This document shows positions 1-64,000 of a DNA stretch of 64,000 nucleotides, piece by piece. Numbering within the stretch: the first letter of the stretch is position 1; each line of letters begins with the position of its first letter. Origin of the DNA: Eutreptiella sp. 'Long Island Sound 2002' (Eukaryota > Protista > Euglenida). The DNA lies in assembly GCA_964036045.1 (NCBI GenBank), contig OZ038378.1, positions 7,564,001-7,628,000 on the forward strand, given 5' to 3'. A model generated the notes under the pieces. The model was given only the letters and a program-made list of their open reading frames with translations, was not told where the DNA came from and ran no database searches. The position numbers and the translations under genes were made by a program.

Positions 1-3000
1 CGGCCCCGGCCATCGACGTGATTGTCCAGCGGCGTTATCCCTCGGTGTACATTGAGAGCGCGGACGGCGCCCCTGAGACGGGCCCCGGCGGGGCTCGGCC
101 GCAGCGGCATGTCCGGTCTGCCCGCGCGGAGGAGAAGGCCGTGGCGGCGCATATGGCTCAGGTGTCCTCCTTGTTCTCGGCTACGGGTACAATTTGTGGC
201 CGGACGGCGCTACTCTACTCCTTCGCCGAGGCCCTCCAAGTATCATGGTCCTGAGTGTGGACTGAATGTACAGTACATGGGGGGGCTCAGGCACAGATTT
301 GTCAACACAATTCATCTCCGACATCGGAGTTGGTATGTGGTCGATGCGACACCCGGCACTCGGGTAGCACTGGTGTGGCATTTGGTGTACCCAGAGTAAG
401 GGGTGGTGGGAAGGGCGTGCATCAGTATGTTGTGGGACGGTAACACACATACAGCCCTAACAAGCCGTACCATTCGGTTGAGTGGCGCGCACGCACGCGT
501 GTGTTGGCAAAAACAAGCATCCGGCAGCTTCTGGCGGTATCTGGCGAGGGGTGGGGCTTGCATCCGGCAGCATCCGGCAACGACGTGCGCTCGCGTGTGC
601 CAACATATCTCTCTGGGACGGTGGGGAAGGTGCCAACACGGAGCGCTTTCAGGGGTCGGTGCCATTGTTGCCTGATTTGTGCTCACTGAGTGTCCCGTAG
701 GTGGGGGTATGTGGGGTATATTCGGAAAGCCCTTGAAAGGGGCTATTTGGAACACCCTGGGTCTGCATGCTGTACTGACAATGTCTTTAAGATCTTTGTC
801 CGTTTTGGACGGTGCCTGTGTTGCCTGCTGCGTCTTTTTGTCAACAGGCAGGTACCATGTCCGCATACAAATTCACGCAACGTGCTGTTGCTTCGCCCGA
901 TGCACCACAAAAGCCTTTGGTACGCAAAAGAGCACGCTCTGGGGGTGTAAAGTGGGTGCAGGTGAGTCGGGACGAGTCGCGGTTTTGCCTGGATGAAATC
1001 AGGGTACAGTGAGGCCATTGCATGGCGCAGGGTCCGGCTGACCAAACAGCGAAATGTTGACCTCACAACTGATGGCCTCTGGGCCATGCCCCTGAACACA
1101 GGGTGGGTACCAGTCAAGGCATGCAGGCTGCAGGACTGGGAGAAATTGAAGAAGTATGTTCCCAGTCACAAGCAGGCGGATGTGTGCCCCAATGGAGTCC
1201 CGGCCCTTGTGGAAAGGCGCAACAATGACAACGAATCGGATTCAGAATAATGAGTGATCCTCAGAGCATTGCCTGTGCCCTGTGTGTCCTTCCGTTTACA
1301 GCTCTTTGTGCAAAACTGTGACCACCTACCCCCACCCCCAACCCATACATTTCTGAAACGGCCTTTTCTCACAGATTTCAAAAAGCATACACATACCCCC
1401 CCCTACGAATTGCGAACTTGCTCCGTGTTGGCACCTTCTGGATGTCCCAGAGAGATATGGCATGCCGGATACTAGTGCCAGGTCTGGATGGGGGTGCCCC
1501 AAAGAGCACACGTATGCACAAATTTTCTTCTCAATAAACTGGGAACTCGACAGCCTCCGGGGGTTTGTGGACCGTCAGTAGTTCGGCAGCCCTGAGAACG
1601 AACATCCACGCGCGTCATCTTGCTTCAGCAGGCACGCGTGCAGGTGGCCGTGGAACAAAGGACTGTCGGGAGGCGGCGGAGTCCAACCCTTTCCCCAATC
1701 TTCCCCATGGCTGTGGTGCGGAAGGGTGAGCGGCCCAGCCTCGGGGCCGCTGTGCTGGGCTTGCTCTGCAGCTGTGAATCTGCGGTTCATGGCACAGCAC
1801 GGGCCACTCTGCATGCACTGCTGTGCGCTGCACAGTGGGTCGCAATGGCCACGGATTGAATGCCTGACTACGGATCAGATGGTGCTGGTGTGGTCATAAA
1901 CGTGTGCCACGCACCCATGCAGTCAATGTGCGTTTGCTCCCCATGGGGCACCATACAGGCGGCGCATTTTCCTTGAACGGAGGACAAATTGCGCCGTTCT
2001 GAACGCTCCGGTGCGTTCCTTTCGACGCCTTTTCGTCAGAGTCAGCAGCGATACCAGTACCACGTGCTTGAGGTGGACAAGCAGCTGCAGGCAGCGCAGG
2101 CGGAGGAGCTGGCGCGGCATGCACAGGCCTCCAAGAGGGCCGCCAGCGACGACGGTATGGGTTTGTACTGGCGTATGATGCGTACCAGCGATGCCGAGGC
2201 CTTCATGAAGTCGCTCCCGCCAGACCAACAGGAGGCACTGCGTGCGGTGATGCACTCAAAGGCCGCGCACGCCGAGAACGGGATGGATCTTTATTGGCGC
2301 ATGATGCGCAGCACCGACGCCGAGGGTTTCGTGCAGTCGCTGCCTCCAGAGCAGCAAGAGGCGTTGCAGGCTGCAGTGCAGGAAAAGCAGAATGAGCAGG
2401 TGCACTGAGCATCTGTACCGTGCCGTGCTGTGCCGAGGTTGGGTTGTTCTGGGATCTGCTGTTCTGTGCTGTGCTGTGCTGTGCTGTGCTGTGCTGTGCT
2501 GTGCTGTGCTGTGTTATGCTGTGCTGTGCTGCATTTTTTTGTCGTCGTCATGTAATTGGGTGCTCGGTTTTTTTTTTGAGCATGGCCCAACACATAAAAT
2601 GCGGCCTGACCATCGGTGTCAACTGTTCATGGTGAGCCGAAGTCTGACAATCGACGGAAGTCTGTACATCCGGATATATATGCTACCAAAGACCAAACAC
2701 TCAGCAATCTCGCGGACCCACCAATTAACCAATCTGCCTAACATGTCTGCTACACCAAGATATATGTGCGTATGATGCAAAGCAGAGGAACCATGCACAC
2801 CGGGTGGGTCCGGGGGCTGGAATCAACTGTAGACGTGCTCAGGTTGGTGACTGTATTTAATCGATTTTGAGGCGATTTTTCGAAATCAACTTGTCGGCGA
2901 TGTTTAGTTTCGATGCACCCGCGACAGAGTGATGCGGCGCTTGCGAAATGTTGTGCACCTTCTCAGGCCCGCGAGCGAGAACAGTTGCTGAAGCAGCGCA

Positions 3001-6000
3001 TCGACGACGATCCGCTTATGGCAAAGCGCAACGTGTTGGAGATCACGCGGATTCGGGTCTCGGACCACTGCACGACGGTATCGGAGAGCGACGCGGTGAT
3101 ATCCATGTGGAACATGGATTCGGTAGTGACGTGCAGCGTGTGGGTGGAAGGGCGCCGCCTCATCCTCTTTGGTGTCAGCCCCGCCAAGGCTGCAGCACAG
3201 GGGCAGGTGTGTGTGCATTGTTGTGGCATGGTCCCTCCCTGTTGTGGCCCTTTGGCAGCGCGGTTGTGGAGGCGCTGTGGGTGCGTTTGGGATGGCACAG
3301 CCTCCGGTACCCTGACAAGACCCTTGAAGGGCCTCCAGTGCCCTGACACGACCTTCATACATCCTCTGGCACCACTGGTACCCTGGCATGACCTTCATAC
3401 AGACACACATACACACATCTTTTCACACTCACAAACTGACCCCCGACCATAGCACAACTGACCTATGCTGATGCATGTTGCAAGGGCATGAGGCTTCAAG
3501 CAATAGTCGGGCTCCTGCGTTCTTGGACGGCGTCGCTAAACCACAAACACAGCCTGTGATGCTTTGGTAAGCTGCACAATGAACCAGGGCCATACTCTCT
3601 CTTCTGTAGAGCGTGGCAATGGCGTCAACAGGTCAACATGCACATTTTTTCTTGCTGGTCGCTTTTCCCCCCTACCCAGTCTCCACAACGGTCACGAACC
3701 ATAACACTGCGGCGCCCCGTCGGAAGCATGGAAGCAAGTCCCCGAGCACTCTACCTTGACCTCATCCTCGACCCCTGCCTCAACCTCGCGCCCGCATGGA
3801 TTTGCATGTATTCTTCGAATCAGGGGCCCATACAATTGTCCGTGGGACGCCGCACGCGGTGGCTGGAGGCCCCGGTCGTCCACGTTGCAAGGGTCTTACC
3901 ACGCACTGTGGCTTCCCTGCAGTCATTGCTGCTCAGCGGCCGCGCGTTGGAGGAGTTCGACGCTGTGGGCGTCATCCTCCGAATCTCCGAGACACGGGTG
4001 GTGCCCGTCAGCACCGGAGACATGCATGTGACTTCTGCATGGCTGACGGACTGTCGCGACTCCGGCGCTGATGGGGGGGCAGCGGTCCTGGGTGTCGCCA
4101 TTCGCGAATTCCCCGGGTCCCGTACCATCGATGCGTCGCAGCTGCGGCCGGGGCACGTGTTCTGCTTCCAGAATCTGCGCCTGAGCTCGACGCACGCGGA
4201 GGCGGAGGTCACGGACGTGACGGTGATCATGGAACATTCCCGAGCGGCGTACCTCAGCGCGGAACGTGAGCGTATCCTGGAGGTCTTACGGCAGAATCCA
4301 GGGTACTGTGAGCAGCTGCAGCACTCACTCCACGATGAGTTCGGAGCTGCGAGTCCTCGTGAGCCTTCCGGGAACAGGTGCTGGGCGTACCTTTTGGGTA
4401 GCGATGGCACTAAGCCGGAACGGGGGGTTGCAGACTCCCTCCAGCGCCGCAACCTCCCTCCCCTACACCGCCAAGGGAGGTTGAGGACAGCTGACTCGGC
4501 AGCAGGGCCTCCATCTACAGAGATTTGCATGATACACACCGCTTGCTCTTCTGAGCCCGCGAATGGGAAGTGCAAATTTTTTGTTACGGCCTGTTTATAC
4601 CCAGGCTCATGACGGCGGTATCTATGCAGCGGCAGGGCTGCTTCACCCATTTCGAAGCCTTTCTTATTGTTCACCTGTGGCACATTCTCGGATGTGACTT
4701 ACGAGTTGCATCCATACCAATGATACCCCATTTTGCACACCCCTGTTTCAGAAAACACTACGAGCAACCCATTTCCAGACCTCAAATTCTTTCTTGATTT
4801 CCCAAAACAGGGCAGGTGGGAGGGGTGGGGTGGTTGGGCGCCCGCTAGACCCTTTTTTTGTTTCAATTACACATCCTCAACCTGGGATACAATATTTCGG
4901 TGCTTCGCTACATTGTTTCGTGCGTGCGTGCGCGTGCGCGCATGTGTGCGTCCACACTCATGGTGAGCCCATGAGTGTTTGCTGAATCCAAGTTGTTTAC
5001 ATATGTCCCAGGTTCAGGAATGATATTATCACAAGACACGAAAGAAAAAATTAGAAATAGATAATTGGTTGCAATTTTGTTGTTGTTTTTAATTGTAATT
5101 TCAAGGTTGACATATTGAACAAAGTTCAGATCTTTTTGAGAGCGATGTGCGTGCAATACTGACAAGGCGCAAGGCCAGAGGTTCGCAGGTTAGGGCTGGC
5201 TCACTGCCTGCACTACCCTTCCCCACCCACCCCGTCGATCACAGTGTGGCGGAAGGACCGGGGCCTCCCGGTCAAGTTATCTCACCTGATGCCCTCCCGG
5301 GCGCCCTAGAGCTCTCTCCATGTACCATAGGTGGCACCTCTGATCCCCCCCGAGCAACCGGACAATAGACATTGTAGAGCTTCCCTTGGTAGACTAGATA
5401 GCTAATGCTCTCTGAAAGGGGTCGGAGTTGTGAGGAATTCTGCTTGCGGGCTGCCGCATTGCGATCCAAACTGCAGAAGTATCTGTAAGAGGCCCTCTAT
5501 GATGTCCACCTTCCAATTTGCCAAAATGCCGTCCAATTACCTTCTCCATTGTCATTTGGATCTCGGTCCAGTTGAGGTAGAGAGTGAATTCCTTCTCGAA
5601 CCATGTTTGTTCGACCAGTCCTCTCCTGGCACAAACTGCTAGCTATGGGGTTCTTGATATAGGATGCCAAAGTGTTGGTGTGCAGATGCCTGTCCTGGTG
5701 CGCGGAGGAAATGCTGAAGAGGCTCGCCGGAAAAGGCTTGATGTGCCACACTGGCTGTGCAGCTATTTTTGGATTGCCACCGTTCATCCATTGTGCATGA
5801 AGCGCAGGCCATGAGCGTGCTGTATGGTGTACATGCACTCTGGCTGCCCTCCTGCCTTGCACTATGTGTGCACTGGGAAGCCCACAGCGTTTGGCAGCTG
5901 CCCGCTGAGCCCATTCCTACATGCCCGCGCTCCCACACTCCAAAAGACACCCCGAGCACAGCACATACGACAAAACAAGCAAGGATAATCACGGGTGCCA

Positions 6001-8044
6001 TCTCAATGATGGGTCCATCTCCACCTGTGCGATGTCGCTTTCCCAACAAATGTCATGATGTGTTCCGACACACTGCAAGTACCAAGCCAGAAAAACCATG
6101 ATAGCAATCGTTTTTGCGTCAAATGCAGGTGGCCTCATCATTTGCGGTGTGCCTCGTATGCTGCCCCCTCCAACCCACCTGTGTGAGCTGCTCGCCTGAG
6201 GCTACTGCCAGTGCATGGACGGTGTGAGTTTATCTTTTTTAGTCAGCTTATTTGCCGAAACCCTCGCTCCCCTCGCCCCCACCCTCCAGGGCTCGGTCAC
6301 GGCAGCCCTTGCGGGGCAGCGGGGAAAGTGCCCCCCCCCCCCCGTGCCTAGGAACCGCCTTGCGCAAGAACCGCCCCCTGGTTCCGCGGTCGAATTCTTG
6401 CACCACTTTTTTTTACCAGGGTATTGGGGTTTTCATGGTTCTGGTGGATGCAGGACAGCTATTCAGGTGTGCAGGACAACATTTCATGTGTGTTGCTACG
6501 GGTCCCCCCATCATCAGGGGGAACCCTATTAGTCAGTCACAGGCGCACATGCCCCTTAAACCCCTCCCCCCTGCTCTCGACCCCTTCCCCGAAGCAACCA
6601 GCCCCTGACAAGGAAACAAACAAAAGTCAATTAAACACGTCCGAACCAGTTGAACATTAGATCATTCCATGCACGTTGGAAGGCACACTACAGCCCAGTC
6701 AGCTGAGATTCACTCCTTTGGGGTTCATTTGTCAAGGTGGTTAACTGTGGGAAAGGAGAGGGCGCGCATGCCCCGGCGCAATGCGCCGGAAAATTTTTTT
6801 TCCGCGGTACGGGGCTGCCCACGGTCATGCGTAAGAACCAACCCCTGGTTCCGCGGTCGAATTTTTGGGGGAAAGTGTGCGCAAGAACTGCCCCCTGGTT
6901 CCGCGGTCAAACATTGCCGGTTCCTGGGCACGGGGGTGGGGGGGGGGTAGGCTCCAACATCCTGCACTCTCGGTTTCCCCATCCCATGCTCTGCTCTCTT
7001 TGTTACCCGAACTCTGCACCCCTGCCCTTGCCCAGGCGGCTTCACACTCCGTCGGTCGCCCCGTCCCTACTGCCTCCCGCAAGCCTCCCCACTGCCCCGA
7101 ACACTCCGAAGGTGCACTCCTTCGGCAACCTCCGCGTGACCGATACACAGCCCGTCACGATTCTGGGGCCTGCAGGCCTCAAATACCATCTTTCCACGGC
7201 CCTCGTGCCCCACTGCCTGTCCGCCGCCCGCCTGCCGGCCGAGCCCCGCACCACCGCCAGTTCCTGCCCAAGCGCGAAGGAGGGGCCCCCTGCGGCATTC
7301 GCCAGCCCGCCCCCCGCCCCGTGCGCCTGCCTGGGGCACTTCGACGACGGCAGTCAGCTGCTGATGGTGGCCTTTGAAGGACCGGTGCTGGAGGCCCTGC
7401 TCCTGCACGAGGGCTCCCCCGTGCGAATGGCGCTGCTGGAGCTCGCGCGGACCGGGTGGCTGCCTCCCGCTCCCAGCGAAGGGGGCGAGGCAGACCCCCC
7501 TGCCCCCAACGCCGATCATGCCCCGACCCCCGACTGTGGGGCCGGGCCGTCCGCGGCGTGCCAGGGCCCTCCGGCCGAGGACCCGGGGGGTGTTCTGCAG
7601 CAGCTCGCGGCGCTGCGCGCGCGCGCGTTGCAGGAGCTCCCGGGCGGCCTACCTCAGCACCTGCAGCACGTCCTCGGCTGCAGCTGCGTCCTGAACGACC
7701 TGCAGCTCCGCGATTTCAGCGGCGACACGGCCGTAGAGGCCGCGCTCGTGCGCCGGTACCGGCCGCAGGTGTGCCGGCCCGGCCCCGATCGTGGCGTGAC
7801 CCCGGGTGCCATGGCCCCCGGTGCGACCCCCGGACCCGCTGTTCTGTGGTGGTGCGAGGGGCAGTGGGCCCGGATGGTGGGGCATCTGCTGTGCTGCCTC
7901 CGCGCGTTCCTCAAGGTGACCATCGCCCCGGTCCCGCAGGCGGATCCGTTGGTGGCGGCGGCACTGCAGCCCGTGTGGCGCGTGTCGTATGTGCACAACT
8001 TTGGGCAGCGCTGTCAGATCCGGGACTTGCTCAGCGCCGGTTGA
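1..8044 (+). CDS. BRCA2: BRCA2-like DNA-binding protein, 3' part; join(<1..161,2040..2399,2967..3206,3824..4377,7036..8044)
   Basis: Exon peptides align by eye, in order, with the BRCA2 DNA-binding domain: AIDVIVQRRYPSVYIE..RSARAEEKA (cf. human VDVIIQRAYPIQWME..RNEREEEKE), DGMGLYWRM..PDQQEAL (cf. DGAELYEAV..SEEQLRAL), RNVLEITRIRV..AVISMWN..EGRRLILFGVSP (cf. RDVTTVWKLRI..VILSIWR..EGKRYRIYHLAT), IQLSVGRRTRW (cf. IQLAATKKTQY), EFDAVGVI/WLTD/LRPGHVFCFQNLRL (OB3). Introns 162-2039, 2400-2966, 3207-3823 and 4378-7035 are all GT..AG with matching phases (0,0,0,2). The last exon join is less certain than the others. The gene start lies upstream of the window. Confidence 0.85.
631..848 (+). repeat. 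Truncated copy of the MITE-like family seen at 46371-47210
   Basis: tgccaacacgg..ggtgccattgttg..cactgagtgtcccg..ggtatgtggggtatattcgg..tatttggaacacc..gggtctgcatg..ggtgcctgtgttgc..tttgtcaaca matches 46374-46588, then the two diverge. Confidence 0.85.
2457..2530. repeat. (CTGTG)n pentanucleotide microsatellite in BRCA2 intron
   Basis: Direct reading of the sequence. Confidence 0.95.
6331..6948. mobile_element. MITE-like element with terminal inverted repeats and subterminal direct repeats
   Basis: Left ccccgtgcctaggaacc is nearly the reverse complement of right ggttcctgggcacgggg. Three copies of gcg(c/t)aagaac..cccctggttccgcggtc occur near 6361, 6829 and 6879. No TSD could be resolved because the ends are poly-C/poly-G. 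Confidence 0.6.
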
Positions 8045-11000
8045 GCGCCGACGTTGAAGCGGGGGATACCTCCAGAGGGGCCTGTTCGGTGTCCATTCGG
8101 GAACGGGCGCGCCCGGAGCCCGCCCTTTGGGGCCAACTGTTGACGGTGCACCACCCGCCGCTCGTGGCGACCAGCCCCACTTTGTGCGGGTAACCGCCGA
8201 ACACCATCGGTCGGCCACTAACCACCAGGTCCCCCGCCGGCGGCCTCTGGGCAGCCTCGGACACACCCCTAAAACAGCGGAAAGCGAGGGTCTCTTCAAG
8301 GGGAACGTTTGTGATCACTCCAGTTTTTCGAAGGTTCCGAATTCAGTGCGCCTTTCATTTGGAGCCCCCGCTTTCCCCCAGGGCCCTCTCCCCTCCTGAC
8401 GCCGCCACCACGCCCACAGTCCAGTCGTCGATGGGCCCGTGGTACGAGACAGGGCCGTCGAGGGCCTCCTCTACACCCCGATGCAGCCCCCCCCCCCCCC
8501 CCCCACTGCCCCTGTTCCTGTTCTTCGGTGGCCGCTGTGTTCCTCAACACAGCGGACGGAGAATGTACGCAGAAGTCAGTGGGGGTGGCACATGCAGTTT
8601 CGCTGCTTCGCGAGTCTATTGCGCGGTGCCAGTGCACTCGGGGGCGGGGGTCGGGCGTGAATCGGACCCTCGCTCTCCAGCGCCGAATGGTTTGAGAATT
8701 GAGAGGCGTTGCCGGGGGAGTACAGGCAGTGGACCGTGGCAAGGCACGACCGCATTGTCGTTGTGTCGCAGCTCGAACTGACCGCCGGGCGTATGTGATG
8801 GTCCTGGACACAACAAGTGCCTGGTACCCCTCCTTGACTCAGCGCCGGTTTGTTTGACTGGATGACCCCCCCCCCCCCCGCGGGAGTGCAGGGGCGCAAG
8901 GGGGAGGGGCTACCGACAGACCGCAGACCCGGAGGAATCCGACGGGCCTCCTCTGGTGTGCTCTGATTTCCGTGAAGTGGGACACCAATGTCAAGCAGCA
9001 GTCCGCAAGAGGGTCCGGGCGTGTACGGGCGTGTACGGGGGGACGTCGATCGGAAGGCCATTGCTCAGTGAACAACTGCATCGGAATGGACCTGAAATGA
9101 ACTGGCCTTGGCCAAACGTGGCCGTGGAATCGAAACATCGCCCTCGCCCACAAAATTCGGATCAGGAAGTTTACGCTGCGGGGCCATCAAACCTCCACAT
9201 TTTTTTTTGGATTCGCATTCAGCGGACCGTGCCCGGGAATGCCATCAGTGTTAGCCGAGGGCCACCATGTCACGGCCCAGAGTCAGGAGCGCCGTGGCCT
9301 GTCTTTTGTTTATGTTTTGGCTCGGGGATGCCTCAAGTTTTATCCCCCCACCCCCCCACACACCTGCCGACATTCCGTGTCCAACTGTCCAACGAACAGC
9401 GGCTGTTGGACCCGTATGAATTGGGACCCCATTTGACTTGACACACCACACACCACGTTTGGGGTCACAACATTTGGATTGAGCAAACGGGGAAATGGAA
9501 GCCACATCGTTGCGTCTTTGGAAGAGCGATCGTGATTCGTGGCTGTGAGGCACAAAGACCTCTCACTTGTGGGGCCTGTTGCGTGGGGAGGGTCTCTGGT
9601 GCTCACAGGGCACGGTCACGAGAGGGGCCGGGCGCACACAACACACCCCAAGCGCGTGCTGCACGTATTTTTTTTGCACGCAATCGCGTTTTACCGTCCT
9701 GCTCACAAGTCCACGCCTATTGACACATTCGTGCATCCGACACACCTGTGGCCTCATCGCATCAGTGCACAGGGCAAGGGATCATCAGTCCCAGGCATCG
9801 ATTGCAGCTTTGTGTGCTTCCACCCTTTCGCCAAGTGCCATCCAGGGGCTTACGCATCGTCCTGGGGTGTCCGGTGAGTGCTCTCCTTTGCCTGTGTACA
9901 ACTCCGGGTCGCCAGTGGGGGAGCACTCGACGCGGCGTGGGGGCGCGTCCATGAGGGCAACTGTCCAGCGGGGACGAAAAGAGCACACTACAAAGTGTGC
10001 AATACTGGGAAATGATGATGGGAACCAGTAGTAGGAGGTGGTACTGTCCCCGCGGTGCGTGCGCGCTGTGCGGCAACGCCCCCCCCCCCCCCCATCCCAT
10101 CCCTTCCCACATCATTGGTCTAAAGGCCGAAAGTGCCCATGGCGGCGGCATTCAGTCAATAAGAACCGACCATTGCTCTCTCTCCTCCCCTCCCTTGGGG
10201 TGACATTGCTGGGCACTCTGGAAGTCTGTGCTCCTCTTCTTCTTCTTTGACAACGATGATGTCCCAGTCCCTGTCACAGCTCGGCAATTGATAAACTCCT
10301 CCGCTCAATGCTTTTGGGTTCCAGAAGCCCTGCTGGACAGTCGGCCCAGTGTGAGGTAAGGCTTGGGGCCAGTACTTGTCAAAACTGAAGCGGTGGCCCG
10401 CTGATTTGGGGAGGATAGTCGACCCCACTTGGTGCGAGGTGAGGCTTGGGGCTTCACATAGAACCCTTAGTTGTTAAAATGTGAAACAACAGGACGTTTG
10501 TGGTGGGGTGGATAGTGGACCTCACTTTGGAGGCCTAGTACTCTTAGTAGACATCATCAATTTCAATAAAACAAGGTTTTGGTCAGGGGAGGGGGATGGG
10601 GGTCCAACAGAAAGATCCTCAGGGCAACATCAAAGTTTTCTACCTGAAAAACATTTTGGGCCATTTTCGGTGCAGAAGCCCTTGGGTCTCAGACCCGCCC
10701 CCCCCTAAAGCGTGTGTGTCGAAGGGGAGGGGGGCTGTCGTGAGGGTTTTTTTTTTGCATCTTTCACAGTTCCAAGGTTCCAAGGGGGGGGGGGGACTGA
10801 AGCATGCTGGTGGTGGTGATTGAGAAGCGATCTTTGTCAAGTCTCCGTGGTTTCGAAAAGGTCCGGTCAACCTGGGATCCATGCGCCGCGCGCACTCCAT
10901 GCTGGCCATGAATATGCCGGGCCGCATCTCTGTGCATCACTGAAACCCCTCGCCAGGCGGCAAAGATGTCCTGAAAAACGGTGTGTGTGAGGGCCGCCAT

Positions 11001-11897
11001 CCCCCACCCCCCCCTGCGCCCTTGAATAGTAACCAGATGCCGGGAGGGGCAAGGGGACCGTCAATTTCTGTTTTGTAAATTTTACTTAAAAGGTTGGATG
11101 TTAAGCTTCTCCTGTGCGTTTGCTGGTTGGACAAGGTGGTGTTATTTCTGCATTGCTGTGTACTTCAGATTACTTGCATCCAAGGCATTCCACCGTACCC
11201 TGTATACTGCAGATCACTTAGTTGTTCGCACTTTCAGCCATGGATGTTGATCATTTTCACACGTACCCACCTTGGCTTTGGCCAGGAAATGGGACAGCCA
11301 TTGGGACTAGTTGAAGCCCCATCAGTTGCAAGAATAGTGGCTGGCTTTCCGCCGCCGGCAATGGGTAACCACCTGCCGAATTGCAAGACACCGGCATGGC
11401 GGTGAGGATGGGTTCGTTCAGCCGCTCGTTCTGTGCTATCAGGCCAACATCCACAGAGTTATTCGCCGGTGTGATTCCAGACTAATTCCAGACTAACAAA
11501 TCAAGTACTCCCGCCAGAAAAAGTGGCACACAGAGCCTGTCTCTCAGTAGAGCTGAACATGCATCCCAACAGGCAGTCTCCGGGTCATTTTGTGGTTCAT
11601 ATGCCCTCGTGTCTGCATGTCTTGTTTGGTGTCGCGCACCCCTTGCATAGTAATTTGGGGGGGGGGGGGCGAGGGGACCATCACTTGGGGTATGTCCACT
11701 TGGGGGTGCGAGGATGCCGTTGTGCGCGGGTGGTTACTGTCCAGGGGCCGGGGGCACACAAAAGGCTGTGTCATTCGCAAGCCACAGAGCTCCTGCATCA
11801 TACTTCGAAGAACCCCCCCTCCCCCCCAACCACAATGAGGTGCCTCAATACCAAGATCTCATTGACATGGGCAGACGTTTTCTTTACAAAACAGGAA

Positions 11898-11990
11898 GAA
11901 CACACCACAAAGACACCTGTCGTACAGTCGGACGATTCTTCTGCGCACCATGAACAGTCCCCCCCCGACCACCACCAAAGATCCCCCCAC
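11898..11990 (+). repeat. Dispersed repeat, inverted relative to the copy at 13500-13596
   Basis: gaacacaccacaaagacacctgtcgtacagtcggacgattcttctgcgc..atgaaca..ccgaccaccaccaaaga is the approximate reverse complement of 13500-13596. Confidence 0.85.
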
Positions 11991-12580
11991 TATCAAACAT
12001 GTGTCTAGACTTGAATGTCGTTGCCCCCCCCCCCCCCCGCCACAATGGACCCCGTGCCCCCCAGCCTTTCCATGAACACCGGCCTTGTCTAAGCATAGCA
12101 GCCCTGTCCTGTTCTTTAAAGCACTTTTTGTGATGGACGGTGAGAGCCTGTAAGATGACATGTTTGTGAGCCGACTGTACTGAGTGGGGCAGAGGGGCTG
12201 GGTCATGCCTGTGAAGAATTGTTTGGGCTGATAATGCCGGTGGGCTTGAGACTGCAACACAGTTCTACTTGTTTTTGATGTGATGTTTGAGCCATGGGTA
12301 TTGTTGCAAGACGCGGCATGGCGGTCACTGACATCCGCCTCACCACTGTTGACCATGTACCTGCCACTGTTATCTTTACTGTTGCATTGTTCCAATCATT
12401 CTTCTGAATCCTGAGGGTTCTGCATGGCACATTGCTTGCCATTGCTGGTGCATGTCCACTCGGCAGCAATCTCCATCGGGCATCCGGACTTGTTTGGGTG
12501 CTTGTCAGCAGTTGTGTCACCAAAAGGCGCCGGAACAAACCGTTGCTGCACGGTGACCTCCGTCGCGCCCGTGCCGTTTC

Positions 12581-12586
12581 GCACAG
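12581..12586 (+). promoter_or_regulatory. Candidate spliced-leader trans-splice acceptor for the rubrerythrin-like gene
   Basis: ..ccgtttcgcacAG lies 10 nt upstream of ATG 12597. Assumes a euglenozoan host; inference only. Confidence 0.4.
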
Positions 12587-12596
12587 CCCCAACACA

Positions 12597-13933
12597 ATGT
12601 TCCTGAAAAACCGGTTGCCCATGGCCTTGGCACTGCCTCAGCGCAGGGGTGCGATGCCGTTTCGCGCCCTCCGATGGCACTCGCCAGCGCGGGTCCTGCT
12701 TTCAAGCGCGGAGACCAAAGACAAGGCATTGAACATTGAGACGGCCGGTGAGGACTATTACCGCCGACTTGCTGAGAAGGCGCCGGAGCCGGTGGCCAAG
12801 ATCTTCAGGGAACTTGCCAGCGACGACCGTGAGCACCAGTTCACTGTGGACGAGGCGTTCCGAGCGGGGGCCAAGGCCATGCCCGGTATGGCGTTCACAT
12901 CCCCAGCACGTTTGGACCCCAGGCCCCACAGCCCTGCACTGCACAACCCTCATCCGTGTGAGTGAGTGCCCTCCGCCGGCCCGAGTGACCCATTGACTGA
13001 GGGGTTTGGGCTGAGTAGGAGAGGCCTAGGGAGGGCAGGTTGGTTTTTGAGGGTTGAGGGGCCGGACAATGTGGGGGACGACCCTCCGGGATGCCGTGGT
13101 GCCGGGGGTACGAAGGTGACGCGCACCGTCGTCCTTCAGGGTAGGGCTTGAGCGGGCCCGCCCTTTGGCACAGCAACACATGTTTCACCCGCGTTCAGCA
13201 CTGCACGAGTCCCACATCGTGGAAACGGTCGATGGTATTTGCAAAAACATAAACCGTGTCGAAGCCCAGGCCGAGGGCAAGTCCATGGTGGAGGTGTACA
13301 AGGCGGCGAGGGACATGGAGGCCAAGAACCGCGATCAATACCTGGCTCTTGCGGAGGTGTGTGTGCCCGACGAGGCTTGGCTCACGGACACATGCCTCCC
13401 TTGGGACGGGACGGTGCCACTGGGGATTCCGTGCGGTGCCCCTCCCCTCCTCCCCCCTGGCAACGGCATACAAGCAAACAACAAGGCATACACAAGATTG
13501 TGGAGGGGCTCTTTGGTGGGGGTCGGGGTGGGGGTGTTCATGTCGCGCAGAAGAATCGTCCAACTGTATGACAGGCGTTTTTGTGGTGTGTTGTTCATTT
13601 TTTGTCCGTGGCCTTTCGCCTCGCAAATGCGGATTTCCCTGTGTTCTTCGTGCGGGTTTCGTGCCTCCGTGTACACTCGCAGACCGAGCGAAAAATCGTT
13701 CATTGAGCAACAGTGTGCGCCCCGTGCGGACAGGGGGTTTGGTGCATGGGCACCCGAGGGTCGCTGTGTCTGCTCCCTCTCAGAAAGAGACCGATCCGGA
13801 TACCCGTAAGTTGTTGGAGTTTCTTGCCCAAGAGACGGACCGGCACCACAAGGCACTGGATGAGATGGTCCACTTCGTCTGCGTGACGGATGTGTGGTTC
13901 CGTGGGGTCACTTCGTACGTGGATCTGTGGTGA
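12597..13933 (+). CDS. Rubrerythrin/ferritin-like four-helix protein with N-terminal mitochondrial-type presequence, 198 aa; join(12597..12885,13199..13356,13784..13933)
   Basis: Two ferritin-like helix pairs: ALNIETAGEDYYRRLAEKA..KIFRELASDDREH and AARDMEAKNRDQYLALAE|KETDPDTRKLLEFLAQETDRHHKAL. Introns 12886-13198 (phase 1) and 13357-13783 (phase 0) are GT..AG and keep the frame open to TGA. The N-terminal ~40 aa are Arg/Leu/Ala-rich with no acidic residues. Confidence 0.85.
13500..13596 (-). repeat. Dispersed repeat in intron 2 of the rubrerythrin-like gene (inverted partner of 11898-11990)
   Basis: Reverse-complement match by eye, roughly 80% identity. Confidence 0.85.
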
Positions 13934-16900
13934 CCTGGCGCCCTGCCCCCTGCCCCGCCGCGGTCCCGCTGGCACGGGACGGTGCACCCGTGAGACCGAG
14001 TGGACATGCACTTCAATGCCCGTCACAACGCCCGCCGGTCTCGCACACGCACACACACACACACACCAACGCCCCAAACGTCTTCCTCGTCCCCTGCCGA
14101 CGGGATGTTGTGTGCCCCGTGTGCCAGCCCCCGACAAAGATGACGGGGGCGAGGCTTCTGCTGTAGCCAAATACCGGAGGTCACGCCATTCCACACCGCC
14201 CCCCCTCGTCCCCCGGTCGCGACCCGGTCGCGACCCGGTCTGATGCGGCCCCTTCAGGGCCTGCGGCTGTATATGCTGCACCGTCACGTAGATGGAGATG
14301 GCCCCTGTACATAGCACTGCAGATCAGACCCGCACGTAGCCATGGGGATCGCATCTGTACATAGCACTGAAGGTCGCGCAAACGTCCACGCGGCCGTTGT
14401 TCTTGTCGTCTCCCCTCCTCCTGATTTGGTGCTGAACGAGTCCAGTAACCCCCTGTATCGCATCCCAACGGGACCAGAATACCGGAGGTTCTGTACAGCG
14501 CAGGACTTCGGATGCGTGCCATGTGTACATAGTGCGTTGCAGCCCGATCTGCGTCCCGGATGCTGCTTGGCAACCGCGGCGGCAGCTTCTTGGGGCTGTT
14601 TTGCCCCGAGATTGTGTGGGCGATGCGGAGGAGTAAAACGTGCCGCATCAAGTCACGGATATATGTATATACATAAAGTGGGCTCAGTGCGGTCCGTGAC
14701 CGTGTGGCGGTCTGGGAGGGGGCGCAAGCAGAACCTCCGCCGCAAACGCGGGCACAGCAGTGGCATAGGAACTTTGGTGAAGATATGCAGGGCATTCTGC
14801 AAAGCCGCGCATCCCTCACACATCAGCGGGTCCAAAGCGGTGCTTCTGCGACACGAGAGAATGTGTGGCGTGCGCAGTTGGTGCAGTTTGCACAGCTGTG
14901 TGCTTCTACGGGCACACTGGAGCGTGCGGTGTCTCGTAGGTGTCCACTGTCGGGGTAATGTGTCGGTGCTCTTTTTGTATTGGATGTAGTTGGGTTCCAC
15001 CTGCACCACTGCCCCGATCGGTACCGCCCATGCCGTATCCGCACCACCTCTATCTGCACCACCACCTGTGTCGGCACCACCAGCGGTGCTTGAGATTTAC
15101 TATCTGGGTTTAATGAAGGGCCGCTCCACTGCTTAAGCCCAATGGCGATCCAACAGCGGTTGGCAGTCTGCTGATGTAGGTGGGCTGTCAAGCAACTGTT
15201 TCAGGCCTACGCCTGCACAGTGCCCTGGCAGCATGATTCCTGCAGTTTCCTGCACTGGTGCCTGAGACGCCCGATGCTACCGTTTCCCGGTTTTGTTTTG
15301 TCTCGTGCTGTTGTGTGTCGTGCCAATGAGGGATGCGTCACCCAGTCTGCAGGCCCAGGTGCGGGGCGAGATCGGTGGGCGTTGAGCCCACTTGGCTGGT
15401 GAAGGCGACGTTTCAATCTTGAAACCATTTTGTAGATGCTGGCCCAGTCCCTGATGCAGGGCCATCACATGATGCCAAAATGACAAACGGTATTGGTTTC
15501 CCCAAGGGTGTGTGCATGCAAGCCTGCTACGGACCCCTAATCCTAATCAAGACTGCATATTGGCACCGAGCGGGTGGAGCAAGGGTCCTTGCAAGGTGTT
15601 CTGGAGAAGTTGCAGACAACATGTTGCACACTGATTCATGTGTCAATACGGACGAAAATGGGCCTAAAACTCTTGTTTTGGCGTTGTGAGGCCCAAGATC
15701 GCTTTTTTCATTTTCATTGCTAAAGCAGGGCTTTTTCAAGGCTTTTTGGGAGGCTATGGAATGCAACTCTGCCAACACTGGCTGCTATTGGCGCATTAAA
15801 GGGTGTGCATGTTGTGCAAGTGGCCCATGAACATTCTTTTCCCTCAGCATCTACCCACAACAAAGTCCTACATGCACTGCATGGCGTTCAAGCCATCCAA
15901 AGCCACCAAATGATGAAAATTCGGGTATTTGAGGTTTTTTCAATGCCGTTCAGGGCTGGTTTGTTTTTTTGGTCCCGAGTCAGTTTTGGAAAAAATCTTT
16001 TTTTTTGACCCCTGAGTGACCCTCTGTAACCCTACCAGAGGATGTGTGCCACGTGGCACCAACCATTGACACCCGTTGAACAGTGCACGCGGTGGGCCAA
16101 AAGTGGTTACAAGTGGTCCTAATGACTTTCGACACACCACAAACACCGCCTTTTACTTCCAAAGGGGTTACGTGTCTCTTGTGGGAATCCACGTTTTGGA
16201 CCCATATTTGACCCATTTCTGCTCCCCTAAGGGGAAATCTAAAAGCAATTCTGGAGTTATAAGGACACAACCAGATTAGTTGTATTGTTAATGGCTCAAA
16301 AACGCCGTTCTTGCCATCATAAGCCCCCCTGGTCACCTTTGGAAAAAATCATTTTTGACCCATCGTTGAAGAAATCCCTGTGACCCTAAACAAGCAAAAG
16401 GTGTAACAAAGGGCCATTGAGGGAAAGAGCTGGTTCACAAAGATGCCAAAGGGAGGAAAGGCCATTTTTCATGATTCAAGTGGGATTGAACATTTAGGGC
16501 GCACACCACATATCTCTCTCATCTGAAACTGTCAAAAAATCAGCATGTTTTGCCCATTCTTGACAATTTTTGGAATCCACCACCTGCACCCATGGGGCAC
16601 ATGGCTGAGCGTCACTGTCTAGGGTGGACTGGGGGTTCTAGCAAGACAGCAGCAAGCAGCAAACAAGCAGCAAGCGAGTAGGAGAAGAGAGAAAATCATG
16701 ATTCAGCCCTGGTGACTCCCGTTTCACCCAAAGATTTAATGGATGATACCTATGAATATGAAGTTGAATCAGGCAAACTCTGAGCAGAGAACTACCCTAA
16801 AACGGGTTATAAAAACCATACTGGTCGCACCAACGCGGTGACCCTAACACCAAAATCTGAAGCCAACGTTAACAATATGGCTGGGCTTCTATGGTTGAGG

Positions 16901-18873
16901 CCACACCAAAGAAGTAGAATACAAAATGATTGTTGCTTTTTCAACCCCTCTTGCTATCCATGCAACACCGGGGGTAGTATTTATTTGCCGCACGACTGGC
17001 AACTGTGGAGGATCGCTCTTGTGATGTCACGATTTCCCGTCACACACATAACCCTATCCCTCTCCCCCTAGGGGGCCTGGTGGAACTCGGCAATTGCGCT
17101 TCTCAAACACAAATACGAAGCATGTTCTGCCACAGACCATCGGCGGGCATGCACATATTAGTGCATACACGCGGGTCCGCACTCGATTATGTGTTTGGTC
17201 CCATCGGGATTTTTCTTTGTGTACCCGTCTTCACAACCAGCTGCTGGCATTGTCCTTTTGCATGCGTTACACACAAGCTGAACCGAATCACATTGGGATC
17301 CAGCACAGGTACATCGAGCCGGTTTGTAACTGCATGGCTTTGGGCACCGATAAAACAGCAGTGGTTGTTTAGCCACCTGTCTTTCTACCGTCTCTGGTTA
17401 CTCCAGGAGGGTAGGAGTTATGTAGCTATGGTGTTTGCTCTCTGCGGGTGCGCCTTTGATACAGCAAGGCCTATCTGGCCAATTTGATACCTCTATTTCC
17501 ACTTGCCGAAACGACGCATCTGCCATGTCGTGATGTCGGTCCTTCCCACCAACGTGGCTATGCTAAACACGCATGCACAGTGGTGAGAGCAGGCACAGCA
17601 CCAGAACATAGTCTGCGTCCGAAACGGAGGCCACCTGTGGACTCGGGTGCGACAAACTCGGTGACATGGTGCTTGTCTGTGCTACGGACTGCAATCCCTG
17701 AGTCCAACTGTTCCACATTTGTGTGCCTGTGTAGGAATGGATTGCAAGAGTCCAAGGTACCCCAGGTTCTTTTCAGTGGCACCACAATGAATGAACATAC
17801 CCCCCCCCCCCACCCCAAAAGGAGGCCAAGCGCAAAAAAATATTCAAAAATGAAAAAGTCTGACTCAGTCAACCAGAAACATGTCTGCAAACTTGAATTC
17901 CACAATAAGATCCTCTATTTTGGGTGCTGTTGCAGAAAATTTTGCGTAGGTAAAATTCAAAATACCCAATGCAAAAATTAGCACTCTGCAAAACGTCGGC
18001 ATTGGCACGGTGAATTTTTTTCCATGTTGAAAGTAGCCATTCTACCTCCTTGCTCAGCGTAAGAGCACCTTGCACCACAAACGACTTTGGACGTTAAAAG
18101 TACAGCCTCCACACACTCTATACACTACGATTATTGAAATCACTCTCGCCTTCAAATCGAACTTCCATGAAGGTATGGGCTACCTCTGGTGTAGTGGATG
18201 GCAACACAAGTGGGAGCTCGACTGCGAGCTTTTCCAAAACAACACACATTCCATCATGGCAACCCTGCACCCGTCGACAGATGGCGGCGGACATCGCCAT
18301 GAACATGGTGGCTGTCACCAAAACGTCCCCATTTACAACATGATCTTGGACCAAACAGTGCATTTGTTCCACGGCATATCCAGACCCATCCGCACTGGCC
18401 GTTTGGAGTACCATATGGGGGGGAGTTGTCAGCCATGGAAATCGTTGCAGGGTGTAGCTGATGGCTGGCCGCGCAGCTTGAAATGTCTGCGCTGTCTGCG
18501 CAATTAATTAATTAATGTGCGCGTGATTTGGGGCTGGGGGGGATTTTGCAGCGGAAGTCTGAAGGAAATAGGATGGGTCATAGCACAAAATCCTGACATG
18601 GCTTGGCATCGGAATTGAAACTCCGCGGTGGAGTATGGTGCACGGATGGCGCGATGGTTGGCTAAGGTGTGCCTAGACTGATTGAAGGGGCCAGGAGGAA
18701 CAAGTGCAGGTGGGCGTGTGACGCAGACCGCATTTTACGCTGGCGTGCGCCCGTGCCACTGCCCTGTCTGCCTCCACCGCTTGGCATTTTCAGTGACAAA
18801 AGGCTCTGGAATCCCCCGCTGAAGGGCCGGGGGAGGCGGGTCGCACAGTGCCGGCTCGAGCGTGCGGCACACA

Positions 18874-20998
18874 ATGCCCCCGGGCCGCGTCGGGGCCTGT
18901 CCCGGCGTTGTGCTCTGTTCAGTCGTCGTGACCGTGGTTGCCCTCTGCGCCGTCGCTGTGGACCTCTGCATGGCATCGCCGCCCGGACTGCGCGCACAGG
19001 CGGCGTTCCTCTCGCACGCGACCGTCCGACACGCCCCCCACATGACCGCACATCGTCCGGGGCGTTGGGGGTCGCATGTGCCATCGCATGCGGTGGAGCG
19101 CCATCGGGTGTCCGGTCCGGCCCATGCCCTGCCCCAACATTTTGCGCCGGACAGATCGGCAGCATCGGCAGCAGCAGCTGCATCCCTCGGGCGCCCCCCG
19201 CTCCTCACCATCGGCTCCCTCGTCGCCGCCTCTTTGTGCCTCGCCGCCCGATGTGCTGTCCCACGGCCGGCCGGCCGGATCCCGCCCCCGGATGCCGGAC
19301 CGGCCTGGGCCCCCATGTCCGGCGGTGCTTCCGGGGCCCCGTCGTGGCCTACCACCCCCTTGGCCCACTCCCGCGCGTCCAGCCCCCGGCCGTCCCCGCC
19401 ACGCGCGGCGTCGGGCGATGCCGTCTCTGAAGGGCGCGTACAATGCGAGGGGCCGTTCCTGCTGCCGCCCAAGTCGTCGGGGGGCGAGGCCCTGGCGTTT
19501 GTGCTGCGGCACCGGCCGCGAGGGTTCGAGGAGGTGCTGGGGGAGGAGGTGGAGCGCCTGTGCGAGGAGCGCATGCGGCAGCGCCGCGAGCGGGAGAGGG
19601 CGTCGGGGTTCGAGGCGGTGCTCCGGCGGCGGATCCAGGAGTCGGTCGCGCAGCACCAGCGGGAGGCGGTGGAAGACGTACTGTACTTCTACGTCTGCCG
19701 GCAGTTCGGGCTCCTGGGGGTGCCCCCTCTGCGGCCGCCGGTGGGAGAGGGGGACGTGATGCTGCCTGAGTCGCAACGCGACGCGTTGTTGGTATGCGCC
19801 TGGGGGTCGATGTGCAGCCCGTCCACAACGTGGTCCACTCGCCCTCTGGACGGGCCCCTCCACCGCCTGTGCAGCCCGTTGGTGGGTTTCTCCCTCTTCG
19901 AGTCTGCCAGCACCCCCCTCCCCCCCTCATATGCTCTTCCGCCCTCTCTCAGACAAAAGTGCACTTTTTTGGCTTCATTGGGATCTGCGTTGGGGTACAC
20001 AGTGTTCTGGATCCCCCTCACCCCCGTCGCCTGCGGTTTTTTTTTTCTGCCTAACGGGGCGGTGTTTTCGGTATTGTCGTGCACGTACGACAGTCATCGT
20101 CCTGCGACGTGGATGTGGATCACCGATCTCTGTACGTTTGACGTCCGGTCTCGGCTGCTTTTTTCTTTGAGACGAGTTGGCCCGGGTTTGGTCGGGCAGG
20201 GCAGAGCTGCGTCGGATGTAGTGGACACCCGCAGGGCCCAAAGCATTGGGGCCCTGTTGTAGTGTGCTGCTGGTCTGCATGTCCCCTGTGTCGGGGAGGC
20301 CACATGCTCAGGGGGGCTGCTGGGGCCGAGCACCGCAGTACATGGGCTGCGGCTCCATCCCTGAAACGCTTGAAACGACCCCCAAAATCCTGTGAAGCAA
20401 CCGTTCATGAGGTCGGTGGCTGCACGCTGCCCCAGCAGTTCCAACGCTATAATCGACGGAGCGCTGTGGAAGCTGCAAATGGAGTGTTTATCAGCATGAC
20501 GAGTGGCCCTGAGCAAGCGCCTGGGTCACCAAAGAATGGACTGTGGCTGTACGCCGTGACCCCCCCCCCCCCCCACTAAGGGATGTTGCCTTCTGCCCCA
20601 ACACTTTTCAGGGTGGCGTACACTCGCCGCAAGTGTGCGAGATCGTGCTCGCATTCATTTCAAATATGTTGCGGCGCATTGCAGTGCGGGACCGGTCCGT
20701 CAGAGGGTCTCACGTGGCGGCCATGTACACTGAGGCTCTGCTGTTCGGGTATCAGCTGCGGCGGGCGGACAAGCGGTTCGGGCTACTCCAGAACCTTGGA
20801 ATGGTCCCCGGAGGCATGTCTGACGAGGAGACCATACTGCTGCTGCTGGAGAGCTACAACAGGTCGGCTTTCATTCAATGGCTTTTTTTTGAAAGTGTGG
20901 TGTCGCCTGCCACCAGCATCCTGCAGAGTAGCGGCGTCTGCTTGCAGTGGGCCCTGTGCCGTGTGCCAGTCAGTAATCCCCCCCCCCCGCCCGCCACA

Positions 20999-21030
<32 letters not shown>

Positions 21031-24000
21031 CACACCCACGTACCCACACCCACACCCACCCACACCCACCCACCCACCCACCCTCCCACACACACCGACA
21101 CCCACACACCCTCCCACACACACCGACACCCACACACCCTCACACCCACACCCACACCCACACCCACACCCACACCCACACCCACACCCACACCCACACC
21201 CACACCCACATTCACACCCACACCCACACCCACACCCACACCCACACCCACACCCACACCCACACCCACACCCACATTCACACACACACCCACACCCACA
21301 CCCACACCCACACCCACACCCACACCCACACCCACACCCACACCCACACCCACACCCACACCCACACCCACACCCACACCCACACCCACACCCACACCCA
21401 CACCCACACCCACATTCACACCCACACCCACACCCACACCCACATCCACAGCAGTCAGTGGGAACATCCTGCTTCCAGGACGTGCAAAACTGCTCCCGCA
21501 CCGGGGGGGGGGGAAGACGCTGAATGAGATGCACCGTTTGTTTTTGATTGCAAGGGTCAGTTTGGACGCTGAAGGCTGGCTTCTTCAGATGAGGCGATAT
21601 GCGTAACGAAATGCAAAACACAGGGAGACGCCGCTCAGTGGATTGGGCCACACCTGAGTTTGGGGCAGGAAGTATGAATTGCTTGCTCCAACGGGGTATA
21701 GGGCAGAAGCAGTATGGAGGCTCTGTCACTTCTTGTTGAGCAAGTAATGCCCCTCCTCCAAAGCACCATAGAGGGGTACGATTCCCTACCGCATGGGACA
21801 CGTTGAGCCGGGTTCGTAGTCACAGGCGCTTTGCAAACTCAGGTTTCCAGGCTTTTCATCTACCATCGGAGCATTCTATTTTTTGTTGCCTTTTTCATCA
21901 CAGTTTGCACATTTTCCACATTTGTTTTGTGTGTTTTGGGAATGTCGGCGATTGCAATGCACTGTCCTCTACATGCAGTCGACCACTAGCTCTACTTCTG
22001 CGTGAGTCCCTATTTCAGATGGTGGTTCTGGTTTCACCTCTTTTTTGCAACTAAAACTCCACGTCGTCCAGGTCTACATCACACTCTGATTTGGACCTTT
22101 CTTAAGTTGACTTTCTTTGACGTGACATTGGGATGTTGGGACGTTGCGCTGATGGGGCGCCGCTTTGGGGGACGGCCAGAAATGACCGGGGACACATACG
22201 TACTGCCACTGATGCCACAATATCGCAGTGATTCAATTTGAGCCCCATGTGGGGAGGTTTGGGGCGAGCAGGCTTTGCATGCAGTCATTTGTATGACTGG
22301 GTTCTGGGAAGTCCAACACAGGGCCAGGGGCTTCCGGATCACTAAGTATGGCCCATTGGCGGCGCGCTGCATTTCCAAGCAGCGTGCCATTCATGTGATG
22401 TGGATTATGACCATTTGGAATTGGGCCAGTACGTACTGCTGCAGCAGCAGGAACTTGTTTGTGGCAAAGAAACAGTTTAATTGTGGTTATGTTTTGTGGA
22501 CCAGTCATTTTTGTGGAGACCAAAATCAGGGGTTTTTTTCGTGTACATGTTTTGCAGGAACATTCTTAGAACCTCAACATCCATTGATCCCAAGATGGGT
22601 GAATGCCGAGATCGACCAACCCCAAGATCGACCAACCCCAAGATTGATCAATCCCAAGATCGACCGATCCCAAGATTGAATCCATTTAAAGATGCGGGTT
22701 TACGATTTTTCCCGCATGAAAACCACACATTTGTGACTGTTTGTTCGTGATGTAGACAGATGCGTAGAGCCGGGGCTCCACTTTCATATTGCTGACATTA
22801 AAACAGGGAGGGCAGCACAATGGGCAGCACATTTTGATCTCCGCCCTCACCCAAAGATCCAAACCAAGAGATATTCCCCCCCTATGACCCTCGAAGTCTA
22901 CGTAATTTTGTGCACGTTTGCGGCCATTTTCCGGTGGAACGGACGAAACCCAAGGATAACTGCTGATTGTACCGTGCGGGCCTGCGAGGGGGCCGTGGTC
23001 TGTGCAATGTGTTTGGTCTCGTGCTTCCTTCCCCTGCTGCTCCCTGTGCCGTTGGCCGAGCGTTCCCCGGCCGTGGAACCCTGGGGCTCAAGTTTGTGGA
23101 CCGGAAATAGGGTACCGGAGGCGGGGGGGGGGGACCGGCCGCAGCGGCTGACAGAAAGCAGCAACCCAACACAACATGCGAAGGGAAGAACGGGTAACTG
23201 TCCAGGGCCCCGTAAAGAAACAACAACCAGACGGAATGTCACACAGGGGGTATCTTCAATGAGATACCGGACAGTACGGACCTCAAACAACAGTCGGCAC
23301 CGCGGTGACCGGCACGCGGTAAAAGATAGTGCCGCACTTCTCTTCGGCGGTGTTGAGCCTTGGGTCCGATTGGGCCAGGGCCCTCCGTAAGGAGCCAGAG
23401 GTTTTTTTTTTTTTTTTTTTTTGCTGAGGACAGCCCCCAGGGACCACAAACCGCCAACCGCCAACCGCCAACCGCCAACCTTTAAAGTAGAGAAGGTGCC
23501 ATGACCAGGAAGCAGAAGGCGTCCCCGTGAACGTTCGTTTCTGTTGGCGTTACGAAGCTTACCCCCCCCCCCCCCTTAAGGACATCCCTGGATCCGTCCG
23601 TCCGGGCGACGACGCGCCCGTCGCTCGGGGTGCTCCCGCGGTCCTCGTGCTTTGACAATGGAGTGGTGGTGTGTGTGAGTGGAGTGTGACGCGTGTATTG
23701 CAGTGCGGGCACCGCGTTGCATCGGTTGTGCCTCTCGCCACATGGAGGGCCCTGTGGCCGTGTGCCTGTACCACGACCATTGGCCCGTCCACGTCTGAGA
23801 CGGGGGTCGGGGGCAGCCACTTACTGAATTGGCCACACGGCCCCTTTGCCACGGCCATTCCGCCCTTTTACCGCAGCGCCGACGCCGAGTCCCAGGACCC
23901 TGACGGCCCGAGTGCCGTGCCCCAGCGCTCCACAGGCCCCCCCCCGACCCTCGTCGAGTACATGGACGCGTTCACGGCTGACGTCCAGAACGGTACGAGT

Positions 24001-24303
24001 CACCTCAAGTCTCTTGAGACGCTGAACGTGGTCGAAGGGTACGCCCGCGCGTTGTGGGGCGACGCGCCGCAGCTGCTCCGCAACGCGGGCGACCCAAGCG
24101 AGAGTCGCGTGCCGCGCAAGCGCAACGACGTCCCGCCGCCGAAGGTCGACACGCCGACGCTGTCGGTGGGGGGCGGGCAGCGCATTCTTCTGGAGGCAGT
24201 GGCCTTTGGGGCTTTCCTGCGTGACGCCGAGAGGCACTTGGAGCTCACGGCCCCCGCGCCCCTCTTTACCCCCAACCCCCGCAAACCCCCCGTCCCTCCG
24301 TGA
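18874..24303 (+). CDS. Plastid-targeted DUF760 / UV-B-induced protein At3g17800-like, 531 aa; join(18874..19791,20612..20862,23877..24303)
   Basis: Motifs [82 protein letters not shown] correspond to At3g17800-type LYRRIAEVK..LEEILY, HSPEVYEMI, YAASVMYGYFLKRIDQRF, LKTYVMSF, RLVLEAVTFGSFLWDVE. GT..AG introns 19792-20611 (phase 0) and 20863-23876 (phase 2) join in frame. The N-terminus has a signal-like hydrophobic segment, a Ser/Arg/Pro-rich stretch and a second hydrophobic segment, as in euglenid class I presequences. Confidence 0.9.
20996..21447. repeat. Compound microsatellite (GCAC)n then (CACACC)n in DUF760 intron 2
   Basis: Direct reading; it explains the HP/HT/CG/VG-repeat ORFs. Confidence 0.97.
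22589..22683. repeat. ~16-bp tandem minisatellite (CCCAAGATCGACCAAC), about 5-6 copies
   Basis: ccgagatcgaccaac cccaagatcgaccaac cccaagattgatcaat cccaagatcgaccgat cccaagattgaat. Confidence 0.9.
23446..23481. repeat. (CCAACCG)n heptamer repeat, probably part of a dispersed element spanning ~22880-23590
   Basis: aaaccgccaaccgccaaccgccaaccgccaacc next to a poly-T run. Element boundaries not resolved. Confidence 0.7.
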
Positions 24304-26266
24304 GGCCCTTGGCACCCCCGATTCTTGGCGGCAGGGCTCTGTGATGTGTGCCTCGCAACGCAGCGCGCTTCCTCCGACGTCGTGAGGGCGTGTCCCTGCG
24401 CTTGCGGTGGCCGTGCCAGTCAGCGCATCGGCCTGTGCTCCCCTGGGGGAAGGGGGGGTCGTCACGCTGTCCTCCGAAGCAGAGGCACCCGCCATTGACA
24501 TGGCGACAAGTGCTCGCGGCTGTTCCATCGGTGGGCCTGTGCGGCTCAGCATCCAGCCCCAAGTGACTCGAGGCACTGGGGGCGGGGGAGCAGGGGGGTG
24601 ACTTTGGTGCGGTATGGTCTGCCCTTCAGATGCAGCCAAGGGACTCCGGGGCGGATCCGGCGCCTCTGTGACCCTTGTGCCACCACCGCAACTCCTTTGT
24701 TCAACCCCCGCTGGCGCTGGGCCATGTATCGCCCCCACCCCCTTCTGTCGGCCCCACGGTGCGCACAATGCCGGACAACACCGGCGGGAGGGGTAGGGGT
24801 TTCCATCGCCGTTTGTTTTGGGGGGTTGGGGTGTGGGTGTGGGGGCGGGGGGCATGCGTGTGTTGGATCCCTTTGTGATTGGGGTGGGTGTTTTGTTTTT
24901 CGCTGTGGATGAGTTGTACATGAGGGCTGCCCGAAGGTGTGCTGTATGTTCCTTCCATTGGGCTCCCTGTGCTTCGAGGGGTGTTGCATCACAACGTCGT
25001 GCCGAGGGCAGAATTTATGGGCCAACAAGTTGGACCTCGTGGGCCTCATGTACCGGTGGTGCCACTTTTGCAGATGCCAAGTGGGCGCAGGGAACTGAGT
25101 GGCTGGGCACGGTGCTTGGGGAGAGAAGAAGTATGTTGGTACAAATGAACTCCTTGTCTGGCGGTCTCCCTCGGAGCCTTGAATGTGATTGTAGGTAGTG
25201 CCGGGTCGCTGCGATTCCACACCCCCACGCACACCCATGTGCACACGTCTGGATGATGTCGTGTGGGGGCGGGGGCGTGTCCAGCCCCCCAATTCCGTCC
25301 ACGGGCGGTGAAGGCCAAGACTCTTTAGATGCGCTTGAGGTTCTTTCTGTTTCAAGGATCATTTGGGGCATTCTGGGAAATGCAAGCCCCTGTTGTTGGG
25401 TGTTCGACTATCAGAAAGCCAAGATGCGGTCGTGACAGCGTGGGCCCGAGCCCAGCCGCTGACCAGGGGGCCAGAACATGACGGGGCCAGAACTTCCATC
25501 CGGCCGGCGATGTGGAACCTCGTCCAAAAAGCATCAGAATGCCCTTCTGGCACTCGTTTCAAGGAGGTAAGACCCCCCCCCCCAAAGATGTACGCCTGAC
25601 CCAATAGAGCCCGAAGCGCCCGTAAGTGTAGGGGCTGTAGACACGAGAACTGCTCGCGTGAACATGACTCGCACTGTGATAGCGCCGAATTACGGCCGGA
25701 TGGACAGAAGGCGATGACAGCCGTGGGGCAGGCGCGGCCAGAGCCTAATGCGGACACTGCAACCTGACCACTTGACCCCCCCAAAGAAACGAGGATTTTG
25801 AAAGCTGTAGCCGAAAAGTTCGAACCGCGTTCGTATTGGTTCGTGGATGGAATGGACACCCCGCCCGCGAAGCGCCCATGTATGTGTGGCACACATACCG
25901 TCTTCCCTCCCTCTGCGCAGCTCTGGACCACGTCCCCAGACCACAGCTTCACTCAACAACTCAGCAGCAGTGCGGGTGGGTGGTGGGTGGTGGGGTGTGG
26001 GGGGTCCCGGACCATCTCCCACCCTCCCCCTTGGACCCACCCCCCGCCCCCCACCAGCACCCCCTGACTTGATTGGGGGAAGTATTTTCTGGGGCTTTCG
26101 GCCGACGAAGATTTTTCATCGGCGCCTTTGGCGCCGTCCAAAAGTCAGGACCAGTGGAGGGGTGTGTGGGGGGTCAGGAGCCCCCCTGTTGGGCCCACCC
26201 CAGTCCCGTGGGAGGGATCAGAGTGCGGGTTGAGGTCTTGCATGAGCCCCGATATGGGGGGCTGAC

Positions 26267-26997
26267 CAAGCATGTGCAGCCGCAGCATGCCGCAGCATGC
26301 CGCAGCACCCGTTTTTTGGAGCTGCACATAGGGGTTTGGAAGCAGCATGCCGCAGCATGCCGCAGCATCCAATTTTTTGCAACGGGCTGCCACAGTGATG
26401 TCTGGCAAGGTGGATAATCTGCATGCAAAGACTATCAAAGGGCGAGGCAAGACTCAGGCAGCAATTAATTTTTTCAACCCAGAACTGCTGCAGACCAAAG
26501 AAATGATGTCTTATTCTGAGTTGTGTAAACACAAACCTAATGTGCCACAATCTAAGTGGGTGCGGTAAATTGCTCTTCCAGCCCCGAGCCCTCTGCCAGA
26601 TTCTACTGCAGCCAGAGTGGCATGGTGGGATGCCAAAAAAGATGATTTTCCTACGTTGAGTAGCATTGCTGTTTTCTTTGTCCGACGACCACGCTCTGCT
26701 TGCCATGTCGAGCGAACGTTCATTTTGATGGGCCACATCCAGACAAAGGACCGTTTGCATATGGGCAACAACACTTTGCGCCGTTTGGCTATGATGTACG
26801 TCAACAAACCCACTACAGACGATCCGGATGGTGAAAGTGATTAATTTGGCCCAACAGTGTTGTGCATGTTGTCTCTTGCTTGTGAGTTCAATTTCCCACA
26901 GATGCGTAGGTACCCACATGTGCAGGTAGAAGCATGCTGCAGCATGCCGCAGCATGCCGCAGCACAAGAAATTTTTCCAAGGGACCGCACATGCTTG
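26267..26997 (+). mobile_element. Non-autonomous hAT DNA transposon (731 bp deletion derivative)
   Basis: TIRs CAAGCATGTGC(A/G)G at both ends. 8-bp TSD GGGCTGAC at 26259-26266 and 26998-27005. Subterminal (GCAGCATGCC)n repeats. Internal hAT C-terminal dimerization remnant AWWDAKKDDFPTLSSIA..RSACHVERTF..KDRL. Confidence 0.93.
26395..26844 (+). pseudogene. hAT transposase C-terminal (hATC dimerization) remnant
   Basis: ORFs 26347-26568 and 26617-26844 are in the same frame, separated by one TAA (26566-26568). WW..FP.L..IA...ER.F motif present. Confidence 0.85.
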
Positions 26998-28404
26998 GGG
27001 CTGACATTCGGCCAGTCTGACACGCGGGACTGGGATGTTGCATGGCTGGCGACACATGGACTAGGGTTTGGCAGTCCCCCTTGTAAGATGGGGATCTGGC
27101 CGTGCCGATGTTGGGGACAGGTATTTGGGGAGCATCTCTGCCACGCCCTGGGACTTGGGATGCTTGTTTCTGTGGGGGGGGGCTTGGATTTAGTGCGAGT
27201 CCCAGGGTTGGGATTGGATTCTTGGATGGGGTAGATAGGGGCAGGTACTGCCTTATTGGGTGTGGTATGCCACATGTCTCTGGAAGGTCACGATGGCAGT
27301 GGACAATTTGGGTATGAATATTAGAAGTATTCGCAGGCATGCATTCAGCACACAATGCCATCTTGCTGCTGTGCTGCTGCTGCGGGGGTCGGGGGGTCGT
27401 GATCGGGGGTCGGGGGTCTGGAAGAGGGGCTCCAAGGCCCCACCCCCTTTTAAAATTTCCAAAGACCCTGAAGCCCCAGACAGTTTGTGAGAAGCTAGAT
27501 GTTTCCGAAGTGTACGATAGGGGTGCGAGGCGTACATGTTTCTGCCTGAGCTTTGTGCCCCCGGAGGGTGCACTGACATCAAATCACGATAGTACATACG
27601 CGCTGTCGCTTCGATGAGTCAATTTTGATGGTGGTCTCCGTGGCCTTGCGTTGCAGAGGCTTCGGGACCACAGTCGGCAAACACCAATTGTGGTGCTAAC
27701 ACTAATGGCGCTGTTGCTGGCAAAATGAGAGTGCGCACCTGCCCGATTGCCCGATAGGCCACCCTGAATTATGCCGTGCACGAGTCTTTGGCTGCGGAAA
27801 GATGCAATGGAACTCATGTGTACTGGAGGGAGCAAGTCTGCAATGTCGCATGGATTCAATGCGGTGGACTGGGAGAGCAGTTCAAGAATCATCATGTGGC
27901 CAACGTGGAATGGAGGCAGATTTGTTTTGTACAGCCTTTGTGTTGGTGTTTCTTGTGACGTCACGGGGGAGGTAGGCTTTGAGGACGATTGTTGAGACGC
28001 ATGCGACGAGGGTGACCGGGTTGATGGGATGCAGACTGGTGGGGTGACGGGCGTTGGGATGCATGGGAAGAGGTTTGGACGGATGCATGGGAGTCGCATG
28101 AGAGGAGGGTCAGAGAGGAGTGAGGGAGAGAGGAAGGAAGAGAGGGATGGTGGGAGGGAGGGTTTGGTTTAAACGGTGGTCTTTGCGACTGCCACTGGTC
28201 TCCTCATGGACTACTCGCTTTGCTTTGGGCTTGGGTACTTCTTGACTTGTTCCTCATCATCCAATGAACCCAGGAAGATGGGAACAGCGCCGGAGCATGA
28301 GCAGGCAGTGAGTCCAGCTGAGAGTGCAGGTCAACTGAAACTGTCACGTGTGGTTCGCCATCACATGTCTGTTGCATTACCTCCGGTCAGCTACGGGTCA
28401 TGCA

Positions 28405-28680
28405 CAACTTTCAAAAGGGGAATTTCAGAAGGGGACTTTCAGATGACCTCTTTCAGAAGGGAATTTTCAGACCGGCACTTTCACAACGGTCCTATCAGAA
28501 GGGGACTTTCAGAAGGGGACTTTCAAAAGGGAATTTTCACAAGTGAATTTTCACGGCGGACTTTCCACAAGTGAACTTTCAGAAGGGGCATTTCTGAAGG
28601 GGTGTTTCAGAAGGGTTTTCATTGAAGGGGAAGTTGACTTTCAAAAGGGGACTTTCAGAACTGGACTTTCAGGAAGTGCT
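28405..28680. repeat. Degenerate ~15-bp tandem repeat (TTTCAGAAGGGGAC-like)
   Basis: More than 10 imperfect copies of ttcagaaggggactttc / ttcaaaagggaattttc. Confidence 0.85.
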
Positions 28681-29836
28681 GCCTCTGAATGCCCTGAAAG
28701 GTTTTTCATGAACTGCATAGTCTACCAGGCAATCAAAGCTTAACTAGTGCATATTATGCCCTTCCTTTTTGTCCAGCTGAGATGATCCAAGCTGATCTAG
28801 GCAAGAAGTGCGCTGTCATTCGACAACACCGTAAAAATTCAATTGCGTTGTCTGTACCAGGATTCTGGCACGTTGTCTCCATGACGCGTTGCATCAGTCA
28901 TTGATCTCGAGAATGGCAACGGTGCAGGAGGGGATATCATTTTTAGAAGGGAAAACGGTTTGAAGAAAGTTGACACCCTGGATGTACAAAGAAGTGATGC
29001 CCAAGTTCAATCGCTGGTCGTCATAACATAATGCAATGGCGAATTCCATGAAACCAGAGGGTGCTAGCATGGGCACCAATGCGCATTGCAAACCTCTGAG
29101 CAGTGAGAAGGGTGGAGTTGCCTCAGCTCTGATAGAAACGATCCCACACAGAAGTTGCTAGCTCCAACACATGTGGCGAGGGCTCTGGGATTGTACTATA
29201 CGCCTACAAACTCACATACATCGACCCCACCCTTGCCTTCCACACGACAAGCTACCACATCTACAAGATTTGGTTTTGTACATTGATGCTCAATGGGGTA
29301 AACTGGACGACGAGCCGTCTTCGTGTGATCAACAACACAGAGAGTCTAGAATTGTGTCTTCTTCTTGCCTTCTCACTCCCACGGTGAAGCTGGAGGAACC
29401 ATAGGTGTTGCATGATCCCCCCCTTCCTAGTCCAGTCATCATTAGTGTCTGCCCCAATCTACCACAGTACGATGCCCCATGCTATCGTGTCTGCAATTAT
29501 GTGTCACACAGTCGCAGCTAGCCTTTGGCCTTGTCCCAACATATTTAGGTGTTGGTTCAGAAGCTTTTGGTGCCTTTGTCATTGTTTGTGGCATAATTTG
29601 TGGTCGTGGGCTTGGCACACCTGTACAGAGCAGGCGGTGACGCATTGGTGCTTTGCATGACCTGTGGTGGCTGACCATTGAGGCCCTCTGCCCAACGACA
29701 GTTTTGTCTGCCGATCAAATGCAAGGACGTAATGGGGGTCAAGCAAGCTGACGTTGGCGTAGGCTGCTCGGCTGGTGGGCCTTTAGAATGTCTAGCCCAT
29801 CCCATCAGCCTACTGCCTGATGCCCAATACAGGCCA

Positions 29837-29878
<42 letters not shown>

Positions 29879-30418
29879 CATGGACCAGGGACCAGGACCC
29901 TAACCATGGACCTAACCCTAACCATGGACCAGGGATGCGGGACGCGGTAGGAACACAAGCCCCACCCCCTCTTGTTGCATGTTGCAAGTCATCTCAACCC
30001 AGTTCCTGAAGCGTGGCGACAGGGCAACAGAATCAAAGAACTCATGGTTTGATCGCATCATTGTTGAACCTCGCAGTTTGAGCATGATTTGAAAGATTTG
30101 GGCGTTACACACATATACAGTCTGCAGACCTGAACTTTGAGCCTATGGTTTGCAAAAGTGGTAGGATTAGAGATGTTGAACGTCGCAGCCCGAGCATGAT
30201 TGAAATGCATACCTTGGCACACGTACATACGGAAGCCATCCTGATTTTAAATATTGCTCAACCAGGGCCACTGGAAAGCGGTGGCAAGCACCGATGATTG
30301 CATGCATGTTGATTGATTGCCTTGGGCGACAATGACCTGGCAGAGGCGTAACCAAAGAGCAACCTGATTGCTTTCAAATCCAACCCGCATGGTGGGGTGA
30401 TTGGCATTTGCTAGTGTA

Positions 30419-30440
30419 ACACATACACATACACATATGC

Positions 30441-30519
<79 letters not shown>

Positions 30520-30524
30520 TAAAC

Positions 30525-30585
<61 letters not shown>

Positions 30586-30634
30586 TACACACATACACAT
30601 ACACATGCACATGCACATGCACATGCACATGCAC

Positions 30635-30671
<37 letters not shown>

Positions 30672-30700
30672 TGCGCATGCGCATACACATGCACATGCAC

Positions 30701-30761
<61 letters not shown>

Positions 30762-30798
30762 TACACGTACACATACACATACACGTACACATACACAT
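30419..30798. repeat. (CACATA)n hexanucleotide microsatellite, array 1
   Basis: Direct reading, with CACATG/CGCATG variants. Confidence 0.97.
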
Positions 30799-31177
30799 GA
30801 TTTGATTTGATTTGATTTGAAAAATCCGCTTTGTCTGGGTTCGGACCAGTCCCCTTCCGAGTTCCACAGCAAGCCTCCCCTTCAACCTACACACCGAACA
30901 CAAAGCAAATCAAATCTCTGAACGAATGTGACTTAGCAAGGATGTGACTGTCGACCCAGGCCACACTCTTCCAAAGAACCAGGCACGTGTTGCATCGACT
31001 TAGTACATGTGTTTCCCCTTGCCTTTGCCACCCTGCTTACCCATGGATCCTCCTTTGCTTCCCTTAGACCCAGAATAGGCATAGTGGTATGACCCATAAG
31101 TCGTGCTGGGAGCTGATGTCGATCTGTGCCTCCCAGAATCTGGCTGATACCTGTTCGCACGTCTTGAGGAGAGACGG

Positions 31178-34100
31178 TTACCAAATTTGCATGTCTAGAA
31201 CAGGTTTCAGCACAGGCGGGGGGACACCACGGGAGTGAGAGGCATCAGAAATAACCCACCCCAGTGACAGACACGACTTCTCTGTCCGCACAGTAAAATG
31301 CCACAGCTGGAGCCCCGAATCCTGGCGAAGTCCCTCCCATGGCCAGTGCACACCCAGGAGGCACCAATACACACCCTCCCCCCCCAGTCGTCTCCTCATT
31401 GCCTCTCTGACGACAGAATGAAGGTTCTCTTGGCATTCACTGATCCACACGGAGGGAACTTTAGCGTGCCAGACCGTCATCTTAACTGTCCCCCTGCAAC
31501 TCACCAGAACATGCCCTACGTATCCTGTCCCCCGAACAGATGAGAAAAGAACCCAGGGCAGGTTGGAGGGAGTGTGACTGCCCAGATGTGCATCTTGTGT
31601 CTGAAACCCCAGAAGCATACCAGAGTTCATTCCTGCTGTCCACTGAGAATGAAACAGAGGGCACAGAAGTCGGACATTATCTGTATCGTACCCACCATGA
31701 ACCATGGCATACGCGCTCTCTAGGATTTGATATATAAGGATATGTGGTTGACAGACACCTAATTTGGAGAGAACCAGCGAAATACCCCTAATTGGGCCTA
31801 ACCCCAGCCATATGGGCCACACTGGCTTTACTGATTTCGAAGAATCGGATATGGCAGCTCCCTTCGCAGGATGACACCAGACAATGAACAGACCCGGATG
31901 TCCCAAAATCTCAACACCCCCCCATCGAAGAGCGATACGGTTACGGGGAATGCCCGCAGCACACAAAATTTCGCAGACATGTCCAGACCAAGCAAGAACC
32001 CGCACTTTAGTAAATACGCATTCGTGAAATCTATGCTGTGTTACCGAGTGACACCACATGGAGCACAGTGAGCATTCCGCTTCTCTGTGTTGCCACTCCC
32101 ACTGGTCTGCGGACGCATACACACTCCAAGCCCTTATGCGTCCCCAATGCTCTATGCCTAATGGCTGCAGCTGCACCCAGCACTTGAGCCCCGAGACCGA
32201 TTCAGGTAGCACCATGCGCCATGATCTCTCCGGAGGGGTGGGTGAGCGGGAGGAAGAGACGCTGAGGAGAGCATCATCAGATTGACTAAGCAGATGACGC
32301 TTGAGGTCGACTATCAATCTGTCACCCTGGAAGGGAAGAATGGAATCTCTGTCTAGCCACACATCAAGAACTGAGACCTCCTGACGCTCACCGCGCGCAC
32401 CAGCTTTCGCTTCAGAGTCCATTTCTGAGTTGAACGATGATATCCAGTCATCAAGTTCCGTATCGTGCTGTGCGGGCACCCAACCCATCTGAACCGGAAG
32501 ATGCGTCAAGACAAAGTGCGAGACAACCCTGTCCATGATTGATGCAGTTTTGTCCGTCATGTCTTTGGACTGCAGAGACTGCACTGCTGACAAACAGTCA
32601 GACCACACCCAAATTTCTTTTAGGCACACACCGTGGGAGGAGACTAATTCGGCAATGGCAATTACCGCAGAGACTACAACAGAGGCTTCTACCAACTTGG
32701 TGCTGAGACCAATAGCAGAGAGGGATACACTGTAGTCTAGCCACACATGGCCCTGACTGTCCACAACTTTTGCCGCTCCCCCCCAGCAATCCTTGAGGCT
32801 TGCATCACCAAAAACATACAAAATTGTAGGGAAAGCACCCCCCCAAGGCGGTTTCACACACCACTTAGCCCCTTGACCTGACACGAGTTTGCGAAACTGA
32901 ATGCCCAAGCTTTGGAGCCTGGACCAAATGCGCTGAGAGTCGCTGTCAAAGCGATGCAGGCACGGGTTCGACCAGTGTGCCCACACAGATTGGGCCAGCA
33001 GGGCGTTGGGCCCATTTAGAGACTTAAACAGTTCATTGATGACTGTGGCCCAAAGGACATGATCTGGGGCAGCTCTTCCTAGAATGGAAACTATGCAGGC
33101 ACGTGGAGTATTGGGAGCCAACCCAAAGACCAGTCTGTATACTCTGCATATGGACCCTGTCACTGAACTGATTTGCACATCCGTTGGCACATTCACACAG
33201 CAGCAAGACACAAGCCTGTTGACTACAAGCCCTTCTATCACAGTGTGTGCCACACCCACCGACACAGGCCACCCTCGCAGCCTGCTGATGACCGTTCGAG
33301 ACCACCTTGTAATGACTTTTTTGATGGTAGGGAACCTCCTAGAATATTAGCGTTTCCCCCCAGGAATTTTATTTGTTGGTGCCTACTAAGGGACCACACT
33401 GACTCGTCGTCCCAGACGATCGATTTGTTGACACTGCAGACTGAACCTTGCTTGACCTGAAGTACTTGAATATTCATTTTGGAGCTATTGTTGCGTTGAC
33501 CGACACAGTCAATAATAACACGAAGGTGGTCGGCTACTCGCTGTCTGTCGTCTATGCTAGAAAACCCCACTGTGTCGTCGACATAGCCCAGAGAAGCAAT
33601 CATTTCTACTGAGGGGGGAACACATACCGGAACCCCAACCCCCAGTTGACACATGGCAAGATGTATCAAATTAACCACAAGTATGTAAAAAAGTGGATCC
33701 AAACCCCCCCCTTGAAGGACACCCTCCACTTGACAATACGACTCGGAAAGGCCCAGGGCAGAAACCACGTATTGCCTGAAGGACATGTAATGATGAACCA
33801 CTTCATGCACAACTCCACGTAAAAATGGATACATCTCTGCAACCCTCAGAATGGCTTGCCTGTTGAGTTCATCAAAGGCACCAGAGAAATCCAGAAACAT
33901 CGTCGTAACATCACCTCGCACCGCCAGGGATTGGGTGATCACTGTGTGTAGCATGCGGCGCAGAGCGTGTGCGGAAGACCCTTTAAACCCTGCATACTGT
34001 CTACAGCCTGACTCACTTGGTGCCGTGGCCAGCTGAATCAAAGGGGCATACCGTTTAGCCTGTATGCGAAACAAGGCGGAGAGAAGTTTAATAGGCCTGG

Positions 34101-36663
34101 TATTGACATTGACATTGTCACCCGCAGATTTTTTCAGGGTAAGGTGTAGAGCCGAGAAAACCTCCAAAGGCCACTAACCAGAAGGAAGTCTGAGTATCTG
34201 AGCCACTCGGAAGAGTGACGCCAGCCCCATCCATTTCACTAGATCTGGTATAAAACCATCAACCCCTGCCGTCGCACTGGTCAGTTTGTGGCGGATACGC
34301 AACAGGGACTCTACTGAGACCTGCATCTCTTGTGAGAGAATTAGGTACCTGCGGGCCTCGATTGCAACAGGGGTGAGGTGCAGCACATACCTGTAGCTCA
34401 TGACAGACTGAACCCACTCAGGAGGAACAGTAGTGGAACGCACTGGGTATTTCAGAACACACTCCCTAGGCAACACCTGCAGGATGTCCCTACCCGTCAC
34501 CAGAGATTGAGAGGAAGTGTCCGTTACCTGATGTAACGCAATGAACGGGTTTGCTGCTTGTAACTTCAGCACCTTCATGGTTCGCCCCGTGAGACATGTT
34601 CCTGACACAGATTTCCAGTCGCTAATCGCCGTAGACCAGTATTTGGAGGACAATCTGAACTCTAGGGAGCGTTGCACTCTCCAGCCCTGACCGCCTGTAA
34701 TTGCCTTGAGAGACGCAACTACTGATTTCAGCTCTGAGTGGATGTGTGCAGATTTGGGACTACTCACCACATGGTTGACAACTGTGATGCACTCTCTATA
34801 GGCCCGTAGCCAGCTAGACGCATCACAGATGCCGAGACTCATGGCTTCCATGAGATTGGAAAAAATCACTCTGCTGTCATGGTCCCAATTGCGAGGTTCA
34901 ACTGGGCGCATCAGAGATCCTGTGGCTCCTGCCTTTGCTGTCTGACACCCCTGAATCCAAACAACTGGGTGGTCGCCAACCTCTCTCAGCCACATACTGC
35001 AGGATTGTCCCGAGACCCCTTTCAGAATGCAAAAGTCCTTGGGAAGATGAACCCTCCCCTGCATGAACGCGACTCTGGCACCCAGAAACTTAATAAGGGC
35101 AACTGACAATTTATGCGTGCGGATGTCCCTATTCCAGTCACCCCCCACGATGAGCCACGACACCGGTAGCTGTTGGAGACTGTAAACCAGATGCACTAAG
35201 TGTTGATTGTATAACAGTTCGTCAGACCTCTGCGCCATGTGGACGCTACCCAAGACCCCCAAACCCCAGGCATTGTGAACCACCACAAGAAAAGAGTTGT
35301 CAGTATCCAGAAGAACAGTTTTGAACTGTGCCCAGGATGACAGAACCCAGACTTCCAAGCCTTTACCAACATCGCAGTGAGCAGAGGAGCGATGCCAAAA
35401 GCCATCAATGTATCGCCTGTCTAGCTTTTTCACTGAGCCCCAGGTTTCTTGAATGAACAGCACCTTGGCATCGGAAGTGACACACATCTCGACCACTTCA
35501 TCCCACTTGGTCCTGCGTATTTCAACTGACCTATTCAACCCCTGAACATTAGCAGACAGGCAGCCCCACGGCAACGCGACAGGGGTGGCAGACTCAGGAA
35601 TAGGAATGGAGCTCCACGCTTGCACTTCATAATACTGTAGCGACCACTGAGGGGGGGTCCAATTGAGCCAGACATGTAACATCATGACACATTCATGCGG
35701 GACGCACCGACACAGAACTTTTTCTGTCCGCCATCCCCGAGACAGGGGATCCCACTCAGTCACTCTGCAGACATCCTGCCACCACCCAGTGGTGTCATCC
35801 ACAATTTCCTTGCGGTGTCTTGCCACTGCCTTTTCTGACTTGACTAGCACTTGGTGCTGTCTGCCCCATTGTAAGGAATTGACCACGACCCAAAGGGGAA
35901 GAACACACTCCGGTTCAACAAAATTCACAGGGACTGGAGCTGCCAACAGGCCCATCCTGCCCAAAACAACTGCATTGGTACACATGTGAAATTTAGTATC
36001 GCCACACGCCATGGTTGCGGACCTTACGAGTGTATCATCCGCAGGTGCTGAGGGAACACCGAGCAAAGCCACATGTCTGGACCCCACCGTTTCTACCTTC
36101 TTAGTGAAGCCTGTCCATTGAGGACTCATGATGCGGCAAACTGACACTTTCCGATCACCACAGATCAATACCCGATGGTGTTCAGTGTCGCAGCGCTCGA
36201 CAGTAGGAGGGGGAACCCCATCACTGGCCAACCGACCCCACGATGCGTCAAGACCTAGGGCAATTGAGGACACTTTAGAGTAGTCCCCCGTTTTTAGCTT
36301 CTTACGCACTTTGTTGACCTTGGTAAGCGTTTTGCGTTTTGAAAACTCCTCAGCCGCCCATTCAGGCACGTCGTAGAACCTATGATCTCTGTGTTTCACT
36401 GCTAGTTCTACACACTCCTTAGCCGAGACCCAGTGTTCCGGCGAGTCGTCATCCTCTCCTATCACGGTGGATTTTACTGCGGCATCGTAAACTCTGGACA
36501 GACCCCAGATGGCGTGAGCAGACACAACCTCTCTGAGTTCATCAGGCATTCCAGGCGGGGGAGAATGAAATCTAAGGATCCCCCCTAACTCCCGTTGAAA
36601 GCCCCAACCCCACATGGATATGAAGGCATGAGAGGGGGAGAAGGGCGGAAACAGACACCACAC
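31178..36663 (-). pseudogene. LINE ORF2 (EN-RT-RNH-CCHC), interrupted by one in-frame TAG (34174-34176) and one frameshift (~33240-33300)
   Basis: EN: SANVQG, IQETW, GGDWN, DHPVVW. RT: RPIKLL, FLDFSGAFD, GVLQG..LDP, GYVDD, KFLG. RNase H: FGDAS, VEAS, WSDC, WVPAQH, NSEMDSEAK. Zinc finger CSLC..QH..HEC. Confidence 0.9.
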
Positions 36664-38226
36664 CGGGGATTGAATTTTAGATGGCGAGAGAAATATACCT
36701 CAAACAGGTGTACTCACAGGAGCCTCTTTGGCAGGCGCAGGCTGAGGAATATGAGAGCCAATTTTTCGCAGTCCTTCAACCAGTTGTAATTCCTTCACCT
36801 CAATGAGGTTTGAGCGGCCCAATGGGTCCCTTGATGCTCTGATGCGCAAGCTATCGCGGTACTTGCCTCCCAGGATGGGATCTAGCCTGCTGGACGGAAC
36901 AAACATGACAACCTCACCAAATTGGGACAGCATGTCCTGATAGACTCTGTAGTCGAGAGACAACTGACCGAAGGCAGCTTCACAGCCCAAAAAGGAGTCA
37001 AGGGCATCAGTATGCTCAAACCCAGTGAGCAGAATGGGTTTCAAACGATCCGTGGTGGACTGCGTCTTTTCAACAATAACTTTACCCAGCCCTGACCCAG
37101 CCTGCCATTGCTGTACCGGCGGTGCAACATTATCAGAGATGGGGGCACTAGTCTGCCGTGGCTCAGAGGAGTTACTGCCCTGTGCAGTGGAAGCCGATTC
37201 ATCCAGTGTCAGTGCCCTGACTACTCCCTCTACCCGATACCCGAGGTTTCTTGGAGTTTTTTGGTTTGGACGGAGAGGGTTTGGACGCATGTGTTCCTGA
37301 AGAAGGACTGGAAATAACGTTGCGTTTCCTATTAGCCTCTGCAGCTAGTTTGGCCTGCAAGCGATGCCCTTCCTCTTCTGCCTGCCAAAGAGGACACATC
37401 CATTTGAGCAACGCTACCATGACACCCTTCCAGAACCTGCCCTCAACCGGTGTGGCTGACTTCAACCTCAACAAAATATTACTCCTGATTCCCGAGGCCG
37501 CCAACAGCAAAACTTCAACAGGAACATCCTCACTGTACATCTCAGCAACCAAGGACTGAAGTTTATCTTCCTCATTGATCGAAAGATCATCAACGGTGTT
37601 GACCAGGGAGATGGCACCCAAGACATCAACAGACTCCGAATCCTGTTCCTGTGGGACCACGTCTGTGGGTTGATCTGGAGCTTCTGAGAGAGCGTCGGAT
37701 TATGGTGCTGAGAAGGAAATCTGCCGCTAGGTTGTCAAATCCAAGAGAGTACCGGAAAGCTTCTCAAACATCTCCTCAAAATACTCCCTTTTGGATGCCA
37801 TGCTGGCCACCATTGCAAAAGTCTCAGACAGACCCATGCTTACCGAATGGAGCACTGCACGTCTCAATGCCAAGTCCGAACTTCGCTCTATCTGGCCAGC
37901 CTTTTACCGGTAACTTGCCCACCAGGGAACTCCAGGTATTAGTCTCGATGTCGGGACGCAGTTTGAGGACCTCATCCAACACAGTGTTGTCAATGGACCC
38001 GGCCAGAATACACATTGTCACGATCCTGGCCCTGACGTTGTCTGGTTGAACCCACAGGCCCACCGGTTCTTCTACAAGGTCCCCATGAGAGGGCAGCCAT
38101 CGCAATTTTGTAGGGGTGCCCCCTTTTTGAATGTGACCAAACTCCAGAGAAATTGTTGCCATGAGGCTGAACATGCGGGGTGGAGAGATAACCAAAAAGA
38201 TTGCCCCTGCGAGACTGGTACAGGCA

Positions 38227-38411
38227 CCGATACTCACTATCTGCATGCCCCTGGGCCTCAGGCAGATGCGCTCTGTTTGGCATACCCCACACGTTCCACC
38301 GACGCCGATACTCACTATCTGCGCGCCATAAATGCTGCCATTGCCGGGTGGAATTACCCTTCAAGTGATGCCAGCTTTTGTCATTCAGGGACGCCGATAC
38401 TCACTATCTGC
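38227..38411. repeat. Three copies of an 18-bp motif CCGATACTCACTATCTGC near the LINE 5' region
   Basis: Exact copies start at 38227, 38305 and 38394 (periods 78 and 89 nt). Confidence 0.9.
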
Positions 38412-40304
38412 ACGTCACGACAAATCAGAATGTTACCGCCTTGACTATGATTCAATCGCACACGGCCCCCACTTCCTAGTTACCTCCTTTCCTGATTCGT
38501 GTCCCGTACCTCCGAACCTTGCCCTCCCAACAGCCTAACTGCAGACGCAGACAACTGACGACCAACAAGGAAAGTAAGGAAAAACCAAGCGCTATAGGCC
38601 CGTAGGCTCCTCAAGGGTGCGAAGAACCGCATCAGGCAGTCGCGCAAATGGAAACAAAACACAGTGACAACCCGTGCCCTTGACTGCGGACAGACTTTTC
38701 TGGATGGCGCTGTCTATGCCATCACCGCATGAGGAACCACAAGCAATCTGGAAACTGTTCCCAGTGTCTGTAATAGGTTCGGCAGCACGCAAAATTTTTT
38801 CGAGTTGTTATCTACTCCCTGACCTGTCACAGTCGAATGTGTGGAAGCCGAAGCTTGGGGGCAGACAAGGTGGGGGTTGCCTTGGCGGGGAGGGCAGAGA
38901 GGAACTTACAGCTTTTTATTTTTAGAACCCACGACGCTCTTTCAGACCTCTTGGTTGCCCAGGTGTCCTCTCTTCCCCCCCCTGTAAGGCTGAAACTGAA
39001 CCCCGGCTACCCGGGCACCCAACCTACAGGCAGCACACTTTAACTCAGAAATAACGGTCCCAGATGAAAATAAAAATGAAAATTTCACAAAGCGGCGCTG
39101 CCTGTGGCCCCCAGAAAATAGAAAAATCGTGGGAGAATCATTCGGGGAAGAGGTCAAGAGCGCGTGGGGGGTTAAGGGGACTTCTCTGCCTACACATGGT
39201 CTAAGTCTCCGGGTCCCCCCATGACAGGGGGACCCCGATCGTGGTGGGACTGGCACTCTGGAGCCCCAGTCTCCTGTGGATGCAATATGAGCAGGAAGGG
39301 AGGAGGAGACCCGTGATCCTATGGGTGAGAGGGGAGGAGGGGGAAACATAACTGTGATTCATCTGCAGAGTCCGACATTGTGTGACGGACATGTTGCTAA
39401 AATAAAAACTGACATTGTTGTACCGCTGCTCCAAGAGGGGGAGGCCAGCGGTGCTGTACATTGTCTGCCGGCGGGGCAGGGGTCAGCCCGGTGCCGTCTC
39501 CACCTCCAGCGACCCCTGTGATAAATCCGTCCCCAGCCCAGACCCGGACATCTGGGAGGGGAACCCGTCCGCCAATTGAAACGATGTATGAGTCTGGTTG
39601 AACATCCTGCTCGGCTCCTATTTAGGTTGTGTGATGGCTGTGAGACCTGCTGTCACGGTTGCCCCGCATTGCATCGCAGGGCAGGACCGGTAGCCCCCCG
39701 TGACAGCAGATCCCTACCCGAAGGCCATGACTTTGCAGCATGTTTCAGCAACTGTGATGAAGTGACTAATTCCCAGACACTTCACAGTTTGTACCCCTGT
39801 TTGAACCCAGATTGATGCTCATAGGGTACTCTAGATGGATCCCAGGTACGAATCCCAGATCATACCCCAGGTGGAACACCAGTATGATCCCATGATACCA
39901 CCCTGATTGTACCCCACCTTTGTGATCTTCTAATCCCCATGTAAGTACCCCAGTTAGAACCCCAGGTTGAATACCCCAATGACCACCTGATATTCCCATG
40001 ATGGAACCCCAGGGAGATGAACTCCTGCTTGATGGATACATCTGTGAGCCCCCCCAGCAGGGAGGCGTCCGACTGACTCCTAGTATCCTTCCGACATCGT
40101 ATTCTGTCGAAACCTGAAAAGGAGTAGGAACCGTAATGGATTGTATCCTACCTACCTGGAGAGAGGAGCAGGAGCCCCTATTATTGTAACTGTACCTGAA
40201 CCCTTTCCCTGACTACTACTTCTGTCTACCCTGATGTCGTTGATTGTTGACCCTTCCTACCTTTACCCTGTGAGGCATCGAAGATGTGGAACTGGTTAAG
40301 GATT

Positions 40305-40713
<409 letters not shown>

Positions 40714-43354
40714 GCCCCTGCTGGAGACGCGCATGGACTCTGCCAAGCAAGCACTGCGCAAGGTACGCACCCTGCCGGTGGGGCTTGAGGGCCGCGCGAT
40801 CATTGTGGCTGTCATGGTCCTGGCGGCGGGGCTGTATGGGGTGGAGCTGGCGGAGGCTGGCCTGAAGCACATTGCGGGACTGGACACGGCGGTCATGCAT
40901 GCACTGTGGGGAACCAGCAGGCCGTGCAGAGCCAAGGAAATTCTGTTTGCCCTCCCGGTGCCAGGGCACCGAGTGGCGCCGAGCATGGTGGTGCCGTACC
41001 GCAGAATCTGCTGGCTGGCGCGCATGGCGCGCACCAGAGGGACCCCGCAGACCATTGCACAGGCAGTGTGGGAGCATCGCACGGCCAACAGAGTTCAAGG
41101 CCCCATGGGACAGGCCCTGAAGGAACTCAGCTGGCTGGGATGGCAGGCCACCTGCGGATGGTGGCAGTGGACATACCCGGGGGCGCTAGCCCCGGTGAAC
41201 ATGGCGATGGAGTCCCAGGAGGCGGTCGAGCACGTCGTCAGGGAGGAGCTGCGGAAACGAGAGCTCCTGCGGGTCGAGCGCCGCCGGCCTTGGCTGTTCG
41301 CGGGCATAGGAGGAAGCATTCACAGAGGGCTGACTCTGGCCTACCTACACACCTGCACAGCGGAGATGGACAAGTCCATCCTGAGAGGGGCCCTGACAGG
41401 GGCCATATGGACAGCGGTCCGCGCAAACGAGAGGGGTCTACGGCCCACGCGTGTGTGCCCGTACTGCGACAAGCAGGAGCCGGAGGACGAGGAACACCTC
41501 CTCTGGAGATGCACAGCGTGGAAGGCGAAGCGGGAGCCCTTAATCGCCGAAATCATGCTGCTGGCCGAGGCACTGAAGCTAGGCTCCCTCCGGGAATGGC
41601 CCCCGTGTATACGCCTATGCGGGATCATCCCCGACAGCGTGGTCCTAGCCAGCGGCATTGGAGAGGGCGAGAGATGGCGCAAGCGATGCATGGACCTAGG
41701 CAGGGTGCCCAGGCACTGGTTACAGCGACCGTTGGAGGATGTGGAGGACCGCCTGCGGGAGGTGGACCGCCTGGCGGAAGCAGGAGCGGCATGGGCGGCG
41801 CAGGACACCCACCCGTGGCAACTGTTTGCAATGAAGTTACATGAGATGTTCCCGGGCGTCCTTCGAGACCGCAAGGGGGCCGACGACAAAGCGGGCAGCC
41901 TCTTCCCCACCAGCCACCGGAAGGAGCCGCGCAACACATACCCATGGCACTTGCTGCAGCTACCACAGCCGCAAGGGGTACCCACGCCCCCCCCCCCCCC
42001 CGTACTGGGGGCCATGCCGAGGGAATGGCGATGGGGCCCAGACCTCCTACCCATGGTAATCCGGTGGACGACGGAGCTACAGTGGCTGACGATGCCGCCT
42101 ACGGAGCGCCGACGGCCAAAGGCCCACTGGCAGGTCTCGTACATGGAGCTGGCTCTGGATTTTGAAGCGTATGCCGGACGGCAGCTGCCGCCAGCACCAC
42201 AATCACGATTCGTGGGGTGAGAAATGCCCCTCCAGGAGAAAGCCAGAGTGCTCAGGCTCATCACCACGCTCATGGGAAGGGCCGTGGGACAGGACACTAT
42301 CTTGCCGGCCAAGATGACCAACCACGGCAAGACCCTAATCCCTATGGGAGCGGGACTGGTCATGGGGCTGGAGGGAAGGCCCTTTTTCACCAGGCCGCTG
42401 GAGGTCTCGCGCCACCTACAACGACTCCGGGCGTATGGGGAGGAGAGATGGGCGCAGAGGCAACGGTCTAAGCAGGCACAGAAGAAAGCCAGACGCGACA
42501 GGGCGCAGGGCGCCAAGCCGCAACGCAACCCAGCGACGCCGGCGGACAGGAGGCGGTGCCCGGCAAAAGGGGGAGCCAAGCGCTCTGCGCTGCACTACGG
42601 CACGGACTTCTATGCGAAACCCACAGTACCGGACGGCAGGAGGCACCCCCCCTTTCAAGTGGTGGACATGGGGCCAGAGAATGGGAGCCAGGAGCCACAT
42701 ACCATACGCTTCACACCACAACACGCGCGCACACGGCAATGCAGGCCGGAGACACACAAGCGGCGGCGAAAGACGTGGGTGTGCGAGGCACACGGACACC
42801 CACCGTGCAGAGCGTGCGCGCTGGCGCACAGGGGAGTACGGTACTGCTGTGCCCGAGGGCACCAGGGGCACCCGCGGGTGCCTGCGATGTGCCCCCCTGC
42901 CGCGGGGCGAGCCCCCACCCCACTGCGCCGCCTGGGGGCGCGCAGAGCCAGCCAGAGGACACCGGGTCGGGGGGAGGGGGGACAACCCCCAGCCCCCAAG
43001 AGACGCGTCACGCGCACGCCGGTGAGGGGGGGGGGGGGGCACGCACCAGGGGCGCCCAGCGCCCAGAGCCAGCCCCACCACTGGCGCACGGGGACGAAGC
43101 GACGGAGGGGAGAGACACCTCCCCAGGGCGGCCCGCCGGGCAAACGAGCACGCCGGCCGGAGCGGCATGGGCGTGCAGGCACTGAGGTCTCATAACCCCC
43201 AGCCGCCAGAGGCTCTGGCCTAGGCGAGGGTGACAACACTCAAGGGGGGCCAGTGCAGTCATGATGATTCTCATCAGACAGGCACAGGCCCCCTCCGCTG
43301 GGCGCCCACCCCTGGACCCATGCAGGCCTTCCTCTTTAATATGGTATCCCCCCC
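40714..43354 (+). mobile_element. 5'-truncated non-LTR retrotransposon (post-RT C-terminal region plus 3' UTR)
   Basis: ORF from ~40712 has LINE post-RT features (ALRKVRTLP..AAGLYGVE, CPYCDKQEPEDEEHLLWRC zinc finger). It continues in the same frame past a single TGA (42218-42220) to TAA 43195, followed by ~160 nt of UTR and a (CACATA)n tract. Confidence 0.82.
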
Positions 43355-43359
43355 TACAC

Positions 43360-43450
<91 letters not shown>

Positions 43451-43453
43451 TAC
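43355..43453. repeat. (CACATA)n microsatellite, array 3 (tail or target of the second LINE)
   Basis: Direct reading. Confidence 0.97.
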
Positions 43454-44450
43454 GGATAACATGGTGCGAGCTTGATCTCATGTTTTACTGCAGGACTCGG
43501 AGGTTTTGAGAGGGAATACATATGTAGATGGGCTCCTGCTGGACCACAACCGTTCGTGGAATTGTTCAGCAGCATTTAGCCCCTGCAAGGGTAGGCCGCA
43601 GAGGAGGCGGCCTAAGCGCTTCATTCAGGGGTTCTGTTCTAATGGAGGTGAGGCGGGTAGGGAGAGGAGGGGTCGGTATGCCTTTATAAGTCCGCCTGCC
43701 TCCACGAAGAGCCTGTCCCCCCCCTTTGTTTTGATGGCTTTCTGGGGACTCCATATTTTGTTCAGATAAGCCTTTGGGCCGTGGGACTTTTTTTTTTGGC
43801 CTTTGAGGCTTAACTTCAGCTGTTTTGTTTTGTGCCTAGACACCAGATTGGATTTTGTGCTTACGTTTTATTATTTGATATCTCGAGCCTTCTCATAAAC
43901 CCCCACACCACTCATGGTGTTCTTGGGTGGTGGGCAGATGCACACATGGCAGCAGTGCGCCTCTTCATCTGAGGTGAGGGTCATCACTGAGGGGGGCACT
44001 CACTGGGCCAGAGCAGCATGTGGCATGTCATATATCACAGGCATCTGGAGGCACACGACAGTTCCGTTCCTGTCTGGTTGCAGGCCCAAGCCCGATTCAG
44101 GAATGCAGGAAAGATCCATTGGTTTGTTGGCACAGATCCTCATCAGCCCCGGGAACTCCGTGTAGGCGTGGCAGTCATCCCACTGCGTAGAGCTGTCAGG
44201 ATTTGAGGCCCAAATAGACGTCCCACCGCCCCTGGCGGCTTGTGGTCTCCCACACGGGACAACCCATGTTGTACTTTATCTGGCATGAAGGTCTGGTCAC
44301 ATCCTTCGAGCACTTAGAAGGCACGCGTATGTCTGAGTTCAAAAGAAAAAATAGGAACAGATCCTCATCAGCCCCCTTTCCTCCGAAACCCACGCCCAGC
44401 AATCCTCTTGGCGTCGGTTTGACGAGGCAGGCACCCCGTTCTTCCACGTC

Positions 44451-44462
44451 GTCGTCTCGCAG
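44451..44462 (+). promoter_or_regulatory. Candidate trans-splice acceptor for FDH
   Basis: Pyrimidine-rich cttccacgtcgtcgtctcgcAG lies 19 nt upstream of ATG 44482; inference. Confidence 0.45.
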
Positions 44463-44481
44463 ACACCCCTTCGCAAGAGCA

Positions 44482-45271
44482 ATGTCCTCTCTGCTTCGGA
44501 CCAGGGCCATGGCCATGCAGCGCCAGATGGCCACCAGGCCCCCTCCCCCCAGCGGCATCAAGGTGGTGTGTGCACTGTACCCCGATCCAGTGGCTGGGTA
44601 CCCGCCCCCATACCTCCGCAGCTCCATTCCCACCATTGAGCAGTACCCGACGGGTATGCCCACGCCGACTCCAACCGCTTTGGACTTCGTCCCAGGGCAG
44701 CTGGTGGGCTGTGTCTCCGGGGAGTTGGGCCTCCGTAAGTTCCTGGAAGAGAGGGGCCATGAATACTTTGTGACCGCGGACAAGGATGGCGAGGGATGCT
44801 TGATGGAGAAGGCGCTTGCCGATGCAGAAGTCGTGATATCGCAGCCGTTTTACCCGTTCTACCTGACGGCTGAGCGCATGGCCAAGGCCCCCAAACTGAA
44901 ACTCGCAATCACCGCCGGGATCGGCTCAGACCACGTCGATTTGGAGGCAGCCGCCCAGCACAAAGTCGATGTACTGGAGGTGTGTCAGCAACTTGCAAAG
45001 GGGCTGGAGGTCCCACGAAGCTCTCCATCTCGCTCGCACCCATGCGCGCGCGCGCCCAAGCACGCACGCACACACGTACGCACGTGCGCCGAATCAGAGG
45101 CAAAGCCAGAGGCAAAGGCATCGGGGTTGTGGGCTTGGTAGGGCGCACCATGTCGTGCATGCCAGACAGGCACAACAGCGGAAAGGAAGGCCAAACATTG
45201 CTGCAGTATGGCCTAAGGGACGTGATGTATGACTGCAAATGCTATTTTCTGATTTCAAATTGGTTTGGGCG

Positions 45272-45308
<37 letters not shown>

Positions 45309-45599
45309 GGCATTGTTTTTGTGAGCCACGTACAAGCAGCACCATGCCGGTCACTCCATCGCCGTGTGCTGTGGCAGGCTCGCCCACCAAGGGGCCCCTG
45401 CACCGGGGAAGGAGCAGGCAGATGGGGATGCAGGGTGCGGTAGGGGGCACAGAACGACTGTATGTAGTCTTCGTGTTGTGCAGAGAGGGAGGAAAGGCTG
45501 CAGGAGGCGGACGACCAAACATTGCTGCAGTGCGGACATTGCTGTAGAGAGGTGCTGTATGATAGCGAACGCTTTGAGATTGTTGAAATGATTGGGTGT

Positions 45600-45630
<31 letters not shown>

Positions 45631-45871
45631 TGTGATTCAGCAGAAGGGGTGGACCACAGACACATAGAGAACTGACGTGCCAGCTCAAATGTGTCTACCG
45701 CCCTCAGGCTGCATATGGATCTCCCTCGTAAATAATACAAGCAAGAGCGGCCAGGACATTAACAGACGCCAAGCCTCGTAAATAGTACAGAGCACACACA
45801 CACACACACACACAGAGCGTAGATGTGATATATGTTAGCGAACGCTATGAATTTGTTCAAATCGTTGGGCA

Positions 45872-45916
<45 letters not shown>

Positions 45917-46305
45917 GAGAGGCGTCCGAGCCGTCAGCATCTCGTGGGTTGCGGACTCCATGTACTGTTGTGGGCTCGTGCTGACACAGGGGTCGCAGCA
46001 TGGGCATTGGGATGTGGGGCAAGGAGTTCATGGCGACGCCATCCCATGTGTGGCCACTGACGGAAGTGTAGTGTGGGTGAGGGTAGGTGCGGTATGCAGA
46101 CACGTGGGGCCCATTCTCAGCAGAGGCAAATAATGGAGCAGAGGGAACTACCAGGTGTCGAGAGGACGAGCAGTAAAGTGTTCTTCTGATTCGCAGCGGC
46201 GCGGAACTACAATGCAAAGCCTGTGCACATGTGCACAGAACTAGGGGATGCGAACGTGGGTTTCGACCCCAAAACATTTGGCAACAGATCTCTCTCTCTC
46301 TCTCT

Positions 46306-46360
<55 letters not shown>

Positions 46361-47234
46361 ACGGTACCGATTATGCCAACACGGTGGGGTTTTGGGGTTT
46401 GGTGCCATTGTTGTCTCATTTGAGTCCACTGAGTGTCCCGGAGGTAGGGGTATGTGGGGTATATTCGGGAAGCCATTGAAAACGGCTATTTGGAACACCC
46501 GGGTCTGCATGTTGTACTGACGACATGTTTGAGATTTTTCTCCGTTTTGGGCGGTGCCTGTGTTGCTTGCTGCCTTGTTTTGTCAACAATAGCGTGCAAT
46601 GTTCCGACGGTGCTCGGCCCGGTGCTCCAACATATCGTTTCGGTGCCCAAAAAGGGGGATTGAAATTTGTGCATTTTGATGTGCTGAATTCAAAAATATA
46701 AGAGTTTGGGCTCACCAAGACGATATGTGAGAGAAATTGCCAATCTGTGTCAAAAAGGTCACATGTCACTCCGTCTCTATGATGGCTCTCAGTAGTGTGG
46801 CAGTAGACCTTGGGCCACTAAACTGGGAAGTTCTTAAACATACCGTATCGTTGAGCCCAAACTCTTGCATTTTTGAATTCAGCATATTGAAAGACACAAA
46901 CTTCCATCCCCCCTTTTTCGGCATCGAAACTATGTGTTGGAGGACTGGGCCAAGCATCCTGAAACCCTGTACATAGCCCAGACCCTGAAAACCCTGCACA
47001 CCGTGAAACGCTGAAAAGCTCAGCTTCGGTACTCAAAAATACGGTCTCCTACCGCCCCCCCCATGACCCATACCTCTTCGAAACGGCTTTTTCTTGCAGA
47101 TGTCAAAAAGTGTACACATAACCCCCCCAAGGGAACGAAATTTTGCCGCATCGGACCAAAACTTCAGAAAACCATGGAAAAGTGCCAAAACCCACCGCGT
47201 TGGCATTTAACGAATGTCCCCGAGAGAGAGAGAC

Positions 47235-47295
<61 letters not shown>

Positions 47296-50200
47296 CCTCT
47301 CTATAACATGAGCCGCAGCACCTGCCCCATGGGCATGCGGATGGGGGTATTGGCCTATTGCACAATGAAAAGGTTCCCCAAATGGCAAAACAATCGTCAG
47401 CATAGTCCCTTTTTGATTGAAAGGCAGCGGCGCTGGTGATTGCTCGTGCGGCGACGGCCTAAACCCAAAACTGAAGTCGCTGCCTCACCCTGAATTGTTG
47501 GGATTCCTTCCTTGGGTACACTGGTTTGCAACCGCCAGCTGCACTGCAGGGTACGCCCCACGTGACATCCCTCATTATCTCTTGGGCCGCCGAATCTTAG
47601 AGGGTGTGAAGCCGCTTGCTGCGATGAAGGACGCCCTAGTGTTGCCCACCCTCACGCTGGCTGTCTGTCCATCAGCCCCACAAGCCACATGCCCCTCTCT
47701 GTGCACTGCATCAGATATGCCCGTAAGACCTGTAGACAACTGAGAAACGTGCTTTAGACCAGGGTATTAAGGTGTTGGTGCGCCCGCGCGCGCGCGTGTG
47801 TGTACGCATGATTGGATGGCTGCATCCAATACAGACAGCCCCCCTTTTGCCTGGCATTGTGTTGGTGGTGGTGCTTGCGATCACTGGCATTACTGCTGCA
47901 GTTGGACGGCTTGTGCTGTTTATGGGCGTTTGTGGTGTGTGACTGGACCCTTGGTGCAGCAACCGGCCTCTCGCAGAAATCAGCGATGTCAGTGAGACGT
48001 CACACCAAGGTGCTCGCTGATGGAGAGAGATAACCTGGTGAACCCAGGTTGCAGCTGGCTCTGAGCACCAGTCACTGTTTGTTTGTTTCTGTGTGCCATG
48101 TATGATGTATCACGGGGTCTGCTCTGCTATCAGATTCCTGCACAGTTTCACACTGTATACATGGTTTGCACATGACTGTTAGTTCTCAGTTCTTACTTCG
48201 TTCTAACCCTGTGTGTGCATGTTCGTAGGTGGAGGCAAGGATCCCACTGGTCATTACCAGCAACCGCTGCATGAGCCAGTTGCTTTCCCCCTTCTGTGCA
48301 GGCTTCATACCATTGCCTTTCTGGCCTGCCCACAGGACCCCTTGCCAGTGCAGCTCTACTACACCTCCATGCCACACCAGGGGGCAACCCTCACTGAATC
48401 CCGATGCACAGGCCAGGTTTTCATGCCTGAGATCTTCTTTAGTTTGCAGGGGGCTGTGCCTTCTTGGTGCTGCGAATGTCTCCATCCACTGTTCCTTTTC
48501 TTGGGCACAGGTGACATACTGCAATAGCATCAGCGTGGCTGAGCACGTGGTTATGATGATCCTCAGCCTCGTACGGAATTACCTGCCGTCCAATCTAATG
48601 GTCCGGGAGGGGGGCTGGAACATTGCGGATTGTGTGGCGAGGGCATATGACGTGGAGGGTATGCATGTGGGCACCGTGGCAGCTGGTCGCATAGGCCTAG
48701 CTGTGCTGCAGCGACTCAAGGCCTTTGATTGCAAGTTGCATTACACTGATCGGCATCGGCTGCCCCGAGAGGTTGAGATCGAATTGGGGCTGACATTTCA
48801 CGACACCGTAGACGAAATGGTGAAGGTGCTTATGTCTCCCGCAGCTGAACCCCTCCCTTTTCATTCCCATCTGACTTTCCCACTTGAACCTCCATGTTGA
48901 TCTTCCTGCCCCACACCTTATGCCCATCCACTTACGACCCCCTTCTCCCCCGATTACACCCCACCTCTGCCCTCAAGGCTCTCCTGCTTGCCCCCTTTTG
49001 CTTTGCGTAGTCGTGACTTGAATGAAGTTCACATAGAGAGAATGGAGAGCTCCCCTGCCGTGGTTACAGATACAAACAGAGGGGGGCGCTAAGAAGTTGT
49101 AAAGGGCGAAGAAATAGTAGTCTGGGGACCGCATGGTATCTTCAGTTGCAATGTGCATTGGAGCTATGTGCAGCGCTAAGCTTGCTGAAGTTCTGGCGGA
49201 GGAAACGTTGCTGTAGTTTCTGAACACCTCGTCTTCGGGGCAAAGTACTCCAGTTGTAGCAGCAAGGTTGGCAAGGCTCGCATGGGCCATTGTCCAATTT
49301 GTGTATGCGGGCCCAAGTTGGTGCACTGTATCGAACAATGGTTGCCACTTGTTGGGGTGAACATGCTTAGGCACATGCACTTGGAGGCCAATACGAGCGT
49401 GAGTGAATTTTTGTGAGAAGAGATGTGCTTCAGTGTGTTGTGGAGGGCTCGGGCTGGGGACAACAGCACTCCTGATGGCGGCCTAGGATGGAGATGGAAA
49501 CAAAGCGGAGATCCCCCTCCCCTGCCTCCTCAGAGACAGCATCCTTAGGGAATGCACATGCCCTTTCGAGATTGTGGGTACACGGAGGAGAGGCACTGAG
49601 ATTGGTGGCCTAAGCAGTGCCTTAAGCTGCGTATACCCAGGGCTACCTCTGATTTTCTCTTCCTCCACTCACGGGGAACAGTCCAACTTACTCTTCGTTT
49701 GTTTACAACAGGAGAAAAAAGTACATGAACTCAGACGAAGATGTAAATCCCACACAGAAAACTAATAATGCTTGCGGGTAAATGCAATGTTGCGTGATAA
49801 GGGATGGAAAAAACGAAACTAGAACAAACGCTTGGGGCCAGAAGGCCCAAGCAACCCCCCGCACTGCTGGGTAGCATGCGGCCAAGGAGGAGAAGAAGCG
49901 GTGAATGCCCCTACAGCTCTACTCACAAGATATACCAAGGTACCGGGACAGCAGGGGAAGGGAGTGAAGAGGCGGAGCAGGAGCAGTGCGGTTTCACAAC
50001 TGCTGGAGGTAGTGAGCTGGGGGGCGGCCAGCACACAGTCCAAGATGATGCAGATGCGGCTGTGCAGGGACAAATTTCATACACACAAATTGCAACAGGC
50101 CCTCAAGCTTCAGTGCTCCATTACCAAGCAAACAGGGGGGCTGCAGCTACAGTGGTGAAGGCAGTGGCGGCAGTTGGTGCTATGCTTGCAGGTGACCAAG

Positions 50201-53200
50201 GTGCTTGAGAGGCTGCACAGGGCTAAGTGGGGGAATAGGCGAGCATCTCAAGTCATCACCGCCCACAGCATCGGAACTCACCAAAGGGAATTAGGTAAGC
50301 GCACGAAGCGCACTACGGACTCTGAGGGCCCAGAGGGCGGTAAGGAGATGGTCTAAGTGCCCAGCATGGCTTGCATGGTGGGTTGTTTGCGAGCTGAGAA
50401 TGCTCCGTCGCGGAACTTGGACACGAACAAATTGTTGGCTGCAAATCAGTTGGACCACACCGTCTGAGCATTGGTTGGATGTATTGATGACCGTGCTCCG
50501 CTCTGTAACTTAGCCTTATCGACCTCGGCCATTGCTCCGCACTGTAATCTGGAGTATGCGCTGTGAGGGGGTGTCTTGTTCTGCTACCAACAGAGGACCC
50601 TCATCGCACTCTAGGGGTCCAAGAAACAGTTGTGAAGCATGTTTTAGACCCTGTCTACGTGTTCTTCAACCAGTCACCCTTTTGGCGCTCGGGAATGGGG
50701 TCTCTGCGAGGTGCCTTGTGAAGACGTTTGCAGATTTCATTCTTTGGCTGGCTTGTGTCTGGTTCAGGCTCTAAAGCCATCGAAAAAACTTTGCACTGCA
50801 TGTGCACTGCATGCATGATGCGTGCCCCTGCATCTGCACGCAGATCCATGCATTCAAAACCAGAACCCGATCCACCAAATGCACGGAAACAACGGAAAAC
50901 TATCACTGTTGACAGAACAAGATGCCTCTTCTGAACATTAGCAGATGCTGTCGACATTTGTTGCCAATTGCGTGCCTCTTGTCGCCTTGAGCACAGCAAC
51001 TTATGGCGAATTCAAGCACGATCCCAGCCTAAGCAAAGGATGTCATAGGTGTCATGGCAATACAACGCAACATTCATTCAGCCCTGGCAAACCCGTACTT
51101 TGTGCAAACACGGTCTCCCTTTTCCCCACCTCTGTCCTCTGTTTTCAACCCCTCCAAGGCCCAGCCCTGTGGCTGCCCTCCCCTCTTCTCAGGTCTGTGA
51201 CGTCATCACAATCAATTGCCCGCTGCATTCGGAGACGCAGTACCTCTTCAACGCAGACCTCATCTCCCAAATGAAGCGGGGCTCGTATCTGATTAACACC
51301 GCCCGTGGGAAGATCTGCGACCCTCGGGCTGTTGCCCAGGCGCTGGAGTCTGGCCAATTGGCCGGATACGCAGGCGACGTGTGGTTTCCTCAGCCAGCCC
51401 CTCAGGACCACCCCTGGAGGACCATGCCCCACCACGGCATGACGCCCCACATCTCGGGCACCACCTTGAGCGCCCAGGTACGTCTCGTGCGCGTGTACTG
51501 GGCAGCCTTTTTCCCGGTTTTTTCATTTGGGGAGGCAGTCAATAATGGACAAGTCAAGGGGCTGGCTTCGGAGAAGTGGCACAATTGACAGAGCTGTTAA
51601 TCGGTCTCTATGAACTTCGGTCAGACACGTCAAGACTGTTTTTGGGTGATTCAACTGGCAACAGGAGTGTGATGGACAGCCGAGGCAACAATGGCATTGG
51701 CTGGAAGCCAGTGGGTGAACTGTTGGTACTTGGTGTTAGGCTGCGGGAGACATGACCTTTGTTGTGCTGATGCTTGTTGGTGGTATGAGATTTCAGTGCC
51801 TCGCTATCAGGCAAACAAGAATTTCCAGGACCCTAACCCTAGCTTTACAGGTTGAAAGGCTGGAAGGAGGGGGGAGGGGGGGGGGCTTCCCCCCACCTCC
51901 CAGATCCTTTTAAACCAATGATGCCTTGGACGGATCCGCTAGTACCGCCGCCAGTCTGGACCCTCAGGGGTTGATTTCGGGTGTTTTGCCGGTCGACCCT
52001 CTTTTAAGGGGGACCGTATAACCCCCCCCTGCCTCTGTGACCGTCCCCCTCCCCCCCTTCCCGCAGTTGAAATTCTTCCCCCGCTTCTTTTGGCATCCGC
52101 CGTCCCCTTCCCTCCATCGGGCGGGACAACTGGGCAGGGCGTGTTTTCCAGTGCTGGTATTGGCGTCTCTCAAGCCCTCCTGCGGCGTTTCTAGCGTTTC
52201 AGCAACCTACGCAGTGGGTGCCCCGCTGTGCAGTCGTGGGCGCCGCTGCATCTGTGGGTTGCCATCACCGCCGCAATTCAGTCGATGCACAAAGTCAACC
52301 AAACGTCCCCCATTTGTCCCCAACATTTGATCACGTTTGTGTGACACCACCAACAAGCTCCATAGGACAATGACAACCGGATTGGGTAGCAGTGGGCACC
52401 GCATTCTGGCACTGCCCTTCGTGAGGCCGAGGTCATGTTCGTCCATGATTGCCCTTGTCGGCCAGGTGCAGCACTGAGGCCTCAACGAGGCTCCAGCCTG
52501 AGTCTTGAGGGTATGGGAAGAGAGGGTGACTGCATTCGGCCATTGCTCCGCACTGTTATCTGGAGTATGCGCTGTGAGGGGGTGTCGTGTTCGGGTCCGT
52601 GGTAAAACTGAGTAAAATTTTTTTTTTTAAAAATTTTTTTTTAACTCAGTTTTAAAACTGAGTAAAAAAGCAATTTGTTACTCAGTAAGTGGGGTTTCTA
52701 CTCAGTTGCGAAACTGAGTAAAAAAAAAATTTTTTTTTTACTCAGTAAAAAACTGAGTAGAAAAATTTTTTTTTTTTTACTCAGTAAAAAACTGAGTAGA
52801 AAAAAATTTTTTTTTTACTCAGTAAAAAAATGAGTAGAAAAATTTTTTTTTTAAAAAAATTAGTAGAAAAAAGCCACTTTGCCCACTTGTGGGCCACTTC
52901 TGATTTTGGCCCCCGCTCTGAAGCGGTGGGGATCCCCGATACGGCAGGGGTGAGGTAGCCACTTTGCCCACTTGTGGGCCACTTCTGATTTTGGCCCCCG
53001 CTCTGAAGCGGTGGGGATCCCCGATACGGCAGGGGTGAGGTAGCCACTTTGCCCATTTGTGGGCCACTTCCGATTTTGCCCCCCGCTCTGAAGCGGTGGG
53101 GATCCCCGATACGGCAGGGGTGAGGTAGCCACTTTGCCCACTTGTGGGCCACTTCCGATTTTGCCCCCCGCTCTGAAGCGGTGGGGATCCCCGATACGGC

Positions 53201-55691
53201 AGGGGTGAGGTAGCCACTTTGCCCACTTGTGGGCCACTTCCGATTTTGCCCCCCGCTCTGAAGCGGTGGGGATCCCCGATACGGCAGGGGTGAGGTAGCC
53301 ACTTTGCCCACTTGTGGGCCACTTCCGATTTTGCCCCCCGCTCTGAAGCGGTGGGGATCCCCAATACGGCAGGGGTGAGGTAGCCACGTCCGCGCGTCCA
53401 TTGATATGTCTTTTGCACCACCGTTGATTGTGGTGCAAGTATATAATTCGGGCAATTACCATTGGGTGCTCCGCTTGTTGTTGATTGCCCCTACCCGTGA
53501 ATACCTTTGCCTTAAGTTTGACCCCCTACTTGACAAGCCACACATTGTTGGGGCAAACAAGGAGGAGTTGGCTGTTGTGGATGAGCTTGCGGAGCGAGAA
53601 GGCATCCAACCACAACAACGGAGGAAGTGGGCAACGTTTTTGTCTGCTTTCGGTTCCCTTGCATTTGCAATTGCACCCCTGTATTCCACCTTCACCAGGC
53701 AGGATGATTTTGTCAGTTGCCATCCGGCATGTTTGTTGATGTTGCATTGTGCCTTGTCTAGACGTGTTGTCAAAGGCGAATTGCAAGTGCCACAGGATAG
53801 ATTGTGGTTATTGCGTGAGATGGCACAAGCTACTTTGTACTACAGTGGTTCCAAGTTGGCCCCCACACCCCGGACCCAGGCAATGCATTGGGAGGTGTCT
53901 CGGTTGTACCCCACGCCCAAATCTGCAGACCCCCCTGACACATGCTTTTTTTGCGATGGCACACCCGCCATAGCGTGCCAGGAATGTAAGGTTCTTCATT
54001 GTACCTTCCATACCACTGTCTTGTGTCAGTCCGAGATTTGTGTAGGATTGTGCCAATTCCGGGCGGCCCCCGTTGCTGCTGCTGCTGCTGTTGTTGCTTT
54101 TGCTGCAGTTACTGCCGCCAATGCCACACATGCCACTCCTGCCAATGCCAATGCCGCTGATGACACCCGTCCCGGTGTGTGGATCCGTCGGAAGTGGTAT
54201 GCGTTGCCTCCTCAATACCCCCAAAATGCTGATGGTCAATTGGAAAATGACCAAGCATTTTGCAGAAAGCTGCATTTGGAAAAGAAAGAAGATCTCTTTG
54301 AGAGATGCAAGCTGAATCCCAGCCCGAGAGGCAAGCCTCACAAAAGACATACTAAGGCCGACTTGATCTTCAAGCGTGTCTTTTGTAACTACTTGTAAGT
54401 AGTTGGCCCCACCCTCCCTCCCTCCTCTGTGCATGCATGCATACGATACTCAACCCTCTTTGGTGAAGTGGTTGTGTGATCCCTCCCTCCTCTGTGCATG
54501 CATGCATACGGTACTCAACCCTCCTTGGTGAAGCGGTTGTGTGATATATATATGATGGTTTGGCCCGGGTGGGGCGCCACTAACACAAGTGGCCGGGAAT
54601 CGACTCGGGGGCCTTGTGCCCTTAAACAAAAGTACCACCTACCATCAAAGTGTGCAGTTTTTTGTGCAATTTTTTTTCAAAAAAAATTGTCTTTTTACTG
54701 AGTAAAAAAATTAATTTTTTTTTTAATTTTTTTTTTACTCAGTTTTACCTCAAATCTACTCAGTTTTACCACATTTTACTCAGTTTTACCTCGTCTGGTA
54801 CTCAGTTTTACCAAATACCCGTCGTGTTCTACTACCAACAGAGGACCCTCATCGCACTCTAGGGGTCCAAGAAACAGTTGTGAAGCATGTTTTAGACCCT
54901 GTCTACGTGTTCTTCAACCAGTCACCCTTTTGGCGCTCGGGAATGGGGTCTCTGCGAGGTGCCTTGTGAAGACGTTTGCAGATTTCATTCTTTGGCTGGC
55001 TTGTGTCTGGTTCAGGCTCTAAAGCCATCGAAAAAACTTTGCACTGCATGTGCACTGCATGCATGATGCGTGCCCCTGCATCTGCACGCAGATCCATGCA
55101 TTCAAAACCAGAACCCGATCCACCAAATGCACGGAAACAACGGAAAACTATCACTGTTGAAAGAACAAGATGCCTCTTCTGAACATTAGCAGATGCTGTC
55201 GACATTTGTTGCCAATTGCGTGCCTCTCGTCGCCTTGAGCACAGCAACTTATGGCGAATTCAAGCACGATCCCAGCCTAAGCAAAGGATGTCATAGGTGT
55301 CATGGCAATACAACGCAACATTCATTCAGCCCTGGCAAACCCGTACTTTGTGCAAACACGGTCCGAACGAGGTACAGGTAGTGACACAGTACCAAAAGTC
55401 TTGCACCGCATGCGCACTGCATGCACCAGAGCCCCTACCATATGCAGCAGGGTTTGGGAATGGAGTGGCCCTATGTGCCATACACCGCTGCAGGCACGGT
55501 ACGCGGCCGGCACCCGTGAGATCCTGGAGGCATATTTGGACGGTAAGCCCATCGTTGATGCGTACTACATCGTCAAGGATGGCAGACTTGCTGGGGCTGG
55601 TGCCCACGCCTACACCTCCGGCAACGTCACTGGGGGCTCCGACCAAGTCTCGCACTTCCTCGCTGGGGCGGGCCCTGATGCCGCACACTGA
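44482..55691 (+). CDS. fdh: NAD-dependent formate dehydrogenase, bacterial (Pseudomonas/Mycobacterium FDH-like) type with N-terminal presequence, 431 aa; join(44482..44979,48511..48825,51193..51477,55494..55691)
   Basis: Near-continuous match to Pseudomonas sp. 101 FDH: [129 protein letters not shown]. Three phase-0 GT..AG introns: 44980-48510, 48826-51192, 51478-55493. Confidence 0.97.
45190..45921 (+). repeat. Three degenerate ~100-nt units each ending in (CA)n, in FDH intron 1
   Basis: ccaaacattgctgcagt..tgtatga..ttgggcgtcacaca (~45190-45306), ccaaacattgctgcagt..tgtatgatagcgaacgct..ttgggtgtcacaca (~45514-45627), and partial ..tagcgaacgct..ttgggcaacacaca+(GA)n (~45815-45921). Confidence 0.75.
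46289..47293. mobile_element. Foldback-like MITE with nested inverted repeats, in FDH intron 1
   Basis: (TC)n + atgccaacacggtgggg on the left mirrors cccaccgcgttggcat + (GA)n on the right. Internal ~112-bp inverted arms at 46616-46728 and 46838-46951. A truncated sister copy lies at 631-848. Confidence 0.8.
50525..51115 (+). repeat. ~590-bp segment in FDH intron 2, duplicated in intron 3; this copy is the empty site of the MULE insertion
   Basis: Matches 52536-52592 + 54830-55363 with about 5 mismatches seen by eye. Confidence 0.95.
52872..53387. repeat. 85-bp tandem repeat, 6 near-identical copies, inside the MULE
   Basis: Units start at 52872, 52957, 53042, 53127, 53212 and 53297, with a partial unit at 53382. 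Confidence 0.97.
53406..54398 (+). CDS. Ulp1/peptidase C48-like cysteine protease domain plus Cys/His-rich zinc-finger-like region, 330 aa, carried by the MULE (possibly 5'-truncated)
   Basis: Ordered motifs [10 protein letters not shown] (His), FDPL (Asp), RQDDFVSC (Gln/Cys) fit the clan CE catalytic order. They are followed by CFFC..CQEC..HCTFH..C..IC..LC. Confidence 0.7.
   Translation: MSFAPPLIVVQVYNSGNYHWVLRLLLIAPTREYLCLKFDPLLDKPHIVGANKEELAVVDELAEREGIQPQQRRKWATFLSAFGSLAFAIAPLYSTFTRQDDFVSCHPACLLMLHCALSRRVVKGELQVPQDRLWLLREMAQATLYYSGSKLAPTPRTQAMHWEVSRLYPTPKSADPPDTCFFCDGTPAIACQECKVLHCTFHTTVLCQSEICVGLCQFRAAPVAAAAAVVAFAAVTAANATHATPANANAADDTRPGVWIRRKWYALPPQYPQNADGQLENDQAFCRKLHLEKKEDLFERCKLNPSPRGKPHKRHTKADLIFKRVFCNYL
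54411..54545. repeat. ~66-bp direct tandem duplication inside the MULE, downstream of the ORF
   Basis: ccctccctcctctgtgcatgcatgcatacg(a/g)tactcaaccctc(t/c)ttggtgaag(t/c)ggttgtgtgat occurs twice. Confidence 0.9.
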
Positions 55692-56189
55692 CCGCCTGTC
55701 AGCCCCTGTCAGCCCCTGGCTGGCTGCTGTGCATCTGTGTGCCCCTAAGTTATGACCGTTACGCCGCTGCAAACACCCTGTCCTCTGTACTAACGGCACC
55801 CATTGTGGCAAGACGTTGACGAGTGTTCCGGAATTTGAAGTGCGCATGCGGCCACGACACGTTGTGCAGGATGTTGATGCTTGCTTGTAGTCCCCCAATC
55901 CCTGCTTGCAAGGGTGGAGGGCGTCGTCGCCCCTTCTATGGATCCAAACCTTTCACCGGTTAGAAAGAACCTGGGCCCATTCTCCATATTTTTCCAGCGC
56001 TGCTTTGGTGTGGTAAGTGTTGCGTCCCATGTACATCTGATGAGCCAGAGTTGAGCGTGCCGTCCGATGTGGAGCCGTTGCAGCCCCTTCTCTTTTCAAG
56101 GGAGCTTAAGTCGCCATTTGAGAGGGGACGTTAGTGCGCCAGGTGGGTGCCGGGCATCTTTTTAGGCCGAAGTGTTTCAACCAACACTG

Positions 56190-56400
56190 TACTACCTCAC
56201 CTCTGTGCTCTGGGGACCCCGGGACCCCACTTTGATTCCTGTCCGCTTTGGAGATCCCGAGACAGCAGGGGTTACACAGCCACTTTTCACACCGTTCGTT
56301 CACCCTTCCGGTGCTATTGGAGACCCTGAGAAGGCAGGGTTTCTGTAGCCATTTCAGTTTCCCCCAAGAGGGCAGGGGCTGTGTAGCAATTTCAGTTTTT
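56190..56400. repeat. Degenerate relatives of the 85-bp repeat
   Basis: ggagatcccgagacagcaggggttacacagccactttt and ggagaccctgagaaggcagggtttctgtagccattt resemble ggggatccccgatacggcaggggtgaggtagccacttt. Confidence 0.6.
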
Positions 56401-59400
56401 GGATTTGGAGGCAGATCTGTCACCCCCATTCTGGACCATGGGAGCACGTTCCCCATCATGTCTGGAAGACTGCTGATGCAAGCAACTCAGCTGCCACGCA
56501 CAATGATGGAGCGGATGAGGTTGACAATTTGTGTATTGTGCTGCCAGAGGCACACCACCACACTTTGTGGTGAATGTAATGAAATTTTTTTAGTGTGCTG
56601 GGTGTATCGACCCACACATCTGTGGGGAAAACGAGGCACAATACATGTCACATGTGTTGAGCAAGTGGTTGTGTGCTCTATGTGCTCGAGAGGGAAGGGA
56701 TTGGGGTTGATTCTGGTCTGCGTGGGATGCTTCTCTCGGGGAGTATAAAGCTGCAGCCAATGTTGGGATGCTTTGTACAAGTAGCGCGCTGGGCCCGCAC
56801 CGGGCAAGTCCCTTCACATAGACCGCCTCATGGACCTACAGCCAAAGAATTGGTGGCGCAGGGCAACAGTCTTAGACAATGTATTATGCCTGCAAAATTG
56901 GGCCCATGAAGTCTGGGTCCTGGCAGGGATTGCAGCTACTGTTGCCGGCCCATACGTTCAACATCAAGGGTTGTCTCCATTGTTCTGGTCTGATGTGCCG
57001 TGCTCCGTCCAAAGTGCTCCTGTTGCCGGGAAGTTGGCTGATGTCGACACCATGCACCGTCACTTGGGGAGCGAAGTGCAACACCGGGGTCGGTCTCTCT
57101 TTGTACGTATTGGATTTGCGGAGGTGCCCTTGCGATTTGGACTTGCACTGCCCGTCTGTTGATGGCATTGACGCGAGCGTTGCTGTATGCCTCCGTGTCT
57201 GCATGTGTAGATTGCACGTTCCTGGGGTGGTCCACAATGCTTCGTGTTGGCTAGCGGTCGTGTGTGGGTATGGGTGTTGGAGCGCAATGAGAAGTGTCTC
57301 CATGCATGTGAGCGCACGAGCGTGTGCACGTGCGTCTCGTACGCCCATCTCTCTGCTCAGTTGCGCAGTGCATCTCATGGATCCCGCTCGCGCTCTTTGC
57401 GTCCGCCGCGTTGCTTCTTGCGTCCCGTCAGGATTTCTGTGTGTGATTGCCGTTCGCTTTTCAGCCGTGAAGGCGCCGGGTACATGGTTTGTGTCGTGCA
57501 TGGCTGCGTGCACACGTGCAGTCATGTGACCATGCCTTGCCATCGTGCCGCCTTACAGTCACATGATCCTTTTGTTTATACATACCAACGACGTGTGCAT
57601 CCCCTGGTCTGTGTGACTGCTTACGACTAGGCCAAGGACAATGCCCACTTTCCTGGAAAACTGGCTTCGATCCAGTATGCTGCATTGCTGCCAGCATGAG
57701 CGGACCTTCCAATGCTCTTTTGTATGAGCGGCAACATGAACACACGCCTTTGCCCGTAAGCGTTGCTGGCATTCCTCACTTTCTGCCTGTGGTCCAAACA
57801 CCCTCCCCGGTTATGGTTTACGCCCTCTGCCCCTCCCCACACCTCCGTGAGGCAAGACGGATATCGTGGCACCATGTGGCCAACAGACGGAGGAGCAACT
57901 TGGGTGCAGGAAACTGCCCTCAGTGCCTCGAAAAACGGCACCAGCACACAGCACCGCTGTATGCAAGGGGGTACATCAAAGGATGCGTACATACCCACAA
58001 CAAAACGGCCGTGCTCAAATCAACGCCCACCAAGGAACACCGCGTACAGAGGACAGGATGTGCGAACAAGGCTTCAATGAATCCCGAGTGTCCAGTCTTC
58101 ACCACTCAGCCGAGATAGAGGTCTTGGGGTCTTGCATCTCCTCCTTCCCCCTTCTTGTATTTTGGTGTTCAGAAAAACGGACCAAAGACCGAGGCCTAAA
58201 CACCTTCTTCCCGTTGTTTCGATTTTATTGTGAGGGTGACCCTCCAGGTGCAAACGGCCACTCCTACCGGTCACGGCTGTCCAGACCGTCGGAGGCGTGG
58301 CTGGAAATCGGCCTGAGTCAGCCCCCTGCAGCGATTCCCTACCCGCGCTGTTATAATATTGGAAGGAGCATGAGAGGGAGAACAGGCTCGCTCCATATAC
58401 AGTTCCTCCAGGATTTTGACATCCCTCTGAAAGTGGCAAATGGTGCTGAATCATTGGCGTCTGTCACAAAATTTCAAAATGGCAGTTAGTACAGTGCATT
58501 CAGCATAACGCAGCACATTTATGTGCGGCTCTTTCAGGAGCACCACCGAGCATGCACGGTAAGGGGCATTGGTCAAGTTTGGTCGGGCCAAGTGGGCATT
58601 GGTGTGGGAGCCTAGCCATCCGTTTGGGGCATTTTGAGGGGTGTCAACTGCTAACAACGGGGGTTTGATGAGGTCCCCTCCTAATTCGATTCTGAGCCAC
58701 ATAGGCTGAGCTACAGCCCATTCTTGGTTTTGTAGCCAAAAATGTGTAGATTCTGGGCCTGTTGTTGGTCATTTCTGGGACATGGTGTGGTGTTAGAGTG
58801 TGGTGTCAGAGGGTTAAACAAACTTCTTTGACGAAGGTAAGGCAAGCCAGTCGCAGCATATGGCATTCATTTCTCTTCGTTTGGCTGTTTTGAGGGGGCT
58901 TTTAGGACCGTTTTGGCCGAAACTGGGCTAGTAATACAGGTTACCTGCACAACTTGTCGCTTCTATTCTGGGTTGCTGTCTGTACGATGGTGGCACATTG
59001 GTAGCATCCAATGTGGCAACCAATCCCATTCACAAACACCCGTGACAACACGTTTGCTTAGCAGTGCAAAGTAGGTCGGAGCTTGTTTGTTTGTACTTTT
59101 GGAGGGGCATTATGAGGAAAAAAGGAAGCAAGACGACCCTAAACCTTGCATTCTTGTGTGAGGGAGGGAAGGAAGGATGTGTTGGACTCCTAGAAGCACC
59201 ACAACCTAACGGTGGCGGCTGTTGCTTTGCGCCCGGAGCCCGTGTATAATGTCACCCCCCCACACCGACACCCCATGGCAACACCACTATTTGGAATTGT
59301 CCAAGTGGTTCGGAGCTCGGCAGCTGGTGTATGGGTCGGAGCCTGGCTACCATTGTACGTCAGTTGAGGAGTGAGAAGGGATCACCATTTGAGTATAGTT

Positions 59401-61065
59401 ACGGCCATTTACACCGATTATGAAGGCATGTCTCCGTTGATATCCAGGGGACACAAGAAAATGAACAAGTGTATACCTGTTGTTGGGCGCTCGCAAGATC
59501 CGCCACCGAGGAAGTGGCGGGCGGATCCACCGAGGAGGTGGCAGGCGCAACCCCCGAGTGGACCCATCGGTCCACCTCTTCCAACCAATCCTCAGGGCTG
59601 GGTGGCGGAGGTGTGATGGCGGGACAAGCAGCGGCATCGGGTGTGGTCCTCCTATTCCGAGGGGCTTCCGGTGGGGTCCGGGACATTAGCAAGTTTGTTT
59701 GCTTGAAGGGGCTTTCCGCTCCCCATACCATTAGTCCTCCTCAAGGAAGAAGGACAAGAATGACACCGACCTCCAACTCCTCGTCCTCCAATGCCGGTGG
59801 CGCTGGCGCCATTGGGATGCACCAACACCACAGTAGCTCCTTCAACTAGGCGTCCACCACTCTGACTCTAAGGCCATCATCCATGTGGAGGAATCCATAG
59901 GCAAGATGGAAGGGGGCACCAAAGAGCTGAGAGGAGAGTCTTGAGAGAGTCCTAGGAAGGCGAGGGGCGCCCATCACTCCGTCAAGCCTTCGCAAGAGCG
60001 CTCGGGGCGACAATGGTGGTGCATGAGGAGGCGCAAGGGACGGAGAGGGAGGTAGGCGGTTCAAAGCCCAGTTTTTGGATGTCCCGCCAATGCAATCGTC
60101 AATTTCCACAAGCACGTTTGTGGCAATGTCACTTTTGCCTTGAGTAGATGAGAGCCGGACTATGGGTGACATTACCCATCTTTTTGAAGGGATTCGTACA
60201 AAAAGAGGGTCAAAGGGTGGGGTGGGGGGTTCGGCGAATGTGACACATACGTAAAGCTCAAGGCTATAAACCACTAGTTGTGCCTCGTCTCAACTTTTGT
60301 TTGCGCCTCCAATGTTTAGGCAGTTTTCCTGTCCAAGTCCTGTGCAGTTTTCTTGTGCTCTGCTTGTGCAAACCTTACATGCATACATCATAGCGTTTGT
60401 TCTCTCTTGCCTTTTGTTGCCCCCCGTGATGATACCATAGCCCTGCGCAGCCGAGGGGCACGGGTCATTTGACCGGGGATCCGGTCCACTTCCAATACAC
60501 AATATAGACGGCCTCCACGACAAACACTGACGCGGGCATCCATGCAAGTGGCCGAAAGATGGATTGCTATATCATTTAATTTAATTTGGAGGCGGTGTAT
60601 GGTGTTCACTCACAGTGTCCGCTTGATAGGTGCACATTTTACCAATTTTTTTTTACACCGTGGTCGTAGAACATAAAATGCATATCTTTTTGCAGCACAT
60701 GCGAGAGTGGTGCAAGCAACACCCCATATAGCGGGTCATAAGGGGAGCGTTAGCGTGCCGGGCGCGTGCCGGGAATCCTTTTTGGACCATTCCCCACTCG
60801 TGCCTATTTTTGCCCCCACATCACCAAACAATTTGGAGTACATTCTCGCCGTGTCTAAGAATTTGGCTCATCCTTTGCACCCAATTTATGACGATGGCAA
60901 GGGTGGTGGTTGGAAGTAGTGGGAGTGACATTTTGTGTTGTTGAAATCCCATGTTTCGGCTTATACAAGGTGCCTTGCAGAGAAGGTTTGCGGTCTAGTG
61001 CGGTCTACTTGGGGGACTTCCCAACGTGAGGATAAACCTGGGGCTAGAGATAAGATACTTAACAC

Positions 61066-64000
61066 AAGTGGTGTAAGTTCAAAGTGGTGTAAGGCCCGTG
61101 TAAAGTGGTGTAAGGCACGTGTAAAGTGGTGTAAGGCCCGTGTAAAGTGGTGTAAGGTCCGTGCAAAGTGGTGTCAGGCCCGTGTTAAGTGGCGGAGGGA
61201 CCGTGTAAAGTGGTGCAAGGCCCGTGTAAAGTGGTGGAAGGCCCGTGTAAAGCGGTGTAAGGACCGTGTAAAGTGGTGTAAGGTCCGTGTAAAGTGGTGT
61301 AAGGCCCGTGTAAAGTGGTGTAAGGCTCGTGTAAAGTGGTGTAAGGCCCGTGTAAAGTCGTCTAAAGCGCGTGTGAAGTGGTGTAAGAACCGTGCAAAGT
61401 GTTGTAAGGCCCGTGTAAAGTGGTGGAAGGCCCGTGTAAAGTGGTGAAAGGCCCGTGTAAAGTGGTGTGAGGCCCGTGTAAAGTGGTGTAAGGCCCGTGT
61501 AAAGTGGTGTAAGGCCCATGTAAAATGGTGTAAGGCCCGTGTAAAGTGGTGGAAGGCCCGTGTAAAGTGGTGTAAGGCCCGTGTGAAGTGGTGTAAGGCC
61601 CGTGTAAAGTGGTGTAAGGCCCGTGTAAAGTGGTGTAAGGCCCGTGTAAAGTGGTGTAAGGCCCGTGTGAAGTGGTGTAAGGCCCGTGTAAAGTGGTGTA
61701 AGGCCCGTGTAAAGTGGTGTAAGGCCCGTGTGAAGTGGCGGAAGACCCGTGTAAAGTGGTGTCAGGTCCGTGTAAAGTGGTGTCAGGCCCGTGTTAAGTG
61801 GCGGAGGGACCGTGTAAAGTGGTGCAAGGCCCGTGTAAAGTGGTGGAAGGCCCGTGTAAAGCGGTGTAAGGACCGTGTAAAGTGGTGTAAGGTCCGTGTA
61901 AAGTGGTGTAAGGCCCGTGTAAAGTGGTGTAAGGCTCGTGTAAAGTGGTGTAAGGCCCGTGTAAAGTCGTCTAAAGCGCGTGTGAAGTGGTGTAAGAACC
62001 GTGCAAAGTGTTGTAAGGCCCGTGTAAAGTGGTGGAAGGCCCGTGTAAAGTGGTGAAAGGCCCGTGTAAAGTGGTGTGAGGCCCGTGTAAAGTGGTGTAA
62101 GGCCCGTGTAAAGTGGTGTAAGGCCCATGTAAAATGGTGTAAGGCCCGTGTAAAGTGGTGGAAGGCCCGTGTAAAGTGGTGTAAGGCCCGTGTGAAGTGG
62201 TGTAAGGCCCGTGTAAAGTGGTGTAAGGCCCGTGTAAAGTGGTGTAAGGCCCGTGTAAAGTGGTGTAAGGCCCGTGTGAAGTGGTGTAAGGCCCGTGTAA
62301 AGTGGTGTAAGGCCCGTGTAAAGTGGTGTAAGGCCCGTGTGAAGTGGCGGAAGACCCGTGTAAAGTGGTGTCAGGTCCGTGTAAAGTGGTGTAAGGCCCG
62401 TGTAAAGTGGTGTAAGGCCCGTGTAAAGTGGTGTAAGGCCCGCGTAAAGTGGTGTAAGGCACGTGTAAAGTGGTGTAAGGCCCGTGTAAAGTGGTGTACG
62501 GCCCGTGTAAAGTGGCGGAAGGCACGTGTAAAGTGGTGTAAGGCCCGTGTAAAGTGGCGGAAGGACCGTGTAGAGTGGTGTAAGGCCCGTGTAAAGTGGT
62601 GTAAGGCCCGTGTAAAGTGGTGTGAGGCCCGTGTAAAGTGGTGTAAGGCCCGCGTAAAGTGGTGTAAGGTCCGTGCAAAGTGGTGTGAGGCCCGTGTAAA
62701 GTGGTGCATGGCCCGTGTAAAGTGGTTTAAGGCCCGTGTAAAGTGGCGGAAGGCCCGTGTAAAGTGGTGCAAGGCCCGTGTAAAGTGGTGTAAGGCCCGT
62801 GTAAAGTGGTGTAACCCCCGTGTAAAGTGGTGTAAGCCCCGTGTGAAGTGGTGTAAGGCCCGTGTAAAGTGGTGTAAGGCCGGTGTAAAGTGGTGTAAGG
62901 TCCGTGCAAAGTGGTGTAAGGTACGTGCAAAGTGGTGTGAGGCCCGTGTAAAGTGGCGGAAGGCACGTGTAAAGTGGTGGAAGGCCCGTGCAAAGTGGTG
63001 AAAGGCCCGTGTAAAGTGGTCTAAGGCCCGTGCAAAGTGGTGTAAGGCCCGTGTAAAGTGGTGTAAGGTCCGTGTAAAGTGGTGTAAGGTCCGTGCAAAG
63101 TGGTGTAAGGCCCGTGTAAAGTGGTGTAAGGCCCGTGTAAAGTGGTGTAAGGCCCGTGAACAGTGGTGTAAGGCCCGAGTAAAGTGGTGTAAGGCCCGTT
63201 TAAAGTGGTGTAAGGCCCGTGTAAAGTGGTGTAAGGCACGTGTAAAGTGGTGTAAGGCCCGTGTAAAGTGGTGTAAGGCCCGTTTAAAGTGGTGTAAGGC
63301 CCGTGTAAAGTGGTGTAAGGCACGTGTAAAGTGGTGTAAGGCCCGTGTAAAGTGGTGTAAGGCCCGTGTAAAGTGGTGTAAGGCCCGTGTAAAGTGGTGT
63401 AAGGCCCGTGTAAAGTGGTGGAAGGCCCGTGTAAAGTGGTGTAAGGCACGTGCAAAGTGGTGTAAGGCCCGTGCAAAGTGGTGTAAGGTCCGTGTAAAGT
63501 GGTGTGAGGCCCGTGTAAAGTGCTGTAGGGCCCGTGTAAAGTCGTCTAAAGCGCGTGTGAAGTGGTCTAAGAACCGTGTAAAGTGGTGTAAGGCCCGTGT
63601 AAAGTGGTGTAAGGCCCGTGTAAAGTGGTGTAAGGCCCGTGTAAAGTGGTGTAAGGCCCGTGAAAAGTGGTGCAAGGCACGTGTAAAGTGGTGTAAGGCC
63701 CGTGTAAAGTGGTGTAAGGCCCGTGTAAAGTGGTGTAACCCCCGTGTAAAGTGGTGTAAGGCTCGTGTAAAGTCGTCTAAAGCGGGTGTGAAGTGGTGTA
63801 AGAACCGTGTAAAGTGGTGTAAGGCCCGTGTAAAGTGGTGTAAGGCCCGTGTAAAGTGGTGTAAGGCCCGTGTAACGTGGTGTAAGGTCCGTGCAAAGTG
63901 GTGTGAGGCCGGTGTAAAGTGGCGTAAGGCTTGTGTAAAGTGGTGTAAGGACCGTGTAAAGTGGTGGAAGGCCCGTGTAAACTGGTGTAAGGCCCGTGTA
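61066..64000. repeat. 21-bp satellite (GTGTAAAGTGGTGTAAGGCCC)n, ~140 copies, running off the window end
   Basis: Direct reading; diagnostic variants recur at a 609-bp offset. Confidence 0.98.

What the first reader, a model, noticed from the sequence alone, without database searches (positions are those of the whole stretch)
52584..54829. Young Mutator/Foldback-like transposon carrying a Ulp1-like (SUMO-protease-type) ORF, with its empty site in the same gene
Seen: 9-bp TSD, G-rich TIRs, palindromic ACTGAGT/ACTCAGT subterminal arrays, an internal 6x85-bp array, no transposase, and an uninterrupted 330-codon ORF with H-D-(Q)-C protease motifs plus a Cys/His finger. The unoccupied target exists at 50573-50581. 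Known: 9-bp TSDs typify MULEs, and plant MULEs (e.g. Kaonashi) carry Ulp1-like genes proposed to counter host SUMO-dependent control. Inference: a mobile, non-autonomous protease-cargo element in a euglenid, possibly encoding an anti-silencing deSUMOylase. This is the most system-like feature in the window.
Basis: partly seen in the sequence, partly recalled or inferred. Interest (0 to 1): 0.8.

Follow-up and report, generated by a model that had tools for sequence, protein, structure and literature searches.

The report
Deleted Mutator transposon, transposase tail ORF
This is a real, young jumping gene of the Mutator type in a euglenid alga, but it is a cut-down copy whose "protease gene" is only the last 330 codons of the family's long transposase gene, so it is an ordinary defective transposon and not a new protease-carrying system.

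Summary
Window 52593-54820 is a 2,228-bp insertion with a perfect 9-bp target duplication (GTCGTGTTC), 22-bp imperfect inverted ends, ACTGAGTA subterminal repeats, a 6 x 85-bp array and an open 330-codon ORF. An uninterrupted paralogous target lies at 50573-50581.

The element belongs to a young family with thousands of candidate loci in this 2.28-Gb euglenid genome. A 9,088-bp copy with the same ends and a perfect 9-bp duplication carries a 1,425-codon open frame. That frame holds a Mutator/IS256-type transposase core (Pfam MULE E 5e-5; NCBIfam IS256 E 1.3e-4; both below curated cut-offs), a SWIM-like motif and a conserved C-terminal domain.

The window's ORF is the last 330 codons of that frame. 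It starts about 79 residues inside the conserved C-terminal domain. Its deletion junction occurs once in the genome, and other short copies have different junctions. It is therefore a one-off internal-deletion derivative, not an amplified cargo element.

The Ulp1/C48 identity passed no formal test (Pfam, PDB sequences, profile comparisons, two AlphaFold models with fold searches). Only weak hints point to clan CE.

Mutator transposases fused to Ulp1 domains are already known in plants and animals. This scan had already reached the same reading on other DNA of this genome (s1-219471).

The parts
52584..52592 (.). Left copy of the 9-bp target-site duplication GTCGTGTTC
52593..52614 (+). Left terminal inverted repeat (GGGTCCGTGGTAAAACTGAGTA); the CCG at positions 5-7 is the left-end form in the sampled copies whose left end was recovered
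52607..52860 (.). Left subterminal region: ten ACTGAGTA/TACTCAGT motifs in alternating orientation, separated by A/T runs (39-bp period). Inferred to be transposase-binding sites
52872..53387 (+). 85-bp tandem array, 6.1 units at 98%. Full-length copies hold 30-48 units. The long minus-strand 'ORFs' across it are artefacts of the repeat
53388..53393 (+). Deletion junction with about 6 bp of filler (GTCCGC) between the array and the 3' part of the transposase gene. This junction occurs once in the genome
53406..54398 (+). 330-codon remnant ORF, equal to the last 330 codons of the family's 1,425-codon frame. It holds the second part of the conserved C-terminal domain (H19, D39, Q99, C105), a Cys/His cluster (codons ~180-215), an Ala-rich stretch and a basic tail
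54415..54545 (+). Two tandem 65-bp units in the 3' untranslated part of the element
54697..54812 (.). Right subterminal region: five ACTGAGTA motifs, four of them as direct ~20-bp repeats of the terminal motif
54799..54820 (-). Right terminal inverted repeat (reverse complement GGGTATTTGGTAAAACTGAGTA)
54821..54829 (.). Right copy of the 9-bp target-site duplication
50525..51115 (+). Uninterrupted paralogue of the insertion target (591 bp, 96-99% identical to 52536-52592 plus 54821-55363). The empty site GTCTTGTTC is at 50573-50581. It lies upstream of the last detected exon of a formate-dehydrogenase-like gene

Best explanation
Window 52593-54820 is a single, internally deleted (non-autonomous) copy of a roughly 9-kb Mutator-superfamily DNA transposon that is abundant and young in this euglenid genome. 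Full-length copies run: TIR, ACTGAGTA subterminal repeats, a long 85-bp array, about 1.4 kb of unique sequence, one frame of about 1,400 codons, then the right subterminal repeats and TIR. That frame holds N-terminal regions, a MULE/IS256-type DDE core, a SWIM-like motif, a conserved C-terminal domain, a Cys/His cluster and a tail. The window copy has lost about 4.6 kb (the unique region and the first ~1,090 codons) and about 25 array units, so the array is joined to codon ~1,090 through a few bases of filler. Shown: the collinearity, the unique junction, the 9-bp TSDs and the empty paralogous site. Inferred: a full-length family member supplied the transposase that moved this copy, binding the TIRs and ACTGAGTA repeats and making 9-bp staggered cuts. 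Also inferred: the deletion arose by interrupted gap repair or slippage, helped by a ~12-bp near-identity (GTAGC(C)ACTTTG) between the array unit and the gene. The remnant protein probably has no function, because it lacks the first third of its own conserved domain.
For: The family is large: more than 5,000 first-look candidates, and 121 scored copies at 92-100% protein identity. Many copies have far longer open frames that end in the same 330 codons. The C14 copy (9,088 bp) has the same TIRs, a perfect 9-bp TSD (CCAAGGATT), 30 array units and a 1,425-codon frame. That frame hits Pfam MULE PF10551 at E 5.2e-5 (24.0 bits, cut-off 27.6) and NCBIfam IS256 transposase at E 1.3e-4. The window element aligns to positions 1-~346, the array, and 7641-9088 of the full-length copy. 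The junction sequence has one match in the genome. Ten short copies show at least seven different junctions, and one of them (L008) sits exactly on the microhomology. Of 13 complete copies, 8 have perfect 9-bp TSDs and the rest match at 5-8 of 9. Private substitutions give a dN/dS-like ratio of 0.76 and shared ones 0.48. The window copy is 1.7% from the consensus, with 10 non-synonymous and 6 synonymous single changes plus one doubly changed codon.
Against: Both transposase matches fall below the curated family cut-offs. No catalytic alignment was inspected residue by residue, and the SWIM motif was read by eye only. Whether the deletion happened before or after insertion is unknown. No expression or activity data exist. 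The 1,425-codon frame was taken stop to stop; introns and the true start codon (first Met at codon 42) were not verified.
Confidence: 0.85

Rival explanations
1. One reading: a non-autonomous MULE that carries a captured, functional Ulp1-like (SUMO-protease-type) gene as cargo, like plant Kaonashi elements, possibly acting against host silencing.
For: The ORF is uninterrupted. An H, D, Q-x5-C pattern in the Ulp1 order is present and is kept in 85-93% of 72 family members. Weak hints to clan CE: XopD at Foldseek ranks 2 and 6 (E 0.3); ElaD/SseL-like_C in 2 of 72 members (E 0.083); and the best hhalign local alignment puts HW on HW and FDP on YDS.
Against: The ORF is the 3' end of the transposase frame, not a separate captured gene. 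It lacks about 79 residues (three predicted helices) of the conserved domain. Its junction is unique, so this form never amplified. Five of ten short copies have a broken ORF, and private changes look nearly neutral. No formal test detects C48.
Confidence: 0.04
2. In the full-length protein, the conserved C-terminal domain is a highly divergent clan CE (Ulp1-like) cysteine protease fused to the transposase, as in Ulp1-bearing Mutator and Ginger1 transposases of plants and animals. The window keeps only its catalytic second part.
For: The motif order and spacing fit: H to D is 20 residues, and Q to C is 6 positions as in C48. The predicted secondary structure puts His at the start of a strand, Asp at the end of the next, and Cys within a few residues before a helix start. 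The architecture has published precedent (PMC2836005). The genome has genuine C48 domains, including a repeated 1,182-codon frame.
Against: Every formal test is non-significant. Profile HMMER against 1.84 billion proteins found only 262 hits; the 150 listed are short fragments scoring E below 1e-18, read as the same family. VIA-align found no CE protease. Most positions in this young family are equally conserved, so conservation of the four residues says little.
Confidence: 0.45
3. The truncated ORF has a new role as a regulator, for example a dominant-negative or titrating fragment that uses the Cys/His cluster and the basic tail. Truncated transposase products of other transposons act this way.
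For: The frame is open. The Cys/His cluster and the tail are complete.
Against: It is a single copy with a unique junction. No promoter evidence exists. Differences from the consensus are 10 non-synonymous to 6 synonymous. Similar short copies are often broken.
Confidence: 0.04

Closest known systems
Mutator-like elements (MULEs) whose transposase carries a C-terminal Ulp1 (Pfam PF02902) domain: hydra, lancelet, Arabidopsis, maize, rice, melon (Bao, Kapitonov & Jurka 2010, PMC2836005, which cites Hoen 2006 and van Leeuwen 2007)
   Same: 9-bp TSD, TIRs, one long transposase frame with a MULE-type core, and an extra C-terminal domain followed by a Cys/His finger. Many internally deleted derivatives.
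   Different: Here Pfam or any other formal test does not recognise the C-terminal domain as C48. The transposase core scores below the Pfam cut-off. The element carries a one-sided 85-bp satellite and short (22-bp) TIRs with ACTGAGTA subterminal repeats. The host is a euglenid (Discoba), and my literature searches found no published MULE description for that group.
Kaonashi (KI) MULEs of Arabidopsis
   Same: A Mutator-type element that contains a Ulp1-like coding region.
   Different: In Kaonashi the ULP-like gene is treated as an acquired gene spread by the element. Here the ORF is the truncated 3' end of the transposase frame itself, and this deleted form is single-copy.
Internal-deletion derivatives of autonomous cut-and-paste transposons (Ds from Ac, dSpm, deleted Mu and P elements; textbook knowledge)
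   Same: Both ends are kept, the internal coding sequence is lost, the junction shows microhomology or filler, and transposition depends on transposase supplied in trans.
   Different: Nothing essential. The deletion happens to leave a long open remnant that begins at an in-frame ATG.
Foldback elements
   Same: Palindromic subterminal repeats at both ends.
   Different: The inverted-repeat regions are short (about 250 bp and 120 bp). The large array is on one side only and in direct orientation. The family encodes a Mutator-type transposase.

Membership tests
Mutator superfamily (MULE) | Target-site duplication of 9-11 bp | tested here: met
   Perfect 9 bp in the window. Of 13 complete family copies, 8 are perfect and the others match at 5-8 of 9.
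Mutator superfamily (MULE) | Terminal inverted repeats | tested here: met
   22-bp TIRs, 19 of 22 identical. They are found in the sampled copies wherever an end lay within the locus.
Mutator superfamily (MULE) | MULE/IS256-type DDE transposase (PF10551) | tested here: inconclusive
   Absent from the window copy. In the full-length copy: PF10551 E 5.2e-5, 24.0 bits against a cut-off of 27.6; NF033543 IS256 E 1.3e-4, far below its cut-off. D..D..CxxH motifs were read by eye.
Mutator superfamily (MULE) | SWIM zinc finger after the catalytic core (common but not universal) | tested here: inconclusive
   A CxC...CxG pattern at codons ~711-723 of the long frame; no Pfam SWIM hit.
Peptidase C48 (Ulp1/SENP), clan CE | Match to the family profile (PF02902) at or above the curated score | tested here: not met
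   No hit even at E up to 10 for the ORF, the full domain or 72 family members. An HMM of five genuine Euglena C48 domains scored -0.4 bits, rank 110 of 2000 shuffles. hhalign gave E 0.2.
Peptidase C48 (Ulp1/SENP), clan CE | Catalytic His, Asp, (Gln), Cys in that order with C48-like spacing | tested here: met
   H19, D39, Q99 and C105 of the window ORF, kept in 58-66 of 68-71 members. This is a pattern only and was not statistically tested.
Peptidase C48 (Ulp1/SENP), clan CE | Clan CE fold | tested here: inconclusive
   AlphaFold pLDDT 46 and 58. Foldseek: XopD at E 0.3, TM 0.17. VIA-align: no CE protease.
Peptidase C48 (Ulp1/SENP), clan CE | Complete catalytic domain, including the N-terminal helical part | tested here: not met
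   The window ORF starts at position 80 of the 235-residue conserved domain. The three predicted helices before it are deleted.
Cargo-carrying non-autonomous MULE (Pack-MULE / Kaonashi type) | An internal gene distinct from the transposase gene, acquired from the host | tested here: not met
   The ORF is collinear with the last 330 codons of the family's transposase frame.
Cargo-carrying non-autonomous MULE (Pack-MULE / Kaonashi type) | The cargo-bearing form has been mobilised or amplified | tested here: not met
   The junction has one match in the genome. Other short copies have other junctions.

The most novel reading that the evidence does not exclude
The conserved C-terminal domain of this young, thousand-copy euglenid Mutator family may be a clan CE (Ulp1-like) protease so divergent that profile methods miss it. 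That would extend the transposase-deSUMOylase/deubiquitinase fusion to Discoba. The perfect TSDs and the intact 1,400-codon frames would mark a currently active DNA transposon in Euglena that could be tried as a genetic tool.
Probability: 0.4. Interest if true: 0.4.

Novelty: new member of a known kind. Interest (0 to 1): 0.25.

Why it matters
For annotation, the 330-codon ORF should be masked as a transposon remnant and not called as a euglenid SUMO protease gene. For transposon biology, it documents a large, young Mutator family in a euglenid, with intact-looking autonomous copies and many independent deletion derivatives. Such a family is the raw material for finding an active DNA transposon in an organism with few genetic tools. 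The open point of some interest is what the conserved C-terminal domain of the transposase does. The Ulp1 idea fits published precedent in plant and animal Mutator elements but is unproven here.

Tried and rejected
The following led nowhere or failed:
- Pfam on the ORF, on four long frames and on sub-segments found no C48.
- phmmer and a profile search of PDB sequences gave only chance hits: Rad6, glypican.
- The word-index protein search with the C-terminal domain returned 217 unnamed proteins with no Pfam domains, nearly all from ENA assemblies. With the whole 1,384-residue protein it returned nothing.
- HMMER profile search of 1.84 billion representatives returned 262 hits; the 150 listed are short fragments at E below 1e-18, with no bridge to C48.
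- hhalign and a custom HMM against five genuine Euglena C48 domains were not significant.
- Two AlphaFold runs reached pLDDT 46 and 58. Foldseek and two VIA-align searches gave no significant match.
- The ESM Atlas could not be used because the machine was busy at all five tries.

Readings rejected:
- Foldback element: the array is one-sided and direct.
- Merlin or other superfamilies with 8-9-bp TSDs: the profile hits go to MULE/IS256.
- An amplified cargo element: the junction is unique.
- The apparent clustering of deletion junctions is partly a bias of ranking copies by similarity to the window copy, and partly explained by the 12-bp microhomology.

Full report
**1. Observation**

- The 9-mer GTCGTGTTC flanks the element at 52584-52592 and 54821-54829. 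The element is 52593-54820, 2,228 bp.
- Its two ends are 22-bp inverted repeats identical at 19 of 22 positions.
- The octamer ACTGAGTA occurs 15 times in the 64-kb window against 1.06 expected. All 15 lie in the element's ends, ten on the left and five on the right.
- Tandem Repeats Finder gives an 85-bp array of 6.1 units at 98% (52872-53387), a 39-bp subterminal period, and two 65-bp units at 54415-54545.
- The ORF 53406-54398 is open for 330 codons.

**2. Empty site and host context**

A 591-bp segment at 50525-51115 is 96-99% identical to 52536-52592 plus 54821-55363. It carries the target once, as GTCTTGTTC. The segment exists only twice in the genome, both copies here. So the element inserted into one copy of a recent local duplication, and the other copy serves as the empty site.

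Neighbouring ORFs at 48229-48897 and 51049-51585 hit the NAD-binding domain of D-2-hydroxyacid/formate dehydrogenases. This agrees with an earlier first-reader note on this stretch (s1-213223). The empty copy lies upstream of the last detected exon. The filled copy starts about 950 bp downstream of that ORF's stop codon.

**3. The family**

The genome is a 2.28-Gb euglenid assembly (earlier notes).
- The element's DNA and its ORF each give more than 5,000 first-look candidates. All 121 scored protein matches are 92-100% identical.
- Many copies have much longer open frames ending in the same 330 codons, up to 1,425 codons.
- I fetched several of these. The C14 copy, joined from L031 and L039, is 9,088 bp. 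It has the same left and right TIRs, a perfect 9-bp TSD (CCAAGGATT), 30 units of the 85-bp array, about 1.4 kb of unique sequence and a 1,425-codon frame with its first Met at codon 42.
- The frame hits Pfam MULE (PF10551) at E 5.2e-5, 24.0 bits, below the curated 27.6.
- It also hits the NCBIfam IS256 transposase model at E 1.3e-4. The two libraries are separate and point to the same superfamily.
- By eye the frame shows the D..D..CxxH arrangement and a SWIM-like CxC..CxG motif.
- Thirteen complete copies were checked for TSDs. Eight are perfect 9-mers, one matches 8 of 9, one is perfect after a 1-nt shift at a mutated end, two match 7 of 9 and one 5 of 9.

**4. What the window copy is**

Aligned to the 9,088-bp copy, the window element keeps positions 1-~346, six array units, and positions 7641-9088. 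It lacks about 3006-7640 and about 25 units.
- The ORF's first codon corresponds to codon 1,095 of the long frame. The sequence just upstream differs because the array is joined there through about 6 bp of filler.
- The 32-nt junction sequence has exactly one match in the whole genome.
- Ten short copies show at least seven different junctions. Three copies on contig C20 share one. One copy (L008) sits on a ~12-bp near-identity between the array unit and the gene, which explains why breakpoints recur here.
- These are therefore independent internal deletions of the kind known from Ac/Ds, Spm and Mu. They are not an amplified cargo-bearing element.

**5. Selection**

Over 36 copies of the 330-codon region, 24 are intact and 12 carry stops or frameshifts. 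Among the ten short copies, five are intact.

Substitutions private to one copy give a non-synonymous to synonymous ratio per site of 0.76. Shared ones give 0.48. This is the usual picture: mild constraint in the transposing lineages and near-neutral decay after insertion.

The window copy is 1.7% from the consensus, with 10 non-synonymous and 6 synonymous single changes plus one doubly changed codon. It is young and decaying.

**6. Is the C-terminal domain Ulp1-like?**

The conserved domain spans about 235 residues of the long frame (L039:6741-7445). The window ORF starts at its position 80.

Negative results:
- No PF02902 hit at any threshold for the ORF, the domain or 72 members.
- No SENP/Ulp1 in PDB by sequence or by profile.
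- A profile search of 1.84 billion proteins returned 262 hits. The 150 listed are short fragments scoring E below 1e-18, which I read as the same family.
- The genome does contain genuine C48 domains. I aligned five of them (A3). hhalign against the family profile gives E 0.2. An HMM of A3 scores the domain at -0.4 bits, rank 110 of 2000 shuffles.

Weak positive hints:
- The CE-clan effector XopD is at Foldseek ranks 2 and 6, but at E 0.3 and TM 0.17.
- ElaD/SseL-like_C, a CE-clan family, is hit by 2 of 72 members at E 0.083.
- The best hhalign stretch aligns HW with HW and FDP with YDS.
- The predicted secondary structure places His, Asp and Cys where clan CE has them.
- The four residues are kept in 85-93% of members, but so are most positions in this young family.

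I rate the CE-clan reading at about 0.45 for the full-length protein. For the window's ORF the question is moot, because a third of the domain is missing.

**7. Comparison with what is known**

Bao, Kapitonov and Jurka (PMC2836005) state that Ulp1 domains occur in Mutator transposons of hydra, lancelet, Arabidopsis, maize, rice and melon. They also report them at the C-terminus of Ginger1 transposases, sometimes with a PHD finger. The architecture proposed here is therefore an established kind.

My searches found no paper describing Mutator elements in Euglena. That is absence from the held library only.

Within this scan, a follow-up on other DNA of the same genome (s1-219471) had already concluded that such small ORFs are tails of one long transposase frame in deleted Mutator elements that share the 85-bp satellite. 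My independent analysis agrees with it.

**8. Verdict**

The thing is a new member of a known kind, an ordinary deletion derivative of a Mutator-type transposon. Interest is low to moderate. The remaining open question is the identity of the conserved C-terminal domain of the full-length transposase.

**Limits**
- The ESM Atlas was unavailable.

Noticed in passing
window 50525-51115 and 52536-55363: A 591-bp segment is duplicated locally (2 kb apart, about 99% identical) and occurs nowhere else in the genome. One copy lies upstream of the last detected exon of a formate-dehydrogenase-like gene; the other lies about 950 bp downstream of that ORF's stop. The origin of this small dispersed duplication is unexplained.
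   Followed up: partly
   Followed up: partly
window 52781-53462 (-): Three 200-224-codon 'ORFs' on the minus strand run through the 85-bp array. Three units make 255 bp, so the reading frames simply repeat. In full-length copies the same artefact gives open frames of 800-1,500 codons (L041, L035).
   Followed up: yes
G000 C1:197535377, C1:84247907, C1:84303907, C11:30342262, C598:20412, C554:15709: A repeated 1,182-codon open frame carries a genuine Peptidase_C48 hit (about 31 bits, above the cut-off). It may be another transposon family with a recognisable Ulp1 domain, and a possible bridge to the domain studied here.
   Followed up: no
G000, many places (for example a C16:6.45-6.82 Mb cluster; C6:29992165; C8:24239576): A different, very abundant Mutator family scores 70-76 bits on Pfam MULE, with ~1,007-1,039-codon frames. 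There is also a tandem-looking cluster of 338-codon frames on C16.
   Followed up: no
L008, L002, L004-L007, L010 (short copies) and L039:6940-6990: Independent internal deletions join the 85-bp array to the same ~60-bp stretch of the transposase gene. A ~12-bp near-identity (GTAGC(C)ACTTTG) between the array unit and the gene looks like a recombination hotspot.
   Followed up: partly
all sampled copies (L001-L042): The two TIRs differ consistently at positions 5-7 (CCG on the left, ATT on the right), so the ends are functionally distinguishable. The 85-bp array is always next to the left end.
   Followed up: partly
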